From a virus (taxonomy: Duplodnaviria > Caudoviricetes): a stretch of DNA of 64,000 nt. The DNA is taken from positions 32,001 to 96,000 of IMG/VR virus record IMGVR_UViG_3300031867_000015; one strand, given 5' to 3'. Made by a program: the position numbers and the translations under genes. Within the stretch, counting starts at the first letter, position 1, and every line of letters starts with the position of its first letter. Positions 1 to 64,000 of the stretch are shown in pieces. The notes beneath the pieces are model-generated. The model saw only the letters and a program-made list of their open reading frames with translations. It did no database searches and was not told the origin of the DNA.

Positions 1-142
1 TCTTCTTTGCTTCTTTAAAATTATATGATGACCAACGTGCCTTTCTTTCAGCATGAAGTTCATCCTCGGCAATAACAACCATTGCATAATCGTCACCGTA
101 GGTGTATTCACCAACAGGTAATTCAACTAAGTATACATTCAT
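1..142 (-). CDS. hypothetical protein (runs off window start)
   Basis: ATG at 142; open frame MNVYLVELPVGEYTYGDDYAMVVIAEDELHAERKAR to position 1. Confidence 0.7.
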   Translation of the reverse strand, partial: MNVYLVELPVGEYTYGDDYAMVVIAEDELHAERKARWSSYNFKEAKK

Positions 143-151
143 TATTTGCTC

Positions 152-322
152 TCACTCCTTATCTGTTACAGGCGGCAGTCCTAATGATTCAGAATCGAAT
201 CGCATTACAGGTATTGCCCTTAAACCCTCAATTTCTTGTCGCAATTTTTTATTTTCTTCGGCAAGCAGTTCTAATGTTCGCACAAGACTCTTTATCATAT
301 CCTTATCGGTATATTCACCCAT
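152..322 (-). CDS. small hypothetical protein (56 aa)
   Basis: AGAAAGGAG RBS; MGEYTDKDMIKSLVRTLELLAEENKKLRQEIEGL. Confidence 0.65.
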   Translation of the reverse strand: MGEYTDKDMIKSLVRTLELLAEENKKLRQEIEGLRAIPVMRFDSESLGLPPVTDKE

Positions 323-357
323 GTTTTTTACAACTCCTTTCTAATAAAATGTAGCTT

Positions 358-570
358 CTATCTTGTTGGTATTGATTTGTTGGTGAGTTTGCCACAATTG
401 GGGCATTTACATTCCCACCATTCTGTTCCTTCTCTTTGACTAAACTGATACTTATACTCTGTATTATCGGCTTCAAACACACAACCACAGGTAGAACATT
501 CAAATTGTCTAACTCGTTTAATGATTCTGTCAACTTCTTCTTTTGACTTACCCTGTTTAATAATTTTCAT
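358..570 (-). CDS. zinc-ribbon protein
   Basis: CSTC...CPNC; paralog of 1044..1277. Confidence 0.75.
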   Translation of the reverse strand: MKIIKQGKSKEEVDRIIKRVRQFECSTCGCVFEADNTEYKYQFSQREGTEWWECKCPNCGKLTNKSIPTR

Positions 571-616
571 TTCTGTTCACCTCTTTTATTAGGATTCATT
601 ACTTACTTATACTCCT

Positions 617-1042
617 TCATTCATTATATTCAAGACCAAAATCTCTTGCTCTCCGAATGTACGCTTCTCTTGCTACCCAATCTGTGTATTCTTCTGCACA
701 GCTAATACAATTGTCAAGAGGGAATTTTATCAGGTCTTGCATGGTTTTAATAGAATCATAATATTCTTTAATTCGTTTTTCGTGACGTTTTTTAACTTCG
801 GATATAAGCTGTTCGTAAGTAGGAAATATCATATCTTCAAAGGCTCTAAACTCACTGTAGTATTCAGGCTCAATTTCATTTTCATTTGTTCCTATGATTC
901 TATCTACACCTCTAAATACATATACATACTTGTTTACTTCCTTTACAAAATGAACTTCTCCTGTGGGTTTACCTCGAAACAATCCGAAATCCCACCCATT
1001 TGCACTTTGAAAATAATATACATTGCCAATCTAAGGTGTCAT
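617..1042 (-). pseudogene. hypothetical gene with in-frame TAG at codon 4
   Basis: GGAGG RBS, ATG 1042, then ACA CCT TAG (1031-1033); frame continues into ORF 617..982. Confidence 0.6.
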
Positions 1043-1043
1043 A

Positions 1044-1277
1044 CTATTCCTCCTTTATATGAGAATGTTTGGGTAAATCATCTTGAAAAGTACCTATTGC
1101 ATATATCTCTGTTTTACAACAAGGACATTTGCAATATACTGGAATAGAATATTTACTCCAATCTTCTTTGTATTCATTCTTATTAGCTTGCCATATACAA
1201 CCACAAATCTCACACTCAAATCTCTTTATTTTATCTTCCTTCTTAGCTTTGGGATTTCCCAGTCTTAAAATATTCAT
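1044..1277 (-). CDS. zinc-ribbon protein
   Basis: CEICGC...CPCC; similar to 358..570. Confidence 0.75.
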   Translation of the reverse strand: MNILRLGNPKAKKEDKIKRFECEICGCIWQANKNEYKEDWSKYSIPVYCKCPCCKTEIYAIGTFQDDLPKHSHIKEE

Positions 1278-1837
1278 ACTTTAGTTCTCCTTATCTTCTG
1301 GTAAATATAAAGGTAAAAAATATTATCAATTGTATTTCCAATCAAAGCAAACACAAACAGCAATCTCAAATCAAAATCAAGCATCATAGCTACACCTGCA
1401 CCAATCAAGGTAGCAATGGCATTAACTATACTTGAATTATTATCATATTGCTCTCGCTCTATTTCTGATGGATTTACTATCGCTCTCATTTTCGTACCGC
1501 CACATGACAAGTTCTTGGTTATCACAGAATAGATAATAATATTTAGCAAGAAATAAAACTTCAAATCATTACGGATTAAAACGTCAGCAAATAATATCAG
1601 GTCTGCTATTATTTCTAATATTAAAAATAACCTATAGTGTTTAAACAATCTATCAGAATACATATTCCATGCCTTGCAAAATATTATTGTACCTACACAA
1701 GCAAGTATCTGTTCTATTCCTATATAGAAATGAGGAACTACTTTAATAGTCTCTGCATAGATGTATGGATAGGACATTGAATAGAATAGTGTACAGATTA
1801 GATTGAACAAAAGCATTAAGTTACTGAGTTTCTTCAT
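1274..1837 (-). CDS. multi-pass membrane protein (about 6 TM)
   Basis: alternating hydrophobic segments. Confidence 0.75.
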   Translation of the reverse strand: MKKLSNLMLLFNLICTLFYSMSYPYIYAETIKVVPHFYIGIEQILACVGTIIFCKAWNMYSDRLFKHYRLFLILEIIADLILFADVLIRNDLKFYFLLNIIIYSVITKNLSCGGTKMRAIVNPSEIEREQYDNNSSIVNAIATLIGAGVAMMLDFDLRLLFVFALIGNTIDNIFYLYIYQKIRRTKV

Positions 1838-1840
1838 CCT

Positions 1841-2149
1841 TTACTTCCTTATTAAATGTTTCCTTAGTCCTTTTCGCCAATTTCTTTTTGCCATAAACTC
1901 AGCCCTACGCATCTTGGTAAATAATCTTGCTCGTTCGTTATTATTATCAAATATACTATATGAATATGTGAACTCATGTTTACCAAAATAAACTCCGTAT
2001 GAACCATAGGCAAATTCAGTAGAGTAATTACAGCGTGTGCAATTGCCATATTCTTCAACAACACCTACACTATCCTCGGTATAATACTCTACTATTACCT
2101 TACCACCACATATGGGACAAGTTGTTTCATAAGTCACCATTATTTTCAC
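1841..2149 (-). CDS. zinc-ribbon hypothetical protein
   Basis: CPICGG...CTRC. Confidence 0.7.
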   Translation of the reverse strand: MKIMVTYETTCPICGGKVIVEYYTEDSVGVVEEYGNCTRCNYSTEFAYGSYGVYFGKHEFTYSYSIFDNNNERARLFTKMRRAEFMAKRNWRKGLRKHLIRK

Positions 2150-2633
2150 TCACTTTCTCATAGTTATCACATTTGGTTTTCATTTCAAATGCACCATCTT
2201 GTCTTGGTTCTAATCTACTCCGTCTTTTAAACTTTGATTTCTGTATCTTATCATACTCACACTCTTGCCAAAGCAAACCTATACTCAATCTTTCAACCTT
2301 AAAATATTTACAAGTCATGCATTTATATATTTTCTTTAACTGTTCAAATTCGTTATCACAATCTGTCTTAAATGATTTCTCAACCATTTTCATAGTCCAC
2401 TCAGGAAGTTTAAGAAATCTCCACACAGGAAGTCCATTATAGATGTCCTGTGTAAATCTATCATATATTTCTTCTTTAGTGCTGTAATCAAAATACTCTG
2501 CACCACACTTGAATGAATTAATATAATTATCAATAGCATCGTAATCAAACTCATACTGTCCACCTATCTCTGTATCAACAAAGATAGTAAGTATATCTAT
2601 TATAGCAGAGAATATCATTAATTGTTTACTCAT
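2127..2633 (-). CDS. hypothetical protein
   Basis: 168 aa ORF in co-oriented run. Confidence 0.7.
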   Translation of the reverse strand: MSKQLMIFSAIIDILTIFVDTEIGGQYEFDYDAIDNYINSFKCGAEYFDYSTKEEIYDRFTQDIYNGLPVWRFLKLPEWTMKMVEKSFKTDCDNEFEQLKKIYKCMTCKYFKVERLSIGLLWQECEYDKIQKSKFKRRSRLEPRQDGAFEMKTKCDNYEKVSENNGDL

Positions 2634-2639
2634 TGTCCC

Positions 2640-2915
2640 TCACTGACCTAACATTCCTTTAGTAAGTTTTTTATAATTGCGAAACATATTTCTTTCATCC
2701 TTCATATATTCTAAATTTTGTTCAAGCATATCAACGTATTCCTTACGGCAACTAACAACCATCGAAGGACAGAAACCAAGACTTTTGCCAACTGCATAAT
2801 ACCAATTGTTTATAGGTCTTAATATAACACTTGGGATTGTTTTTAACGATTGAGCCACATATTCATAACTTGTTGTCCATCCTACAAGATAATAATTACG
2901 CTCTCTATAATCCAT
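2640..2915 (-). CDS. hypothetical protein
   Basis: GGAGAG RBS, co-oriented run. Confidence 0.7.
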   Translation of the reverse strand: MDYRERNYYLVGWTTSYEYVAQSLKTIPSVILRPINNWYYAVGKSLGFCPSMVVSCRKEYVDMLEQNLEYMKDERNMFRNYKKLTKGMLGQ

Positions 2916-2925
2916 GTTTCTCTCC

Positions 2926-3296
2926 TTATCTTTTTTTATCCATTATCTGTTTTATTTTATACAGTTTATCAATTTCTTCCTTATGGTAACTAATTAAGTC
3001 ATCAACAGAATCCCAACCAAATTCTTCTTCTCTTGCGATATATATTCCAGTTCCACTAATACCATCACCAAATCCCCATTCTTCTTTAAGATATAAAGCT
3101 ACATCCTGTGCATTATCAAGAACGTATAAATATCTGGCATGGTCTAAAGTATATGTGGTTTCTGTATCAATTAGTTCAAATTTCTCATCATACATAAGAA
3201 AAGAATTTTTAAGGTTATAGAAATTTTTTCATATTCTATACATTCCTTTTCAGTTTCAAACTCAGTTCCGTCATCAGCAATAAATAAAGTTTTCAT
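2926..3296 (-). pseudogene. hypothetical gene split by a 1-nt loss in an A6 run
   Basis: MKTLFIADDGTEFETEKECIEYEK joins ORF 2926..3195 if one A is added at 3224-3229. Confidence 0.6.
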
Positions 3297-3656
3297 TTAA
3301 TCCTCTCCTATCAGTTTTAAGGCTTCGTCAGCGTATCGCCATTGATAATCAGTATCACAGCCACCGTCATCAGGACAACTACATTTGCCTATTTGAGACT
3401 CCCACTTACAACATTCACAAATTACACCACCGTTGTAAACCTCGGTAGCAGTAGCATTTAAATCTTCAATTGCCGCTTTCAGAAGTCGCTTGTACTCTGC
3501 TATCTGCTCTCCATTTTCCTTTATCAGTCTGTCGAACTCGCTTATCAGATATATGTTTTCTGCCAATAATACCATTAGATAAAATATAGCCATGATAATA
3601 AGTAGTATGATAAAACAACCGCCAAGCGTAAGAAACCCCAATAAGATTTTAACCAT
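3297..3656 (-). CDS. membrane-anchored Cys-rich hypothetical protein
   Basis: N-terminal TM; C-terminal KRLLK...W.Y.DEALKLIG module shared with 33907..34278. Confidence 0.7.
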   Translation of the reverse strand: MVKILLGFLTLGGCFIILLIIMAIFYLMVLLAENIYLISEFDRLIKENGEQIAEYKRLLKAAIEDLNATATEVYNGGVICECCKWESQIGKCSCPDDGGCDTDYQWRYADEALKLIGED

Positions 3657-3657
3657 C

Positions 3658-4566
3658 TCAATCCTCCCAATTTGTAGTCTTTACAATCTCAAACATTTCA
3701 TCAATGGTCATTCCGTTAATCAGTATGCTCTTTACCTTTGCAATAACACTGTTCTTTGAGAATGTCTGATTAACAAGGTCAATATAAAAGGTAAATGTAC
3801 CATCATCACCCATGTAGAATCTTTCCCATTCTTCTTCACTCATTAATCGCTTAACATCAAGCTGACGAATGGCAAGATTGTCAAATGAAAGATTCTTAAA
3901 CCATCCTTCTTTTACAATTGTAGGGAGCATAAATCCAAGATAAGTTGTGTTCTTCGTAAGTTCTTTAAGATTGTTTGAACGATATTCAAGACCTCTGCCT
4001 GTTGTTTTATATCCAAGTATCAGAATCTTTAAATCGTGATTGGCAAGTCTACCAAGGTCGTTCTCCGTAAGGATTCCATTGATAGTGTGAATAACTGCAT
4101 TAGGAATAGTCTTTACAAGATTAATAAAAGCATCTGTAGGTTCTCTCAATGATATACCCAATCCCCATATTAACTTCTTATCAAGAAGTTCCTTGATAAA
4201 ATAGTAGAATCTTTCAAAATGAATCTGGTTTACTGTCAGATTTGCAATAACTTTCTTCTCCTTTAACTTTGAAAGAAAAGCTATAAGGTATGGATGTGAA
4301 AGGTCATTGCCGTTGAGAGCCATTTCTGTATACGGATGAAGCGAATTAATAAATGTATCATTCATTATATCTCCATGCTTACCTAACGTAGTGCAACCCT
4401 CATAACAGAACTGACAACCGCCATCACATCTATCCGTAATCTTACAATCTACGTTTTCTGCAAAGACAGGTCTGAACTCATCATCCTCAGTACGTCTAAC
4501 AGTTGTACCATCATCCCAACGTATCACACTTACATTTCCATTCTTGTATCTTGCTAAAAGTTTCAT
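3658..4566 (-). CDS. radical SAM enzyme
   Basis: CDGGCQFC (CxxxCxxC); GGAGG RBS before ATG 4566. Confidence 0.9.
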   Translation of the reverse strand: MKLLARYKNGNVSVIRWDDGTTVRRTEDDEFRPVFAENVDCKITDRCDGGCQFCYEGCTTLGKHGDIMNDTFINSLHPYTEMALNGNDLSHPYLIAFLSKLKEKKVIANLTVNQIHFERFYYFIKELLDKKLIWGLGISLREPTDAFINLVKTIPNAVIHTINGILTENDLGRLANHDLKILILGYKTTGRGLEYRSNNLKELTKNTTYLGFMLPTIVKEGWFKNLSFDNLAIRQLDVKRLMSEEEWERFYMGDDGTFTFYIDLVNQTFSKNSVIAKVKSILINGMTIDEMFEIVKTTNWED

Positions 4567-4638
4567 AGTATTTCCTCCTAAATTATTTCTTCTCCTAAAT
4601 GGAGTATGTATTAGGAGCATACGCTCCTATATTAATTA

Positions 4639-4950
4639 TTAATCGTGTCCATAGTAACCAAACGCAACAACTGTTTCACCATTAGGTGTAGTATATCTCT
4701 CTGAAAATGTTTCGTATTCAATATAGTCCCAATCATGAAATTCATCATATGTTAAATACTGTGTATATCTTCCATCATTTTCTCTTTCCTTTTCGATTTT
4801 TTCATTTGATTCAACAATTTGCTTTGCATATCTATCATAATATACCTCACCATTTCTCCACTTACTGTACTCATCATCAGAACACATTGTAAGCGAATGA
4901 ACTGAACTGCTGTTTGTTTCAAAAATACCTCTGCGAATTACTTCTTTCAT
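4639..4950 (-). CDS. FETNSSS-motif protein (short paralog)
   Basis: N-terminus VIRRGIFETNSSSVHS. Confidence 0.85.
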   Translation of the reverse strand: MKEVIRRGIFETNSSSVHSLTMCSDDEYSKWRNGEVYYDRYAKQIVESNEKIEKERENDGRYTQYLTYDEFHDWDYIEYETFSERYTTPNGETVVAFGYYGHD

Positions 4951-4964
4951 AATTAATTCTCCTT

Positions 4965-5495
4965 TTAGTTTCCTTTTATAAAATAATCAAAGTTTTCTGA
5001 ATCGTGATACGGATTAAGTTCTTTACCATCATTACCCCAGTAATATTCATCACCTACAAAACAGGTGTCAAGATAATCATTGCTACCACAATTATCATTT
5101 CCTGTATATACAACGCTGTCATTGTCAAACAGATATCTGAGAAGTAAATCCTCGTTGTCAAGTACAGCATTTACAAACTCAATTGTATCTTCTGAGTGGT
5201 CAATTCCCCACCAACGAGAAGCCTTTTCCTCTGGCTGAAATGTATAATCAATTTCATACTTGTCAAGAATTGATTTCAGCTTATCGAGAAGATAATCGGA
5301 AAGGCTCTGGCACATAATAGCAGTATAAAGATAATCTGGTGTATCGACTGTACTATTCTCCCATCCGTATTCGCCAAGATAAAAAGAGATTTTCTTTCCC
5401 TTAACATCACCAACTGGCTTCTTTGAAATGCATATCGAATGTACACTTGAACTATTTGTCTCAAACATTCCGTTTCTGATTACTGTTTTGCTCAT
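4965..5495 (-). CDS. FETNSSS-motif protein (long paralog)
   Basis: N-terminus VIRNGMFETNSSSVHS. Confidence 0.85.
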   Translation of the reverse strand: MSKTVIRNGMFETNSSSVHSICISKKPVGDVKGKKISFYLGEYGWENSTVDTPDYLYTAIMCQSLSDYLLDKLKSILDKYEIDYTFQPEEKASRWWGIDHSEDTIEFVNAVLDNEDLLLRYLFDNDSVVYTGNDNCGSNDYLDTCFVGDEYYWGNDGKELNPYHDSENFDYFIKGN

Positions 5496-5812
5496 TAAAA
5501 CTCACCCCTTTCCGCAGGATTATCAACCTTTGGTGTTGATTCAGACCTTAAATTATATATTTCCTCTTTGAGTTTCGCCACTTCTTCTTTGAGTTTTCTG
5601 TTCTCACAGTCTCTTTCGTACTTGTCCCGATTAGCTTTATCAATATCCTGTTTCTTTGTTGCTACTTCTTCGACAAGGTTACGGTATTCGTGAAGTGTAA
5701 CCGTAACTGTAAGTTCTTGTGGTGCTGTAAAGTTATCAAGATTATTATTGCTATAACAATCCATTTTCTTTTCAAGCACAACATTGTTTGTAATTGTATT
5801 TTCCATAATCAT
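5495..5812 (-). CDS. coiled-coil hypothetical protein
   Basis: GGAGGA RBS; heptad-like C-terminal half. Confidence 0.7.
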   Translation of the reverse strand: MIMENTITNNVVLEKKMDCYSNNNLDNFTAPQELTVTVTLHEYRNLVEEVATKKQDIDKANRDKYERDCENRKLKEEVAKLKEEIYNLRSESTPKVDNPAERGEF

Positions 5813-6326
5813 TCTTCCTCCATTTCTGCGTTTAACCAATCACAACATTTCTGTATGATTTCTTTTGAACTGAAATAAATAATATTTCTATCACATACAC
5901 TTTCCCAGTCCCAATCATACTTTCCATATTCCGAATCAAAATATATATATAGTAGGCACGATTATCGTAATCACCTGAGAAAACAGGCTTATAATCTCTG
6001 TCATAGCACCACTTGAAAGCTAAAAGTTTATCATTAAATTCTTTTATTTTCTGTGCCTGTTCTGCGTATTCTTTTGTGAGATAGTTGGAGTAACGGTCTG
6101 TACGAATGTCATCATATTCGCCAAATAGTTTAGCATCATCGACCTTGTTAGAAACGTCCACATAAAACGCACTTTCTCCACTGTTAAGACAATTCCAGTA
6201 TTCAGCGAGAACGCTTTCTGTGTTTTTCTTTTCTTCATTTTCCTTTTCTTTCTTTATCTCTGCAAGCAGTTTATTAGTTTCTGCTATCTGTGATTCAAGT
6301 AATTCTATCTTTTCGTCAATGGTCAT
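5809..6326 (-). pseudogene. hypothetical gene frameshifted at an (AT)n tract
   Basis: removing one AT at 5941-5951 gives ...YFDSEYGKYDWDW...IYFSSKEIIQKCCDWLNAEMEEE, ending in ATGA overlap with the next gene. Confidence 0.6.
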
Positions 6327-6338
6327 AGTATTTCCTCC

Positions 6339-7238
6339 TTAAATAAATTTCTTTGCAATGCTCATGCCAATTGAATTTGCAACCTTACCAAAGTTTTCAA
6401 TTTTTGATACAATCTCAGGTTCTTCTTTTAAACAATCCTCGAATATTCTCTTGCAAAGATTCTTAGCCACAATCGGCATTTCTTTTGCTCCCCAGTTCTC
6501 AGGAAGAATCCCCTCGTCAACAAGTTTGTGAAGAATCTTCGTTACTCTTGCTTCTGTTACAATGCTTTCACAAAGAGCCTTATTTTCTTCCTGTGCTTTA
6601 AGTTGTTCTGGTGTCACCACTTTAGCATGATGTTCATGTGTTTCTTGAAATTTCTCACTGACAATCTTAATATAAAACGGTGTTCTGCCATTAGGGTCAT
6701 TCAGTTTTGTCTGATTCTTAATAACAATTCCCTCGCCCATTTCACCGTCCATTTCAGTCTTACCTACAAAACTCAGGCAATGTTCCCAAGACTGGAACTC
6801 ACCTTTGTAAAATACTGGAACAAAATTAAGACCAAGTTCCTTTGCCTTTTCTTCTACGATATCCTGTGGAAGATATTTCTCTGCATCTGTATTATAGATA
6901 TCATAGGCATAGAACTGATTGTACTTTTCGTCAGGATATTTTACGGTATGTGGAACAAGCCACTCTCCAAAGAATACCAGATTATTACCAAGAACTTCTC
7001 TTACCTTGTTCTTATCAAGTGTCTGCGACCATTCGTACATTCCTCTGAGGTTATTACCAATAGAAAGAATCTGTTTTCTGCTCTGTGCAACAACACAGTC
7101 ATTCTCACTATCATATCGAATAGCGGAGTTTGCCCCATCTATTTTTTCCTGTATGACAATATAATCTCCCTTTTCAAATCCGTTTACATTCACTTCCTTA
7201 ATTCTTTCAATGTCCATAAACTTCTTATGATTCACCAT
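6339..7238 (-). CDS. RNA ligase, Rnl2 family
   Basis: motif I EKIDGAN, FFGEW, FYAYDI, EGIVIK, IKIVSEKFQE. Confidence 0.88.
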   Translation of the reverse strand: MVNHKKFMDIERIKEVNVNGFEKGDYIVIQEKIDGANSAIRYDSENDCVVAQSRKQILSIGNNLRGMYEWSQTLDKNKVREVLGNNLVFFGEWLVPHTVKYPDEKYNQFYAYDIYNTDAEKYLPQDIVEEKAKELGLNFVPVFYKGEFQSWEHCLSFVGKTEMDGEMGEGIVIKNQTKLNDPNGRTPFYIKIVSEKFQETHEHHAKVVTPEQLKAQEENKALCESIVTEARVTKILHKLVDEGILPENWGAKEMPIVAKNLCKRIFEDCLKEEPEIVSKIENFGKVANSIGMSIAKKFI

Positions 7239-7259
7239 TAATAAATCCTCCTTATAAAA

Positions 7260-7559
7260 TTATAAATTATTTAAAGATTCCATTTCGAGAATCCTTATAC
7301 CGCATCTCCCAAACCTATCACGGTCATAAGCTATATTGCAATAAAGAATAACTGGATATTCATAACTCCACGGCTCACTATCAATATTATGTTCTTGTGC
7401 ATACTCTCTAAGAGTTTCAAGTTCATTTCCTTCTTCATCGGTTTTTAATCTAATCCCGAAGAACTGCTCCCAATCTTCGGGACAATCAAAATTATCTCTC
7501 ATTTTTTCCACAAAAGAAATAAACTCGTCACGACTATTCAATTTGTAGAATCTACTCAT
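7260..7559 (-). CDS. hypothetical protein
   Basis: AAGGAGTG RBS, 99 aa. Confidence 0.7.
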   Translation of the reverse strand: MSRFYKLNSRDEFISFVEKMRDNFDCPEDWEQFFGIRLKTDEEGNELETLREYAQEHNIDSEPWSYEYPVILYCNIAYDRDRFGRCGIRILEMESLNNL

Positions 7560-7596
7560 TTACAATTCACTCCTTGTTTTGATATAAAAAATAAAG

Positions 7597-7686
7597 TGGG
7601 GCAAGAGGGAATCGAACCCTCGGTGTTTACCACATGGGTATTGGTTTTTAAGACCAATGCGTTTCATCCAACTTCGCCATTGCCCC
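7597..7686 (-). tRNA. tRNA-Leu(TAA)
   Basis: GGGGCAA/TTGCCCC acceptor, TTGGT-CTTAAAA-ACCAA anticodon arm, long variable arm, GGTTCGATTCC; no encoded CCA. Confidence 0.9.
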
Positions 7687-7860
7687 ATTAATGAGACTTC
7701 TTTTTACAAGTCAAGTCCCCAATATCTTGCGTATACGATATGGATATTGCTCTTGGAATCCATTAACACCACCGCTTAAAGTAGGGAACGATTTACACAC
7801 CAAAAATGTTGCAACGTTGGTGTCATCCCATCTTTCTTAAAGGAAAAGCGATATTCCTAT

Positions 7861-7943
7861 TGGTGTCCTCTATGAGAGTCGAACTCATACGCTTTCGCAA
7901 CTGATTTTGAATCAGCCATGTCTACCAATTCCATCAAGAGGAC
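7861..7943 (-). tRNA. tRNA-Leu(CAA)
   Basis: GTCCTCT/AGAGGAC acceptor, GCTGA-TTCAAAA-TCAGT, GTTCGAC T-loop, ACCA end. Confidence 0.92.
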
Positions 7944-8021
7944 TTATGTATGCCCTACCAAGTAGGGCTATATGGAGGAACACGTTATGTCAGAACGTGT
8001 GAAGATTGCTTGCCCTGACAA

Positions 8022-8696
8022 TCAGGGCATCTTAGGAGGTGGCTTACTATGACAAGTCAAATTATATTTGTTTTTAAGTTTATCTTCTATAAATTCAATA
8101 GCAACTTTTTCTCCTTGATTTTTCACTAATCTATTAATATAATTAGTTCCTATATCTGGAATTAAAGAAGCCCATTGTCTACCACTTAATGTTACCGTAG
8201 CTGTAATATAATTAGTAGTAGATTTAAACCTTGTATTTGTTTCAACATCAATCCACCTACAATTATCTGGTGTATAATTTTTATTATCTTCGACCCTATC
8301 AATGGTCAAATTACTTTTATAGTTGTTGTGCAAAGCCCATATTTCAAACAATCTCGGATTATCTATCCATTCTTGACATACTCTTATACCTTTAGCACCA
8401 TAAAATTTATAGTCTTTGCTATCAGGAATATAGCATCTTCTTAGTATACCATGAAAAATATGAGCCAATCTTTTATCATCTATTTGATTTGATTTTATTT
8501 TAATATCTCCGTATACTAACCAGTGAGGACATTTGTAAACTATATTATGAGATATCTTTGAATATCTAAATGTCTTACATTCTCCACATTCACATTTTGC
8601 AATATACATTTTGTGTCCATCATTTGACTTTTCATCTGACACACCAACGATGGTGTATATACCATATTTTTCTCCGATGTGATTAATATTTAGCAT
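8022..8696 (-). CDS. HNH-type homing endonuclease
   Basis: CECG; RRCY...YGAKGIRVCQEW...LTIDRVEDNKNYTPDNCRW. Confidence 0.8.
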   Translation of the reverse strand: MLNINHIGEKYGIYTIVGVSDEKSNDGHKMYIAKCECGECKTFRYSKISHNIVYKCPHWLVYGDIKIKSNQIDDKRLAHIFHGILRRCYIPDSKDYKFYGAKGIRVCQEWIDNPRLFEIWALHNNYKSNLTIDRVEDNKNYTPDNCRWIDVETNTRFKSTTNYITATVTLSGRQWASLIPDIGTNYINRLVKNQGEKVAIEFIEDKLKNKYNLTCHSKPPPKMP

Positions 8697-8756
8697 CTCC
8701 TTTATTATAATGTTTTGATTGTGAGTATCAACTCTGCCCGATTCTAATACCATTAA

Positions 8757-8796
8757 TGACAGTAACAAAAATCGAACTCATATGAACTACACTGTC
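8757..8796 (-). pseudogene. internally deleted tRNA remnant
   Basis: GACAGTG/TACTGTC acceptor, TAGTTCA D-arm start fused directly to GAGTTCGATT. Confidence 0.45.
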
Positions 8797-8866
8797 ATAT
8801 GTATTATGCGGTAGATTAGCCCCTACCGCAAGGCAGAAAGGAGGTGTTACAAATGCATCTGGTTAT

Positions 8867-8936
8867 TGGTGTTAGATTGGAGGGGACTACACAACTGTCC
8901 CTAACAGCTTGACTGCTATTGTGTACCCAATCTAAT
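8867..8936 (-). ncRNA. candidate 70-nt pseudoknotted RNA ending in ACCA
   Basis: TTAGATTGG/CCAATCTAA, TAGCAG/CTGTTA, GGGAC/GTCCC and crossing TACACAA/TTGTGTA. Confidence 0.5.
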
Positions 8937-9010
8937 TGGTGGGAACAGAGAGAATCGAACTCTCAACTAATCCTTAAAAGGGACTTGTTTTACCATTAAA
9001 CTATATTCCC
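8937..9010 (-). tRNA. tRNA-Lys(TTT)
   Basis: GGGAATA/TGTTCCC, AGTCC-CTTTTAA-GGATT, GTTCGATT, ACCA. Confidence 0.92.
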
Positions 9011-9290
9011 AGTAATATGCTGTTCAAAACCACCAACCAAACAGCACTTGCGAACTCCATCTATCACATATCCGCAGTTCCTACAGTTCACTATCCTATC
9101 CGCATTTCAGCGAATCACATCATTGACCACTCCACTGACAAGTATAGTCAATTACCATTCCGAATTTCAATAGCCTTTGGCAAGAAGGTCTATCTACACC
9201 GTTACCTTTTTTGAAAGTAAATCTTTCACATCTTCTTATTTATTGGAGAGATGAAGTAGACACGGTTCTCTTAACACATAATTGTCCCAT

Positions 9291-9366
9291 TGGTTGTGGA
9301 TGTGAGATTTGAACTCACGTATGCAGGAGTCAAAGTCCTGTGCCTTCACCGCTTGGCGAATCCACA
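9291..9366 (-). tRNA. tRNA-Gln(TTG)
   Basis: TGTGGAT/ATCCACA, CAGGA-CTTTGAC-TCCTG, GTTCAAAT, ACCA. Confidence 0.92.
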
Positions 9367-9437
9367 TTATACATTTTACTCTTTGTACTATTTAATATAC
9401 AGAGATTAGGTTTTTTATTTCCCTCTCTCTGTATATT

Positions 9438-9466
9438 ATTATAGCACACTATTTCTTATTTGTCAA
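9438..9466 (-). promoter_or_regulatory. sigma-A promoter of the tRNA cluster
   Basis: TTGACA-N17-TATAAT. Confidence 0.8.
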
Positions 9467-9676
9467 GGGGTAAATTATATATTTTTTTCATTTAACTAAT
9501 TCTCTTATCTGATTCTGAACATTCTTTAATTCATTTTGAATTTTTACATCTGAGATAGAATTGATAATAGAATCAAGTTTGACAATAATATCATTTACAT
9601 TCTGAGAATTTGCGTACTTTACCTTGTTATTCAACACATTCTTAGTAAAGATACAATTTCCATTTTCTTTTCCTCC

Positions 9677-10021
9677 TTAATTTTTAATAAGACCAAGCTG
9701 AATCATAATACAAGCATCAACTCTGTTCATAGTCTCATCGTCTACCTTGCCTATATACTGACGAAGTATCGTTTTGTTGACTGTTTGTATTTGTTCTGCT
9801 AAAGCTGTGGATTCTTTGAGAAGTCCTCCACTTTTAATTGTTGTATGTATTGGTAATGTTTTTTTATTCTTTGAAGTCAATGGTATTACCTGTACCGTTG
9901 GTGCGTGTGCATTACCAATATCATTCTGAATAATTAATACTGGTCTGAGTCCACCTTGTACGGAACTGTGTTCGTCAAGGATGGGTAGCCTTGCCATATA
10001 AATACTACCTCTTGTAAGCAT
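9677..10021 (-). CDS. PemK/MazF family endoribonuclease toxin
   Basis: RGSIYMA...VQGGLRPVLIIQNDIGNAHAPTVQVIPLTS...EQIQTVNK. Confidence 0.9.
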   Translation of the reverse strand: MLTRGSIYMARLPILDEHSSVQGGLRPVLIIQNDIGNAHAPTVQVIPLTSKNKKTLPIHTTIKSGGLLKESTALAEQIQTVNKTILRQYIGKVDDETMNRVDACIMIQLGLIKN

Positions 10022-10043
10022 TTAATATCCTCCTTGTAATTAA

Positions 10044-10072
10044 ATTATAGAACAGATGTTCTTATTTGTCAA
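10044..10072 (-). promoter_or_regulatory. sigma-A promoter with LexA (SOS/Cheo) box in the spacer
   Basis: TTGACA(10072-67)-N17-TATAAT(10049-44); GAAC-AGAT-GTTC at 10050-10061. Confidence 0.75.
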
Positions 10073-10132
10073 TAGTAGATTGATGGAAATTATGTTATAA
10101 TTTAATGGTAATTATAATTATTCTGTGTTCAC

Positions 10133-10210
10133 TTAGTGTCGAGAACGTGAACGTAAATATTTTTCTCTTTCAATGTTATAATACTTTTTTATAACATCAT
10201 ATCCGAGATT
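10133..10210 (-). pseudogene. displaced, diverged copy of the recombinase 3' end (predicted TnpB guide region)
   Basis: translates NLGYDVIKKYYNIEREKYLRSRSRH*; the resident gene ends [22 protein letters not shown]. Confidence 0.8.
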
Positions 10211-10330
10211 GAACCATTTGTCTTGTAATAAGACTTCTTTCTTGCTTCAACGTCCTCGCAACCTACTAACTCCACAAGCGTAAATTCCGATAATTCCTAC
10301 CGTACTAATTGTTTATTAGACTGCTAATAA
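10209..10330 (-). ncRNA. TnpB omega-RNA scaffold / IS200-IS605 right end
   Basis: GTACGGTAGGAATTATCGGAATTTACGCTTGTGGAG...GAAGCAAGAA...GTCTT/AAGAC hairpin...GGTTCAA; typical of TnpB 3' ends. Confidence 0.7.
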
Positions 10331-11428
10331 TCCTTGTTTAAGAATATTCTTAGCCGCATTAATATCCCTATCATGTTTTGCACCGCACTCAGGACAAGTC
10401 CATTCTCTTACAGATAAATCCTTAGTCTCAGGATTTATACAACCACAACAACTACACGTTTGACTACTTGGACAAAACCTATCTATCTTTGAAATAGTCC
10501 TACCATACCAATCAGCTTTATACTGCAACATCCTTACAAACTCAGACCATGAACAATCTGATATGGACTTTGCAAGGCAATGATTTTTAACCATGCCTGA
10601 TACGTTCAAATCCTCTAAACAGATTACATCATATCTACGAATTAATTCAGTAGAGAGTTTTTGTAAGAAGTCTGTTCGCTGATTAGTTATCTTGTCCCAT
10701 GCTCTTGCTAATCTGATTCTTGCTTTGTCCCAATTGTTACTACCCTTTGACTTTCGGGATAGCTGTCTTTGTAACATAACAAGTTTCTTTTCTGATTTGG
10801 CAAGATACTTGGGACTTGATATTTTATCTCCATTTGATGTGATAGCAAAATCTTTAATACCGAGGTCAATGCCTACATTGCAATCAGTCCTTGTAAACGG
10901 TTCGTAGTTCTCTTGCTCTACTAAAACAGAACAATAATATTTACCACTTGGAGTTTGACTTATTGTAGCTGATTTGATTTTACCGTCAAACTTTCTGATT
11001 CCTCTTACTTTAACCCATTTGAGTTTAGGAAGTTTTATTTTGCGATTATCAAAATTAACTTCTATTGTAGGTCTGCCAATATAATTACAATTTGTTTTAT
11101 AAGACTTGCGATTATTTTTCTTAGACTTAAACTTCGGGAATCCTTTGTGTTCCCTAAAGAACTTTTGATATGCCGAATCGAGATTAATAACAGCATTATC
11201 TAAAGCAAATTTATCTACTTCTTTTAACCATTCGTACTCAGATTTGAGTGTGCGATTTTTGTAATTATTGACATCAATTTTAGACAAAGTTATTTCTTCT
11301 GTTTTGTACTTATTTATTTTATATGCTAAACATTGATTATACACAAATCGTACACATCCAAAAGTTTTCTGTATAAGTAACTCTTGTTCTTTATCTGGAT
11401 AAAGTCTGAATTTATAACCTTTTAACAT
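10316..11428 (-). CDS. tnpB: RNA-guided endonuclease TnpB (IS200/IS605)
   Basis: N-terminal [19 protein letters not shown]; Ruv[19 protein letters not shown]; Zn finger CSCC/CPEC; no tnpA nearby. Confidence 0.95.
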
Positions 11429-12374
11429 ACTTTTCCTTTTCTACCTCAAAATATTTCTTTATAACATTAAGACCGAGATTCATATTCATATCTATATTCT
11501 TTTTAATACTTTCAAAATCCCCACAATAACGACTTGTTGTAACAAGATTGCTGTGGTTTAAATCCCAGTTCAAGAACTGCATAGCCGCTGTGTGAGCCTG
11601 TCCCATATCGCCATACATTTCTTGGAAAAGCTGTTCAACTTTATTGGAATATAATTTTCTCAATGAATGGGTAGCGTATCTTACTTTACCATCTGTGCAG
11701 TTTTCTCTACCTTTAAGCTGTATACCCAAATCATCTACTAACTTTTTTGACATAAGATTATAGATTCTTGAATAACTTAATGGGTCAAGAATTTTATTTC
11801 CGTTCTCATCAAGTTCATACTGGAAGTCACCATTAATTTTTAAAGGTTTACCAGTCTTAGGGTCTTTAAGTTTGCGATAGTTTTTATATCCACCGTCAGA
11901 AATAATGAGCCAATCAAGCGGAGAAAAATCACCACTCCATGTTACCATAAGTACACACATCTTTATAGCATCATTGATATACATAGTACGTGGCTTTCCT
12001 GTTTTCAATTCTGAGAATAAACAGCTTTCACGGAACTTGTTATGCTCATTTAAAAAATCTATCCTCTTGATTATTCTTGCATCGGAGCATCTTACTCCCC
12101 AGTTTGCCTGTGTTACAAAGAATAATGCATCTCTGAATCCTTTATAACCACCTTGTTTGAAACAGGTTTCAAGTACCTGATTAAACACTTCTTCTGGCAA
12201 AGAATCCATGCCTATCTTTTCAGCCCTACGTTTTTCAAGTTCTTTGATTCTCTGATAATCTCCGTCCTGTATGTTTACATCGGGAACAAGGTCATCGAAA
12301 TCAATATCATCATTACCTAATCGGTCTGATATGTCAATTACCTGACATTCGTTTTCTTTTAATTTATGTATCAT
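11412..12374 (-). CDS. tyrosine recombinase/integrase
   Basis: GVRCSD (R), ELKTGK (K), HSLR, LNHS...TTSRY (H, Y). Confidence 0.88.
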
Positions 12375-12390
12375 ATTATCCTCCTGTCTA

Positions 12391-12481
12391 TTGACTTTAT
12401 GGGTTATTCGTGTTATAATAAAAACGATAAAACTTATCGTTTCTATGTTTAGATTATATCATAGAACACGATAATTGTCAA
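12391..12481. promoter_or_regulatory. face-to-face sigma-A promoters with a central palindrome
   Basis: + TTGACT-N17-TATAAT at 12391-12419; - TTGACA-N17-TATAAT at 12481-12453; AAACGATAA-AAC-TTATCGTTT between them. Confidence 0.6.
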
Positions 12482-12552
12482 GTGTTTATAGACATAAATT
12501 TTATCATGTTCTATGATATGTATTTGTTTATTTTCTACAAAGGGGTGATTGT

Positions 12553-12768
12553 ATGCCGAGAAGTGAAGCACAGAAAAGAGCAGACAAAAAATACATTGCT
12601 AAAACGTATAAGCGTTATGCTATTAATACAAGACTTGAATACGTTCCGACAATCGAAAAGTATATGAGTGAACACAACTTTACATCTTCATCATCTTTCT
12701 TTAATACCGCTGTCAAATATATTATTGAAAATAATATAGATATAAGTGGGATAAAAGAAAAAGAATAA
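12553..12768 (+). CDS. small ribbon-helix-helix/Arc-like DNA-binding protein
   Basis: MPRSEAQKRADKKY..KTYKRYAIN pattern; only clear + strand gene in the left arm. Confidence 0.65.
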   Translation: MPRSEAQKRADKKYIAKTYKRYAINTRLEYVPTIEKYMSEHNFTSSSSFFNTAVKYIIENNIDISGIKEKE

Positions 12769-12776
12769 TTGTCTTA

Positions 12777-12812
12777 CCCTCAGTCAAATGACTGAGGGAT
12801 TTATTTTTTTTT
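12777..12812. terminator. intrinsic terminator between convergent genes
   Basis: CCCTCAGTCA-AA-TGACTGAGGG plus T-tract. Confidence 0.8.
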
Positions 12813-13359
12813 AATACGAATCTTCCATATCACACAGTATATCACTCTGAGTTATAGGCTTATCCCAAATAGTTTCATTGATAGATATTACGAACTTTGC
12901 CGTTTCTGGATAGCTGTCTCTTGAACATTCGATGAAATGATATACGTCCTCAATGTTATATGCTTCATAGTTCATGGGCTTTATTTCCGTCCCCACTTCT
13001 CCCTTTGGAATACAGTACGCATTAAATGTCAATGTCACAACTGGCATCTGCTTTTCGTGTGAACTGTTATAAGCGTATCGTGTAAGGATATTACTTGCAT
13101 CTACGGCAGTAACCATTCCATCATAATTTGTGTCTGCAAGCCAACGCTGTGTTGATGTGAACGAGCGTTCATTCCCAACTGAAATACTCGCATATTCAGT
13201 AAGTACCATTGAAGCATCAATACCATCCACTCTACCATCAAGATTAACGTCATATCGGAGTGTCCCCATATCATGCTGTCTTGCGTGTGTGGTCATTGGT
13301 GTTGCCATACCTATTGCAAGCATGGCTGATAAAATCATTGTTGTTTTTTTCATAATCAT
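12811..13359 (-). CDS. secreted dockerin-domain protein
   Basis: signal peptide; two repeats DVNLDGRVDGIDASMVL and DTNYDGMVTAVDASNIL. Confidence 0.85.
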   Translation of the reverse strand: MIMKKTTMILSAMLAIGMATPMTTHARQHDMGTLRYDVNLDGRVDGIDASMVLTEYASISVGNERSFTSTQRWLADTNYDGMVTAVDASNILTRYAYNSSHEKQMPVVTLTFNAYCIPKGEVGTEIKPMNYEAYNIEDVYHFIECSRDSYPETAKFVISINETIWDKPITQSDILCDMEDSY

Positions 13360-13381
13360 TTCTCCTTTAATTAATATTGTT

Positions 13382-15175
13382 TTAAGCGTTAATGCTTAGT
13401 AAAGCCTGTGTGTTGTTTATTCCACCAAGATAATACTTTCTATTACCTATTATTTTGTCATACTCTCTTTCGCCTGAGAAACTATCAACAACTTTCTTTT
13501 CTTCCTCATTCATCTGCTTGTATGTCTTTGTACCAAAATCAAAGGGTAGCCATCCACGATTCTTTCCTACATAGATATTATATTTCTGAATTAGTTCTGG
13601 ACAGTTGAAAGTTATATGAACACTACCCTTTAAGTACAGATTGATGGTAAAGTATTTAAGAGGAATGTTCTTTGTAACTCCCTTGTCTACGTACTCCTTC
13701 ACTGTACTGTAAATATCTACGTCAGCGGTCATGTTTCCATCAAAGTAATTGAGAATACGCTCTATGTCGGAAAGTCTTTCATTTAACTTGTATAAATCCA
13801 AGTGACCAAAGATTGAATCATAAAGACCATAGAACGGCATAATAACCTTCTTGCCAATCTTGTGACCAATGTTAGTTTTCCATGCGTTATAAAGGTATTT
13901 AGAGTTATCTGAACAAGCATAATCAACAGTCATTTTATCAAACATCTTTTCAATCTCATTCTCAATGCCTGTTTTTACCTTGCTTTTCATTTCCACAAGT
14001 AGATTCTTGATATTAAATTCGGAGAAGTCATACTCTGAAAATGTCTCTACTTTCGCCCTGTACTGTTCCTGTAACTTAGTTGTGAGGTTTCCAGTGAACT
14101 TTGGATTTGAAAACAGTGCCCTCCAATACTTGTAACGGACTGCCTTGACATATTTATTAATGGTCATCTTATCTTTTCCATAGCCATCTGTAAGCTGTAT
14201 AATGGGTGTGGGGTATCTATCTTCTGTATCAAAAGAACTTGAAAGATAAGGTTTCATTCGTTCAAAAGAATTAATAAGTTCAATTCCTGATTTGATTTCC
14301 ACATTGTATTTATTAACAACTGACTTTAAATAATCTGTAACATCAAGTGCAGTTATTTCTTCTGCCGTAGGTTCTTCGTAGTGTTCTTCCTTTTTGAGTT
14401 TATCGAATATAGAATCATCATTATCATTAACACTCATAGGAATGTTTACATAAACCATAGCAACTTCTACATCTGTCTGACGTTCTGCGTTATTAAATTC
14501 TCCGCTATAATATTCTATATTTGCATTATACTCATTCAGTATCTTGATAAGTTCTTTGCGTGTCTCTGTGTAGGGATTTCTGATAGTCTCCGCATTAAGT
14601 AAGCACACTATCTGTCCTCCATACTTCTGAATTTCCAATGCCTTTAACAAATGCTTATCTCCATTACTGAATGGTGGATTCATAATGATAACATTGTACT
14701 GCTTGTATGCTGTAAAGGTAAGAAAATCATCATGAACAAGATGCACGTTTTTTCCCTTTACTTCTTTACGTTCTGTGTCAATCGCTCTCAGTCTTGAATT
14801 GTCTGGTTCTGGAACAGGAACATACTGTCTAAGTTCTTGATTATAATACTTATAATTTTCACTCCATGAATCAAAGTCATTGTACTGCTTTGTTATCTTC
14901 TTCTTTTCGTCAAGCAGTCTATTAGAATTTTCCTCAGAAAAAGTATACAGAAATATCTGTCTCAGATTGTTGTCAATCTCTATGCAGTCTATATCAAGCT
15001 TTCCATCAGTTTTGCGATTAAGGTATCTTACTATATCTCCCTTGCCTACTGATGGTTCAAGAACCGTATTAACATAATTCCAATTCACCTTTGAATACAT
15101 CATCTGAATAAGATTCTCAGGTGTAGGATAGAACTCTGATGTATTTTTATCCTCTACATAATTAACTATCTGCAT
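13382..15175 (-). CDS. DNA amino-methyltransferase with DUF4942-like C-terminus
   Basis: FYPTP, VLEPSVGKG (motif I), IIMNPPF (motif IV), C-terminal YLKGSVHITF. Confidence 0.85.
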   Translation of the reverse strand: MQIVNYVEDKNTSEFYPTPENLIQMMYSKVNWNYVNTVLEPSVGKGDIVRYLNRKTDGKLDIDCIEIDNNLRQIFLYTFSEENSNRLLDEKKKITKQYNDFDSWSENYKYYNQELRQYVPVPEPDNSRLRAIDTERKEVKGKNVHLVHDDFLTFTAYKQYNVIIMNPPFSNGDKHLLKALEIQKYGGQIVCLLNAETIRNPYTETRKELIKILNEYNANIEYYSGEFNNAERQTDVEVAMVYVNIPMSVNDNDDSIFDKLKKEEHYEEPTAEEITALDVTDYLKSVVNKYNVEIKSGIELINSFERMKPYLSSSFDTEDRYPTPIIQLTDGYGKDKMTINKYVKAVRYKYWRALFSNPKFTGNLTTKLQEQYRAKVETFSEYDFSEFNIKNLLVEMKSKVKTGIENEIEKMFDKMTVDYACSDNSKYLYNAWKTNIGHKIGKKVIMPFYGLYDSIFGHLDLYKLNERLSDIERILNYFDGNMTADVDIYSTVKEYVDKGVTKNIPLKYFTINLYLKGSVHITFNCPELIQKYNIYVGKNRGWLPFDFGTKTYKQMNEEEKKVVDSFSGEREYDKIIGNRKYYLGGINNTQALLSINA

Positions 15176-15196
15176 TATACAATTTCCTCCGTTTAA

Positions 15197-15427
15197 TTAA
15201 GATTTGATTTCTGCAAAACCTACTCTTGTAAGTTCTTCTATCATCTTTTCAATATCAGATTTGCGTATTAATTCATACACATATGGTCTATCTATATCAC
15301 AAAAGGGAGTAATGGATTTTGCGTATGTCTTTCCGGTGTAGTCTACGCTTAACCACACGTTATTTGCACATCCATCCCATTTCTTTTGAAGATATACATA
15401 CTTTACAATCATTGCAATACACCTCAC
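15197..15427 (-). CDS. hypothetical protein, paralog of 17581..17790
   Basis: YVYLQKK..GC..NVWL.VDY..KTY shared. Confidence 0.7.
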   Translation of the reverse strand: MRCIAMIVKYVYLQKKWDGCANNVWLSVDYTGKTYAKSITPFCDIDRPYVYELIRKSDIEKMIEELTRVGFAEIKS

Positions 15428-15948
15428 TCAATTGGAATTTCTGTCATATGTTTGTCGCTTTCAAATCCTTGTAACATAACAGGCATTATAAGCCATGCGA
15501 AGCCATTACCTTGCATTAATAATCTTTTTCCCTTATGTGGCACAAATAATATATTTGATTTTGTTGTTTCCATAGCATCTATAAGGAACTTTGGATTAAT
15601 ACCTATCCATATCCTATCTGTTGTTGTTCCTAACTTAAACGGAACTCTCAGTCCTTTGTGAATCTTTTTAGTTTCCTTTACCCATGCTTTTATCTGCTCT
15701 ATAGTGTAGGGAATTTCCAATGAATCATAATCAATTTCGTTTGCTTGTTCGTACTCTCTCTTACAATTGTATTGATTTTCGCCTTCCTCAAAAACAGGAG
15801 CGTCTGCTATTGCGTTCTCAACTCCAAATTGTACTACTCTGAATCCGTCTGTAGCATAATAGAATCCGTCCTTGAATACCAACTTCTTTGTCTGCTCATG
15901 TTTTGGATTGATAACCTTATTAATTATCTTTTCAAATTTCTTTAACAT
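15424..15948 (-). CDS. truncated DNA polymerase III beta-clamp-like protein
   Basis: YYATDGFRVV, IGINPKFLIDAM, WLIMPV resemble DnaN motifs. Confidence 0.55.
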   Translation of the reverse strand: MLKKFEKIINKVINPKHEQTKKLVFKDGFYYATDGFRVVQFGVENAIADAPVFEEGENQYNCKREYEQANEIDYDSLEIPYTIEQIKAWVKETKKIHKGLRVPFKLGTTTDRIWIGINPKFLIDAMETTKSNILFVPHKGKRLLMQGNGFAWLIMPVMLQGFESDKHMTEIPIE

Positions 15949-16235
15949 CAGATATTCTCCTTCCAATTTACATCCATAACAATTACGGTATTGTAATCGT
16001 CTTTTCCCTTAGTGGACTGTGCGTAAGCTATTCCCTTGCTCTTTAGCCATATACAAGCGGCTCTGACATTGCTTGCGGCATTTCTATCCCCTCGCAATTC
16101 CTCTGCAAAGGTATAGTAACTGCCAACGTATTCTCCATTATTGTTTATTAAATACTCCACAATATCAAGGGCAAGTATATGTCCCTTAAAAAGTCTTGTG
16201 AACCTGATTGTCCAGTTTATATCCTGTGTAGTCAT
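15948..16235 (-). CDS. hypothetical protein (possible winged helix)
   Basis: AAGGAGGA RBS. Confidence 0.65.
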   Translation of the reverse strand: MTTQDINWTIRFTRLFKGHILALDIVEYLINNNGEYVGSYYTFAEELRGDRNAASNVRAACIWLKSKGIAYAQSTKGKDDYNTVIVMDVNWKENI

Positions 16236-16381
16236 ACTTAATCCTCCTTTAAGATATTAGTAAAGTTCTGTTATTCTTATAAACAGTGGAATAAATCCAA
16301 GAAACCACAGTGATTCAATTTTCTTAGGGTTATACATTATGCTATTATATTCCTTAATCCTAACTCTCCATACGAACATAC

Positions 16382-16774
16382 TTAATCCTCCTTTATATTC
16401 TTTGTAAACATATCCATGAGATAATGATATGTTTTTTCTGAACCATAACCTGTAAGAAGTTTATCAATCTCGTTTATCCATTCATAGTTGAAGTCCTCAT
16501 CATCAGGCATATAACTCCATGAATCCTCTGTTATCTTTTTGAATGTTTCTGCGTTGTCCTCTATGAATTTATTCCAGTCAGCGATACATTCGTAATCGCT
16601 TGTTTCCTCAATAACATCAACGTGTTTCAGAATAAAATTGCAGAACTTGTCATACCATTCCATTCTATTTTCTTCTACCTCATACGGAACACATACCGTT
16701 ACACATATATCATATACGGTATCGTATGTATCATAGTCATTATCCTTTTCCTTTAACCAATCATAAAGATTCAT
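16382..16774 (-). CDS. acidic hypothetical protein
   Basis: AAGGAGGA RBS. Confidence 0.75.
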   Translation of the reverse strand: MNLYDWLKEKDNDYDTYDTVYDICVTVCVPYEVEENRMEWYDKFCNFILKHVDVIEETSDYECIADWNKFIEDNAETFKKITEDSWSYMPDDEDFNYEWINEIDKLLTGYGSEKTYHYLMDMFTKNIKED

Positions 16775-16936
16775 TTACTTTTCCTCCTTGTTTCTTTCGA
16801 TTATCCGCTTCATTTCTTCTTCGTTTATCCAATTCAGAAGATAACTCTGAATAAAATATATTTTTTGTTCATCTTTAAACTGTGTATTTAAAATTCCTTT
16901 GATGATTCCTATATTTTTGTTAGCCATAATCTTACC

Positions 16937-17131
16937 TCACTTTGCCATATCATATATTCTCTGCGGAACTTTGTAGATATAACTGCCACACTGTACAAGC
17001 AGAGCATCTTTTCCGTAGTATTTTTCTTTCATTCCTTTGATACTTCCTGACTTATGAAAGTTGGGATAGTTTTCTATATGAAGTCTTTCTCCCCTTGCGA
17101 CTGTTAGATATTTTACTCTTGCCATAATCAT
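16937..17131 (-). CDS. small phage hypothetical protein
   Basis: GGAGG RBS; NYPNFHKSGSIKGMKEKYYG. Confidence 0.75.
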   Translation of the reverse strand: MIMARVKYLTVARGERLHIENYPNFHKSGSIKGMKEKYYGKDALLVQCGSYIYKVPQRIYDMAK

Positions 17132-17140
17132 TCTACCTCC

Positions 17141-17344
17141 TTACTTTATAACATTCAGATTAAATTGCCTATCGCATACAGTCCAGTCATAAACTCTTGC
17201 ATTTTTCCATTCTTCGTGAAGCCCATCCTCTTGTTTAATCTGATTGGCTGTCATGTCAATTTCTACATTTTCGTTGACTTCATACAGATTAACATTAAAT
17301 TTCATTAGGCTATCAAAATTTTCAAAAAATTCCTTTACTGTCAT
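17141..17344 (-). CDS. hypothetical protein
   Basis: AAGGAGG RBS. Confidence 0.7.
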   Translation of the reverse strand: MTVKEFFENFDSLMKFNVNLYEVNENVEIDMTANQIKQEDGLHEEWKNARVYDWTVCDRQFNLNVIK

Positions 17345-17366
17345 AGTATTTCCTCCTTTTAATTGT

Positions 17367-17552
17367 TCACCAAAATATCACCGTTTCACCTGTCTTACGT
17401 TCTATATAATCTATTATTTCATCTATAACAGATTGTTTAGCTTCAATGATGGGTCTTGTTACTTCATTGCTATTAATAAGGTCATTACTTAAATCCACAT
17501 GAAATGCATTTAAGTAATCAAGTATGCAGTTTAATTTCTCACGGTCAGTCAT
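17367..17552 (-). CDS. hypothetical protein
   Basis: AAGGAGG RBS before MTDREK. Confidence 0.65.
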   Translation of the reverse strand: MTDREKLNCILDYLNAFHVDLSNDLINSNEVTRPIIEAKQSVIDEIIDYIERKTGETVIFW

Positions 17553-17580
17553 AAGCTTCCTCCTTGATAGAATCACTCTT

Positions 17581-17790
17581 TTATTCTTCCGTAAAGCCAT
17601 TTTTTACAAGCTGGTTTATCATATCATCAATATCACTTTGTCTCACAAGTTCATACACTCCTGATACTGTATTAGAAAATGGTGTGACCAACTTATTATA
17701 AGTCTTTTTCTCATAGTCAACTGTCAACCATACGTTTCTGACACAGCCCTCGCATTTCTTCTTTTGAAGATAAACATAACTTAATCTCAT
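17581..17790 (-). CDS. hypothetical protein, paralog of 15197..15427
   Basis: AGGAGG RBS before MRLSY. Confidence 0.7.
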   Translation of the reverse strand: MRLSYVYLQKKKCEGCVRNVWLTVDYEKKTYNKLVTPFSNTVSGVYELVRQSDIDDMINQLVKNGFTEE

Positions 17791-17821
17791 AATTTTCCCT
17801 CCTGTTAAAATACACTTTTCA

Positions 17822-18139
17822 TTATCTGTTGTAAACGTTATCCCAATATCTCTTATACGTTGGCTCAATTATCTGTCCGTTGCTATTCCTTATTGCTCTG
17901 AGATATTCGATAGCCTTTTCGGTTTTCTCTATTCTCCTATTCAGTTCAGATATTCCGATAAGCTGTGGAGCATATGAGGGCAAGCCCATGAATCCTATTG
18001 ATGACGATGTTGGTTTACCATCCCTTGCTTTTTTATAAAGTTCCAATGCGTTCTCGTTACTTTCGATTGCCCTATCACACATCTCGTTTTGATATTCCGT
18101 ATAGGTATATCCTTTGAATCTATTATTATTCATATACAA
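17822..18139 (-). CDS. hypothetical protein
   Basis: AAGGAGG RBS. Confidence 0.7.
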   Translation of the reverse strand: MYMNNNRFKGYTYTEYQNEMCDRAIESNENALELYKKARDGKPTSSSIGFMGLPSYAPQLIGISELNRRIEKTEKAIEYLRAIRNSNGQIIEPTYKRYWDNVYNR

Positions 18140-18208
18140 TTTCCTCCTTGTATTTTATGCATTTTCTCACCCATGCTATTAAGCACAGGTGAGAATCCGT
18201 ATTGGTTA

Positions 18209-19231
18209 TTAACCTTCCATAACGAACTTGTAAAGTTCATCATTTCTTGTGATTACATTTGATGCTCTCATAGTTCCGTTGGTGCAAGCTTCGTTATAAT
18301 CCGCACTTACTGTAGCACCATCTGTTCCATCAAAGAACTGTGACAGCTTATCTCCGTAGATTGAAACCTTATCCTCATATTCTTCTTCGCTTTCATCCAT
18401 GAACTGCTTTGCTACATACAGAACAGTTATGAGATTTGCCTTTGAAGTGATACGCTTGATAATCTTCTTATCATCTGTAGCCGCTTCGATTGCAAGGTAT
18501 GTGAAGTCAAGAATTGAATTGATTTCATTAACTGTGTTTTCTCCAAATGTGAATGTCTCATATGCCTGACGTACATTCTTTGAAGAAAGTTCACTCTGGT
18601 CATTCAGTAATAAAGCAAGCTTGATAATGATATCTTCATTTGCATATCCCTTGATAGCAGTTGCAGAAAGATTATCCATAAGAAGCTTATGTGAAGCCAT
18701 TCCCTTGATAATATTAAGCTGTTTTGCCTTGATTCTTGCGTTCTCTGTTCCAGTAAGAACCTTGCCGTTGTTAAGTCTGCTCATCATTTCTGCTATTTCT
18801 TCTTCCGTAGCATCTGAGAAGTAGTACATTGTAAATACATAAGAACTTACACTCTCCTGTATATCCTCGTCCAGTTCACTGAATGTTTTACCGTTAGGGT
18901 CATATGAAGTTCCATCTTCATATTCGATAGGTTCAAGACCGCTAAGAGCAAATTCATCATTAAGATACCTTGCTACTGTTGTGAATCTCTGCTTTCCGTC
19001 AATGCAGTCATACACTGAAACTTCCTTGCCCTTGACTGTAATCTTTTCATTGCTCCTGATTGCAAATGTTGCAGGGATAGGATATCCTCTGAACATTGAG
19101 TCGATGAGAAGCGACTGTCTCTTGATATCCCATACGTAGCCACGCTGAATAGGATTGTTGAACTTGATTGTTCCATTCTCGATTGCCTTTGAAATCTGCT
19201 TTGCGCTCCAATTTACATTTGCTTTTAACAT
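18209..19231 (-). CDS. DUF262 (GmrS/ParB-Srx-like) domain protein
   Basis: IQRGYVW, LLIDS...GYPIP, IDGKQR, RLNNGKVL. Confidence 0.85.
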   Translation of the reverse strand: MLKANVNWSAKQISKAIENGTIKFNNPIQRGYVWDIKRQSLLIDSMFRGYPIPATFAIRSNEKITVKGKEVSVYDCIDGKQRFTTVARYLNDEFALSGLEPIEYEDGTSYDPNGKTFSELDEDIQESVSSYVFTMYYFSDATEEEIAEMMSRLNNGKVLTGTENARIKAKQLNIIKGMASHKLLMDNLSATAIKGYANEDIIIKLALLLNDQSELSSKNVRQAYETFTFGENTVNEINSILDFTYLAIEAATDDKKIIKRITSKANLITVLYVAKQFMDESEEEYEDKVSIYGDKLSQFFDGTDGATVSADYNEACTNGTMRASNVITRNDELYKFVMEG

Positions 19232-19298
19232 AATAATTTCCTCCTAAGAATTAACTTTAAATTTTATTTTCGGACTTGCTGTCCTTTGCTATGGTTTT

Positions 19299-19327
19299 AT
19301 TATACTATATTATTTGCTCTTTGTCAA
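19299..19327 (-). promoter_or_regulatory. early sigma-A promoter (operator family)
   Basis: TTGACA-AAGAGCAAATAATATAG-TATAAT. Confidence 0.8.
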
Positions 19328-19567
19328 GCACATTTTGAAATTTTTATTTTTTAACTTATTCCAAAATGTGCTTGACGTTTTCTTAATAGATTCTTCCATC
19401 CTTTTCGATGGTAAGAAGTCCATCCCTGTACCTTGTTTCCTTGCTTAACTCCTTGATAGCTTCTTTAGCCTTATCAAGAGTATCACATTCTCCAACAAGG
19501 ATTTCTTCGTTTCCTTTTGTAAATACTATGCTGTACTTTGACATTTAATTCCTCCTTTCATGATTCT

Positions 19568-19596
19568 ATTATACCATATACAATTCACTCTGTCAA
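19568..19596 (-). promoter_or_regulatory. early sigma-A promoter (operator family)
   Basis: TTGACA-GAGTGAATTGTATATGG-TATAAT. Confidence 0.8.
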
Positions 19597-19614
19597 GAGC
19601 AAATTGAAATATTT

Positions 19615-19956
19615 TTATTTTAACTTAATAACCCATCCGATTCCTTCCTCATGAACGCTGAATCCATATTTAACATAGAAGTCTTTTACACGTTCGCTGA
19701 TAGTTCTGGTTTCTCCGTCATTCAGAATCCCTACCATTGCATCCCATGCTTCATGGGCTTCTGATGGTGTCATTTTATAGCGTTTAAGATTCCCATTATA
19801 AAATATATCTTCCAACGCTACCTTTGCTTTTGTGACTTTTCTTGTGTCCACTGTTTTACCTCCGTTATATAATTCCGTTCTCTTTGAACTCTTTGAGAAG
19901 TCCGAATTTCTTTCCCATGCGTTCAAAGTATCTTTGCATTTCTGTAAGTTCTTCAT
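19615..19956 (-). CDS. hypothetical protein
   Basis: 113 aa co-oriented ORF. Confidence 0.65.
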   Translation of the reverse strand: MKNLQKCKDTLNAWERNSDFSKSSKRTELYNGGKTVDTRKVTKAKVALEDIFYNGNLKRYKMTPSEAHEAWDAMVGILNDGETRTISERVKDFYVKYGFSVHEEGIGWVIKLK

Positions 19957-20034
19957 AGCTTAACTGAAACTCTGACATTGTATTCTGCCATTCAATAGCT
20001 TCTTGTCTCAGCTTTTCCTTTAACTCCTTATACA

Positions 20035-20424
20035 TCACTCATACTCCTTTAAGACAGCTTCTTTTGCTGTCTCTGACAGCCGTAGTTCATATGGATATCC
20101 ATATTTATTAGGACAGATATCTCTGCCAAAGGAAACTAATCTCCATGTTCCCTTATGATATCTACATCTTATCCATGAAGAATATGGTGTCCATCTGTAA
20201 CAGTTTGGAAAGTGCTGACGGAAGTCATAAACAAATTCCGTTCCTTCAACAGCTTTCTTGAATCCTCTTGGTGTAATAATATTTAATCGTTTTTCCACAT
20301 CATTACAGATACCTTCTATTTGGTAATAGCTATAGAAGATTCTCTCTGTTGCTCCGCCCTGTATTACATTCAGCGCAGACATAATCTTTTCTGCATTGGA
20401 TTCCTTTATGACGATTTCTTTCAT
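20035..20424 (-). CDS. hypothetical protein
   Basis: AAGGAGG RBS. Confidence 0.75.
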   Translation of the reverse strand: MKEIVIKESNAEKIMSALNVIQGGATERIFYSYYQIEGICNDVEKRLNIITPRGFKKAVEGTEFVYDFRQHFPNCYRWTPYSSWIRCRYHKGTWRLVSFGRDICPNKYGYPYELRLSETAKEAVLKEYE

Positions 20425-20438
20425 GATAATGTTCCTCC

Positions 20439-20969
20439 TTACTTGATTCTGTTAAGTTCTCCACCGCACTTACAGCGGAACGACTGTGGATGTTCTATCA
20501 CTTTACTCATGCGGTATCTTCCGATTTTTGCACCGCATTTCTCACATTGTACAACGTATGTAAATTTCTTTACAACGTCCTGTTCTTTCTCATCTACTCC
20601 CTTGTCGTTATCGTTTCCGCAACGCTTTATATCTATTCCGTAACGGTCATAAACCATTTTAGCATATGTTTTCCACTGTGTACCATGACCGTGACAGTCA
20701 GGACAAGTATGAAGCAATTCATGAATCATTGTATTCATAAGTCCTTCATCCGTAGGTGTATACTTTTCATTAATCAGCTTGTAAGATATGCTGATTTTAA
20801 AATCAGCCCTTTCTCCTGTGCCTATACTCTGTCTCCATGAGGTCTGTCCCCATCTTCTTTCCGCATGAGATACAGAAAGTTCCTTGATGTCTTTACAGTA
20901 TGGGATGTTCAGTTCATCAAGCATCCTCATACACTTTTCCATATAGTTTTTAAGTTTACGCTGTGCCAT
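20439..20969 (-). CDS. SprT-like zinc metalloprotease
   Basis: HELLH, HGHG..WK, C-terminal CEKC/CKCGG. Confidence 0.85.
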   Translation of the reverse strand: MAQRKLKNYMEKCMRMLDELNIPYCKDIKELSVSHAERRWGQTSWRQSIGTGERADFKISISYKLINEKYTPTDEGLMNTMIHELLHTCPDCHGHGTQWKTYAKMVYDRYGIDIKRCGNDNDKGVDEKEQDVVKKFTYVVQCEKCGAKIGRYRMSKVIEHPQSFRCKCGGELNRIK

Positions 20970-20982
20970 AGTTTAATCCTCC

Positions 20983-21498
20983 TTAATCGTAATATCCCCA
21001 TGCTTCACGGTCTGCTATATCTCTTTCCAGTTCTGCTTCTGGTGTATGATGATAAGCAATAGCATCAGGAATTGTCCACTTGTCAAGTGAATATCCGCTT
21101 GCGCCCCCAATGTAGAAATAAAAACCTGTCTCATCCTGTTTGATATCAAAACGATGTAATGAATAAAGGTGTGGAATATCCGCTGTTAAAAGTCCTTTTA
21201 AATTCGCTTTAAGAGAAACTTCCGTAAGCTGTTCGCTTAAAAGTTTCCATGTTTCATCAACCTTATTTTTAATTTCTTTCTTTGGTGCTCCCGAAAAACT
21301 AACCATTGTCAAAGAGTTTCCACACTCAGGGTCATGTACTCTAAAAAGAAATTCCGCTGTATAAGCTGTCTCAGATTCTTCATCAAAGACCTCAACTGTA
21401 CCCTGTATATATCCCTTTAAATATCCGCTTGTATAATATACTGCGCTGTGAGTCCATGATTTATTTGCAAGGTCATTTAAGATTAAGTTGATGTTCAT
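20983..21498 (-). CDS. hypothetical protein
   Basis: AAGGAGG RBS. Confidence 0.75.
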   Translation of the reverse strand: MNINLILNDLANKSWTHSAVYYTSGYLKGYIQGTVEVFDEESETAYTAEFLFRVHDPECGNSLTMVSFSGAPKKEIKNKVDETWKLLSEQLTEVSLKANLKGLLTADIPHLYSLHRFDIKQDETGFYFYIGGASGYSLDKWTIPDAIAYHHTPEAELERDIADREAWGYYD

Positions 21499-21556
21499 AT
21501 ATGTTTCCTCCTTATGGAGAGTGAACTGTTATACAATTCACTCTCCGAATATATTT

Positions 21557-21961
21557 TTACTTGATTCCTAATTCGCTTCGTACATCCAATTCAGAAACCC
21601 TTCGTAATTCCATTGTCTGTAAATCGTTGTATGATTTGATTTCCAAACGATACATTTTGATGTAGTTATTTGTTCCATAGGTAGATGAGTTTTCAAGTCT
21701 TGATTTTACGAAAGAGTTTCCATCAACTCCGCTGTCTCTGATTCCGATGTAAAGCACATCATTTTCAAAGTTCTGAACGACTTTCTCTATCGCTGTCAGA
21801 GTATAATATAAATCGCTTGCGTAGTATTCGCAGGTCATTCCTGCCGCCTGTATAAGTTCCGTAAAGATATCCGAATAATTAATATTTGTTGTGGGTTCTC
21901 CATTGTATGAACTTGTGTAGACCTGTCCTTCGCAGGTGATTTTCTGTCCGTGATGTAACAT
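21557..21961 (-). CDS. hypothetical protein
   Basis: AAGGAGG RBS; IGIRDSGVDG. Confidence 0.75.
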   Translation of the reverse strand: MLHHGQKITCEGQVYTSSYNGEPTTNINYSDIFTELIQAAGMTCEYYASDLYYTLTAIEKVVQNFENDVLYIGIRDSGVDGNSFVKSRLENSSTYGTNNYIKMYRLEIKSYNDLQTMELRRVSELDVRSELGIK

Positions 21962-21973
21962 ATTATTTCCTCC

Positions 21974-22153
21974 TTAAAAATCAAAGTCCTCATAATCTTC
22001 CAGTGCAGATATAAGTCCGTCAAAATCCTCTGATGTTCCTAACATACTTGCAAGCATTGCAACTGTTCCGTAGTCAATTCCGTAATCATCCGCAAGACTT
22101 TCAAGATATTCCTTGCGATTTTCATATCCGTTTTCCTTATAAATGTTTGACAT
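21974..22153 (-). CDS. small acidic phage protein (59 aa)
   Basis: MSNIYKENGYENRKEYLESLADDYGI...EDFDGLISALED; AAGGAGG RBS. Confidence 0.75.
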   Translation of the reverse strand: MSNIYKENGYENRKEYLESLADDYGIDYGTVAMLASMLGTSEDFDGLISALEDYEDFDF

Positions 22154-22182
22154 ATTGATTCCTCCTTATGCTTATGTATCAT

Positions 22183-22242
22183 AGAGTGAATTGTATCTCT
22201 CTGCTATGGTTTTATTATACCATATACAATTCACTCTGTCAA
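22183..22242 (-). promoter_or_regulatory. early promoter with inverted pair of AGAGTGAATTGTAT sites
   Basis: TTGACA-N17-TATAAT 22242-22214; inverted copy at 22183-22196. Confidence 0.85.
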
Positions 22243-22266
22243 GTGTTTTTTTATTATTTTTTTATT

Positions 22267-22545
22267 TTAACTTTCTTCGTATGTTCCGATAAGATATTTA
22301 TGACCGCAGATTGATATTGTAATTTCTCCATTAGTAGTTGATACACGTTTATTTTTCTTCATCATGTTGATTCTTGCTTTCGTTTCTGAATCGTATTTCC
22401 AGAACATAACTTCTGCTGTTCTTCCGTGTACATCCGTTACATAAAATCCATCAACGGTTCTTTTCCAACCGTCATTATCTTCAATTACACGCTGTTTATC
22501 AAGCCATTTGTCTGACCAGTCAGGTGTTGCTTTTACTCTAAGCAT
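22267..22545 (-). CDS. hypothetical protein
   Basis: AGGAGG RBS. Confidence 0.7.
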   Translation of the reverse strand: MLRVKATPDWSDKWLDKQRVIEDNDGWKRTVDGFYVTDVHGRTAEVMFWKYDSETKARINMMKKNKRVSTTNGEITISICGHKYLIGTYEES

Positions 22546-22557
22546 TATTATCCCTCC

Positions 22558-23424
22558 TTAATAATCGTGTTCCATGCACCATTTGTTGAAGTCTCTTTTA
22601 GCTGATTTGAACGCTTCTTTCATAGTATCGTTCATTTCTCCACATCCAGTTGAGTAAGCCGCTTCTGCAAATCTTCCACCATACATACATTCATAGTTGA
22701 AGAACTCATGGTAGAAAGCTTTTTTCCAGAACTCAAAATTGTTTGCAAGTTCTTCCTTTGCCTTTTCAATACTTTCCGCAAGATTGTTTATTTTCTTACA
22801 AAATTCCTTAGACTTATAGTAAGCGTGAGTTATCGCACTTACATACAGTCCTTTTGTTTCTGCTCTATACCATTCTTCCATGCCCTCATGATTAAAGATA
22901 TGGAAACGTGATACATGGTTCTCTCTGTCTCCGTAGTAGTTGACAAGATAGTATTCACGGTTCTTTAAATCCGCATAAGATTTGATTGGAGTTGAAAGTT
23001 CTTCATCCGTGTACAGCTTTTCCGTAAGCTGTTTTACGTAAATTTCCTTTAACTCTGCATGAGTTTTTCCAGAACGATGAAGTTCATAGTCACCTGCGTA
23101 TCTTATCTGATGACTGTTAAAGAAAACAACCACAGAATATCCAAAGCCGTTTCCAAAGTCAATAAAATAGCAGTCATGCTCCTTTATTTTTTCATAGTCA
23201 TCACTCATAACAATAGCGATTTCCTCTGTAATAGATTCGATATCATCAATTGTCCATTTATCCACGTTCTGAGCCACAGCAAGAGCCGCTGTTCCACTAA
23301 TAATCTTATCAGGTTTTGTGATTGTCCACATCTCGTCTGATAATACAGGAGCATTGTTCTCTCCGTAATATTCATTGAGTGCCTGTCTGATGTTTTTGTT
23401 TCTGTACATTTCCTTTACGTTCAT
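22558..23424 (-). CDS. hypothetical protein
   Basis: 288 aa, AAGGAGG RBS. Confidence 0.8.
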   Translation of the reverse strand: MNVKEMYRNKNIRQALNEYYGENNAPVLSDEMWTITKPDKIISGTAALAVAQNVDKWTIDDIESITEEIAIVMSDDYEKIKEHDCYFIDFGNGFGYSVVVFFNSHQIRYAGDYELHRSGKTHAELKEIYVKQLTEKLYTDEELSTPIKSYADLKNREYYLVNYYGDRENHVSRFHIFNHEGMEEWYRAETKGLYVSAITHAYYKSKEFCKKINNLAESIEKAKEELANNFEFWKKAFYHEFFNYECMYGGRFAEAAYSTGCGEMNDTMKEAFKSAKRDFNKWCMEHDY

Positions 23425-23695
23425 AGTAATTTCCTCCTTTGATTTAGGTTTAAAACCCTTATATCAGGGCATCGGAATTTCCAATGCCCTATTATAAAAG
23501 TTCTCATACCTCTCTTACTACATTTTCTTTGACGAACTCCATATACCATTGTACGGTAAACCCTTTTTCTTTGGCATACTTTTCAAGGTATTCCAGTGTT
23601 GCATCATAAAGGGCTTTTGGAATATCTACCCATTCGTCATATTTTCCGTGACCGTTAACATATTTTAAATTTCTCTGATACATATAAGTCCCTCC

Positions 23696-24139
23696 TTATA
23701 CTTCGTGAATGTGCCATCCGTCTTTGTCAAGCAGGATATTATCTGCACATCTTTCCGCATTGTCTCCGCTGTTGTAAATGTCCATAATATATTTATCATC
23801 AATCACCTTTGTTAACTTCTGTAAATCCGCAAAGGATTTTCTTGTCTTGCTGTATGGAATTGTTCTAAACAATCCCAGTCCAGAAGATGAAGCCATACCA
23901 TTTCCACAAGAACTGAATTTACTGATATGCAGATTGATTTCCAGTCCTACCTGTCTAAAGTTCTGATACTTTTCCGAGAACCAAAGCTGTGCTTCGATAT
24001 ACTCAGTATCATTCAACTTGATGACCTTAACAGGCTGTTTCTCTCCGCTATGCATATAGAAATGTCTCAGGTCAAACTTCCAATTGTTTGACATTTTTTC
24101 GTTGTACTTCTGTACCTGTGCTGTTGTAATATTTGCCAT
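23696..24139 (-). CDS. hypothetical protein
   Basis: AGGAGG RBS. Confidence 0.75.
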   Translation of the reverse strand: MANITTAQVQKYNEKMSNNWKFDLRHFYMHSGEKQPVKVIKLNDTEYIEAQLWFSEKYQNFRQVGLEINLHISKFSSCGNGMASSSGLGLFRTIPYSKTRKSFADLQKLTKVIDDKYIMDIYNSGDNAERCADNILLDKDGWHIHEV

Positions 24140-24212
24140 AATATTTTCCTCCTAAATTGTATATATTTTACTCTATGCCATGCGAATATAAAATCCGCAT
24201 GGCTATTGTTTG

Positions 24213-24683
24213 TCAGCAAGTGAGTGTTGCTACCTTTATGGTGTCCACGAACTGTGAACCGTATATATCACGGATTCTGTTCATGGAATATCTTGAAGCC
24301 CTTCCTCCCTTCGTTTCATCATCCGCTAAGTAATAGCGTTTCTGCTTTGTGCTATATTGGAATCCCATTGACTTGATTTTTACAAGATACTTTCCTACGT
24401 TGTCAAGCCATATCCAACCGCCTATTATCTCGATACGGATATCCGAAAAGTGTATCAGCTTTTCAATTATCCCTCTAAACTTCTCAGGGACTTCTTTTGA
24501 AGCTTTTTCCTTTTCCTTTTTGTTTCCGTGAGTAGCGAAATACTTAATCATTTCATCGTATTCGCTGTTGATTTTCTGCATTGTCTCCACATCACCGCCC
24601 ATGTCAGGATGATATTTCCTGCACAGCTTGTGATATAATTTTTTCAGTTCATCCAGTGTCTTGACTTCTTTGAAAAAATTCAT
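24213..24683 (-). CDS. J-domain (DnaJ-like) protein
   Basis: ELKKLYHKLCRKYHPDMGG...MQKINSEYD (HPD). Confidence 0.85.
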   Translation of the reverse strand: MNFFKEVKTLDELKKLYHKLCRKYHPDMGGDVETMQKINSEYDEMIKYFATHGNKKEKEKASKEVPEKFRGIIEKLIHFSDIRIEIIGGWIWLDNVGKYLVKIKSMGFQYSTKQKRYYLADDETKGGRASRYSMNRIRDIYGSQFVDTIKVATLTC

Positions 24684-24703
24684 ATATGTTCCTCCGTTTC
24701 CAA

Positions 24704-24765
24704 AGAGTAAATTGTATATCTCTTTGCTATGGTTTAAGTATATCATACAATTCACTCTTTGTCAA
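24704..24765 (-). promoter_or_regulatory. early promoter with inverted operator pair
   Basis: TTGACA-N17-TATACT 24765-24737; AGAGTAAATTGTAT at 24704. Confidence 0.8.
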
Positions 24766-24795
24766 GTAGTTTTTATATATTTTTTTGTTTTAACT

Positions 24796-25026
24796 TTATC
24801 CCTCCCATTCTCCGTAAAGTCCCTGTGGCTTTTCAAAAAAGCTGTCGTTTTCTGCATCCACAAACACATCACAGGGCGCACGATGAAGCAGTTTTGATAT
24901 CTCAATAATAGCTTCATCCCTTGGTTTATCCGTTGTATATGTTCCTACTTGTGAAGCATAAGTCCACGAACCATCAGGAATTTTTGCGATAACTCCAAAA
25001 GTATAGGAAGTATAGGCTGTTTTCAT
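24796..25026 (-). CDS. hypothetical protein
   Basis: ATGA-coupled to upstream gene. Confidence 0.65.
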   Translation of the reverse strand: MKTAYTSYTFGVIAKIPDGSWTYASQVGTYTTDKPRDEAIIEISKLLHRAPCDVFVDAENDSFFEKPQGLYGEWEG

Positions 25027-25220
25027 TCTTCATCATCCTCCATATAATCATAGTCAATATCAAGTTTATCCATAAGTTCTTCCAATGCCATGACCTGTGC
25101 AGAACACCACTGATACTGCTCTCTTTTCCGAACGCTTCTTCTGTCCTCATCGTATGCCTTTTCAGCTTCTTCCTCTGCCTTTAAACATTCCGCATAATAT
25201 TCAAGTATTTTCTGTTCCAT
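25023..25220 (-). CDS. acidic hypothetical protein
   Basis: AGGAGG RBS. Confidence 0.7.
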   Translation of the reverse strand: MEQKILEYYAECLKAEEEAEKAYDEDRRSVRKREQYQWCSAQVMALEELMDKLDIDYDYMEDDEE

Positions 25221-25224
25221 GATA

Positions 25225-25449
25225 TTATCCTCCTATCTTTTCCGATATGATTTCCAGTACCCTTTTCTGTGTAGGAATATCCCACATACCGCCTGTACTG
25301 AATCCATCAATGGTCATATTCTGAATAGACTTTCCATAAAGTTTGATACCTATGATATGACCATCAACTTCAAAAGTTCCGTTTAACCATTCGTTTTTGA
25401 AGTTGCGCATATGGTTTTTAACCATTGCAAGAAATTCCGCTTTATTCAT
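25225..25449 (-). CDS. hypothetical protein
   Basis: AAGGAGG RBS. Confidence 0.7.
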   Translation of the reverse strand: MNKAEFLAMVKNHMRNFKNEWLNGTFEVDGHIIGIKLYGKSIQNMTIDGFSTGGMWDIPTQKRVLEIISEKIGG

Positions 25450-25471
25450 AATAATCCTCCTTATGTATCAT

Positions 25472-25531
25472 AGAGCAAATTGTATATCTTTGCTGTGATT
25501 ATATTATATCATATACAATTTGCTCTGTCAA
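25472..25531 (-). promoter_or_regulatory. early promoter with inverted operator pair
   Basis: TTGACA-N17-TATAAT 25531-25503; AGAGCAAATTGTAT in both orientations. Confidence 0.85.
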
Positions 25532-25558
25532 TAGCTTTTTAAAAAGTTTTTATTTTAA

Positions 25559-26047
25559 TTAATCCGTAACTCTTACAGTTTCCTCAAACGGATTAATCTC
25601 AATGTCAATTGAACCTGTTGTATCATCCGTAAACTCATAATAGATATGCGCTGTTGTAATTTCCGATATAGTCAGTTCATACTGTCTACACGGCTCTCCA
25701 TTTACAAAGTCTATCTCATAATAGAGCATAAGATTATCCACAAAATCTTCACGCTCCATATATTCAGTTGTGTAATTTTCCCACGCTATATCAACAATAG
25801 TTTCCTCATCAAGCGTGATTTCGTTTCCATACGTGCAGTTATCTTCGTACCGTTTCCGTACTCCTACGGCATCCGCTATGGTTAATTCTCCGTCACCGTT
25901 GAAGTCAAGGTGTTCATGGTATTCCTCATTGATTACCTTATCAATTATGATATCTGATATCTCAGGGGATATCCATGAATGATAGTTTTCCGCAGGTTGT
26001 GGTGTACCTGCAAGAAGTGAAAAGCACATAAATAAAGTTTTTAACAT
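25559..26047 (-). CDS. secreted acidic protein with a single dockerin/EF-hand-like repeat
   Basis: signal peptide; LDFNGDGELTIADAVGVRKRY. Confidence 0.7.
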   Translation of the reverse strand: MLKTLFMCFSLLAGTPQPAENYHSWISPEISDIIIDKVINEEYHEHLDFNGDGELTIADAVGVRKRYEDNCTYGNEITLDEETIVDIAWENYTTEYMEREDFVDNLMLYYEIDFVNGEPCRQYELTISEITTAHIYYEFTDDTTGSIDIEINPFEETVRVTD

Positions 26048-26050
26048 GAT

Positions 26051-26288
26051 TATTCCTCCGTATAGTCTGTATCATCATATTCGCATGGTGCTTTATCGTC
26101 AGGGCATCGGTTCTCCCAGTGACAACAAGCACGTTCTTCGTCATCTTCTTTCCAGAAGTAGCAACAGTAACGTATGGTTCACCTATAGTCAATGATGTTT
26201 CCAGACCTATTGCATTAGCCTTCTTTGCGAACCTGTTAAACTGCTTTTGCAGTTCTTCCAAACGGTTCATAAAAATCGTCATTTCCAT
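26051..26288 (-). pseudogene. probable deletion fusion of two genes
   Basis: 5' MEMTIFMNRLEELQKQFNRFAKKAN; 3' alternate frame CYFWKEDDEERACCHWENRCPDDKAPCEYDD* has no start. Confidence 0.45.
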
Positions 26289-26367
26289 AACAGTACCTCC
26301 GTGATATGTATTAAGTGCAATGGCACTTTATGAAGCCTATCGAAAAATCCGATAGGCTTGAAAAATG

Positions 26368-26568
26368 TCAATACACAAAGTCAGTGTAAACAGTTTTGTT
26401 TCCGTCAAAGTATCGTGAATAGCTGATATCGTCACATCTTCCGCAGTCGTATTTCTTTTCAGTTCTGTCATATTCTCCCTTGATGTAAACTTGACTATCT
26501 GTAACGTGCTTTTCTCCATGTGGTTTAAGGGCGAATAAATCGCCCTTTTTGAGTTCTTTTAATTTCAT
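26368..26568 (-). CDS. hypothetical protein
   Basis: GGAGG RBS; MKLKELKKGDLF. Confidence 0.75.
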   Translation of the reverse strand: MKLKELKKGDLFALKPHGEKHVTDSQVYIKGEYDRTEKKYDCGRCDDISYSRYFDGNKTVYTDFVY

Positions 26569-26569
26569 A

Positions 26570-27151
26570 TTATCCCTCCATTGGCATTGGTGTTAATCCG
26601 TAGTCAGCACATTTGCTGACTACTTCATTGTATGTAAGTTCCTTGACAATACGCATATTACCTGCAATTATCCAAGTTCCAAACATATTTGGATTGGTCT
26701 TGTAACGGTAATATCCGTGAAGGTCTACCATTTCAAGCTGTGCATTTTTAGGAATGATTTTTCCCTGTTTGTTTCTGCCTTTTTCGTTTGCCATAGGCTG
26801 ACAGTCAACAGTTGTTTCATATTCCACTAAGCACCAAACATGGTCTTTTTTCTGCACTTTGTTAAAACGTCTGCCTGTATTCTTTTCCAGTTCTGCACCA
26901 TTATCGCAATAGTGTTTTCCGTATATGTGCGTAACATACGGACATTCCTCGTTTAAGTGCCAACCGCCACGGTAAGCAAGTTCTCCAAGCTTGCTTTTAA
27001 CCTTGCCAGACTTTGTGCGTTCTCCGCACTTTGCGAACATCCATGTATTCATGGGAAGGATTTCACTTGCATTGACATACAAGGGATGAAGATTTCCCTT
27101 GCTGTCTTTTCTGAAAAGTTTATATCCGTGAGCTGTTTTGATAATACTCAT
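26570..27151 (-). CDS. phage hypothetical protein
   Basis: GYKLFR...LHPLYV...LAYRGGWH...YYRYKTNPN; AGGAGG RBS. Confidence 0.8.
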   Translation of the reverse strand: MSIIKTAHGYKLFRKDSKGNLHPLYVNASEILPMNTWMFAKCGERTKSGKVKSKLGELAYRGGWHLNEECPYVTHIYGKHYCDNGAELEKNTGRRFNKVQKKDHVWCLVEYETTVDCQPMANEKGRNKQGKIIPKNAQLEMVDLHGYYRYKTNPNMFGTWIIAGNMRIVKELTYNEVVSKCADYGLTPMPMEG

Positions 27152-27193
27152 GATTATTTCCTCCTATTATGTATTTAGTAGTATTTCCAGTAG

Positions 27194-27475
27194 TCAGGGC
27201 TTTAGACCTTTTGACTGGTAACAAGCTACATTAACGGTGCATCCGCACCGCCTATCTGTATTCGTATCTGTATTCGGTGGACGTTCCGCAAGTTGTGGGA
27301 TATTCCCTCCCTTGCTTTCCGTGATGTTGGTATGATATTCAGTTGACGGAATTTCCTCCGCTGTCTGCATTGGAATTTCCGTCAGAATCTTTGCGTATGG
27401 TGGTAGTTCCGCAAGGTAATCAAAATACGTTGTCCCTTGCCAAAGGTAAAAACGTCTATGGTATTTTCTTGTCAT
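27194..27475 (-). CDS. hypothetical protein (doubtful)
   Basis: TAATG coupling to upstream gene, but low-complexity product rich in RCGGA motifs. Confidence 0.4.
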   Translation of the reverse strand: MTRKYHRRFYLWQGTTYFDYLAELPPYAKILTEIPMQTAEEIPSTEYHTNITESKGGNIPQLAERPPNTDTNTDRRCGCTVNVACYQSKGLKP

Positions 27476-27747
27476 TATTCCTCATCCTCCTTAATGAATA
27501 AGTGTACACAGTCAACCATGAAGTCAAAGGCAAAACTGCTGAAAGTTCCACCGTATTCAATATACAGTGAGTTGTCAGAGTGTTCCCAGATATCACGGCA
27601 TATTGCTATGATATCCGCATCACTCATGCACTGGTCTGCACGTTTCAGCATAGCGGAATAATCCGCATTATTGCCCTTTGTGTACATTCTGTTCTTAATG
27701 CAGTAGTTGCGAACCTCGTCCGCAAACATTGTTTTGTCAATTGTCAT
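27475..27747 (-). CDS. hypothetical protein
   Basis: GGAGG RBS. Confidence 0.7.
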   Translation of the reverse strand: MTIDKTMFADEVRNYCIKNRMYTKGNNADYSAMLKRADQCMSDADIIAICRDIWEHSDNSLYIEYGGTFSSFAFDFMVDCVHLFIKEDEE

Positions 27748-27841
27748 AATTCATTCCTCCATATGAAAATTAGCATCCGTCTACTTTGGATATGACGGAG
27801 TAGCTTTAAAGGACTACGTTTCCGCAGTCCTCCCATCAGCG

Positions 27842-28024
27842 TTATGCTTTTTCGTCTATTGAAAAGTAAGTGTAGAACAGTTCTACAGCGGATTCATCGT
27901 CAATGTTAGTTCCAGATTCCAGAAGTCTATCTTCCAGATAGTCCTGACATTCGTTAAATGTTCCAGAGAACACAACGTCAGCAAAATTGCCGATTTGTTC
28001 CCATACCTGATATGTTTTCTCCAT
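27842..28024 (-). CDS. hypothetical protein
   Basis: GGAGG RBS. Confidence 0.7.
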   Translation of the reverse strand: MEKTYQVWEQIGNFADVVFSGTFNECQDYLEDRLLESGTNIDDESAVELFYTYFSIDEKA

Positions 28025-28064
28025 GATATACCTCCATTTTTATTATACAATTCATTCTTTGTTA

Positions 28065-28382
28065 TTAAACGAATGAAAAGTCGCTTTTTATAACCTCGAA
28101 TCCGATTGACTCTTGGTTGAAGGCTTGCTTTAAGGCGAGAGCCAGTCTTTTCATGCTCTCAATGTCAATGCCTGACACTTCGATTCTGAGTGTAGGCTCT
28201 TGTACAATCTCACCATTTTCGTGAGTGTACACTCCGCAGGCTTCGGTAATTGTACCAAAGCCGATGATCTCCGTGAGAAGATTTGAAGCCACTTTGTAAG
28301 CGTCAAGAGTTGACACTTCCTGAGCCTTTGAATCCTTGTCGAATAAGCCACAGAATAAAATTACCTTAGTTGCATTTGTCAT
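28065..28382 (-). CDS. hypothetical protein
   Basis: GGAGG RBS before MTNATK; GVYTHENG..V.E..LRIE...FNQESI. Confidence 0.75.
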   Translation of the reverse strand: MTNATKVILFCGLFDKDSKAQEVSTLDAYKVASNLLTEIIGFGTITEACGVYTHENGEIVQEPTLRIEVSGIDIESMKRLALALKQAFNQESIGFEVIKSDFSFV

Positions 28383-28488
28383 AATATACCTCCGTTTAAA
28401 GTCCATGAGACTATGTAATTGGTGCCAATCATAGCGGATTTACGCTAATCTTGACATAAATAAAGCGGTAAATCGTAAGAAATACCGC

Positions 28489-28517
28489 TTGACAAATCAG
28501 ATAAATTATGATAAAAT
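28489..28517 (+). promoter_or_regulatory. rightward sigma-A promoter opposing the candidate large ncRNA
   Basis: TTGACA-N17-TAAAAT, overlapping AAGCGGTA/TACCGCTT hairpin. Confidence 0.6.
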
Positions 28518-28519
28518 CA

Positions 28520-29245
28520 GTATGTAGGATTAGTCACTCAGATTAGCCAATTGTAGCTTATTGCCAATTATGGCAACTTCGGTTACTCACAGGTACAATA
28601 CTCTCATATTGCCGAGGGCTTCACAGCCTATCGTTTTACCCACCATCTGCATACAAGCTATAAAATACAGATGCATTTATTTTGACTATTTTTCACGCTA
28701 AGAGTGTATTCTTGCAAACGCACCCAACCCTAATCAGTACACGATTTAAGACGGTTTTAAGACTTTCAGCTTTTTATCTCACAAGTCAAAATAGAGAACT
28801 ACCAATATTTTGACCACGTTCCCCTGACAGATGTATGCATCCTAAGCCGTTTTACTTCCCATTTGTCACTTTAGTAAAACTACCCCCGATACACCTAACA
28901 CTACTTACAGATGTAAAGTCTGTTTTTGTGCGTTTTCAGTCAATTCGTGCTGTTTATTACAGCTTTACTTGCCTACTTTTCGCATCCGTGATACTTTAGT
29001 CAAACTACTATTTACCGCTTTACGTTGTGCTTTTTGGTTTAGCTGTAAAAAGATACAGCACCCCCCACGGCTCACTACAACACTTTTATCGTCAAATACA
29101 TGGAGTTAGAGCGTTCTCACTTGCATTGACTATCAGATTTTAGGTTACTGCAAACCACCTTTTTGCTATAGTATACCCCATAGACTTATAGGAAGGCTAT
29201 TCCTACGATGAACATTCAGCAAGTCTTTTTCAAGTCCCTTGCTAT
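28520..29245 (-). ncRNA. candidate large structured ncRNA (~700 nt)
   Basis: no ORF of 60 aa or more; directly downstream of three tandem promoters; many short hairpins. Confidence 0.45.
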
Positions 29246-29247
29246 GG

Positions 29248-29525
29248 TTTTATTCTATCACATATTCACGAATTTGTCAACTGTCAAATTGCACAAACTT
29301 TAAACCGTGTTTTTGTGATATCTGATAAACTACATTGAAAAGCACTTTTCAGCTTTTTCAAGCTGTTTTTGTGTTTTGTTCATTTCGTTTACCGTGATTT
29401 TATTCTATCACATATTCACGAATTTGTCAACTGTCAAATTGCACAAACTTTAAACCGTGTTTTTGTGATATCTGTCAATCGGAGCAAATCAAACATTTTT
29501 CAACTTTTTCAAGCTGTTTTGTGTT
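29248..29525. repeat. tandem ~150-bp duplication, each unit carrying a leftward promoter
   Basis: 29248-29324 identical to 29398-29474; TTGACA-N17-TAGAAT at 29280-29252 and 29430-29402; a third TTGACA-N17-TATAAT at 29574-29546. Confidence 0.9.
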
Positions 29526-31412
29526 GTTGTCTGTTGACAGTTATTATTATAGCCGATATTGCACACGATGTCAATACTTTTTTTGACGTTCTACCTTTTG
29601 CACATATAATTATTGTTTTGCGATATCTTGTGTTGTATAAAATGCACTAAAAAAGGAAGAAAAATATACTCGATGTAGAAGTTCGGGTATATCTGATATT
29701 GATTTTTATACTGTCTGTATACTCTCTTTATATTCTAATAGGTATTATAATATTAATACCTATTAAATACAAAGAGAGCAATACGTTCATTTGATTTGCA
29801 AATAAGTTCTTATGAACCTATTACTATCAGAGCTGGAAACTGTATATACTGTATATGTACAATATATACAGTTTTGTAGTCCCGATAGATTCAACAGATA
29901 GTATAAATTATGTATCATTGGTTTACTATTTGTATATTTTGCGACCGTGTAAACCTTTACTTTTTGTATAGTCTATTTATGGCTATTTATAGCGGTTTAT
30001 TCACTGTTGAATAAAAATATACGATACTTTTTGAATATTTTTCAAATTGAATTTGACTGAATGTATAATAATTATTGTTTTTCAATATCAGTTTATTGAA
30101 TAACAATATTATTGTTAACATAGTAAACTAAATAGATGATATCAGGCTGTTTTGTAAAAAGATAAAATAAAATAGTCTTTTTGTGTTGTCTCAAAACAGT
30201 GTTTAAAATGCTTTTTGACGGCTTTTTATTATCGGAATGATATTATATTACCCATATGTTACAAAGGGCATTAGAAACGATTTTGCTGTTTTGTAGCGAT
30301 ATACGGTAGTTTGAAGGCTGTTGAAAACTTTGCTTTAATTGTTGAAAGTTGTATACATTGCACAAATGTATTCATTAAGTAGTGAATATTCATGAAGATA
30401 GATTCGGAGTTTATGCCTATATTTCGGATAGAATCGGGATTTTATGAATATGAATATTCAGTATTTTGTGTATATTTTAGTGTGTTTTGGTGTTATATTA
30501 CTTATTGTTTATTTGTATGGTATTTATACAGATTGTTATTGAAGTGAATGTGTTATAGGTATAGACTATTAATTTTATTTGTGTTATTGGTTTTAGTTAT
30601 ATATTATTGGTGCATTGGTTATGTGTTATGTTTTGATATCGGTATGATATCAAAATGATATCAAAAAATAAAAGTGTTGCAATTGCAACAAAACTACCGA
30701 CAAAATCACTGTAAACTAAAATTGCTTTACATATGTATATGGATATTATATAACAGCATTAAAAAAATATATATGAATGATTCTTCAATTGTTAAAGATT
30801 TATCGTATACTATTATAATATAAAAGGGAAATGTGTTAGGCGGTACTAACAGTAGGAAATGTGCGAACCTACTGTTAGCAAGCCCTAACTTGGCGATATA
30901 TAGGGGATTGGTTTACATCGTAAAATCTTTTAACAACTGTTTTACACGGTAAAGGTATTCCATTCACAGCCTTCAAAAAAAATTACATACACTTCATATG
31001 CACCTTATATACACTTCACATACATTCCAAAATGCAATTCAAAATCATATAACTTCACACATACTCTTATTGCTTCTCCCCCTCACCTCTCTCCCTCAAA
31101 ACTATCCCTTATCAGATATCGGCTTAATACATTCAATATAATATCTAATATTAAATTTCAAATAAACATCTCTTAATTCCTAAAAACTTAATCTAATCCA
31201 ATCAAGAACGTATCTATCCTATTATTTTATTATCTATATAATTAATCACTTTATAATACTCCTATTCGCTCTACAATAAACTACAATCAATTCTAACAAC
31301 ATAAGTAGTGTAACTATATTCTAATTAATACAAAGCCTTACAGCGCATTTAAAAGCGTATTATAATACTATAAAATATTTCCCATTCAATAAATAAAAAA
31401 CAAGTCAGATAG

Positions 31413-31512
31413 TTTTACCTTTAAGCGGATGCGAAGCAGACGATTAAAGGTAAATCTGATTATGCGAGTATGAGAACGAGCGGAGCGAATGTTCTCATAC
31501 GGCAGAATCAGA
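31413..31512. other. tandem hairpins with GCGAAGC / GAGCGGAGCGA loops (origin/sso-like)
   Basis: TTTACCTTTAA/TTAAAGGTAAA; TCTGATT..GTATGAGAAC/GTTCTCATAC..AATCAGA. Confidence 0.55.
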
Positions 31513-31615
31513 CAATGCCATAGGCTACAATTAAGATAGTATTAATTAATAATCCAGTGTAAAAAATTGGGGGTATGTTTAATAGTAGCTATGCAACAAT
31601 TTTTGTAACGGTCTA

Positions 31616-31644
31616 TTGACAAAGAGTAAATTGTATGTTATAAT
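31616..31644 (+). promoter_or_regulatory. rightward early promoter (operator family)
   Basis: TTGACA-AAGAGTAAATTGTATGT-TATAAT. Confidence 0.85.
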
Positions 31645-31933
31645 ATAAGTTAGAATGTGAGATGATAATTGTAGGATATTGTGAAGATAATTGCCCGAAC
31701 TCCGATTCTCTCCGTTCGTTCACTTATCTTCACGAACAATAATCCGCAAGCGGCTTATTGTTCCATCTCTTTTTTGTTTTTTATTTATTATTAATTATAT
31801 TATATATATTTATATTAATTATATTATATATTAATTATTGGCAAGCGTATCGGGTGTGTGTATTACGAGCAACGTAAACGACCAAAATCGGGACTATTTG
31901 CCTATGTATAGCGGTTTTTTAGGAATTGCACCC

Positions 31934-31985
31934 TCGCCTGAAATGTCCGAAAAAGGGGGTGTTTCTCGCCTGAAATGTCCGAAAT
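31934..31985 (+). repeat. 20-bp direct repeat (iteron-like)
   Basis: CTCGCCTGAAATGTCCGAAA x2 directly upstream of the rep-like promoter. Confidence 0.8.
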
Positions 31986-31998
31986 TTTTAAAAACCTC

Positions 31999-32027
31999 TT
32001 GACAAGGAGTAAAATGTATAGTATAAT
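31999..32027 (+). promoter_or_regulatory. sigma-A promoter of the rep-like gene
   Basis: TTGACA-AGGAGTAAAATGTATAG-TATAAT. Confidence 0.8.
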
Positions 32028-32082
32028 ATAATTGCAGAAACGCATAGTGTTTCTAATAAATACAATTGAAAGGATTGGTTTA

Positions 32083-33081
32083 ATGGAGATAATACCAACA
32101 AACATTAACGAAGAAACAGGAGAAGTGATAACAGAAAAAACCACATACACAGAAGAAGATATATATGCCGCCGAGGTCAAAGGACGAGAAGAAGAAAAAG
32201 AGCGAGAACGTCAAAATAAAAAAATAAGAAAAGAGTTTTACGAAAAGAAACAGAATTTAAAAATGGTTACATCAGAATTGGGTGGAAACTTCTTTTGGGG
32301 GATATATAATCCAATCGAAATATACTACCCTACTTTATCCGATAGTATGCTTGTACAAGTAATGTATCTAATGACATATTTAAAATATAATGATAATGTT
32401 TTAGTTATTAGGGATGATTGTTATTCAACCTATCGTTATATGACCAAAGAAGATGTGAAGAAGATTATTGGTGTAGATAAAACTCATTTCGCTCGTTTTT
32501 GGAAAGAACTTCTTAAAACTGAAATTGTCGCTGAACAAGAAGATGGTAAGCTAACTGTGTCCGAAAACTTTAAAAGGGGTTGTATAAAAAAAGATATTGG
32601 AGAAGATACTTGTGCTATAAAAATATTTTCACATTGCGTTAGATATCTTTATGAAAAGACTGAACCACGCTCACGAAAATATCTTGCAATGCTACTGCGA
32701 TTCATTCCGTATATCAATGTAAAATACAATGTGCTTTGTAGGAATCCATTGGAATTAGATGTGAATGAAATAGATTTAATGACAACAAAGGATATGCTGT
32801 CGCTACTTGGACTTGGGGAAAGACAAGAGAAAAGATTAATTGACACTTTATTTAAGATTTGTTTTATAGATAAAGATGGAAGTAGCAGAAGTGTAATTAC
32901 TATTATCCAAAACGTCAAGGATGACAAGATAAGAAAATTCATTACAATTAATCCTCAATTTTACTCAGGTTATTATTGTAATGAGGACATAGCACCAATA
33001 ATCGCTGACAAGTGTATAAAAGAAAATAAAGCATTAAATATTAACCTAAAGGAAAACTATTATGAAAATAAAAGTGTATGA
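32083..33081 (+). CDS. putative replication initiator (RepL-like winged-helix protein)
   Basis: two HTH-like segments (MTKEDVKKIIGV...FWKEL; MTTKDMLSLLG), C-terminal INPQF; follows direct repeats. Confidence 0.55.
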   Translation: MEIIPTNINEETGEVITEKTTYTEEDIYAAEVKGREEEKERERQNKKIRKEFYEKKQNLKMVTSELGGNFFWGIYNPIEIYYPTLSDSMLVQVMYLMTYLKYNDNVLVIRDDCYSTYRYMTKEDVKKIIGVDKTHFARFWKELLKTEIVAEQEDGKLTVSENFKRGCIKKDIGEDTCAIKIFSHCVRYLYEKTEPRSRKYLAMLLRFIPYINVKYNVLCRNPLELDVNEIDLMTTKDMLSLLGLGERQEKRLIDTLFKICFIDKDGSSRSVITIIQNVKDDKIRKFITINPQFYSGYYCNEDIAPIIADKCIKENKALNINLKENYYENKSV

Positions 33082-33439
33082 CGAGTTTAAGACATTCAGA
33101 GAATTTATTAATATTTGTAAGGGAGTATGGAGGTTTTTGAAAAACAATAATTGTACTATAAAGAATCTCACTGTATACGTAACCCTTTATAACGAGAATA
33201 ATAACTGTGAAGATATTAACCTTTATGACAAAGATGGTAATATATCTTGTAAGAATGTAGGATTAATGATTGGGGATTTCCCTTATATCAATTGGGATGA
33301 ATTTAATGAAAATAAGAAAATAGATAAGGGTAAGAAAATAATTGTTCGTTCAGAAGGGGATATGTTAAAACAACGTGATTATAATTTGAATTGCAATAGA
33401 GTTTATTATAAGGGAATAGATTTTGATGACTTAGAATAG
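33062..33439 (+). CDS. hypothetical protein
   Basis: AAGGA RBS, overlaps rep stop. Confidence 0.7.
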   Translation: MKIKVYDEFKTFREFINICKGVWRFLKNNNCTIKNLTVYVTLYNENNNCEDINLYDKDGNISCKNVGLMIGDFPYINWDEFNENKKIDKGKKIIVRSEGDMLKQRDYNLNCNRVYYKGIDFDDLE

Positions 33440-33466
33440 TTAAAAATATAAAATTTCATTTCCCTC

Positions 33467-33546
33467 TTGACAAAGAGCGAATTTTATAGTATAATATATA
33501 TAGAGGTAAACGATTTATATTTTAACCCTCATAGAGTAAATTGTAT
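33467..33546 (+). promoter_or_regulatory. early promoter with a second operator copy downstream
   Basis: TTGACA-N17-TATAAT 33467-33495; AGAGTAAATTGTAT at 33533. Confidence 0.8.
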
Positions 33547-33692
33547 AATAGAAAGGTGGTGAACTTATTGAAAGACTGGATTGACTACTTACAGACACTA
33601 ACTAACGGTCAGTCGGACACGGAGCAGTATGATAATGATGAATGGTCTGACCAATACTACGGTCTGTCAGAATATAGAGAGTATGCAGAGTT

Positions 33693-33902
33693 ATGGTGTT
33701 AAACAAGGAGAATCGAATGGTAAACGAATACAGGTTACACATTGTCTTAGCGATAGAAATGCTATTATGTGGTATATGGTGGACATACAAAGCAATTACG
33801 AAATCTCAACAAAAATTAGATTATTCCCTTGATATTATATTATGCGGATTGAGTTTTATATCATGCGGTATTAATCTTGGTTATCTTTTATATGCGAGGT
33901 GA
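33693..33902 (+). CDS. small 2-TM membrane protein
   Basis: two hydrophobic segments. Confidence 0.6.
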   Translation: MVLNKENRMVNEYRLHIVLAIEMLLCGIWWTYKAITKSQQKLDYSLDIILCGLSFISCGINLGYLLYAR

Positions 33903-33906
33903 GGAA

Positions 33907-34278
33907 ATGTATATTAATAATAAATGGTACACCGAGAGTGAACTTAATGCTTATGTTAAAAAGTTAGAAAGCACAATTTCAGAACTGGAAGATAAGCATT
34001 GGAATGAATGTAGACAGATTGCTCATTACGAAGAAGAACTTACAGAAGCCAAGAGATTATTGAAGATTGCAGTTGAAAGTTTTGATAAACTGCTTGACAC
34101 AGTAGTAGGGTTTGAGCAGAGATGTATTGTATGCGACTACGCTATGAAGTATGCTAATCCTTATGATGCGTGTAACTCTTGTCCTCTTGGGAATGGTAAA
34201 CATAAGAGATGTACATGGAAGTTTAAAGAAGAAGCAATGAAGTTAATAGGAGTTCGTGAAGATTATGAGGAAGATTAA
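33907..34278 (+). CDS. Cys-rich hypothetical protein
   Basis: GAGGTGAGG RBS; module shared with 3297..3656. Confidence 0.7.
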   Translation: MYINNKWYTESELNAYVKKLESTISELEDKHWNECRQIAHYEEELTEAKRLLKIAVESFDKLLDTVVGFEQRCIVCDYAMKYANPYDACNSCPLGNGKHKRCTWKFKEEAMKLIGVREDYEED

Positions 34279-34283
34279 TAAGA

Positions 34284-34484
34284 ATGATGACCAAAGGGGA
34301 TTTGTTAATTGAAGTCATGCAATATTGCTGTAGGGATATTTGTTATAAATGTCACAACTGCAATGTGGTTGATAGATGCCTAAATGATTTCTATGAAACT
34401 ATACCGTGTGATTGTCCATGCAACGACACTTGTCATGATATGACAATAATATCGTTTTGGTTAATTGACGAGGGAAAATATTAA
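34284..34484 (+). CDS. Cys-rich hypothetical protein
   Basis: co-oriented ORF. Confidence 0.6.
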   Translation: MMTKGDLLIEVMQYCCRDICYKCHNCNVVDRCLNDFYETIPCDCPCNDTCHDMTIISFWLIDEGKY

Positions 34485-34495
34485 AAGGAGTTAAT

Positions 34496-34786
34496 ATGAA
34501 ATTATTCAGTGTGCAAGAGTTATGTTATAAAGTATTGGGATGTTTTCGTCCTATTGCAGAAACAAATGTAGATAATGAACGATATGAACATCTGAAAGAC
34601 TGGACTGAGTTCAACAGACATATTATATATGAATTGATTATGTGTGCCAGAAATGAAGATATGCGTTCATACGCTTCATCAAAACAGATTGTAGATTTGA
34701 CAAGAGAACACCTTGACGAAATATATCAGTGGATAAAGGATGAGCGTAAGCTGTGGCATCCTGATTGTGAGGAAAATGATGAGTAA
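34496..34786 (+). CDS. hypothetical protein
   Basis: AAGGAG RBS. Confidence 0.7.
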   Translation: MKLFSVQELCYKVLGCFRPIAETNVDNERYEHLKDWTEFNRHIIYELIMCARNEDMRSYASSKQIVDLTREHLDEIYQWIKDERKLWHPDCEENDE

Positions 34787-35021
34787 GAAAGAAACAAGAT
34801 TAATGAAGTATCTGTCTGAGGTAGGTAGCATTACTTCGATGGACGCTATTAAGGAACTGGGAGATACCAGATTAGCCGCAACGGTATTTGAGTTAAGACG
34901 AAAGGGAATCAATATAATTTCAACATCTGAAACAAGTGTGAACAGATGGGGTGAAAAGGTAACTTATACAAGATATGTTTTACAGGAAGGGAATAACAAT
35001 GACAAACAGACAGTGGCTTAA
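34776..35021 (+). CDS. helix-turn-helix protein (HTH_39-like)
   Basis: YL..GSITSMDA..LG.TRLAA.VFELR..G.NI. Confidence 0.75.
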   Translation: MMSKKETRLMKYLSEVGSITSMDAIKELGDTRLAATVFELRRKGINIISTSETSVNRWGEKVTYTRYVLQEGNNNDKQTVA

Positions 35022-35244
35022 TAATATGGCATTGATTGACCTGTTGAGTTTCATTAATGGAAATCTTGACAGTGATGAAAGATGTATTATTCAATTGCTT
35101 AATGATAATTATGATTATTGCCCTAAAGAGTTTGCACCAGTGTATGAAAGAAATTATACAACAAGTTACCCATACAAGTTAATCGAACCTGCAAAATGTT
35201 ATGAATGTATTTGTGCATGGTTAAATAAGGAGAGAAACAAATGA
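34999..35244 (+). CDS. hypothetical protein
   Basis: MTNRQWL...CICAWLN. Confidence 0.65.
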   Translation: MTNRQWLNNMALIDLLSFINGNLDSDERCIIQLLNDNYDYCPKEFAPVYERNYTTSYPYKLIEPAKCYECICAWLNKERNK

Positions 35245-35489
35245 AACTATCAGTGGTATTACTACGATTATTAAAAATGATTCAAGATGATTGTAGTAAA
35301 CATAATTGCAGTCATTGTAAGTTTAAAAAGAACATCTATATGCATGAACCATGCTTATTAGGTTATCCCCATAAATGGAAATTAGATGAACTTACTGATG
35401 ATATACTGCGACAAATACCAGAACTTGCTTTTGAATTTGACCATTGGGATTTATATGATTTATTTGCACAAGAAGCTGAGGAAGAATGA
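35241..35489 (+). CDS. hypothetical protein
   Basis: AAGGAG RBS. Confidence 0.65.
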   Translation: MKLSVVLLRLLKMIQDDCSKHNCSHCKFKKNIYMHEPCLLGYPHKWKLDELTDDILRQIPELAFEFDHWDLYDLFAQEAEEE

Positions 35490-35947
35490 TAAGGAGAGAT
35501 AATATGGATTTAAACGATATTAAACAGAAAGCATGGGAATTTAAAGGAGCAACAAGTTACTGGACTGAGATTCATGCAATAAAGGATGATTTGAATTTAT
35601 TAAATCCTCTTGCAAAAAGGATTAAGACTTGTTCGTTTCCACTTGAAGTAAGAATAGCAAACCGAGCATTTGATATGATATTTAAGGATTGGGGTTACAA
35701 TGTAAACTACGTTGAAGATGTTTATGCTGTATATACTATGCTTACTGAAATTGTAAATGATATATATAATGAATCAGAAAAGTATACCGATAAAGAGAAA
35801 CGTGACTTTCTTGAATGGTGTTATGATTCTGGGATTGATGTATCTACGTTTGTAAAATGTACAATTGATTGTTCCAGAGGAATTGCAGGAACTATTACTA
35901 AAGTTGATGCAATAATGAGGGAAATCGAAAGAGAGCGTGGAGAATGA
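35486..35947 (+). CDS. hypothetical protein
   Basis: co-oriented ORF. Confidence 0.7.
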   Translation: MIRRDNMDLNDIKQKAWEFKGATSYWTEIHAIKDDLNLLNPLAKRIKTCSFPLEVRIANRAFDMIFKDWGYNVNYVEDVYAVYTMLTEIVNDIYNESEKYTDKEKRDFLEWCYDSGIDVSTFVKCTIDCSRGIAGTITKVDAIMREIERERGE

Positions 35948-36201
35948 GTATGAGCGAATTGAATGAATGGGCTGAACGCTGTCAGCAAGACGGTATAGAA
36001 GTATGGAGACTTGAACATGAATCAGATATAACAGGACTATATATGACAAAGAAGAAAATAGGTAATGGAGTTCCATACTACAATTGGACTTCACCCATAT
36101 ATCATATTTGGATAAATGATAAACGAGTATTTACCTGTATGAACTATCGTGATGCTTATGAGATTTATAAAAATGAAAAGGAGAGATTTGAAAATGATTA
36201 A
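35944..36201 (+). CDS. hypothetical protein
   Basis: ATGA-coupled. Confidence 0.65.
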   Translation: MSMSELNEWAERCQQDGIEVWRLEHESDITGLYMTKKKIGNGVPYYNWTSPIYHIWINDKRVFTCMNYRDAYEIYKNEKERFEND

Positions 36202-36358
36202 TTTATTATCTGCGATTACATTATCTGTAATAGGTTCTACTCTTATTAGTAGACGTACCAACAGCAAGGACAAGTTTGATTTTATTATGACTATGGCTAT
36301 TTGGTCATTGATATTATCTGGCATGAGTTTAGCCAAATTCTTTGAGGGGTAATTAATT

Positions 36359-37012
36359 ATGAATACCAATTGTGAAGAATGGTGCAGAATTGAATGTGGT
36401 GAATGTAAATGGTTTAAAGTCAATGCTGATATGGACGGTGTTGAATCTACCTGTAAGAGATTAGACCACAAGCATTTAAGATTTGCCAAAAAGATTTTTA
36501 AATGCTACGATTGTGGGTGTTTTGATATAAATACCTGTGCTGATTTTGAACCAGATGAAAAGAAAGTGCCATGGCTGTATAATCATTGGGATAAAGTCAA
36601 AGAGCAAATTATACCTTATGGAGAATTTGCTTGTGTTGAACTTAATGTTGACGGAAATACGGATGTGAGATATTGTGTGTTAGGTTCAGATTTTTATAAT
36701 AACACTTTTATTAATGAAGATGGTTCTCTTAAATGGAGATATAAATATTATTCAGTTCCAGATAGAAAGAGTCCTATAAAGTATCGTATAGTTTATGAAA
36801 CACCTGATGGACTAAAACTGACACAGGAATTATGTAAGTTATATGATAGGGGGTTATTACAATTGACATTTGAAACTTTAAAGAAGGTTCTTAATAAAGG
36901 CGATAAGCATGGGTCAGCTTTCAATGAAATACTTGACTACTATCATATAGAAAACAAAGACCTTACTAAGATTACAGAAGATATGGCAAAGAATTGGTTG
37001 GAAAGGAAGTGA
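36359..37012 (+). CDS. Cys-rich hypothetical protein
   Basis: 217 aa, GAGGGG RBS. Confidence 0.7.
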   Translation: MNTNCEEWCRIECGECKWFKVNADMDGVESTCKRLDHKHLRFAKKIFKCYDCGCFDINTCADFEPDEKKVPWLYNHWDKVKEQIIPYGEFACVELNVDGNTDVRYCVLGSDFYNNTFINEDGSLKWRYKYYSVPDRKSPIKYRIVYETPDGLKLTQELCKLYDRGLLQLTFETLKKVLNKGDKHGSAFNEILDYYHIENKDLTKITEDMAKNWLERK

Positions 37013-37017
37013 CAATA

Positions 37018-37185
37018 ATGTGTTCAGCAACTACTAAAAGGATAGCTTCATTTAGTAAGACCGATAAACATGAGACTTTAACAATGCTTATGGATTGGTA
37101 TGGACTTAATGACCTTGAAAATATTCCTGAGACTGCCGCATTAGAATTTCTTGCAATGCTTGAAAGTGGTGAGGTAAAGGTTTGA
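37018..37185 (+). CDS. small hypothetical protein
   Basis: GAAAGGAAG RBS. Confidence 0.6.
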   Translation: MCSATTKRIASFSKTDKHETLTMLMDWYGLNDLENIPETAALEFLAMLESGEVKV

Positions 37186-37523
37186 TAAGAATTGTTTTGC
37201 TTGATTTATTACTTGATATATTTGTTGCAATAACACTTGTTGTAGTTTATCACATTGTAGATATAATCGCAATAGATATTTTATATGGCAAGGGTATTGC
37301 CAAGTTTGATAGTGATTACCAATTTGATAGACTTGTGTCAATATTAATAATTGGCTTGATACCAATAATTAATATCATGTGCTTGTGTTATATGCTCTGG
37401 ACATTTGAATACAGAGTTGAAGCATTTACATGGGGTATATATAGATTGGCACGAAAGAAACATGGAGTAATTGTAAGAAAGACAATAAAGACAAGAAAGA
37501 AGGAAATAAGAAATGATATTTGA
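37182..37523 (+). CDS. membrane protein
   Basis: two hydrophobic segments, IPIINI. Confidence 0.65.
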   Translation: MIRIVLLDLLLDIFVAITLVVVYHIVDIIAIDILYGKGIAKFDSDYQFDRLVSILIIGLIPIINIMCLCYMLWTFEYRVEAFTWGIYRLARKKHGVIVRKTIKTRKKEIRNDI

Positions 37524-37638
37524 TAAGTATTCAATAGTTTGCGACAGTGCGGATTACAAGTGGTGTTCCAAGAAAGGCAGATGGTGTCATAAAGATTCGT
37601 TTGGCTTTGAGTGTAAAGAGTGTAATTGGAGATGATGT

Positions 37639-38202
37639 ATGCCTGTAGGAGTTTATCAAATAAAGAATGTGGTGAATGGCAAACGATACATCGGTGAGTC
37701 AGTTTCGATTACCAAAAGGTTTGCAGAACACAAACATGACCTCGAAAAACATAAGCATCATTGCAAGGCTTTACAAAAAGCATGGAACAAAACACCTTCG
37801 ATTTGTTTTAAGTTTCGTATAAAAGAAATATTTCTATTTACAAATCATTTTGTTAATAGAGATAAATTAATATTAATGTTGTTTCTTAGAGAAGCATATT
37901 ATATGAGAATGACAGACGAGTTATATAATACTGAGGACACTGGTAGTATGTTAAAATCATTTGCCCTTAATGGAAACTTTGAAGGGCGGTTCAAAAGATA
38001 CAAACATTACAGACGGTGGATTAAGAAGCGTTTGGTGTTTATGCGGAGATGGATGCCACATTTGATTATAGCGGCGCAGTACAATATTGCTGTGCGATTG
38101 TTGCTGTTGATTGGAGGTGCTGTTGGCTTATGGGAGATTTGGCAATTTTTGTCGGATATGTACTTGTGGGAATTGTTGCGTATAAAGTTTACAAGTATGT
38201 GA
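37639..38202 (+). CDS. GIY-YIG endonuclease with hydrophobic C-terminal tail
   Basis: GVYQIKNVVNGKRYIGES..ITKRF..H; conserved E and YN. Confidence 0.8.
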   Translation: MPVGVYQIKNVVNGKRYIGESVSITKRFAEHKHDLEKHKHHCKALQKAWNKTPSICFKFRIKEIFLFTNHFVNRDKLILMLFLREAYYMRMTDELYNTEDTGSMLKSFALNGNFEGRFKRYKHYRRWIKKRLVFMRRWMPHLIIAAQYNIAVRLLLLIGGAVGLWEIWQFLSDMYLWELLRIKFTSM

Positions 38203-38618
38203 AGCTAAAAAAATCTCAGCTTGATGTGGTAAGGTTTGACCAAGAAGTTTCAGACTTAATGTTAAAACGAGATAGGGCAATGACATTACACCGATTACTT
38301 ACTGATGTAAACATATGTGATAAAAAGAATGAAAACTACAAGGTATTTAATTTATCTTGGAAATCAGAAATGGACGGTCAAATATATGCTTACGATATTT
38401 ATATCACAGATAAGAAATCAGCCAACGCAAATGCCCTGACTGAATTGGCAAACATTGAATTAACTAACCTTGCGCCTGATATTAAAACAGGTATATACAA
38501 GTTGAAGTTAAGAAGTAACTTAGTAGGAACAGAGTTTAAAACAGAGGATGAGTATATAGCAGAAAAACCAACAAGAGATATTGAGACTTTAGGGGACGAT
38601 ACGAAAGTATATTTTTAA
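38130..38618 (+). CDS. membrane-anchored hypothetical protein
   Basis: GGAGGT RBS; N-terminal TM; overlaps the GIY-YIG gene by 73 nt. Confidence 0.65.
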   Translation: MGDLAIFVGYVLVGIVAYKVYKYVKLKKSQLDVVRFDQEVSDLMLKRDRAMTLHRLLTDVNICDKKNENYKVFNLSWKSEMDGQIYAYDIYITDKKSANANALTELANIELTNLAPDIKTGIYKLKLRSNLVGTEFKTEDEYIAEKPTRDIETLGDDTKVYF

Positions 38619-38712
38619 ACCACTCCCCTACCGAAATAAAAGAGGTATTTTTACCTTTGAGGTAGATTAATCTATAAATTTTTAACTACTATTAACGAAA
38701 GGGGAGAGGTAT

Positions 38713-39027
38713 ATGAATTGTCCTGATGTAAAGTTTTGTGAAATGTGCGGAAAAAAAATAAGTGATATCAATGACCCCAATACGGATTGGATGAGTCATA
38801 TAAGAATTAAATACTGCCCTGAGTGTGCGGCTTACCGAAGGAAAATGAATAAGCGTAATTGGGCTTCTAAAAACACGGATGCTCATAAAACAGTTGAATC
38901 GTTTCTTGGAGAATATTCAAATTTAATGAGAGAACAGATATCAGAATTAAAATCTCAGCTTAAACTAATTCAAGAAGAAAATGATTTGCTAAGAAAAGAA
39001 ATAATAACATTGAGAGGAAATATGTAG
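38713..39027 (+). CDS. Zn-finger/coiled-coil protein
   Basis: CEMCG...KYCPEC then coiled coil. Confidence 0.7.
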   Translation: MNCPDVKFCEMCGKKISDINDPNTDWMSHIRIKYCPECAAYRRKMNKRNWASKNTDAHKTVESFLGEYSNLMREQISELKSQLKLIQEENDLLRKEIITLRGNM

Positions 39028-39067
39028 AAAGAGTGAATTGTACACTCATATGTTAGGAGAGAAATTA

Positions 39068-41704
39068 ATGGCATTAGATAAACAGTATTGTATTTATGGA
39101 GTAGATACTTCTGCCTTTTACTTTGACGATGAAAGAAATGTAGAGCAGAAAATGTATAAAATAAGAAACCAGAAGAATCAATATAAAACATTGCTTGAAG
39201 ATAAAAATATTTGTGATGCTGTAAGATTTGTTTTGGAAAAGAAGTACAAGGAAGTATCAAGACAACTTTCGACTTTAAAAGAAATTCTCTTGTCAATGAT
39301 GAGAGGAAATATGAATCGTTATAGATACATTAATCCTTTAAAGTTAAATCCTCGCAATAGAATATCTATATTCGACAGTGAATTAACTCGTTGTTTTGGT
39401 ATGACACCTTTAAACCTTAATGTAAGACAGACAATTGAAAATACAATTGTCAATGAACAGATTATGGTGGTATCAGTATTTTATTTTGAAGTTCTTGAAA
39501 ATATGATTCACAGTGGATTTGGCTATAACGGAAATAAGTATGTGTACTTTGCAAGTAGTGCAGGTCAGATACGAACAAAGAAAGCCGTTTTCGTCAGAGA
39601 AGATTTACTTAATCTAAATTGGAATAGACTATCATGTGGTCTTTCGATTGAAGAAGTTAATAACAAAGGTGGCATGAATCTTAATAAATACAATGCGTAT
39701 CTTGCTCTTTGTAATTCAGCAACAGAGGAATGGACTGACTTTGATATTGACCGTTGTATCGTTGTTGATGATTTTGAAACTAATGTTATTACCGAGGTTG
39801 ATTATGTTGATGACAGGGATTATAGCATTACTCGTCAGACTATGCCTGTGCCTATTCCTCATACCGATGGATGCGGAATGATAAGTCCAGAACTGAGTAG
39901 TAAAAACTTTATGGTCAGGATGCCGTGGGTCAAAGGATTACTTGGAGTATTTGACTTCAAAAGATTTATTATTGAAAACAAGTGTTCGTCCATAGTAAAA
40001 GATATTTGGGGCAAGGAATGGGATATTATTGAAGATAATATTCAAATCATTCTTACTAAATCTCAGCTTAAAATGTATGCTTATTATGACAGTTGGGACG
40101 ATTATAAGAATAGGTTTAAAAAATATAATTGCCATGTAGGTAAATGTAATGTTGAAGAAAACTACTACAAGAAAGCAAGTATCAATTATCAGATGATTCA
40201 GAGTTTTATTGATTATAAGGATTCTGAATTAAAGAAGATGTGCGCTGACAGCGTGAGTTTAATTAATGGCATTTGCACTGACAAACAAGTTCAGCTTGAA
40301 CAGTTTGGTATTAGGGATGGTAAATCTTATAACAAGTACAATGGTATGCAGAAATGTCTTATTGAATATAACGGACTAATTAAGGATAACTTTTTTAGAG
40401 AGAAACTGCGTGATTCCAGAAAGAAACTTATCAAAGATTTATATTCGGCTAAGTTTAGAGTCAATGGATATTACACTTTCCTTTTGCCAGACCTATATGC
40501 TTTTTGTGAATGGTTATTTGAGGGTAATCAAATACCAAATGGTTTGCTTGCAAACGGTGATGTGTATTGTAACCTTCATGAATTTAATAAGGAAGTTGAT
40601 TGTTTAAGAAGCCCTCATTTATATTTTGAACACGCTATAAGAAATAATGTTGTCAATTCTGAAATTCAGAAATGGTTTACAACTAATGCTTGCTATACAA
40701 GTACACATGATGTTATTAGTAAGGTTCTCCAATTCGATGTAGACGGAGACAAGACGTTGATATTACAGGATGATAATATTATTAGCGTTGCAAAAAGAAA
40801 TCAAATGGGTGTTGTTCCCTTGTACTATAATATGCGTAAGGCGGCAAAAGAACAGGTTACAAGCGAAAGCAGATACAGAGGACTATCAACTGCCTTTACA
40901 GGTGGCAATATTGGAGTAGTGTCAAATAATATCAGTAAGATAAAAAACAGTCAGGAAATCAGAACACCTGAGACAAGACAAGAAGCCATTGACTGTTTGA
41001 AATATCTTTGTATGGTAAATAACGAAGTAATTGACTTTGCCAAGACTTTATATAAGAGTACACCGCCAAAGCAAATTAAGGAAACAATATCAAAGTATGT
41101 TAATAAGAAATTACCTGCTTTCTTTACTTACGCAAAGGATAAGAAAGAAACACAGGTAGAACCTCTTAACGATTGTATTGTAAATAGAATCTTTACATTA
41201 TATCCAGAAAATGAATTTAAACTTTCGTTTGAAGATAAAAAAAGATTTGATTATCGTATGCTTATGAACAATCCTAACATAGAAATAGACGAGAATGTAC
41301 TTAGAACATATAGTGACATGGTATCAACTGCTAAATTAAAGAAACATAAAGAAGAAGAAACCAATGCAATAGTTATTAATGATATTATTTCAGAAATGCA
41401 GAAATTTGATTATGCTCAATACGAAATATGTGATATGCTTGTCAAGGATATGTTTAAGGAACATACGGTGTTTAAGGACATTAGATATAAAGAGTTCTTC
41501 TTTACGATATATGGTGATATTGTTTATGAAAACATTGTAGCTAACAAAACTAAATACGGCTACACTTGTATTGATTGTGGTACTGAAATAAAGAGAGTAA
41601 ACGGTAAATGCAGATGTGAAGAATGTCAGAAGAAACAAAAAACAATATTAGCAACATTAAGAAAACGTAAACAAAGAAGTATGTCACGCACCGAAAATGT
41701 TTGA
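39068..41704 (+). CDS. single-subunit RNA polymerase, SPbeta YonO-like (eukaryotic RdRP-fold)
   Basis: SSAGQIRTKK, TDGCGMI, RSPHL, catalytic QFDVDGD (DxDGD), C-terminal Zn ribbon. Confidence 0.88.
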   Translation: MALDKQYCIYGVDTSAFYFDDERNVEQKMYKIRNQKNQYKTLLEDKNICDAVRFVLEKKYKEVSRQLSTLKEILLSMMRGNMNRYRYINPLKLNPRNRISIFDSELTRCFGMTPLNLNVRQTIENTIVNEQIMVVSVFYFEVLENMIHSGFGYNGNKYVYFASSAGQIRTKKAVFVREDLLNLNWNRLSCGLSIEEVNNKGGMNLNKYNAYLALCNSATEEWTDFDIDRCIVVDDFETNVITEVDYVDDRDYSITRQTMPVPIPHTDGCGMISPELSSKNFMVRMPWVKGLLGVFDFKRFIIENKCSSIVKDIWGKEWDIIEDNIQIILTKSQLKMYAYYDSWDDYKNRFKKYNCHVGKCNVEENYYKKASINYQMIQSFIDYKDSELKKMCADSVSLINGICTDKQVQLEQFGIRDGKSYNKYNGMQKCLIEYNGLIKDNFFREKLRDSRKKLIKDLYSAKFRVNGYYTFLLPDLYAFCEWLFEGNQIPNGLLANGDVYCNLHEFNKEVDCLRSPHLYFEHAIRNNVVNSEIQKWFTTNACYTSTHDVISKVLQFDVDGDKTLILQDDNIISVAKRNQMGVVPLYYNMRKAAKEQVTSESRYRGLSTAFTGGNIGVVSNNISKIKNSQEIRTPETRQEAIDCLKYLCMVNNEVIDFAKTLYKSTPPKQIKETISKYVNKKLPAFFTYAKDKKETQVEPLNDCIVNRIFTLYPENEFKLSFEDKKRFDYRMLMNNPNIEIDENVLRTYSDMVSTAKLKKHKEEETNAIVINDIISEMQKFDYAQYEICDMLVKDMFKEHTVFKDIRYKEFFFTIYGDIVYENIVANKTKYGYTCIDCGTEIKRVNGKCRCEECQKKQKTILATLRKRKQRSMSRTENV

Positions 41705-41807
41705 TATTCGCCTATAAATAGCCATTTGTTAAGGGTGTCGTAACAAAAAACTGGGGCTATATGGAGAAAGTACAATCGCATAAGTTACAAGCAACTCTTA
41801 AAGTGAT

Positions 41808-41848
41808 GAGGAACATAAGATAGAACTTGTGTTCCTCTTATCTTTTTA
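41808..41848 (+). terminator. hairpin terminator after the RNAP gene
   Basis: GAGGAACA/TGTTCCTC plus T-rich tail. Confidence 0.55.
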
Positions 41849-41935
41849 TACGTACAATCTCCCAATATATCATACCATATCAAAGTTAAAAAGTCAAGAG
41901 GTATGATAAATAAATTGAAAGTAGTGAAATAATTA

Positions 41936-42127
41936 ATGATTCAGATTAACCGTGATGAAGCACAGGCACTTATGTCTCAGGGTATTCATTGTCCAAAGAC
42001 TTGCAGACTTAAAAGAGATGGTAGTAAGCGTGGCAAGTATTTCTGTCCTAATGAAGCAGATGCTATCAGAAAACTTGAACAGTATCGCAAGGAACAGGCA
42101 GAAAAGTTTAGCAATAATACTAAGTAA
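41936..42127 (+). CDS. small hypothetical protein
   Basis: MIQINRDEAQALMSQG. Confidence 0.65.
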   Translation: MIQINRDEAQALMSQGIHCPKTCRLKRDGSKRGKYFCPNEADAIRKLEQYRKEQAEKFSNNTK

Positions 42128-42189
42128 TAATATCCCCTGTTGTACACAGAGGGCTATCTTAATGATAGTAACTTAAATGAATTGAGGAA

Positions 42190-42954
42190 ATGTTAATGGC
42201 TAATAAGAAGAAACCAGAAACAAAGATTGAAGAAACAACTAATATTCCAGAGGGATATGTAGAAATCACTCCTGAGCAACTTGTAGAAATGCAGAGTGGT
42301 ATGCAAACCATAATGAGCATCGGACTGGCTGAAAGACTTTACCTTGAAGATAGGGCAGATAGGATTCTTTATCTTGATGGAGAAGTAGATGATGATGTTC
42401 TTCATACATTAATTCTACAAATATGCAAGATAAACGGAGAAGATTTTGGTAAGTCAAGGGACGAGAGAGTACCTATTACTTTAGTAATAAATAGTTCTGG
42501 TGGCAATGCAATTATAGGCATGGCATTAGTGAACGCTATTCAGAGTTCTATCACTCCTGTAATTGGTGTATGTCTTGGTATGTGTGCAAGCATGGCTTTT
42601 GGAGTATTTGCGGTTTGCCATACAAGGCTGTCTGTTGCAGATGCAACATTTATGGTGCATGATGGTTATGAATACAATCCTATATCTACGACAACAAAGG
42701 CACAGGACTGGGCTAAATTCTCCCCTCGCCTAACTAATAGATATAATAAAGCTATTGCGGCAAGAACTAAGTTTACAGTAAAGGAACTTGAAGATATGTC
42801 TCCGCATGATTGTTGGTTCTTTGCAGATGACCTTGTTGATATGGGGATGGTTGATGGTATCATTGGCAAGGATATTGAAATGGAAGAAATATTTTCTTTT
42901 ATGAGTGATATGTCTTGCGACTGCTGTAATGAACATGAATGTTCTGAGAAGTGA
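42190..42954 (+). CDS. ClpP-like protease
   Basis: RILYLDGEV, INSSGG, CASMA (Ser), FMVH (His), GMVDGII. Confidence 0.85.
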   Translation: MLMANKKKPETKIEETTNIPEGYVEITPEQLVEMQSGMQTIMSIGLAERLYLEDRADRILYLDGEVDDDVLHTLILQICKINGEDFGKSRDERVPITLVINSSGGNAIIGMALVNAIQSSITPVIGVCLGMCASMAFGVFAVCHTRLSVADATFMVHDGYEYNPISTTTKAQDWAKFSPRLTNRYNKAIAARTKFTVKELEDMSPHDCWFFADDLVDMGMVDGIIGKDIEMEEIFSFMSDMSCDCCNEHECSEK

Positions 42955-42965
42955 GGTATGTCCTC

Positions 42966-44390
42966 ATGGCTAAAAGCAAGGATAAGATTAAAATTGAAAT
43001 AGTTGGCAAGAGTGGTGACGGAGTAACAGGAAGTATGTACTTCGTCACATTCAACGATAAACAAATACTTCTCGATGCAGGTCTTTATCAAACCTCGTCT
43101 GATGATATCCTTAAACAATATAAGGTCAATCATAGGAATTATAAAGTCCCATTTGCTGACCTTGATGCTGTGATAATTAGTCACGCTCACATAGACCACA
43201 TAGGAATTGTACCTTATCTTTTTGCAAGAGGTTACAAGGGTAATATTTATATTCCAAAAGGAAATAAATATCTTGCACGAATTATGTGGGAAGATAGTTT
43301 GAAGATATTTGAAAGTGATTGTGTAAAATTAGAAAAGCGTTACGATATGAAAGCTACTCCATTATATACACAAGAGGATATAGAAGTTGCAATGGAGCAT
43401 TTGGTTGAACTACCATTCGGTGAAAATATTGTTCTGTTTGATGATTTGATTTTGAAATATTATCATGCCAGTCATATTGTAAATGCCGCACAGATTCATT
43501 TGACATTTAAGGTTGGTGAAACTATAAAGACATTATCATACACAGGAGATATTGGTTCTGATATTGATAAAGATTATATCTTATCATATGAGCCACTTCC
43601 CTACTCTGATATTGTCTTGGCTGAATGTACTTATGGTGGTAGTCATAAGACACATAAACAAAAAGACAGAGATAAGGATATTGAAAAAATAAAATGTGTT
43701 GTTGACCAATGTTGCCAATATGATACACAAAAGGTTTTGTTCGGTTCATTCTCTTTGAATCGTTTACAAGATATATTAACTACATTATACAAGATATACG
43801 GTGATGATGAATCATTTGCGACACCAATTGTTATTGATGCCCCACTTGGTAAAAAGGTATCTGACATATGGGACAAGTTAATTGAAAAGGATAATGACCT
43901 TTGGAAAAGAGTTATTAATTGGAAAAACATTGTATGGGTTGATAGCTTTGAAAATTCTCAGGAATGGCAGAAGTTAAAAACCTCGCAAGTAGTAATTAGT
44001 ACAAGCAATTTCTTAAAGAATGGACGTATTGTTTCATGGCTCAAATCTATATTACCGAATGAAAATGCGAGAGTTATGTTATGTGGCTATGCAGGTGACA
44101 AAGATAGCGTTGCGTATCAAATTCAGTACAGTAAGAAATACGTAAACATTGACGGAGAACAAATAAGAAGTAGAGCCAATGTAATGCAATTAGTTTCATT
44201 TTCAAGTCACGCTTGTAGAAGCGAGTTGCTTGAAAGATACACTTCAATGAATTATAACAAAATATATCTTGTTCATAGCGAGAGTGATGGCAAGAAAGAA
44301 TTTGCAGAATTGCTTCGTAAAGAATTGAGTTCAGCAAATAAAACCTCAAAGGTTCACACACCTGTTATGGGTGATAAAATAACATTCTAA
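42966..44390 (+). CDS. MBL-fold beta-CASP ribonuclease
   Basis: SHAHIDHIG, YTGDIG, ECTYG, FSSHA, YLVHS. Confidence 0.9.
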   Translation: MAKSKDKIKIEIVGKSGDGVTGSMYFVTFNDKQILLDAGLYQTSSDDILKQYKVNHRNYKVPFADLDAVIISHAHIDHIGIVPYLFARGYKGNIYIPKGNKYLARIMWEDSLKIFESDCVKLEKRYDMKATPLYTQEDIEVAMEHLVELPFGENIVLFDDLILKYYHASHIVNAAQIHLTFKVGETIKTLSYTGDIGSDIDKDYILSYEPLPYSDIVLAECTYGGSHKTHKQKDRDKDIEKIKCVVDQCCQYDTQKVLFGSFSLNRLQDILTTLYKIYGDDESFATPIVIDAPLGKKVSDIWDKLIEKDNDLWKRVINWKNIVWVDSFENSQEWQKLKTSQVVISTSNFLKNGRIVSWLKSILPNENARVMLCGYAGDKDSVAYQIQYSKKYVNIDGEQIRSRANVMQLVSFSSHACRSELLERYTSMNYNKIYLVHSESDGKKEFAELLRKELSSANKTSKVHTPVMGDKITF

Positions 44391-44588
44391 TATTATTCTG
44401 CACTAATTTAATTTTGCAGAAATCTATTAAAATAAATAATGCGATATGTAGGTGATTATATGGCTGTTTATGCTATACCAAATGATAAACCTTTCATTGG
44501 ACAAAACATCAAATTAAAAAGAAAGTATGGTCACATTGACATTAACGCAGAATTACTAAAACAAGGAATAAATTTGGAGGATATAACT

Positions 44589-44780
44589 ATGAGTAAGTCA
44601 AGTATGGCAACAAAGAAAACAACAGTTAGTCTCAAAGGTGTTCTTAATATTGATGCCGATGAGAAGATTATTTATATTGTAAATGAAGATGGTGAAGCAA
44701 CACCTATTTCGGAGTATCTTGAAGCATTTAATAATTGTGAAGTAAGTCTTTCTGTTAACGAAAGTATTGACCTTGCATAA
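44589..44780 (+). CDS. YonK-like protein
   Basis: GGAGG RBS; VSLKGVL...L..FN..EVSLSV.E pattern; SPbeta-like position. Confidence 0.6.
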   Translation: MSKSSMATKKTTVSLKGVLNIDADEKIIYIVNEDGEATPISEYLEAFNNCEVSLSVNESIDLA

Positions 44781-44792
44781 GGAGGAATATGA

Positions 44793-45974
44793 TTGGGAAT
44801 CTCGGCTAACAAAAAGTTTACTCAATCCGAATTGCGAGAAATATTTGATGTATGTTCTCGTAAAGACCTTACGGGAGATTGGAATAAAATCAGAGACATA
44901 TTAAATACAAGGCTAAAAAAAGATTATAATGAGTCAACGTATCGAAAGAAATATCAGTCATATTGTGATATGAAGTTAGCTTGTAAAGACATAGACCCTG
45001 ATTTCACAGGTGATACAACTGAGGTTGATGTTCAGAAGCGTGAACTTGAACGTGCAAAGATTCAGTTTCGTGACGAACGAAACGCTTGGCAAAGACAAAA
45101 TTATGCTGATGCAAGAATTGAACAGAAACTTGATTATCTTGAACAGGTTATTAAAGAAACAGGCAGACGTAAGTTTAATTCAAACTACTCTTATCCTGTA
45201 TCAGTTACCAATGAAACAATGGTAGTATGTCTGAGTGACCTACATATTGGCGCAGAATACAATAGTATGTGGGGTAAGTATAATTCTGATATTGCAGAAC
45301 GTAGACTTGCAGAGTATTGTTCGGAAGTAAAGTCTATTGGAAAAAGACATAACGTTAATAATGTCGTGGTTCTTGGAATTGGTGATTTAATAAGTGGTTC
45401 TATCCATAAGTCTATACAGGTCACAAATAGGGAAACTGTTATCGAACAGATTATTCTTGCTTCTGAATATATTTCAGAGTTTATAGGAGAACTATGTAAG
45501 AATTTTTCTGTTAGATTTGTTAATGTGTCTGGAAATCATTCAAGAATTGATAAGAAAGATGACGCTCTTAAAGATGAACGTCTTGATAAACTTATCGGTT
45601 GGTATGTTGATAAATCACTTTCCCATCTTGACAACTTTGAATATATAGAAAACAAAGACACAAGTCTTGGTGAAGTTGATGTTTGTGGTCAAAAGTATTG
45701 GGTGGTACATGGAGACTATGACCCATTCAATAAACAGGGATTAGCAAATCTTGTTCTCGCTATGGGGTATAAACCATCAGGAGTATTCTGTGGTCATATG
45801 CACTCTGCGGCTATGGATGATATCTCTGATATTAAATTTATAAGGTCAGGTTCTTTTGGCGGTAGTGGAGATGATTACACTATCGAAAAGAGATTAACAG
45901 GTAAACCCTCACAGACAGTTGCTATATGTAACCATGAGGGTATTGAATGTATATATCCTGTTACATTACATTAA
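44793..45974 (+). CDS. calcineurin-like metallophosphoesterase (YonJ-like)
   Basis: SDLHIG, GDLISG, GNHSR, HGD, GHMH. Confidence 0.88.
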   Translation: MGISANKKFTQSELREIFDVCSRKDLTGDWNKIRDILNTRLKKDYNESTYRKKYQSYCDMKLACKDIDPDFTGDTTEVDVQKRELERAKIQFRDERNAWQRQNYADARIEQKLDYLEQVIKETGRRKFNSNYSYPVSVTNETMVVCLSDLHIGAEYNSMWGKYNSDIAERRLAEYCSEVKSIGKRHNVNNVVVLGIGDLISGSIHKSIQVTNRETVIEQIILASEYISEFIGELCKNFSVRFVNVSGNHSRIDKKDDALKDERLDKLIGWYVDKSLSHLDNFEYIENKDTSLGEVDVCGQKYWVVHGDYDPFNKQGLANLVLAMGYKPSGVFCGHMHSAAMDDISDIKFIRSGSFGGSGDDYTIEKRLTGKPSQTVAICNHEGIECIYPVTLH

Positions 45975-45984
45975 GGATGATATT

Positions 45985-46332
45985 ATGAAACTGCAAAGAA
46001 AACAATTAATTGATGAAATGCAGAAAGCCTTTGCAGAAGTGACAGACGGTGAATTTTTAAATAAAAGAGTATGTGGAATTTTAATAGATGTTTTTGCAAC
46101 AGCAATAACAAATGTTCTTGTCAGCGGTAATGACGTAAATATTCGTGGCTTTGGAACTTTTAAAATAAAACATCGTAATTCAAAAGCATATTCAAACCCA
46201 AGTAAGCGTGGTGAAAAGATAATTAAACCACCAACAATCTGTCCTGTTTTTGTGGCAGGTAAGGAATTAACTAAAGCTGTAAAGGAGACTTTCAATTATG
46301 AAAGCAAAGAAAATATTCAAGAAGATGATTAA
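45985..46332 (+). CDS. HU/IHF family DNA-binding protein
   Basis: VNIRGFGTF...NP..GEKI...PVFVAGKEL. Confidence 0.88.
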   Translation: MKLQRKQLIDEMQKAFAEVTDGEFLNKRVCGILIDVFATAITNVLVSGNDVNIRGFGTFKIKHRNSKAYSNPSKRGEKIIKPPTICPVFVAGKELTKAVKETFNYESKENIQEDD

Positions 46333-46669
46333 GTCACATAATGATAACGTTGTAACTTATGTGTCAAATTTTGAAAATGTAAGAGAAGTTGCTAAGATGC
46401 TTATAGCGTTGCCTGATACTATTATAGAAGGTGTACATTTGGAATCCCCTGAGTGGGATGGGTATGAGGGTGCATTTCTTCTTACGTTTGACGAGGATAA
46501 TACTATCTGGATTCAGAAAGCTTATTTTGATGATGGAAGAATTGCCAGAGGAATAGGTGTTTATATTATTGATAAAAACTCAATAGGCACACATAGACCA
46601 GAGGAATTTCTTGTTGAAAATGAAGGAATCAATAAAATAATTCTTGTAGGCGGTGAGTCAAATGATTGA
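46298..46669 (+). CDS. hypothetical protein
   Basis: AAGGAG RBS. Confidence 0.7.
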   Translation: MKAKKIFKKMIKSHNDNVVTYVSNFENVREVAKMLIALPDTIIEGVHLESPEWDGYEGAFLLTFDEDNTIWIQKAYFDDGRIARGIGVYIIDKNSIGTHRPEEFLVENEGINKIILVGGESND

Positions 46670-47087
46670 TGCTAATTATCGAAAGTATGAGTCCTATGAC
46701 AAATTTATTGAAGAATTTCTTTTCACTGTAATGGACAATGGTCATGCAATTATTGTAGTTAACTATAAAGACTATCAAGGCGTGATTGAAAATCTTAATG
46801 GTAAAGTTCTGAATGGCAAGTCGCTTGCTACTGATATTGAGACAGCAGAATATTTTGATGATGATATCAAGACAGCGATAGACCATGATGGGAACATGAT
46901 GATAACAGTTTATAATAATAATTCTATTATTGTTGGCGAACCTGTTATATATTCAGACAAGGCAAATAGTTTTATTGATAGTGCATATTTCATTGAAGAA
47001 GATGCTATTGAAAAGGCTATGGGCTATGCTATCCCCAAGAAGAATATTGTACCATTTAAAATTGAGAAAAAGACTATAACGGTATAA
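46653..47087 (+). CDS. hypothetical protein
   Basis: co-oriented ORF. Confidence 0.7.
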   Translation: MSQMIDANYRKYESYDKFIEEFLFTVMDNGHAIIVVNYKDYQGVIENLNGKVLNGKSLATDIETAEYFDDDIKTAIDHDGNMMITVYNNNSIIVGEPVIYSDKANSFIDSAYFIEEDAIEKAMGYAIPKKNIVPFKIEKKTITV

Positions 47088-47397
47088 CCGTTTATATAGT
47101 TCTCGTTGCAAATCATAACGAGTAATAAAAGATGAGATGGGGCTTGATGATGCCCCATATGCAGAGAGCAACTGCAATGATGTTGTAATCTACACCAGTA
47201 TAAAAGAATTAGACTGCTTCTTTGTAAGCATAATGTTTACGTTGCGCTTAGTTTCTTTGCAGTCAACTTTCAAGCTAAAGAGTTTGCAAGCATCTCTTGC
47301 ATTGCGTTGTCTGTGCGCACAGGTATCGCTTTGATTTTCGTGCTTACAATACTTGCGCATTATACCCTTTACAGTACAATGTAAAGGTGCGCATTAT

Positions 47398-47474
47398 GGG
47401 TGTATCGTCTAATAGGTAAGGACACAACCCTTTCAAGGTTGCAATGGCGAGTTCAAATCTCCCTACGCTCACCA
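47398..47474 (+). tRNA. tRNA-Glu(TTC)
   Basis: GGGTGTA/TACGCTC, CAACC-CTTTCAA-GGTTG, GTTCAAAT, ACCA. Confidence 0.85.
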
Positions 47475-47642
47475 GAATAGAGGGTAATCTTTTAGGAGAT
47501 TACGTGAGATGAAAACCTCTCACCGCTACGCCAATAGCAGTAGGTGTTCAAGAGCAATCTTGTAAAGCCATTGGTACAGGCGCATTAGTTGTTTGCTGAT
47601 ATCTTATAATGTAACCCGTAGTAATAGAAGAAATCAGTATGC

Positions 47643-47716
47643 GGCAGATTGGTGAAATGGCATCATATAAGGTTCATACCCTTTTGTTCTACGTTCGATT
47701 CGTAGGTCTGCAACCA
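47643..47716 (+). tRNA. tRNA-CAT (Met/fMet/Ile2 ambiguous)
   Basis: GCAGAT/GTCTGC with G1-A72 mismatch, AAGG-TTCATAC-CCTT, CTACG-TTCGATT-CGTAG, ACCA. Confidence 0.8.
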
Positions 47717-47744
47717 ACAATAAGTATAAAGGAGATTTTAATTA

Positions 47745-47993
47745 ATGGACGAAAGAGCATTACAGATTGTCAGAGATTATATTATAGAACATCTTGATAT
47801 TACAGATTGTACAGCAAATGCAAGTTTTGAGGTATACACAGTATGGAAGTGTAAGGCATTACAGAACTGGAAGTATCTGCTTTCAAGCACATTGCCTGAC
47901 GGAATGTACTATGAACTTACATACAACGGTGACAAGAAGGAATGGTATCTTGATGCTTATAAGAAATTTCAGAACGTGGTTATCAAGGATTAA
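47745..47993 (+). CDS. DUF6275-like phage protein
   Basis: VWKCKALQNWKYLLSSTLPDGMYYELTYNGDKKEWYLDAYKK. Confidence 0.8.
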   Translation: MDERALQIVRDYIIEHLDITDCTANASFEVYTVWKCKALQNWKYLLSSTLPDGMYYELTYNGDKKEWYLDAYKKFQNVVIKD

Positions 47994-48215
47994 GTGTAAC
48001 CATGAATATCAATTTTATTATTCTCACATGATTAATGGTGGCATGGGTAAGGTAATATGTTACAAATGCCGTAAATGTGAAAAACAAATTTATAAATATA
48101 TTTAAAGACAACTACTAAATTAATATATTTCCTCCTTGCCCTCTTGGAGGGCTATGCCGTTAAGTGTTGCAACGATACACAAGACAGCACCAAATAAAAT
48201 ATAAGGGGAAATAAA

Positions 48216-48404
48216 ATGGAATATTATTATAAATGTCCTAAGTGTAAAAATAGATTTATGGTTGAAAAGAAAATATCTGAATATAATCCTCATGAAATTT
48301 GTCCCAAATGTGGTGAGGAATCAAACAGAGATATGGAAGTCAACTACTGTAACGGAAACTATGTTGTTAAATGTAGTGGATTTTATGGCAAGACTTCCAG
48401 TTAA
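48216..48404 (+). CDS. FmdB-like zinc-ribbon protein
   Basis: YYYKCPKC...CPKCG...SGFY. Confidence 0.75.
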   Translation: MEYYYKCPKCKNRFMVEKKISEYNPHEICPKCGEESNRDMEVNYCNGNYVVKCSGFYGKTSS

Positions 48405-48416
48405 AGGAGGAATAAT

Positions 48417-49436
48417 ATGCCAAGAGGTAGACCTAAAGGAAGTGGTGGCACTAAAGCCAAAGGTACTTTTACAAAGTTAAACAAATCAGGTCTTAAAGAG
48501 TTGAAGTTTGATGAGGAAACAGTAAAGAAACTTAGGGAAATAAATGCTTCTGATAGTGAAATAAGGATGCTTGAAGCCCCATATCAGTGTACTTGTTGCG
48601 GAAGGAGATTTAAGAAACAACAGGGAAATTTTATGCACTCAGAAAGCGTACTTCATAATGGTAATAATCATTACGTAACTGTTTGCAAGTCTTGTGTCGA
48701 TTCTCTATTAGACCAGTATACAGCATTGCTTGGTTCACAGGATGCCGCAATAAAGCGAATCTGTATGAAGTTTGATATTTACTTTAGTGAATCCACTTGT
48801 GAACAATCAGTAAAGAAGGATGAAAATACTTCACGAATATCAAACTATATAAGTAAGTTGAACCTTCAACAGAACGCAGGTAAAACTTATGATACTTACC
48901 TTTCTGAAATAAGTGAGCAAGGTGGAATTGATTCTTACGATGACCTTGACAATTATAATGATGGTAGCAGAATCAGTAAGGTTATGTTTGAACGTTGGCA
49001 AGGTAATACACCAGAAGATATTATTTTCTTGGAAGAACATTACAAGATGTTAAAACGAACAAATCCTAACGCTGACAACAATCAGGAAATATTCATTAAA
49101 CAGTTATGTATAATTCAATTAATGCAAGTTAAAGCACAGAAGAAAAGTGATATTGCCGCATTTGAAAAGTGTATCAAGATGTATAGGGAAACATTTAAAC
49201 AGGCAGGTTTGCAAACTGTACAGGAAGAAGATACAAGTGTACAGAATCCTTTAGGTGTTAATGCCGAAATTATTTCCCAGTATACACCAGAAGAATTTTA
49301 TAAAGATAAAAAACTTTATGAAGATTATGATGGGCTTGGCGAATACTTTGCTACACACGTAGAAAGACCTTTGGAGAATCTTATGTTCCATGCTAATAAG
49401 GTATATGAAATAGGTGATGCAAATGAAACTGAGTGA
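48417..49436 (+). CDS. Zn-binding protein upstream of terminase (candidate small subunit)
   Basis: CTCCG...CKSC; position before the large terminase. Confidence 0.6.
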   Translation: MPRGRPKGSGGTKAKGTFTKLNKSGLKELKFDEETVKKLREINASDSEIRMLEAPYQCTCCGRRFKKQQGNFMHSESVLHNGNNHYVTVCKSCVDSLLDQYTALLGSQDAAIKRICMKFDIYFSESTCEQSVKKDENTSRISNYISKLNLQQNAGKTYDTYLSEISEQGGIDSYDDLDNYNDGSRISKVMFERWQGNTPEDIIFLEEHYKMLKRTNPNADNNQEIFIKQLCIIQLMQVKAQKKSDIAAFEKCIKMYRETFKQAGLQTVQEEDTSVQNPLGVNAEIISQYTPEEFYKDKKLYEDYDGLGEYFATHVERPLENLMFHANKVYEIGDANETE

Positions 49437-51216
49437 TTATGCTGATAAGAACCAAATGCAATTATACAAACAGTTTCCTTCCACTCATTTTCTTAGTAGC
49501 CCTAAAAGAGTTTTGAATACTATTGCATGGATAACATTCTTTAGAAGAAATATGCATAGGTGTGCCATTGATTATCTCGGTATCAAATTATATCCTTACC
49601 AAGCATTAATGATGTATTTACTTGGCATATGTGATTTATTTAATACGGTAGGTTCAAGATGTATAGCAAAGTCATTTATCATTGGTCTGTATTCATGTTG
49701 TCACGCAATCCTCTATCCTCATAGTGAGATTGTTATAGTTAGTGCAACTGTCAAGCAAGCTGAGTTAATTATAACTAAGAAAATTCAAGGTGAATTGATG
49801 CGTAGTTCCCCTCAGTTACGTGCTGAAATAAAAGCAGTTAGACGAGTTGATGGAAACCTTTGTGTATTCTTTAATAACGGAAGTACCATTAAGATAGGTA
49901 ATTCCAGAGGTGAACGAAGCACACTTCTCATTAGAGAAGAAAGTCGTATGATTAAAAAGGAAATAGATGATTCGGTATTCTCCCCTTTCCAACACGTAAG
50001 AAATGTTGAGTACATGAAAAACGCTTTCTATACTAATATACAAGGATGCATTGAAGAACCCAAAGATGTTTATATAACTTCTTCTTGGTTAGACAATGGA
50101 CATTGGATGTGGGAAATAGCAGACGAAGCCTTTAGCCAAATGATGAAACATGGAAAACAAATTCTTCTTGCTTTTGACCTAAGTGTTGTTATAGAACATA
50201 AACTTAAAACTCTTAATTATCTTAGGAGAGAAAAGAGAAAACTGGATAATCTGTCATGGCGCATTGAGTACCTTAATGAAAGAGTTAAGGAAAATACTGG
50301 TGCGTTTTTTAATTATCAGGAACTCGCAAGACAGCAAAGGTTGGTAAGACCTTTCTATCCAAGAAAAACAATAGATGTTTTATCGGGAAAAAAGAATCCA
50401 TTTGCCATCCCAAAACAAGAAGGTGAAATTAGAGTTGTCGCTTGTGATATGGCTTTTGTAGAAAATGAGAAGAATGATAATTCTATTTTCTCTTGCACAA
50501 GGTTACTGCCAGAAAGTACAACTCACACATTGGCTGATAAAAGTATTGAAATTAATAACGGATATCGTAGACAATTCCCTTATCTTGAAAGTGTACAAGG
50601 TGGAGACATTGATATGCAAGCAATTCGTATTAGGCAATTGTATGAGGACTTTAATGCCGATTATATTGTACTTGACCTAAGAAATGCAGGTGTTGCAGTT
50701 TATGACCGTCTTGCAAAAGTTATGTATGACGAAGAAAGACAAATAGAGTATTCACCATTGACCTGTATGAACGATGATAGCATAGCAAACAGAGTTAAAA
50801 CACCAAATGCAAATCCATGTATATTTGTTATCATAGCTTCACAAAAGATGAACAGTGATATAGCAATGGCTTTAAAGACAGCATTACAGGATAATAAGAT
50901 TGATTTACTTATATCGTACAATAAGGCTCTTGAAGAACAGTTACCCAAGATTGATGAATACAATCAGGCGATTGAACTTGATGACCAATTGTTTTACGAA
51001 AAGCCATATCTTGAAACTCAGGAATTTATTGCAGAAACAAATGGATTGCTTTGTGAAAGGAAGGAACAAACAGGTGTTCTTGTTATAAGCGAGAGAGGTG
51101 CTAACCGTAAGGATAGATATACTTCTATTTCGTATTCAAATTATTTTGCAGACTTATTAGAACAAGATTTAATGTCAATTAATACACAATATGAAGTTGT
51201 TGCACTTGTAAATTAA
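49423..51216 (+). CDS. terminase large subunit
   Basis: LYPYQ, SRCIAKS Walker A-like, LIREES, nuclease ACDMA...KDRYTS. Confidence 0.85.
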   Translation: MKLSDYADKNQMQLYKQFPSTHFLSSPKRVLNTIAWITFFRRNMHRCAIDYLGIKLYPYQALMMYLLGICDLFNTVGSRCIAKSFIIGLYSCCHAILYPHSEIVIVSATVKQAELIITKKIQGELMRSSPQLRAEIKAVRRVDGNLCVFFNNGSTIKIGNSRGERSTLLIREESRMIKKEIDDSVFSPFQHVRNVEYMKNAFYTNIQGCIEEPKDVYITSSWLDNGHWMWEIADEAFSQMMKHGKQILLAFDLSVVIEHKLKTLNYLRREKRKLDNLSWRIEYLNERVKENTGAFFNYQELARQQRLVRPFYPRKTIDVLSGKKNPFAIPKQEGEIRVVACDMAFVENEKNDNSIFSCTRLLPESTTHTLADKSIEINNGYRRQFPYLESVQGGDIDMQAIRIRQLYEDFNADYIVLDLRNAGVAVYDRLAKVMYDEERQIEYSPLTCMNDDSIANRVKTPNANPCIFVIIASQKMNSDIAMALKTALQDNKIDLLISYNKALEEQLPKIDEYNQAIELDDQLFYEKPYLETQEFIAETNGLLCERKEQTGVLVISERGANRKDRYTSISYSNYFADLLEQDLMSINTQYEVVALVN

Positions 51217-51235
51217 ACAAAGAAAGGAGGACGAA

Positions 51236-52831
51236 ATGGCTAAGACACAAAAAAATTATGATAATAAAAACTATGAAACGTGTAGTTATTGGTATCATAA
51301 CGATGTAACTACCGCTACATATTTTAATATTCTATACGATTATAAAATTGAACAGCTTATTGGTATGATTCAAGAGCCAATGATAGATAGCAATAATGAA
51401 CTTATAAGAAAGATATCAAGAAGATTCTATTCAAGTGATGGTATTGTTCGTAATGCTCTTGATTATATTAAGGTTCTTCCAACTTTGGATTATATTGTAA
51501 CAAGCTATGCCAATGACAAAGCTTCTAAAATTAACAAAGAAGTTGTTAGATATGCAATGAAGAAGATAAGACACAAACAATTTGTTAGAGATGCTATTCT
51601 AAAGGGATGTATTGACGGTGTGGCTTTTTACTATCTTGATACTGGTAAAACTAAAGAAGATAGAAAGAAGTTTATAAGTCAATTCCAAGCCGATAGTATA
51701 TCAGAGGTCAATGCGTTAAAACCAAAGTTGGCTAAATTAAACGTGTCTATCAAATCATTGCCTACTGATTATTGTAGAATAATTGGAACTAAGAATAATT
51801 CTTATGTCGTTGCGTTTGATTTAGATTATTTTAATCTTGGCAATGAAAGTGCAGAAAGCAAATTGAGAAGATATCCTCCTGAGTTTACACAGGCATACAA
51901 TAAGTGGAAATCGGGAAACAAAGATTCTAACCAGATGTTTATATTGGACAACACGAAAACAATTGTTCATAAAATATCTTCCAATCTTGATGAACCGTGG
52001 GGTAGACCACTTGTGCTTTCGGCTATCAAGGATATTCTTTATTCTGATGATTTTATAAATACTAAAAGAAATGTACTTGATAAGGTAAATAATAAAATTA
52101 TTTACGAAACATTTCCAGAGGGCAAGACCGCAGGTACTTCGGCTTTGAGCAATGAACAACAGAAACAGCAACATAATGCTGTTAAAGAAGCTGTGCAGAC
52201 AAGAAAGGGAAATGGAACAACTTTCTTTTCCGTTGCCGCAGGTACAAAAATAGGAAGTATAGATGTTAATACAGATTTGTTTGATAGTGACTACGAAACA
52301 AATCTTGACCTAAATGTTGGTTCAGATTTAGGTATCGCCATATCCTTATTGAATGGTAACGGTGCTAACTATGCATCACAACAAACAAATCTTGAATTGA
52401 TTACAGCAAAGGTGTTTGAATGGGTTGATATAATTGTAACCGAACTGAATAAAGTTATTAATTATAATGTACTTGGTCTTAATTATATTGACGTTGAAAT
52501 TAACTATCTTCCTATTACCAATCTTAATAGGGAAAAATATTTTAATATCGCAAAAGAATTATTTACAATCGGTAGAGGTTCGCTTGCTTATCTTGCTAAT
52601 TGTGCAGGTTTATCAAAGGAAGTATATTTCGCCATGTTGGATGAACAGTTAGAAGAAGGAGTCATGGACAAATATCCTGTTAATGCAACTTCTTATAACA
52701 CCTCTGGTAATGATGTAAATAATACAGAAGATGATAAGGGCGGTAGACCAACGGAAGATAATCCTACCAATGACAACACTGTTAAAAGTCAAGCTAACAA
52801 TTCAAATGGTCAGCCTAAACCAAACGTGTAA
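51236..52831 (+). CDS. portal protein
   Basis: follows terminase; EPWGRP motif; C-terminal GGRP acidic tail. Confidence 0.8.
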   Translation: MAKTQKNYDNKNYETCSYWYHNDVTTATYFNILYDYKIEQLIGMIQEPMIDSNNELIRKISRRFYSSDGIVRNALDYIKVLPTLDYIVTSYANDKASKINKEVVRYAMKKIRHKQFVRDAILKGCIDGVAFYYLDTGKTKEDRKKFISQFQADSISEVNALKPKLAKLNVSIKSLPTDYCRIIGTKNNSYVVAFDLDYFNLGNESAESKLRRYPPEFTQAYNKWKSGNKDSNQMFILDNTKTIVHKISSNLDEPWGRPLVLSAIKDILYSDDFINTKRNVLDKVNNKIIYETFPEGKTAGTSALSNEQQKQQHNAVKEAVQTRKGNGTTFFSVAAGTKIGSIDVNTDLFDSDYETNLDLNVGSDLGIAISLLNGNGANYASQQTNLELITAKVFEWVDIIVTELNKVINYNVLGLNYIDVEINYLPITNLNREKYFNIAKELFTIGRGSLAYLANCAGLSKEVYFAMLDEQLEEGVMDKYPVNATSYNTSGNDVNNTEDDKGGRPTEDNPTNDNTVKSQANNSNGQPKPNV

Positions 52832-52832
52832 A

Positions 52833-52864
52833 AGAATCGCTAAAACATTAGCGGTTCTTTTTAT
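52833..52864 (+). terminator. intrinsic terminator
   Basis: AAGAATCGCTAA/TTAGCGGTTCTT plus T-tract. Confidence 0.7.
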
Positions 52865-52896
52865 ATTATTATTTCATTGAAAGGTGGTGAGACTAA

Positions 52897-54078
52897 ATGA
52901 ACACAATTCTCGAAATGGGAAGTAAGAAAACCAAAGGTGGTAGACGATATATCAAATTAGCACTTCTCACCATTCATGAAAATGAAGAAGATACCAATTT
53001 AAACGGCATTAATTGGCGAGAGCAATATGTACTTAATAATATCGAAAGCGCAAAGGGTATGCCGATATGTTGTGAATTTACAGACGAAACAAAGACAGTT
53101 CCTTTAGGTCATGGGTATACTGACCAAATGACTGATGAGTATGGAAACCAAATTCCTCTTTTTGAAAACTCTGACACAGTAGGTGTTGTAGAAACAGCAC
53201 AGATTGAAAACATAGTTATCGACAATGAAGAAAAGCGTGTTCTTGTAGGAGAAGGATATTTATACAATCAAAGATATCCTAATTTTGTAAGATGGCTTAA
53301 AGATAATATGGCTGAAAATTCTATTAAATCCTCTATTGAAATAGTTGGCACAGAGGAAAACAAAGGTCATATTATTTACGATGGTGAAGTAACTGAGGAA
53401 CATCGTGTCCCTAAAGAATTTGACTTTAGTGGTAGTGCAATTTTAAGTGTAAAAGAAGCAGACAAAAACGCTGTTGTGTTAGAAGCGGCTTCTTTAAATA
53501 AAAACAGTAACAAAGAAAGTGAGGTTAATAGAATGGATGAAAAGACACTTGCTCTGATTTGTGATTCAGTAAAGAATACAATCTCAGAAACTAATTCTAA
53601 GAACGCAGAATATGAGACAAAGATTGCGGAACTTAATCAGACTATTACTGATAAGGATGCTAAGATTAATGAACTTAATGCTTCTGTTGCAGAAATTCAG
53701 ACTGCTATTGAAACTGTAAAGGCTGAGATGGCTAAGAAGGAATCTGAACTTAATGCGGCTTGGGAAGAAAAGGCGGCTCTTGAAAAGGCTCTTGGTGAAG
53801 CAATGGCAAAGGAAAGACTTGGCGAACTCAATGAAGCTATTAAGGATTTCTCTGATGAGCAGAAAAACTACGCAAAGGATGAAATCGAAAAGTTCAATGC
53901 AGACCCTACTAACGTAGAGATTAATACTGTACTCGATGCTATTTATCGTGGTATTGGTAAGCAGTCAATGGAAAAGAAGGATGAGCCTGTAGTTGAAGTT
54001 AATTCAGCAGATATTTATGGTGAGGTAATTCACCCTACATCTCAGGTTAATCAGCCCGTAGAAGGTTCTATTTATTAA
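52897..54078 (+). CDS. prohead protease/scaffold protein
   Basis: N-terminal protease-like domain (GHG, SSIEI) plus long C-terminal coiled coil; between portal and capsid. Confidence 0.7.
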   Translation: MNTILEMGSKKTKGGRRYIKLALLTIHENEEDTNLNGINWREQYVLNNIESAKGMPICCEFTDETKTVPLGHGYTDQMTDEYGNQIPLFENSDTVGVVETAQIENIVIDNEEKRVLVGEGYLYNQRYPNFVRWLKDNMAENSIKSSIEIVGTEENKGHIIYDGEVTEEHRVPKEFDFSGSAILSVKEADKNAVVLEAASLNKNSNKESEVNRMDEKTLALICDSVKNTISETNSKNAEYETKIAELNQTITDKDAKINELNASVAEIQTAIETVKAEMAKKESELNAAWEEKAALEKALGEAMAKERLGELNEAIKDFSDEQKNYAKDEIEKFNADPTNVEINTVLDAIYRGIGKQSMEKKDEPVVEVNSADIYGEVIHPTSQVNQPVEGSIY

Positions 54079-54101
54079 TTACAAGAAAGGATGGTTTTAT
54101 T

Positions 54102-54551
54102 ATGGTAAAGGTTTTTACAGTTGAAATGATTGAACACTCAGCACACAGCACACCTAATGTAACTGCACACGCAGACCTGCCTAATGGTGCGCTTGTAGGT
54201 CTTACTTACACAGGTACAACACAGACAACAAAAGCCCCTGCAACTGGCGAGGAACTTTATATTGTTCTTAATACACAGGAGGGCGATAAGGAGTATGACC
54301 TTACTTACACAATCGCACAGGGCGAATATGTAAATCTCTTTAAGCTTTCAAATTGGGTTGGCAAGGAACTTGCTGTAACAAAGGAAAATATTGTAGGCAC
54401 ATTTGCTGATATTGCAGTAGGAGACACACTTACATTTGATGCTACAACTTTCAAGTTCAAGGAAGATACTGCAACTTCTGGTGATGTTGCATTTGAGGTA
54501 CTTGCAATTACTCCTATTGGTGTAAGAGTGCTTATTAAGATTGCCGCTTAA
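54102..54551 (+). CDS. head decoration/structural protein
   Basis: position; high-expression codon usage. Confidence 0.6.
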   Translation: MVKVFTVEMIEHSAHSTPNVTAHADLPNGALVGLTYTGTTQTTKAPATGEELYIVLNTQEGDKEYDLTYTIAQGEYVNLFKLSNWVGKELAVTKENIVGTFADIAVGDTLTFDATTFKFKEDTATSGDVAFEVLAITPIGVRVLIKIAA

Positions 54552-54578
54552 TCAAAGAGGAAAGGAAGGTAATAAAAT

Positions 54579-55667
54579 ATGAAAACATTTGAAATAAATG
54601 AAATGGCAAATTGCCGTAGAGATTCAGTAAACAAGAATCTTCACTCAACATCTCCCATCGTAGAGACTTTTTCTGCGCTTGTTAAGGGTGAGTCTATTGA
54701 GAATATCAAGGACACCAACGGTGTTAAGTGCGGTGATAGATGCGTAACAGCTATTAAGGAACTTAACGCAAGAGCAGAATCAGGTGATGTTTCTGCTATT
54801 TCCGAGATTAACACTATCAGAACCTATGTTGTAAATCCTCTGCTTCTTGAAGAAATCAAACTGCTTGGCTTCTTTGGTGGTTACGAGAATCTTGGATATG
54901 ATGAAACAATTGAGCGTAAGATTATCAAGCAGAGTGTAAACACAAGAGGACAGGCTCTTAATGGTGATGTGCCTTTCAGCTTCAATTATGCTGACAAGTA
55001 TACTGTTCCCTCTACATCCCTGAGTGCAGGTTATGAGGTAGATTACCGTAAGGCACAGTTTGGTGATATGTCTGCTGAGAATATTCTTATTGAAAACATC
55101 AAGACAGATATGAGAAACAAGGCGGCTTCTTATGCGTTCGACAATGTAATTAATGCAGTAAATAATGCTACAATTAAGAACGCTGTAGTAGGCGTAACAA
55201 GAGCAAATGTTCAGACAGTTATCAACAAGGCTCGTCCTTTTGGTAGGGTAACTCTCGTTGGTGATACATCTGCTGTTATCAAGCTTAATGATATCGCCAC
55301 ATATGCAGATTCACAGGCTACACCTTACATGAACATTTCTCAGGAGGCTATGAATGAGATTGCTAAGAACGCATACGTTTCAAATATCATGGGTGCAACA
55401 ATCTACGGTATGGATAACGCTTATGACGTTAGCAAGCTTAATGCCGCAGGTACATGGTTTGATAAGGTTGCAGATGACAGATATATCTATGTAGTTCCTA
55501 CTGGTGTTACTTCACCTGTTCAGCTTTGGACAAGGGGCGGTCTTACATCTATGACTGGCACTGATGTTACAACTGGTAGACTGCTTACAAGATATGACCT
55601 TGAAGTAGCCGCTGATGTAGCAAAGGGCGAAGAATATAAGATTGGTCTTATTGACACTGTATCATAA
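54579..55667 (+). CDS. major capsid protein
   Basis: 362 aa, position, biased codons, followed by a strong terminator. Confidence 0.75.
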   Translation: MKTFEINEMANCRRDSVNKNLHSTSPIVETFSALVKGESIENIKDTNGVKCGDRCVTAIKELNARAESGDVSAISEINTIRTYVVNPLLLEEIKLLGFFGGYENLGYDETIERKIIKQSVNTRGQALNGDVPFSFNYADKYTVPSTSLSAGYEVDYRKAQFGDMSAENILIENIKTDMRNKAASYAFDNVINAVNNATIKNAVVGVTRANVQTVINKARPFGRVTLVGDTSAVIKLNDIATYADSQATPYMNISQEAMNEIAKNAYVSNIMGATIYGMDNAYDVSKLNAAGTWFDKVADDRYIYVVPTGVTSPVQLWTRGGLTSMTGTDVTTGRLLTRYDLEVAADVAKGEEYKIGLIDTVS

Positions 55668-55680
55668 TTGAATTAAATAA

Positions 55681-55710
55681 AGTGGGGCGGTCAATACTGC
55701 CCCACTAATT
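55681..55710 (+). terminator. terminator after the capsid gene
   Basis: AGTGGGGCGG-TCAATA-CTGCCCCACT. Confidence 0.7.
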
Positions 55711-55727
55711 AATTAAGGAGGATTTCT

Positions 55728-56192
55728 TTGATGAATCTTAACATGAATGAAAATATATCAATAAAAAATCTGACAACTTTTCCTGTAGGATTTAGAAGAA
55801 TCAATGGAAACGGAGAAGTTAATCTTCCACCTAACACATCAGTTCTTATTGATAGAGCAGAAGTTATTTCGCAGATTCAGTCACAGAATATTTTATTCTG
55901 TGGAGAGAACAATGATTCTTCTCATCCTTATATCTTTGTTGAGGATAAAGAAACAAGAGTGTTTGTTGGATTTGAAACAGAGGATAAGCCACAGGAGATT
56001 ATTAGCGAAGATAAAATTAAAAAGATTTTTGATATAAAAACACAGAAGTCTTTTGAGAAGGCTATTACTGAAACAATTGTAACATTGGCTGAAAAGAAAA
56101 CACTTATTGAAACAATTAAGAAGCTTGGTATCAATGACCATAGCAAGATTAAATTTATTGAAAAGTATACAGAAATGAAGATTGATGACTAA
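55728..56192 (+). CDS. hypothetical virion-module protein
   Basis: AAGGAGG RBS. Confidence 0.7.
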   Translation: MMNLNMNENISIKNLTTFPVGFRRINGNGEVNLPPNTSVLIDRAEVISQIQSQNILFCGENNDSSHPYIFVEDKETRVFVGFETEDKPQEIISEDKIKKIFDIKTQKSFEKAITETIVTLAEKKTLIETIKKLGINDHSKIKFIEKYTEMKIDD

Positions 56193-56209
56193 GATAAGGT
56201 GGTGAGACT

Positions 56210-56605
56210 ATGGCTGACACAACAACTTTTGAGGATGTGCTGAATAGTTTTCATACTCATTTGCAAGAGAAACAACCCTTACCTACTGGATTGGAAAATG
56301 CGTTCTTTGAGTCAGCCCTTGCTTACTATGAACTTGAAATAGACCATCTCGACTACAACGAGGATGAAAGTAAGTTTGATTCAAAGCATAATAGGACAGT
56401 GGTATATACTTTAGGCATGATAATGTATACTGAATATCTTACAAGAGAATTAAGTAGAATTGAAAAATTACAAGGTTTTCATGGCAAGGATATTCAGTTA
56501 ACAGGAAGTGATGAAAGTAAGCGAACTACCAAGTCAGACTTGGAACTTGAACTTCAAAGATGCAATGAGTATCTTCATAAACAGAAAAGGCATGGATATA
56601 ATTGA
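56210..56605 (+). CDS. putative head-tail adaptor
   Basis: position after capsid; helical 131 aa. Confidence 0.55.
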   Translation: MADTTTFEDVLNSFHTHLQEKQPLPTGLENAFFESALAYYELEIDHLDYNEDESKFDSKHNRTVVYTLGMIMYTEYLTRELSRIEKLQGFHGKDIQLTGSDESKRTTKSDLELELQRCNEYLHKQKRHGYN

Positions 56606-56616
56606 GGTGATGCGGT

Positions 56617-57651
56617 ATGGAATCATGGTATGTTATACAACCGCAACCTACAATGAATAGCGGATATGAAAATGACGAATGGGACAATTATGTTACAGAT
56701 GCATTTGATGAAGTTTTAACCGAAACTAAGTTGGGGCAAACTGTTTTTCTTTGTAATGGTTTATATGATATCGAAACTGGTTTGTTTGAAACTGAATTTG
56801 AAACACAGGCGGTTATTCAGAATGTAACTCCCGATGCTTATACTCAGGGTTGGAAACGACAGATACTTACACGCATTTCAGATATGCTTGTTAATTATAA
56901 GTATGTAAAAGTAAAAGATACTAAAGGTGATTGGCAAATATATCTTATTATGACAATGCCAGACCAGAATCACATTTACACTAAGTCCGTTATACATGAG
57001 TGTAATTACACATTGCGTTGGCAAAATAAACAAGGAATAGTTTACAATTATCCTTGTTTTATAGAAGATGCTTCTCAGTATAATAGTGGTGTTAATGATG
57101 TAAATAGTGTAATCAGAACACCTTATAATCAGCTTATGTGTTGGATATCGTTTGATGATAATACAATTGGTCTTAAACGTGATAGACGTATGTTTATTGA
57201 TTATACTACTGCATATCCACCAGAAGTTTATAAAATAACTTCAACATCAAAAGTACCTTATTCCTATAATGATAAGCGCATTATACGTTTGCTGTTTACA
57301 GAGGATGTATATAATCCTGATGTAGACGATTTAGAATTAGGTTTGTGCGATTATGTTGACCCCGATGATATACCTCAACCAACTACTCCAATTGTAATAT
57401 CCTATAAGGGAAATCCAGAGATTAAGATTGGTGGACGTAAGACATTTAAAGTTGAAAATGAAACTTCTGTTGTTTTCAGCTTATTGCATGACACTTCACT
57501 TGTAAATAAAGTTAGTTTAGAACAAACTGATAATCAGTGTGTCATTAGATGTGTTAACGATGTAAATATAGTTGGCAGTCATTTTAAATTAATTGCAACT
57601 ACTAATGATGGACAAGCAGAACTATTAATAACAATAAAGGGAGTGATATAA
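56617..57651 (+). CDS. putative head closure/neck protein
   Basis: ECNYTLRW..YPC motif; position. Confidence 0.55.
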   Translation: MESWYVIQPQPTMNSGYENDEWDNYVTDAFDEVLTETKLGQTVFLCNGLYDIETGLFETEFETQAVIQNVTPDAYTQGWKRQILTRISDMLVNYKYVKVKDTKGDWQIYLIMTMPDQNHIYTKSVIHECNYTLRWQNKQGIVYNYPCFIEDASQYNSGVNDVNSVIRTPYNQLMCWISFDDNTIGLKRDRRMFIDYTTAYPPEVYKITSTSKVPYSYNDKRIIRLLFTEDVYNPDVDDLELGLCDYVDPDDIPQPTTPIVISYKGNPEIKIGGRKTFKVENETSVVFSLLHDTSLVNKVSLEQTDNQCVIRCVNDVNIVGSHFKLIATTNDGQAELLITIKGVI

Positions 57652-58187
57652 TGCCAAATAGTTCTCTGGTAATACAGGCAAAGAACGATATGCTTGTAGC
57701 ACTTCAAAATGATGACAGAATTATAGAAGCACTTGGTATACATGACGATGAGGATATTGACAATCTGATTGCAGATAGTGATAAGGATGCTTTATCAAAA
57801 AAAAGATTATTTCCTCATTGGTTTGTGCCAAAAACACAGGATATTGCCAAGACATATATCTGTATTGAAGCAGGTGTTACGGCAATTGAAAGAAGGTTTA
57901 CTTCAAGTGTTGCGCCTAAAACATATGATATGGCTACAATAACCATATATGTATTGTCCCATCAGGACGATTTATATATGAATAAGGCAGGTGTATCAGC
58001 AATTCGTCCAGACTACCTTTCGGTTTTGATTGACGAAAAGTTTAATGGTTCTAATGAATTTGGCATAGGCACGTTACAACGAATAAGCAACGAACCTTAT
58101 AGCCTTAAAGACAATGTACATCGTTATAGACAAATTGTATTTCAAGCAGTTGATTTCAATGACAATATGTGTGAGGTTATCCCATGA
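57651..58187 (+). CDS. putative tail terminator/neck protein
   Basis: RPDYL..LIDEKFNG..FGIG; position before the tail tube. Confidence 0.55.
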   Translation: MPNSSLVIQAKNDMLVALQNDDRIIEALGIHDDEDIDNLIADSDKDALSKKRLFPHWFVPKTQDIAKTYICIEAGVTAIERRFTSSVAPKTYDMATITIYVLSHQDDLYMNKAGVSAIRPDYLSVLIDEKFNGSNEFGIGTLQRISNEPYSLKDNVHRYRQIVFQAVDFNDNMCEVIP

Positions 58188-58909
58188 TTCAAGGTTTAAG
58201 TCTTTTACGTGGTAAGGATATAAAAATAAATGATGACATTTATATTCGTCAGCCATCGTTAGGTGAAATTGAGGAACATGATGAGTTTAAATATATGTCT
58301 ATGATTTCAAACTTTGTATGCTCCCCATTTGATATGATTGCACAACTTGACAAAGAGGGATATGACTTTACTGAGATAACAGACTTTCAATTGTTCTGTG
58401 CGTTGTGTCAGAACTTAAACAAAGATGATACTAAGATTCTTTTTAGGGATTTAGACTTTTCTTCTTTTAGGGTTTTTATAAATGAAGAAAAGAAGCAAGT
58501 TGAATTAAGAAATAAAAGTATTGTTATCACTGAAAGAACTTATAAACAAATTGCTGACACTATTCGCACTATTCATTCAATCCCCCCACCTCAGTTTAAG
58601 GGTGTGGCAGACGAATATACAAAGCAGAAGATGATTGAATATGCCTATGATGAATTAGAGTTTGCAAAACGAAGTACACCGAAATCAAGTTTAAGGACTA
58701 TGATATCAAGAGCAACCAACCATCCTTATTTTAAATATAAATTAAATGAAGTATGGGACATGAAAGTTTATGCTTTCTATGATGCCATAAAAAGTATTAA
58801 TATAGTTGAAAGCTCAAATCAATTAAGTATGGGTGCATACTCAGGTAATTTAGATTTGAGTAAAATAAACAAGAATAATTTTAATTGGCTCAGAGAAGTC
58901 AAGGATTAA
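58184..58909 (+). CDS. hypothetical tail-module protein
   Basis: co-oriented, ATGA-coupled. Confidence 0.7.
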   Translation: MIQGLSLLRGKDIKINDDIYIRQPSLGEIEEHDEFKYMSMISNFVCSPFDMIAQLDKEGYDFTEITDFQLFCALCQNLNKDDTKILFRDLDFSSFRVFINEEKKQVELRNKSIVITERTYKQIADTIRTIHSIPPPQFKGVADEYTKQKMIEYAYDELEFAKRSTPKSSLRTMISRATNHPYFKYKLNEVWDMKVYAFYDAIKSINIVESSNQLSMGAYSGNLDLSKINKNNFNWLREVKD

Positions 58910-58927
58910 AGAAAGGAAAGTGATTAT

Positions 58928-59758
58928 ATGGCAACAGTTAATAGTGTAATTCCAGATATAATTCAGCGTGTTGTTGGTAGAAATCGTCTTACTGCCGAAG
59001 TTCTTTTCATTACAGGTAAGGTAGCAAATGGCTCTCTTACAACTGATGCACAGGAAGAAGTAAAGACAGATGCAGAAGGTTCAACACTCGCAAGATGGAT
59101 GAACGCTAAGACAGCAGAGTTCACAGGTGATGAAACATTCTGGAATCTTGACCTTTATGCACAGCAACTCAATGGTGAAGGTAAGACAATTGGTACAACT
59201 GGCAACGGTGTTATCGTTCCTATTTCTGACCCTATTAAGACATATGCTGATGGTGATACTCTTACTACATATGTAATGAAGTATAGTGCGGCAAATGTTA
59301 GTTCAACTGCTACACCTGCATATAAGATTTCTGTTTGTACACTTAATAAGGACGGTAGTCCAAATAAGAGATTTAGACAGGGTGATGCAACAAGTTCTGG
59401 TGTATTTACTTATACTGCTGAATCACATACACTGAAATTTGCCGAGGGCGATATCGCAATTGGTGATAAGCTGTTTGTTGAATACGATTTCAACTCTGAG
59501 GACTGTGTGGCTGTTATTGACTCTGCTGATAAGTTCCCCGAAGATATTGAGATTGTTGTAGAGGGTCTGTTTAAGGATGCTTGCGGTAACGCACAGGCAG
59601 GTTATACAGTATTCCCTAAAGCACAGCTTTCAGCTTCTACTACTGCTTCATTTGGTAGAACAGATACGTTCCCATTCTCATTCTCAGCACAGCAGGATTA
59701 CTGTGATGATGAGAAACAACTCTTTAGACAGGTATTCCCAAATCTTCCTACTGTTTAA
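58928..59758 (+). CDS. major tail tube protein
   Basis: T/G/D-rich beta protein, biased codons, position. Confidence 0.65.
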   Translation: MATVNSVIPDIIQRVVGRNRLTAEVLFITGKVANGSLTTDAQEEVKTDAEGSTLARWMNAKTAEFTGDETFWNLDLYAQQLNGEGKTIGTTGNGVIVPISDPIKTYADGDTLTTYVMKYSAANVSSTATPAYKISVCTLNKDGSPNKRFRQGDATSSGVFTYTAESHTLKFAEGDIAIGDKLFVEYDFNSEDCVAVIDSADKFPEDIEIVVEGLFKDACGNAQAGYTVFPKAQLSASTTASFGRTDTFPFSFSAQQDYCDDEKQLFRQVFPNLPTV

Positions 59759-59772
59759 TGGGGTGATTTAAT

Positions 59773-60090
59773 TTGAAGAATAACTGTTGGATTTGTGGCA
59801 AGGAATATGATGCTTGTCTGAACTGTAATAAAACAAATGGTTGGAAAAGATTCACCTGTTCGGAGGAACATTATCAGATTCACCAGATTCTTTCAGAGTA
59901 CAGAGAGGGCATCATAAATCCCAAAGAAGCTACAGAAATGTTTGAGCACCTTGATATCAAAGCTGATACTGAGTTAAATCTGCTTGAAGCTATAACAACA
60001 GATATCAAGGCTATTATAGCAAAAGGCACTCCTAAGAGCGTACCTAAACCAAAAAGCAAGTCAGTCGATAAAGACGTTGACAATGAATAA
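59773..60090 (+). CDS. Zn-binding hypothetical protein
   Basis: CWICG...CLNC...WK..TCSEEH. Confidence 0.7.
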   Translation: MKNNCWICGKEYDACLNCNKTNGWKRFTCSEEHYQIHQILSEYREGIINPKEATEMFEHLDIKADTELNLLEAITTDIKAIIAKGTPKSVPKPKSKSVDKDVDNE

Positions 60091-60095
60091 AAGAA

Positions 60096-60135
60096 GGGGG
60101 CAAGTTAATTACGATTGGCTTGCCCCTATTTTTTT
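60096..60135 (+). terminator. intrinsic terminator
   Basis: GGGGCAAGT/GCTTGCCCC plus T7. Confidence 0.75.
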
Positions 60136-60146
60136 AACAAGGAGGA

Positions 60147-60719
60147 ATGACAAGAGTGATTATACTCTCAACAGACCAGAGTAGTTCTTCAACAGGACTA
60201 AGTGTTTTTGATGATGGAGAACTTGTTTACTATGAACTTATTGAAATGAAAAAAACTACAAGCAAGAAAATAATTGATATGGTTCTTAAAGAAGAAGAAC
60301 ACCTTTATCAAGTAACCATGCCAGAAATTATATATAAGAATATTCTTAATCGTATCTGTATTGTTTCGGATAGAATTGAATATCTTATTGACAAATATAA
60401 ACCCGATGTAATTTATATGGAAGATATATTTTCAAGTCAAAATGTTAAGAGCGAATTTAATCTTGCAAGATTACAAGGATTTGTTTTGCACATCTGTCAT
60501 AAGAAAGTAATCCCCATTAAGATTGTTGCTGAAAATACATGGATAAATCATTGGGGTAAATACGATAAGAAAATAAAAAGACCAGAACGAAAAAAGGATA
60601 TTATGCGTAAAGTAAATGAATGGTATGATTTATCATTGACTGTTAATGATGTAAGTGATGCTATTGCCATTGGACGATACGCTGTATCAATTGAAGAATC
60701 TAAAACTAAAGGAGAATAA
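60147..60719 (+). CDS. RuvC-like Holliday junction resolvase
   Basis: ILSTDQSSSSTG, IYMEDI, LARLQG, DVSDAIAIG. Confidence 0.8.
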   Translation: MTRVIILSTDQSSSSTGLSVFDDGELVYYELIEMKKTTSKKIIDMVLKEEEHLYQVTMPEIIYKNILNRICIVSDRIEYLIDKYKPDVIYMEDIFSSQNVKSEFNLARLQGFVLHICHKKVIPIKIVAENTWINHWGKYDKKIKRPERKKDIMRKVNEWYDLSLTVNDVSDAIAIGRYAVSIEESKTKGE

Positions 60720-60721
60720 TT

Positions 60722-61234
60722 ATGATTAATATTAATAAGCTTACAGACAAATATCCACTTTCTCATTCAAAAGTAAAAATTGGAAAGACAATAGTGCAGA
60801 TAAAAAACTTTCTTTCAGTAGATGAGTTTTCAGAAGCGGTTAATATGGTTATTGATGGCTGTTTCCCTAATGACAAATACGTGCCTGAGTTTAAAGATGT
60901 CGCAACAAGATATATGATATTGACAACGTTTACTGATATTGATTTGGGAGATATGCCTATCGAAGAAGTATTTAAAGTATCTCAGGCAGATTGGTATAAC
61001 ATCATTGAAAATAAGGTTGCAGAATTACCTATATATCATGAAATTATTAATGCAGTAAATGACGGACTGGAATACAAAATTCGCACACAGAAAAATTCAT
61101 TTGATTATCTGTGCGATACTCTTAGTGACTTTGCCTTTAGAATGGGAGACACAAGTGTATTCGAGAAACTTGCAACAAGACTTGAAGGACTTGATGACAA
61201 GAAAGTTGCAGAAGCAATAATTGAAAAGGAGTGA
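60722..61234 (+). CDS. putative tail assembly chaperone
   Basis: position before tape measure. Confidence 0.5.
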   Translation: MININKLTDKYPLSHSKVKIGKTIVQIKNFLSVDEFSEAVNMVIDGCFPNDKYVPEFKDVATRYMILTTFTDIDLGDMPIEEVFKVSQADWYNIIENKVAELPIYHEIINAVNDGLEYKIRTQKNSFDYLCDTLSDFAFRMGDTSVFEKLATRLEGLDDKKVAEAIIEKE

Positions 61235-61240
61235 TAAGTA

Positions 61241-61810
61241 ATGGCTTCTATTGAAGAACAACTCAATATGATTTCATTACAATACGCAAGGGTTGATGAT
61301 GGTAGAACTATTGCAGAGGTTCTTAAAGATGAAGTCAATAGGTTATATCACTGTATTCAAAAATATATAGATGCATGGTATACCAAATATAATCCACAGG
61401 TATATGAGCGTACTTATCGTTTACAAGGTGCGCTCTATGCAGAGGACTTGGCAGATATAAGGGTTGATAAAAAAACTCTTACTTTATCGGTTTGTGTTCA
61501 TGATGATTTAGATTATCATAAAAATCTTAGTGAAGTTTATTGGACTGATATCCATGAATACAACGGATATTGGTTTGAAGATAGAATAATTCCTATCAAA
61601 GACGAACATGAAACATCAACATTGCTTACAATGAACTACGGTTGGTATGCCCCTAAATTGGAATGGCTAATAGGACGTAGAGTAGATGGACTAACTCATT
61701 TTAGTGGGGTTGGGTTTATCGAAGATGGTATTGCAGAATGGAATCAAACGAATAAGTTTGGAATTAAAATTAAATTTGACAAATTACGTTCAAGAAATTT
61801 ATATAGATAA
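61241..61810 (+). CDS. hypothetical tail-module protein
   Basis: Y.P.VYERTY motif; position. Confidence 0.6.
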   Translation: MASIEEQLNMISLQYARVDDGRTIAEVLKDEVNRLYHCIQKYIDAWYTKYNPQVYERTYRLQGALYAEDLADIRVDKKTLTLSVCVHDDLDYHKNLSEVYWTDIHEYNGYWFEDRIIPIKDEHETSTLLTMNYGWYAPKLEWLIGRRVDGLTHFSGVGFIEDGIAEWNQTNKFGIKIKFDKLRSRNLYR

Positions 61811-61824
61811 GGTGGTGAAAAGGT

Positions 61825-64000
61825 TTGAGTAAAAATGCTTTTATAGACTTGATTGCAAGACTTAATAAGAATAAATCTAAGTCACAAATAAAAGAAGATT
61901 TAAAGGTAATATCTGGTGAACTGAATGGCTTAAAAGACAATGGCTTAAATATTCAATGTCATATAGACACAAGTAGTGAAGCTGTAAATAAATTACAAGG
62001 CGAACTGAATACGTTAGCAAGCAAACTCAAACTTAATATAGGAGTTGATGCTAAATCTATTGCTTCTACGGTGGCTTCTAAAACACAGTCAGATAATAGT
62101 GCAACAACTTCAACGGTTAAGATAGATAAAATGTCTGCTCAGTCTCAGGTAGAAGAACTTGGTAAGTTATTGCGTAGCAATTTAAAAGGAGAAGCTGATG
62201 CGGTTCTTAAAGGCTTGCTTGAAGAAACAAAGAACACACTGGGTCAAACTACTGAGATATGGACAACATGGGAAAGGAACGCAGAAGGAGCATTAAAGAG
62301 TTTTAGTATTTCTGCAAAGCAAGCAACTGGTGACTTACAGAAATTTAATTACGCTGTTGAGGAAGGTGGCAAGGTTAGCCTACTTGGTTCTAATGGTTCT
62401 GATAGAGGTATTCTTCAAAAGCAGAAAGAGACATTGAAGTTTATTGATGAATATACTTCAAAGATAAATTCATTGCGCTCATCAAGTAATGGCAATTTTA
62501 CAACAGCATATAATGGAGAAACCGTTGGTTTTAAATCTTTATTAGACGATTTGGAAAAACTTCGTAACGGTGAGGGTAGTGTTGAAGATATTCGTGCTAA
62601 GTTCGTTGCTTTGCAAGGAACAATAGATTCTATAAAAGTAACAGTTAAGGAATCACAGGGCAAAAGTCTTAATCCCTTTACTAATGCTAATATTACAGCC
62701 AAAGAGTTTGATAACACCTTAAAGTCTGTTAAAATAGACCTTGACAATCTTAAAGGTTTTAAGACCAATAATGACAGTGTTCCTACGGTTAAAGAATTAA
62801 ATAAGGAGTATAAAGACTTATCAAAAGCAATCTCTACGCTCAATCAGGTTGAAGAATCTCAACGTGGCAATCAGTGGTATTTAGATTTTGCAAGTGCTTC
62901 TGAAAGAGTAAGACAGCTTCAAAGCGATATTAAACTCTTAAATAAACTTAAAAGAGAAGATACTTCATCTGGAACTAAAAAGCAAACAGAAGAACTTTTA
63001 AAAATCACACACGCTTATCGTGAACTTCAAAAATTAGAAGAACGTAGATTCTCTGGTAAAGCAGGTAATAATGAGATTAATCAAATTAATTCTTTAGAAG
63101 GTGGATATCGCAGAATAATCAATACTGCACAAGACAGACTAAAGAAACAAGAACTGTTAACTTCCGAAGTAAAAAAGACAATTGCAGAAGAAGAAAAGGC
63201 TTTAAATATTGCACGTAATTTAGCAAAGGCTAAATTGCAAGATAAGTCAATTACTCAGGAAAGCGCACGTATTGAAAAAGAGCGTTCTAATATTGTTTCA
63301 ACATTGAACAAGTATAAGAACTCATTAGGCGGTTTTAATAATTCTAATATCATCAAACAGAATGGCACTAATGGTGATGTTATGAAACAGCTTAGTGCGA
63401 ACAAAAATTTGTTACAACAGATAGAGTCAATATCAGCTTTATTGAGTAATGGTAAAAATAGTTCTGCGGCTAATATTGCACAGGCAAAACAGGAACTTGA
63501 TAAACTTATTCCCTCTTTGGAAACAGCCAAAAAGGATAGTGATAATTTAAACCAATCCTTAAAAGATGATAAGATTACTCGTCAGGTAACAAATAAGTTT
63601 AATACCTTAAAGAATCAAATTGAGACATTTGCTTCTGTAAATAAGAAAGCTACAGAATCAACTCTTAAAATGAGCAATGGTCAGACCTTTAAAGATAATT
63701 GGGAAACCATTGTAAGAACTTTATATTCTGGTAATTTACAGGGCAATGCCGCTGAAATTGAGAAACTTGCAATTGCTTTTAGAGATTTAAACGGACAGGC
63801 TCGTTCAGCAGGTTTAACTACAAACCAATTCTTTACAAGCATGGGTAGCCAATTAAAGATGGTTCTCAATAGATATATTTCACTTTATGCAGTAATTGGT
63901 TACATTCGTAAGATGGTTGATAATGTCAAGGCTCTTGATGAAGCAATGATAAACTTGCGGAGAGTTACAGATGAAACAGATAGTGGTTATCTTGCTTTTC
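61825..64000 (+). CDS. tape measure protein (5' part, runs off window; absent from the ORF track)
   Basis: TTG start after AAGGTGG; helical frame ending ...VKALDEAMINLRRVTDETD, typical of tape measure proteins. Confidence 0.85.
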   Translation, partial: MSKNAFIDLIARLNKNKSKSQIKEDLKVISGELNGLKDNGLNIQCHIDTSSEAVNKLQGELNTLASKLKLNIGVDAKSIASTVASKTQSDNSATTSTVKIDKMSAQSQVEELGKLLRSNLKGEADAVLKGLLEETKNTLGQTTEIWTTWERNAEGALKSFSISAKQATGDLQKFNYAVEEGGKVSLLGSNGSDRGILQKQKETLKFIDEYTSKINSLRSSSNGNFTTAYNGETVGFKSLLDDLEKLRNGEGSVEDIRAKFVALQGTIDSIKVTVKESQGKSLNPFTNANITAKEFDNTLKSVKIDLDNLKGFKTNNDSVPTVKELNKEYKDLSKAISTLNQVEESQRGNQWYLDFASASERVRQLQSDIKLLNKLKREDTSSGTKKQTEELLKITHAYRELQKLEERRFSGKAGNNEINQINSLEGGYRRIINTAQDRLKKQELLTSEVKKTIAEEEKALNIARNLAKAKLQDKSITQESARIEKERSNIVSTLNKYKNSLGGFNNSNIIKQNGTNGDVMKQLSANKNLLQQIESISALLSNGKNSSAANIAQAKQELDKLIPSLETAKKDSDNLNQSLKDDKITRQVTNKFNTLKNQIETFASVNKKATESTLKMSNGQTFKDNWETIVRTLYSGNLQGNAAEIEKLAIAFRDLNGQARSAGLTTNQFFTSMGSQLKMVLNRYISLYAVIGYIRKMVDNVKALDEAMINLRRVTDETDSGYLAF

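What the first reader, a model, noticed from the sequence alone, without database searches (positions are those of the whole stretch)
3658..5495. Radical SAM enzyme with two tandem partners sharing an invariant N-terminal FETNSSSVHS motif
Seen: the two genes directly upstream of the rSAM start VIRRGIFETNSSSVHS and VIRNGMFETNSSSVHS, then diverge almost completely (103 vs 176 aa). The three Ser codons differ in class (AGC AGT TCA vs AGT TCA AGT), which points to selection on the peptide rather than a recent DNA duplication. The rSAM has only the CxxxCxxC cluster and no Cys-rich SPASM domain. Established: rSAM enzymes often modify co-encoded proteins (glycyl radical, formylglycine, RiPP crosslinks). 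Inference: a phage protein-modification system with the TNSSS motif as substrate or cofactor site. I know of no assigned function.
Basis: partly seen in the sequence, partly recalled or inferred. Interest (0 to 1): 0.78.

Follow-up and report, generated by a model that had tools for sequence, protein, structure and literature searches.

The report
Phage radical-SAM enzyme with tagged clients
Two small acidic phage proteins that begin with the same invariant serine-rich 19-residue tag sit directly upstream of a very divergent radical-SAM enzyme; this enzyme-plus-tag pairing recurs in thousands of phages, including cultured ones, and I found no published function for it.

Summary
The genes at 4965-5495(-) (176 aa) and 4639-4950(-) (103 aa) share only an N-terminal tag, M-x-x-[IV]-R-x-G-x-FETNSSSVHS. 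It is kept by selection on the peptide: 9 of the 15 identical residues use different codons. The next gene (3658-4566(-), 302 aa) is a radical-SAM enzyme with no SPASM cysteines.

The linkage is real:
- 33 of 35 loci found with the enzyme carry 1-5 tagged genes.
- 82 of 86 evaluable loci found with the tag carry the enzyme on the same strand, with a median gap of 8 bp.
- Complete genomes have one enzyme and up to 5 tagged genes, some more than 100 kb from the enzyme; a 135-kb fragment has 7.
- The tag heads at least 27 unrelated protein bodies and about 7,400 clusters at 50% identity.

The enzyme's nearest folds are peptide-modifying radical-SAM maturases (SkfB, SuiB, PqqE, anSME).

Best reading (about 0.5): a dedicated maturase modifies the exposed tag of many client proteins. 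The clients are probably counter-defence proteins: they are acidic, fast-evolving, and lie beside RNA-repair, tRNA and methylase genes.

This scan has flagged the same module in several other genomes. I found no published description. The module is present in Microcystis phage Ma-LMM01 (gp128/gp130) and in Lak megaphages.

The parts
4965..5495 (-). A-type tagged client, 176 aa, acidic. Tag = residues 1-20. The body has invariant D99-H100, T131-G-N-D-N135 and a C-terminal K-G-N.
   Evidence: 47-sequence alignment; more than 1,500 homologues. AF2 pLDDT 87.6 with residues 1-14 below 50. No fold match: Foldseek E>0.3, VIA-wide Z<=2.2. phrog_28997, unknown function.
5436..5495 (-). Coding segment of the N-terminal tag of the A-type gene (residues 1-20).
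4639..4950 (-). B-type tagged client, 103 aa, acidic. Tag = residues 1-19. The body has the family pattern C..EY.KW.NG ... FG.YG.D at the C-terminus and is not homologous to the A-type body.
   Evidence: hhalign of A-type versus B-type bodies gives probability 0.3%. Orthologues in Lak-B1 and L002.
4894..4950 (-). Coding segment of the N-terminal tag of the B-type gene (residues 1-19).
3658..4566 (-). Divergent radical-SAM enzyme, 302 aa. It has an N-terminal three-stranded sheet (invariant Y7, N9-G-N11, G20-T21, R24), a partial TIM barrel and a C-terminal hairpin with no cysteines.
   Evidence: alignment; AF2 pLDDT 85.9; SkfB Z 15.4, SuiB 14.5, PqqE 14.1, anSME 12.9. phrog_16999. Homologues pass PF04055.
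4393..4428 (-). Cluster-binding motif C47-x3-C51-x2-C54, plus C58.
   Evidence: C47, C51 and C54 are invariant in 35 close homologues and in distant lineages. A sub-lineage has Cx12Cx2C.
4303..4314 (-). Invariant N85-G-N-D88 motif, the likely counterpart of the GGE SAM-binding motif (inference). It is the intein insertion point in relatives.
   Evidence: Inteins interrupt homologues exactly here.
6339..7238 (-). Context: RNA ligase (PF09414), 1.8 kb upstream on the same strand.
   Evidence: An RNA ligase lies within 5 kb of the enzyme in 3 of 4 genomes that have one.
7596..9366 (-). Context: tRNA cluster (Leu-UAA, Leu-CAA, Lys-UUU, Gln-UUG).

Best explanation
This is a phage maturase-client system. 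The 302-aa radical-SAM enzyme binds the exposed N-terminal tag (consensus M-[KR]-x-[IV]-R-x-x-[VT]-F-E-T-N-S-S-S-x-H-[SA]) that heads each client protein. It reductively cleaves SAM, and the 5'-deoxyadenosyl radical abstracts a hydrogen from one residue of E-T-N-S-S-S-x-H, which installs the same post-translational change on every client. One enzyme serves 1-7 clients per genome or record. The clients are small, acidic, fast-diverging proteins, here an A-type of 176 aa and a B-type of 103 aa. They most likely act early in infection as counter-defence or host-takeover factors, because the module sits in islands of RNA-repair, tRNA and DNA-methylase genes. Shown: the anatomy, the linkage, the fold class, the distribution. 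Inferred: physical binding, the modification itself, the residue, the chemistry (candidates: Ser C-beta oxidation as in anSME, C-alpha epimerisation, or a crosslink) and the biological role.
For: 1) Linkage. 33/35 enzyme-seeded loci have 1-5 tagged genes, 32 of them directly upstream on the same strand. 82/86 evaluable tag-seeded loci have the enzyme on the same strand, median gap 8 bp. One of the 4 exceptions has a different radical-SAM gene adjacent. 2) One enzyme, many clients. A complete 250-kb genome has 1 enzyme and 5 tagged genes, 4 of them 47-184 kb away. Another record has 7 tagged genes. 'Orphan' tagged loci L107 and L137 have the enzyme elsewhere in the genome. 3) The tag is a portable module. 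Among 263 distinct proteins R, E, N, S, S, S and H are 100% conserved and F 98%. The tag starts 8-9 residues after Met and sits on 27 BLAST-unrelated bodies. A-type and B-type bodies are not homologous by hhalign. The tag profile finds 7,413 clusters at 50% identity, and the best match lies at the N-terminus in nearly all of the top 150. 4) The tag does not change with enzyme lineage (Cx3Cx2C versus Cx12Cx2C; enzyme identity down to about 28%). 5) In the AF2 model of the A-type protein the body is confident (pLDDT 87.6) but tag residues 1-14 are below 50, so intramolecular packing does not explain the tag's conservation. 6) The enzyme's nearest folds are peptide- or protein-modifying radical-SAM enzymes: SkfB Z 15.4, SuiB 14.5, PqqE 14.1, ChlB 13.2, EpeE 13.1, anSME 12.9. 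PFL activase scores 7.8. 7) Selection acts on the peptide, not the DNA.
Against: The tag is more invariant than typical recognition sequences, which suggests it has a chemical role of its own, such as a cofactor or metal site. The enzyme has no auxiliary cluster, unlike most crosslinking or dehydrogenating maturases it resembles. The A-type body has its own invariant polar residues (D99-H100, T-G-N-D-N), so it could be an enzyme whose active site includes the tag. The clients are folded proteins of 100-260 aa, not short RiPP precursors. The counter-defence role rests only on neighbourhood and composition.
Confidence: 0.5

Rival explanations
1. Adaptor model. The tag is a docking and co-catalytic peptide that plugs interchangeable specificity subunits (the variable bodies) into the radical-SAM enzyme. 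The real substrate is something else, for example tRNA or another RNA, or a host protein.
For: The tag is invariant beyond what recognition needs, lies at a fixed distance from the N-terminus, and heads many alternative bodies. Neighbours repeatedly include RNA ligases, a polynucleotide kinase, Thg1-like enzymes, a ProQ-C-like protein and tRNA genes. One tagged pair sits beside a different radical-SAM protein.
Against: Tagged proteins are strongly acidic (89% have pI<5), which is a poor fit for RNA binding. Many tagged genes lie far from the enzyme and their number varies from 1 to 7, which is unlike fixed subunits. No RNA-binding domain was found in any tagged protein.
Confidence: 0.2
2. Independent-enzyme model. 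The tagged proteins are small enzymes or binding proteins in which E-T-N-S-S-S-x-H is a catalytic or metal/phosphate-binding loop. The radical-SAM enzyme is linked only through a shared small-molecule or nucleic-acid pathway, for example RNA end healing.
For: The tag's invariant residues are polar and of catalytic type (R, E, N, S, S, S, H). The A-type body adds invariant D-H and G-N-D-N. In these phages the neighbouring polynucleotide kinase lacks a phosphatase domain.
Against: The same loop heads bodies with no detectable homology, including 100-aa proteins. The tag is disordered in the model. No known hydrolase or phosphoesterase fold was found. There are no Pfam, NCBIfam or PDB hits.
Confidence: 0.12
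3. Radical-activation model. The enzyme works like a glycyl-radical activase and installs a protein-based radical on the tag, which then does chemistry.
For: It is a small radical-SAM enzyme with no auxiliary cluster acting on folded proteins. The small client proteins recall the spare-part protein GrcA.
Against: The tag has no invariant glycine (position -2 is Gly in only 56% of sequences) and no RVxG-like motif. PFL activase is a weaker fold match (Z 7.8) than the maturases. The bodies show no glycyl-radical-enzyme fold.
Confidence: 0.05
4. Signal model. The tag is a targeting or processing signal (capsid targeting, proteolytic or autoproteolytic cleavage at N-S or S-S), and the enzyme linkage is incidental synteny.
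For: The arrangement of a conserved N-terminal sequence on variable bodies resembles the capsid-targeting sequences of T4 internal proteins (from memory, not tested). Asn-Ser and Ser-Ser are known self-cleavage sites.
Against: The linkage holds across cyanophages, Lak megaphages and gut phages with enzyme identity down to about 28%, and at genome level even when the genes are dispersed. That is hard to explain as incidental. The tagged genes lie in early/replication-type regions, not structural modules.
Confidence: 0.05

Closest known systems
Anaerobic sulfatase-maturating enzyme (anSME/AtsB) with its sulfatase clients
   Same: One radical-SAM enzyme serves many client proteins scattered in a genome. 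All clients carry one short, highly conserved Ser-containing motif near the N-terminus, on folded proteins rather than short peptides. anSME is a good fold match (Z 12.9).
   Different: The tag has no C/S-x-P/A-x-R motif. The enzyme has no SPASM domain or auxiliary clusters. The clients are not alkaline-phosphatase-fold sulfatases (no fold match at all). The system is phage-only.
RiPP radical-SAM maturases of the SPASM/twitch group (SkfB, SuiB, PqqE, CteB, ChlB, EpeE) with their precursor peptides
   Same: They are the best fold matches (Z 13-15.4). The substrate genes lie in tandem directly beside the enzyme gene. A conserved N-terminal recognition segment is followed by a variable remainder.
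   Different: There are no auxiliary-cluster cysteines and no canonical RRE (the enzyme's N-terminus has three strands and no helices). The invariant part is the putative modified site itself, and the variable part is a folded domain of 80-240 aa. No protease or exporter gene recurred among the neighbour families I annotated.
Glycyl-radical-enzyme activases (PflA, NrdG) with PflB/NrdD and the spare-part protein GrcA
   Same: They are small radical-SAM enzymes with no auxiliary cluster that act on a specific loop of a protein client, including small clients.
   Different: The tag has no glycine radical motif. The fold match is weaker (Z 7.8). The clients are unrelated in fold to glycyl-radical enzymes.

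Membership tests
Radical SAM superfamily (PF04055) | Cx3Cx2C motif binding the [4Fe-4S] cluster | tested here: met
   C47, C51 and C54 are invariant in 35 close and 7 distant homologues. A sub-lineage has Cx12Cx2C.
Radical SAM superfamily (PF04055) | Partial (beta/alpha)6 TIM-barrel fold | tested here: met
   AF2 pLDDT 85.9. All of the top 16 VIA-wide hits are radical-SAM enzymes, with Z up to 15.4 over 262 residues. Foldseek E 1e-5 to CteB.
Radical SAM superfamily (PF04055) | Score above the Pfam gathering threshold | tested here: inconclusive
   The window protein has no Pfam hit at E<=0.1. Homologues L042 (39.4 bits) and Ma-LMM01 gp128 (31.5 bits) pass the 29.5-bit cut-off.
SPASM/twitch radical-SAM subfamily | C-terminal cysteine motif binding one or two auxiliary [4Fe-4S] clusters | tested here: not met
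   There are no cysteines after C58 and none conserved in the family's C-terminal third. Only the hairpin-plus-helix shape of that region is retained.
anSME-sulfatase system | Client motif C/S-x-P/A-x-R and a sulfatase (alkaline-phosphatase) fold | tested here: not met
   The tag logo has no P/A-x-R. The A-type model matches no known fold.
Glycyl-radical enzyme / activase pairs | Invariant glycine in an RVxG-type loop of the client | tested here: not met
   The tag has no invariant Gly, and the A-type body's invariant residues include no such loop.
RiPP precursor-maturase pairs | Short precursor with leader and core; RRE or equivalent leader-binding element; processing and export genes | tested here: inconclusive
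   The clients are 100-260 aa with a confidently folded body. The enzyme's N-terminus is a three-stranded sheet without the RRE helices. No protease or exporter was recognised among the neighbour families I annotated.

The most novel reading that the evidence does not exclude
Phages use a dedicated radical-SAM enzyme to build a new, enzyme-installed chemical group (a cofactor-like or warhead-like residue) from the invariant E-T-N-S-S-S-x-H tag at the N-terminus of a large, fast-evolving repertoire of acidic counter-defence proteins. This system would be functionally tied to tRNA/RNA repair islands. It would be a new post-translational modification and a new class of anti-defence effectors, and it is present in Lak megaphages, gut phages and cyanophages.
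Probability: 0.3. Interest if true: 0.9.

Novelty: new variant of a known kind. Interest (0 to 1): 0.78.

Why it matters
The tag heads about 7,400 protein clusters at 50% identity, and the enzyme family has more than 5,000 clusters at 90% identity. Nearly all are viral, and none has a Pfam family or a name. That makes this one of the commoner unexplained gene modules in tailed phages of the gut, the rumen and freshwater blooms. If the enzyme modifies the tag, this is a new radical-SAM protein modification with a ready-made, invariant 19-residue substrate that is easy to test with peptides. If the clients are counter-defence proteins, it would open a large new family of phage effectors and a link to RNA-repair islands. 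Cultured phages carry it (Microcystis Ma-LMM01 and the MaMV phages), so experiments are possible now.

Tried and rejected
Complex prediction (enzyme alignment A2 + A-type alignment A1 + 4Fe-4S + SAM) was requested (not completed).

Sequence searches gave no lead:
- Pfam, NCBIfam and PDB sequence searches of all three proteins found nothing useful. The only NCBIfam hit was TIGR04317 at 14.8 bits against a 380-bit cut-off.
- The A-type model has no significant fold match in PDB (Foldseek E>0.3; VIA-wide Z<=2.2). In BFVD the only hit is one uncharacterised phage protein.
- The ESM Atlas gave only unnamed viral clusters.
- A search for longer, fused forms of the tag found none. The only two-tag proteins seen are tag-body-tag-body fusions or merged gene calls.

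Resemblances from memory did not hold. I considered the N-terminal 'strand then acidic/polar loop' motifs of PIN (D-T-N), HAD (DxDxT), Toprim (E...DxD) and metallophosphoesterases (DxH...GNHE). None is supported, because the confident A-type model matches none of those folds; that result is inconclusive rather than an exclusion. Pyruvoyl-type Ser-Ser self-cleavage was considered, but it would not need a radical-SAM enzyme.

Literature searches for the motif, for Ma-LMM01 gp128-130 and for radical SAM together with phage RNA repair found no description. The Ma-LMM01 transcriptome paper (PMC5780444) does not name gp128-130 in its main text.

The scan of 185,579 prokaryote genomes found only 9 loci, all on MAG contigs, so no cellular version was found that could be used for inference.

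Full report
THE OBSERVATION

On the minus strand the window carries a tight run of genes:
- a 114-aa coiled-coil gene (5495-5839), whose stop overlaps the next start;
- a 176-aa gene (4965-5495);
- a 103-aa gene (4639-4950);
- a radical-SAM gene (3658-4566);
- a 119-aa membrane/Cys-rich gene (3297-3656).

The 176- and 103-aa proteins begin MSKTVIRNGMFETNSSSVHS and MKEVIRRGIFETNSSSVHS. BLASTP aligns only these first 21 residues (15 identical, E 3e-8). Of the 15 identical residues, 9 are written with different codons. This includes all three serines and the arginine (AGA versus CGC), and nucleotide identity is only 39/66. The peptide is therefore under selection; this is not a recent DNA duplication. 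In all six frames of the 115-kb phage contig the motif occurs only at these two places.

The enzyme's true start is the ATG at 4566, where AGGAGG lies 8 nt upstream and where all homologues start, giving 302 aa. Its only cysteines are C41, C47, C51, C54 and C58.

WHAT THE PARTS ARE

The enzyme has no Pfam, NCBIfam or PDB sequence hit of its own. It is nevertheless a radical-SAM enzyme, on four grounds:
- The Cx3Cx2C motif is invariant.
- Two homologues pass the PF04055 threshold.
- The AF2 model (pLDDT 85.9) is a partial TIM barrel.
- The 16 best matches among 48,161 PDB representatives are all radical-SAM enzymes.

The leading matches are the peptide- and protein-modifying group: SkfB Z 15.4, SuiB 14.5, PqqE 14.1, BlsE 13.7, ChlB 13.2, EpeE 13.1 and anSME 12.9. 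PFL activase scores 7.8.

The enzyme lacks the auxiliary-cluster cysteines of that group. It has an N-terminal three-stranded sheet with invariant Y7, N9-G-N11, G20-T21 and R24, which is kept even in lineages only about 28% identical. This sheet is a candidate docking surface for the tag (inference).

The 176-aa A-type protein belongs to a family of more than 1,500 proteins with no Pfam domain. Its AF2 model is confident (pLDDT 87.6) except for residues 1-14 of the tag. It matches no solved fold.

The 103-aa B-type protein has orthologues in distant phages. Its body is unrelated to the A-type body (hhalign probability 0.3%).

IS THE LINKAGE REAL?

- Starting from the enzyme: 33 of 35 IMG/VR loci have 1-5 tagged genes, 32 of them directly upstream on the same strand. 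The two loci without tags are the most distant homologues.
- Starting from the tag (a DNA pattern that says nothing about the enzyme): 113 loci carry a tagged ORF. Of these, 82 also carry the enzyme, always on the same strand, with a median gap of 8 bp. Another 27 are cut too close to the tag to judge. Only 4 have room but no family enzyme, and one of those has a different radical-SAM gene adjacent.
- At genome level, two 'orphan' tagged loci have the enzyme elsewhere in the genome.
- A complete 250-kb genome has one enzyme and five tagged genes, four of them 47-184 kb away. A 135-kb fragment has seven tagged genes.
- The module occurs in Prevotella Lak megaphages, with four tagged genes. It also occurs in cultured Microcystis phages: in Ma-LMM01, gp130 is the tagged A-type protein and gp128 is the enzyme.
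- Only 9 loci were found in 185,579 prokaryote genomes, all on MAG contigs.

THE TAG

Among 263 distinct tagged proteins the logo is M-[KR]-x-[IV]-R-x-x-[VT]-F-E-T-N-S-S-S-x-H-[SA]-[LI]. R, E, N, S, S, S and H are 100% conserved and F 98%. The tag starts 8-9 residues after the initiator Met.

The bodies fall into 27 BLAST-unrelated clusters: 125 A-type, 81 B-type and many small ones. A 36-column tag profile finds 7,413 clusters among 1.84 billion representatives, and the best match lies at the N-terminus in nearly all of the top 150. No fusions to known domains were found. The tag does not vary with enzyme lineage.

Tagged proteins are strongly acidic (89% with pI<5, against 27% of neighbouring ORFs) and rich in aromatic residues.

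HOW IT MOST LIKELY WORKS

Five features fit a dedicated maturase acting on the tag, as anSME acts on sulfatases or RiPP maturases act on precursors (confidence about 0.5):
- one conserved enzyme serves several dispersed, fast-diverging clients;
- the clients share a portable, exposed N-terminal tag;
- the bodies are unrelated to each other;
- the tag is disordered in the monomer model;
- the enzyme is closest in fold to peptide-modifying maturases.

The residue and the chemistry are not known. With no auxiliary cluster, candidates include Ser C-beta oxidation, epimerisation or a crosslink.

The main rival (about 0.2) is that the tag docks interchangeable adaptor bodies onto the enzyme, which then acts on another substrate. 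The extreme invariance of the tag and the RNA-repair neighbourhood favour this rival. The acidity of the tagged proteins and their dispersed, variable copy number argue against it. Weaker rivals are listed separately.

CONTEXT

Here the module lies 1.8 kb from an RNA ligase. Beyond that are tRNA-Leu(UAA), tRNA-Leu(CAA), tRNA-Lys(UUU) and tRNA-Gln(UUG).

Across 150 module loci, recurrent neighbours are:
- a polynucleotide kinase fused to an HNH domain (24 loci);
- two kinds of RNA ligase (13 and 12 loci);
- Thg1-like enzymes (7 loci);
- cysteine desulfurase (6 loci).

In all, 37 loci have an RNA-repair gene within 4 kb. In 3 of 4 genomes that have a PF09414 ligase, it lies within 5 kb of the enzyme, where the chance expectation is 4-9% each. 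Dispersed tagged genes sit beside DNA methylases and a primase.

This places the system among counter-defence and early functions. That conclusion rests on guilt by association, without a formal background model.

COMPARISON WITH KNOWN SYSTEMS AND NOVELTY

It works most like anSME with its sulfatases, or like RiPP maturases with their precursors. It fails the defining tests of each: no SPASM cysteines, no C/S-x-P-x-R motif, no glycine radical motif and no short precursor.

I found no published description. Earlier notes of this scan describe the same module in other genomes and reached similar conclusions.

- the dispersed-client pattern in complete genomes;
- the lack of homology between A-type and B-type bodies;
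- the acidity of the clients;
- the statistics of RNA-repair linkage;
- the inteins in the enzyme;
- the Cx12Cx2C lineage.

Noticed in passing
L071:7189-9330, L114:3165-4799, L111:2133-2600: Homologues of the radical-SAM enzyme are interrupted by inteins with LAGLIDADG homing endonucleases. In L071 and L114 the intein is inserted between the invariant Ala and the N-G-N-D motif (window residues 83-88). Inteins favour catalytic motifs of important genes, so this marks the motif and the enzyme as functionally important.
   Followed up: partly
L049, L050, L079, L126, L128, L142, L151 (enzyme genes): One enzyme sub-lineage has a 9-residue insertion in the cluster loop (Cx12Cx2C instead of Cx3Cx2C) and lacks the fourth cysteine. 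In several of these loci the enzyme lies upstream of its tagged genes. The tag itself is unchanged.
   Followed up: partly
window 7596-9366 and 47398-47716: The phage carries tRNA genes for Leu(UAA), Leu(CAA), Lys(UUU), Gln(UUG), Glu(UUC) and Met. Lys/Gln/Glu with U34 are classic anticodon-nuclease targets (from memory). The first four lie just beyond the RNA ligase (6339-7238).
   Followed up: no
window 9677-10021 (-): A phage-encoded PemK/MazF-type endoribonuclease toxin (PF02452, 90.8 bits). A 49-aa ORF just downstream (9488-9637) might be its partner.
   Followed up: no
window 10316-11428 (-): An IS605-type TnpB/OrfB (OrfB_IS605 + Cas12f1-like TNB + HTH domains) lies inside the phage genome. 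It overlaps the end of a 320-aa ORF (11412-12374) that has no Pfam hit.
   Followed up: no
window 12811-13359 (-) and 13382-15175 (-): A 182-aa protein with a dockerin type I domain, and a 597-aa methyltransferase-like protein (Dam/MTS + DUF4942). The dockerin hints at a cellulosome-bearing Clostridia host.
   Followed up: no
L164 (Microcystis phage Ma-LMM01, NC_008562: 129804-132637): In this cultured cyanophage the tagged gene gp130 and the enzyme gp128 are separated by gp129, a ProQ-C-terminal-like protein. They are preceded by gp131, annotated 'histidyl tRNA synthetase' (phrog_4806, no Pfam hit). This gives a tractable experimental system and another RNA-related neighbour.
   Followed up: partly
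L082:4918-8045: Two tagged genes sit directly after a different, non-family radical-SAM protein (PF04055 at 26.4 bits, below the cut-off). They are followed by a Thg1-like enzyme and a dual-specificity phosphatase. This may be a case of partner replacement.
   Followed up: partly
P0244, P0280 (representative library): Two proteins carry two tags each (tag-body-tag-body). They are either true fusions of adjacent clients or merged gene calls. The second tag is then internal.
   Followed up: no

Follow-up and report, generated by a model that had tools for sequence, protein, structure and literature searches.

The locus lies in a 64-kb stretch of phage DNA, hereafter the window, and consists of a tyrosine recombinase gene, a tnpB gene that begins within the end of it, an omegaRNA, and the native end of the recombinase gene displaced beyond the omegaRNA. 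The recombinase gene, tnpB, the GGTTCAA motif and the displaced remnant were all found where a sequence-only reading of the same DNA had placed them, and the start of tnpB does overlap the recombinase stop. The features are:

12453..12481, minus strand: predicted sigma-70-type promoter before the recombinase gene (consensus match only)
12374-11412, minus strand: Cre-like tyrosine recombinase gene, the invaded host gene, 320 aa
11479..11482, minus strand: TGAA, a TAM-like motif formed by Met-Asn codons of the resident gene, directly 5′ of the insertion point
11429..11478, minus strand: replacement (spare) tail, a homologue of the native tail, joined to the tnpB start codon
11428-10316, minus strand: tnpB, an ISDra2-type RNA-guided nuclease gene, 370 aa, overlapping the recombinase stop
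10209..10366, minus strand: omegaRNA scaffold, overlapping the 3′ end of tnpB and terminating in GGTTCAA (10215-10209)
10189..10208, minus strand: guide template, the first 20 nt past the right end and the start of the displaced native tail
10133..10210, minus strand: displaced native recombinase tail (remnant), 25 codons plus stop, still open

The recombinase gene and its two tails

The invaded gene is a tyrosine recombinase with a Cre/Int fold. The protein is similar to the phrog_216 integrase (E=4.6e-9), and PF00589 is matched by 13 of 36 members of its family, the window's own protein lying under Pfam detection. Residues R129, H236, R239, H274 and Y283, which make up the R..HxxR..H..Y set, are invariant in the 36 recombinase sequences, and the AlphaFold model (pLDDT 85) gave Cre, Tn1549 Int, XerH and lambda Int as its top fold matches (probability 1.00, TM about 0.4). 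A tblastn search of the GenBank phage collection with the recombinase gave no match, and no paralogue of it was found in the 115-kb phage genome. The predicted promoter matches 12 of 12 hexamer positions, with a 17-nt spacer and a TG extension, and no terminator-like site was found between the recombinase gene and tnpB; this promoter is the likely source of a transcript that would also carry tnpB and the omegaRNA. The C-terminus of the recombinase is conserved: M296, M298, L300, G301, V304 and E312 are nearly invariant across the family, and residues 302-319 are predicted with confidence (pLDDT >90) to form a C-terminal helix, so that a spare tail would have something to rescue. The final four codons of the gene come from the tnpB start region, read in the other frame.

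From 10208 the remnant is a diverged repeat of the 19-25 codons with which the recombinase gene ends, the spare tail departing from the native one from 11472 onward. Between the two tails, 12 of 19 residues are identical, the figure given by the sequence-only reading, as are 41 of 57 nt. In a six-frame search of the 115-kb genome the remnant was the only second match to the recombinase, and in the sibling phage the two flanks match each other by tblastx at E=9e-8. Given that the tails of 60 family members are homologous to the one copy as well as to the other, and that sister phages without the cassette end in a remnant-type tail, these comparisons indicate that the duplication of the gene tail is not due to chance. 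An origin by in situ divergence of a tandem duplication was rejected, as identity to the empty allele of the sister phage L003 is about 97% over the gene body and only 69% over the spare tail.

Compared with the same empty allele, the remnant is identical at 46 of 52 nt and the spare tail at 36 of 52 nt. All but two residues of the remnant are those of the P0001/L003 tail, and most of the changes that separate it from L003 are silent (dN/dS 0.07), suggesting that the remnant diverged while it was still coding. Synonymous distances in tail and body hint at a separate genealogy of the remnant; with 22-25 codons they are too noisy to serve as evidence. The cassette had been read as carrying a recoded replacement C-terminus; the replacement stands, but the tail is better described as that of a foreign allele than as a deliberate recoding. 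No donor of the spare tail was found among the family tails, the nearest of which match it at only 40-42 of 52 nt, and exact-pattern scans of IMG/VR for its source returned the sibling phage only.

The tnpB cassette, its omegaRNA and its guide

TnpB scores above the cut-offs for PF12323 (HTH_OrfB_IS605), PF01385 (OrfB_IS605) and PF07282 (TNB), and phmmer related it to ISDra2 TnpB (8BF8/8EXA/8H1J; E=4e-91), the 8BF8 match spanning residues 3-369. The RuvC D/E/D residues are present as D188, E272 and D355, which align with D191, E278 and D361 of the ISDra2-numbered chain, the last two of which we take to be further catalytic residues of ISDra2 TnpB. The active site of that protein has been named as D191 (PMC8612924). 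All four zinc-ribbon cysteines (CxxC...CxxC) are also there (C325, C328, C345 and C348). The dN/dS of 0.062, calculated against the 89%-identical copy at locus L007, indicates that tnpB is under strong purifying selection. The tnpB genes of the two occupied phages differ at 1 nt.

The cassette has neither tnpA nor a left end. No match to PF01797 (tnpA) at E≤1 was obtained anywhere in the 115-kb genome. A left-end model (R2) that scores 46-51 bits on relatives outside its building set reached, with filters off, at best 13 bits (E 0.14), at a site elsewhere. Both absences had been noted from the sequence alone. A canonical IS200/IS605 insertion is without flank duplication, whereas here about 57 nt are present, in diverged form, on both sides of the cassette; in tnpA, left end and duplication-free insertion it thus departs from the canonical IS200/IS605 element. 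L007, the nearest tnpB relative, has an ordinary left end and another guide, and its nucleotide similarity to the window is limited to 11442-10238; none of the closer tnpB relatives (86-91% identical) adjoins this recombinase. At another pair of loci, L130/L131, an apparent flank duplication was considered as a gene rescue and rejected, a second left-end-like fragment being present past the right end.

As no Rfam family was matched at E≤1 in 9500-12600, the omegaRNA was modelled from relatives. The covariance model (R1), built from 21 relatives with the window phage left out, matched 10366-10209 at full length (131 bits, E=3e-22) and set the scaffold end at 10209, which is where the end had been proposed, at GGTTCAA. 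Among the relatives, 14 of the 28 consensus pairs show compensatory changes. The right-end hairpin is GC-rich in relatives; here a 5-bp AT-rich stem stands in its place. The minimum free energy fold of the scaffold alone, computed on the single sequence, was not better than that of shuffles (z = -0.6); this and the altered hairpin count against a homing reading.

The guide template directly follows the scaffold, and it is the sole exact copy of its sequence within the window. The spare tail differs from the guide at positions 7, 8, 9 and 11, as had been noted from the sequence, and additionally at positions 22 and 25. In nine of 12 distinct left-end contexts from related elements, TGAA, which here precedes the insertion point, stands 12-18 nt 5′ of the hairpin, and in seven it is part of TTGAA; from this we infer that the TAM of the family is TTGAA/TGAA. 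All nine recombinase alleles examined keep ATGAA. The TAM at the target therefore reads ATGAA and not the commonest form, TTGAA, a point that counts against a homing reading. For ISDra2 TnpB, the TAM is TTGAT and the cut lies 15-21 bp from the TAM (PMC8612924); its cleavage is abolished by double mismatches at positions 1-12 (PMC10097598).

Empty, occupied and hybrid alleles

The closest relatives of the phage are about 94-95% identical to it on both flanks. The sister phages L003-L005 have the same gene order and no tnpB; their recombinase gene is uninterrupted and ends in a remnant-type tail. The sequence-only reading had expected such TnpB-free alleles, with NLGYDV in their tail, in relatives, and the sister phages do carry NLGYDV. 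At the guide position the empty alleles (in L003 at 4890-4930) are identical to the guide at 25 of 25 nt, next to TATGAA, so that TGAA lies directly 5′. The occupied allele was found in four independent assemblies with the same junctions. In metagenome, viral and genome collections, tnpB was found beside the recombinase at no locus other than that of the sibling; the cassette was thus found beside one recombinase lineage only. This and the failure to find a donor of the spare tail give no direct sign of spread between lineages, which also counts against homing. A third, hybrid allele, free of tnpB (for example L087:1395-1435), was recovered from four independent metagenomes. Samples that contain these allele forms are SRR30574120/22/25, SRR9036512, ERZ27256863, ERZ27257483, ERZ795056 and JGI 3300010355 and 3300009783. 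The hybrid is of the resident type up to position 11 and of the native type from position 22, and the switch of type between these positions falls in the TnpB cut zone (15-21 bp). The hybrid may be either a pop-out or the product of an aborted homing event, and on its sequence it should be resistant to the guide.

Taken together, these data support the interpretation offered by the sequence-only reading: the TnpB-free alleles, the omegaRNA end and the missing left end, three points on which sequence could have refuted it, all came out in its favour. We regard it as probable that the cassette is an RNA-guided home-and-rescue element acting between co-infecting phages. In this reading, a TnpB/omegaRNA cassette without transposase or left end sits within the last 22 codons of the recombinase gene. 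Its left side is a foreign version of the C-terminal helix of the recombinase, which continues the reading frame of the gene and runs directly into the start codon of tnpB, so that the recombinase is left whole and tnpB would be expressed along with it, in transcription as in translation. Displaced to just past the omegaRNA scaffold, the native tail would template the guide. Upon co-infection with a cassette-free relative, TnpB-omegaRNA would recognise TGAA and the native tail and cut 15-21 bp downstream. The break would then either be repaired from the cassette-bearing genome, copying the cassette in, or destroy the rival genome. The carrier should be immune to its own guide: although the resident allele keeps the TAM, it is mismatched at four positions of the 12-nt seed, and the right-end junction reads TCAA, not TGAA. 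Cleavage, immunity and copying are what we infer from this anatomy. The match of the guide to the empty site is in itself automatic for any IS605-family insertion, so what sets the locus apart is that the left end has been lost, that a spare tail is fused to the gene and that the seed is mismatched. A TnpA-independent TnpB drive has been demonstrated for plasmids (PMC11870625).

A more specific version of the home-and-rescue model has somewhat less than an even chance of being right. It holds that the cassette, rid of every transposon part and equipped with a spare gene end that resists cleavage, is a natural RNA-guided home-and-rescue gene drive that would spread only by cutting cassette-free alleles of the recombinase gene in co-infecting relatives, and that the hybrid would be a naturally arisen drive-resistance allele, formed by short-tract repair at the TnpB cut.

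It is also conceivable, although we think it unlikely, that the cassette is a stranded relic: an IS605-family element inserted at TGAA by TnpA acting in trans, the left end of which later gave way to a functional tail through recombination with another recombinase allele, because the phage needed the gene. Such a cassette would hitch-hike without homing. The absence of tnpA and of the left end, the degenerate right-end hairpin, the restriction of the cassette to one phage clade and the automatic match of guide to empty site would all be expected of a relic, and the tnpB-free hybrid allele suggests that the cassette can be lost. A hitch-hiker fits less well with a tnpB under the purifying selection described above and with its catalytic and zinc residues intact, with an omegaRNA scaffold that is otherwise intact, and with a junction that runs exactly to the start codon while the carrier's copy differs precisely in the seed. 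Moreover, comparable cassettes that lack a left end and lie between diverged gene ends are present at unrelated loci (L064).

Quite improbable, in our judgement, is that the cassette serves purely as an exclusion weapon, or in some other domesticated use, destroying rivals (or another target) without being copied, with the spare tail mending only the carrier's own gene. The anatomy would be the same as under home-and-rescue. Related lineages match the guide at 17-22 of 25 positions, so some rivals might be cut and yet have too little homology for conversion, and a kill-the-competitor outcome has been described for phage homing endonucleases (PMC13565253). Nevertheless, the flanking identity of the closest relatives gives ample homology for repair from the carrier, and the two copies appear to have given rise to the hybrid allele by conversion or recombination.

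An assembly artefact or a chance similarity of the two tails is scarcely credible: the genome is a metagenomic assembly, but the artefact was rejected on the identical junctions in independent assemblies, the hybrid allele comes from four samples, the longest identical run between the copies is 10 nt (too short for assembler k-mers), and the homology of both tails to the family tail, with the tblastx match, speaks against chance.

Relation to known systems

The cassette resembles ISDra2-type TnpB/omegaRNA systems (Karvelis 2021, PMC8612924; Nakagawa 2023, PMC10097598; Meers 2023, bioRxiv 10.1101/2023.03.14.532601) in its related protein (8BF8), in an omegaRNA that overlaps the 3′ end of tnpB, in a guide read from the DNA past the right end, in a TTGAA-like 5′ motif (TTGAT in ISDra2) and in an element-free target. 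In contrast to those systems, it has neither TnpA nor a left end and its right-end hairpin is degenerate, which would make peel-and-paste impossible for it. It is proposed to target an allele carried by a different phage genome, whereas ISDra2-type elements target the donor joint on the sister chromatid, and the cassette has a replacement gene end and a diverged flanking duplication, neither of which those transposons make. The IS605 TnpB gene drive in multicopy plasmids (Mears et al., 2025, PMC11870625), termed 'non-restorative homing' in a review (PMC13565253), resembles the proposed behaviour in spreading independently of TnpA, through cleavage of those copies of the same replicon that lack the element. 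The plasmid elements are complete insertion sequences, both ends included, and do not rescue the gene that they interrupt, whereas the cassette has a phage as its replicon and leaves its target gene whole. The same review names co-infecting phages as a theoretical target of TnpB homing (PMC13565253).

The layout itself has a counterpart in the mORF gene hybrids of fungal mitochondria, namely Glomus atp6, atp9, cox2 and nad3 (Beaudet, 2013, PMC3630166) and Allomyces macrogynus atp6 (Paquin, 1994, PMC45324, as cited in PMC3630166). There too a nuclease gene lies within the 3′ portion of a host gene, to which an in-phase C-terminus of foreign origin has been added; the native end has been displaced downstream and is nearer to uninvaded relatives than the inserted one. 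Unlike TnpB, the mORF nucleases are protein-guided LAGLIDADG or GIY-YIG enzymes, and the displaced end of their host gene has no role, whereas here it would template the guide RNA, so that specificity would be written in the flank of the element. The intronless homing endonucleases SegF, SegB and Mob of T-even phages (PMC13565253) likewise act in co-infection, with flanking markers co-converted or excluded and the carrier protected by sequence differences in a conserved neighbour gene; they differ in being protein-guided, in lying mostly between genes and in having no duplicated gene end. IStrons, which combine TnpB with a group I intron (PMC10690162), also place a TnpB element inside a gene with its function kept, but restore the gene by RNA splicing and not, as here, at the DNA level via a spare end. 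An IStron was rejected for this locus: there is no intron, the Rfam search described above gave no match, and only about 50 nt, all coding, separate the insertion point from tnpB.

Engineered home-and-rescue or cleave-and-rescue drives are synthetic Cas9 systems in insects that carry a recoded rescue copy. As proposed for the cassette, their guide is directed at the wild-type form of a gene that is needed, and a functional replacement that resists cleavage travels with the drive; in contrast to them, the cassette would be natural, TnpB-based and in phages. We found no publication that combines TnpB homing with the spare-gene-end layout, each having been published alone.

Most natural tnpB genes have no transposase adjoining them, and this locus provides a concrete, testable answer to how such solo copies may persist and spread. 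A nuclease and its RNA could behave as a free-standing homing element, with the target encoded in its own flank and the interrupted gene mended by a spare end. Three population states, empty, occupied and hybrid (predicted to be resistant), are all available as sequence, which makes the predictions directly testable. If the home-and-rescue model is true, the locus would connect RNA-guided nucleases of transposon origin with the lifestyle of homing endonucleases in phages, and would represent a natural counterpart of engineered rescue drives, natural resistance alleles included.

Locus anatomy and the invaded recombinase gene

The source virus record, of which the window is a part, is 115 kb in length and rated complete. 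The locus comprises the following features:

12481-12453, minus strand: promoter, by consensus match
12374-11412, minus strand: 320-aa ORF (recombinase)
11428-10316, minus strand: tnpB, 370 aa, with its ATG inside the last codons of the 320-aa ORF
about 107 nt following tnpB, minus strand: stretch terminating in GGTTCAA at 10209
10210-10133, minus strand: remnant (the displaced native tail), 25 open codons with its own stop

The arrangement described in the sequence-only reading, in which tnpB starts inside the recombinase tail and a remnant follows the GGTTCAA end, was thus recovered. The next gene encodes a PemK/MazF toxin and has a promoter of its own. This toxin gene follows the recombinase gene in all relatives examined, down to 62% identity (window 9677-12374; contigs L003 and L112-L117), and no antitoxin-like ORF was called between the two genes in these sequences. 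The recombinase and toxin genes are a conserved two-gene module.

A Pfam search of the 320-aa protein returned no match. PHROGs assigns it as an integrase, 13 of 36 relatives match PF00589, residues R129, H236, R239, H274 and Y283 are invariant in the family, and the predicted structure (pLDDT 85) gave top fold matches exclusively to tyrosine recombinases. On these grounds, the protein is a divergent Cre-like tyrosine recombinase. The segment past the catalytic tyrosine is conserved family-wide, with M296, M298, L300, G301, V304 and E312 nearly invariant, and the last 18 residues form a confidently predicted helix. In Cre and its relatives, this segment packs against the neighbouring subunit. 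Given the conservation, the helix and this packing, loss of the tail would probably matter.

TnpB and the ends of the element

The tnpB product contains all three TnpB Pfam domains and matches the ISDra2 TnpB structures (E=4e-91), with the zinc-ribbon cysteines and the catalytic D/E/D present, the latter as previously read. No terminator was found between the recombinase promoter and tnpB. The tnpB genes of the two phages carrying the cassette differ at a single base. The nearest other tnpB, in contig L007 (89% protein and 85% DNA identity; dN/dS = 0.062), retains a normal left end, and its guide is unlike that of the window. The likeness of L007 to the window is confined to 11442-10238, so the 45 nt preceding tnpB are not transposon DNA. 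The start codon is GTG in L007 versus ATG in the window, where it is created by the joining of tnpB to the Tyr codon of the recombinase. Another tnpB, 90% identical to the window's (L130:60-1650 and L131), adjoins a tRNA-like 3′ half, and a second fragment resembling a left end lies past its right end, pointing to insertion into or beside another copy of the element.

A right-end RNA covariance model, built from 21 relatives with the window phage and its sibling excluded, matched 10366-10209 over its full length (131 bits); among the relatives, compensatory changes are seen in half of the model's pairs. This puts the scaffold end at 10209 and the first guide base at 10208, which confirms the omega-RNA end originally placed at GGTTCAA. 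In the relatives, the terminal GC-rich hairpin doubles as the transposase's right-end hairpin, whereas the window has a short AT-rich stem instead. The relatives' hairpin-bearing left end lies 45-140 nt upstream of tnpB. A left-end model scored 46-51 bits on relatives outside its training set and found no match in 9500-13500 with filters off; likewise, no Y1 transposase is present in the phage genome. The earlier observations of no visible left end and no tnpA therefore hold.

The left-end model matched one further relative weakly (L032; 26.7 bits, E 0.0025) and L033, L042 and L132 not at all at E<=0.01. The GC-rich right-end hairpin is also missing in L032, L033 and L042 and kept in L132, whose tnpB is flanked by 185-aa and 113-aa ORFs, the latter beginning inside the right end. 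In one tnpB subgroup (L018-L024, L036 and L037), the shared element takes in about 507 nt before tnpB, and its left-end match is at about -510; these are probably complete elements, because a small tnpA would fit into this length.

Empty, occupied and hybrid alleles

We found 61 recombinase homologues. The nearest of them, P0001 (323 aa, 96% identity), terminates in an NLGYDV-type tail identical to the remnant but for two residues, and its contigs (L003-L005) have the window's neighbours (methylase, dockerin protein, small ORF, recombinase and PemK) without tnpB, so the tnpB-free allele anticipated by the sequence-only reading exists. In alignment, the window corresponds to L003 with one block inserted, bounded by an 8-nt stretch common to both sides. 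The occupied allele is present in four assemblies (the window, L002, ERZ27256863 and SRR9036512). Differences between the remnant and the L003 tail are mostly synonymous (dN/dS 0.07); the remnant was thus still coding as it diverged, and its displacement is fairly recent. The tail now fused to the gene is identical to the empty allele at 36 of 52 positions, versus about 97% protein identity in the gene body, and so came from a more distant allele. Its best sampled matches reach 40-42 of 52, and its donor was not found among the sampled sequences. The proposed "recoded replacement C-terminus" is better described as the tail of a foreign allele than as deliberate recoding.

In related elements, TGAA occurs in nine of 12 distinct left-end contexts (TTGAA in seven), 12-18 nt 5′ of the hairpin. 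This is where the cleavage site and TAM would be expected, and the motif resembles the ISDra2 TAM, TTGAT (PMC8612924). As foreseen, a TAM-like motif precedes the target in the recombinase gene: ATGAA (Met-Asn/Lys codons) lies at the insertion point in all nine alleles examined. The guide matches L003-L005 at 25 of 25 positions and other lineages at 17-22. The resident copy keeps the TAM and mismatches the guide at positions 7, 8, 9 and 11, as first noted, and also at 22 and 25; the right-end junction reads TCAA in place of TGAA. A double mismatch at any point in positions 1-12 prevents ISDra2 TnpB from cleaving its target (PMC10097598). Given the seed mismatches and the TCAA junction, both near-targets in the carrier should be spared by its own TnpB. 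The genome's only other near-guide match (54885-54905, plus strand) has GAGAA, not TGAA, as its 5′ flank and mismatches at positions 4 (the only one in 1-12) and 15-16; it is probably fortuitous, since chance alone would give about 0.8 such matches at this stringency.

A third, tnpB-free allele (L087) has a resident-type tail to protospacer position 11 and a remnant-type tail from position 22, switching within the sole 10-nt run common to both tail copies. TnpB cleaves DNA 15-21 bp away from the TAM (PMC8612924), a distance that falls within this run. An identical protein occurs in four contigs from four samples, and both flanks of this hybrid allele group with the occupied-phage clade, not the L003 clade. 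Two origins would fit this allele: the copies may have recombined with each other so that the cassette popped out, or a relative lacking the cassette may have mended a TnpB break by short-tract repair. In either case, the allele should resist the guide. In the hybrid-allele contigs (L087 and L117-L120), an upstream HTH_3 (Cro/CI-type) gene of 74 aa (59 aa in L117) replaces the window's 71-aa ORF, and a mosaic boundary, where similarity to the window stops, lies close to the recombinase gene start, about 940 nt upstream of the insertion point.

Similar designs and interpretation

At an unrelated locus (L064:2230-3860; IMGVR_UViG_3300045988_147927, 203 kb), a 50% identical tnpB follows a 266-aa Toprim-domain gene whose last 31 codons, stop and 3′ flank are duplicated in diverged form directly after the right end (tblastx E=2e-10, 44-codon aligned stretch); the left-end model gives no match there. 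This locus is a second cassette that repeats the design. A weaker flank duplication surrounds tnpB at L045:2250-3850 (tblastx E=3e-5, 33 codons), where the left-end hairpin is still recognisable.

It is established that TnpB cuts element-free sites, with the occupied copy serving as repair template (PMC8612924; bioRxiv 10.1101/2023.03.14.532601), and drive without TnpA has been demonstrated for plasmids (PMC11870625). A 2026 review names co-infecting phages as a theoretical target (PMC13565253). In fungal mitochondria, endonuclease ORFs with a foreign C-terminus and a displaced native C-terminus are documented (PMC3630166; PMC6279837); they share the layout of the cassette, although their nucleases are protein endonucleases. 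Full-text searches of open-access papers and preprints returned no account of a TnpB cassette that carries a spare gene end.

The main rival explanation, a stranded element that underwent a single patching and has simply persisted since, seems unlikely, and the variant in which the cassette serves solely as a weapon is rather improbable. The proposal of an RNA-guided homing element or weapon that keeps its target gene functional is supported as far as sequence evidence reaches. The cassette is probably an RNA-guided homing or exclusion element that rescues its target gene.
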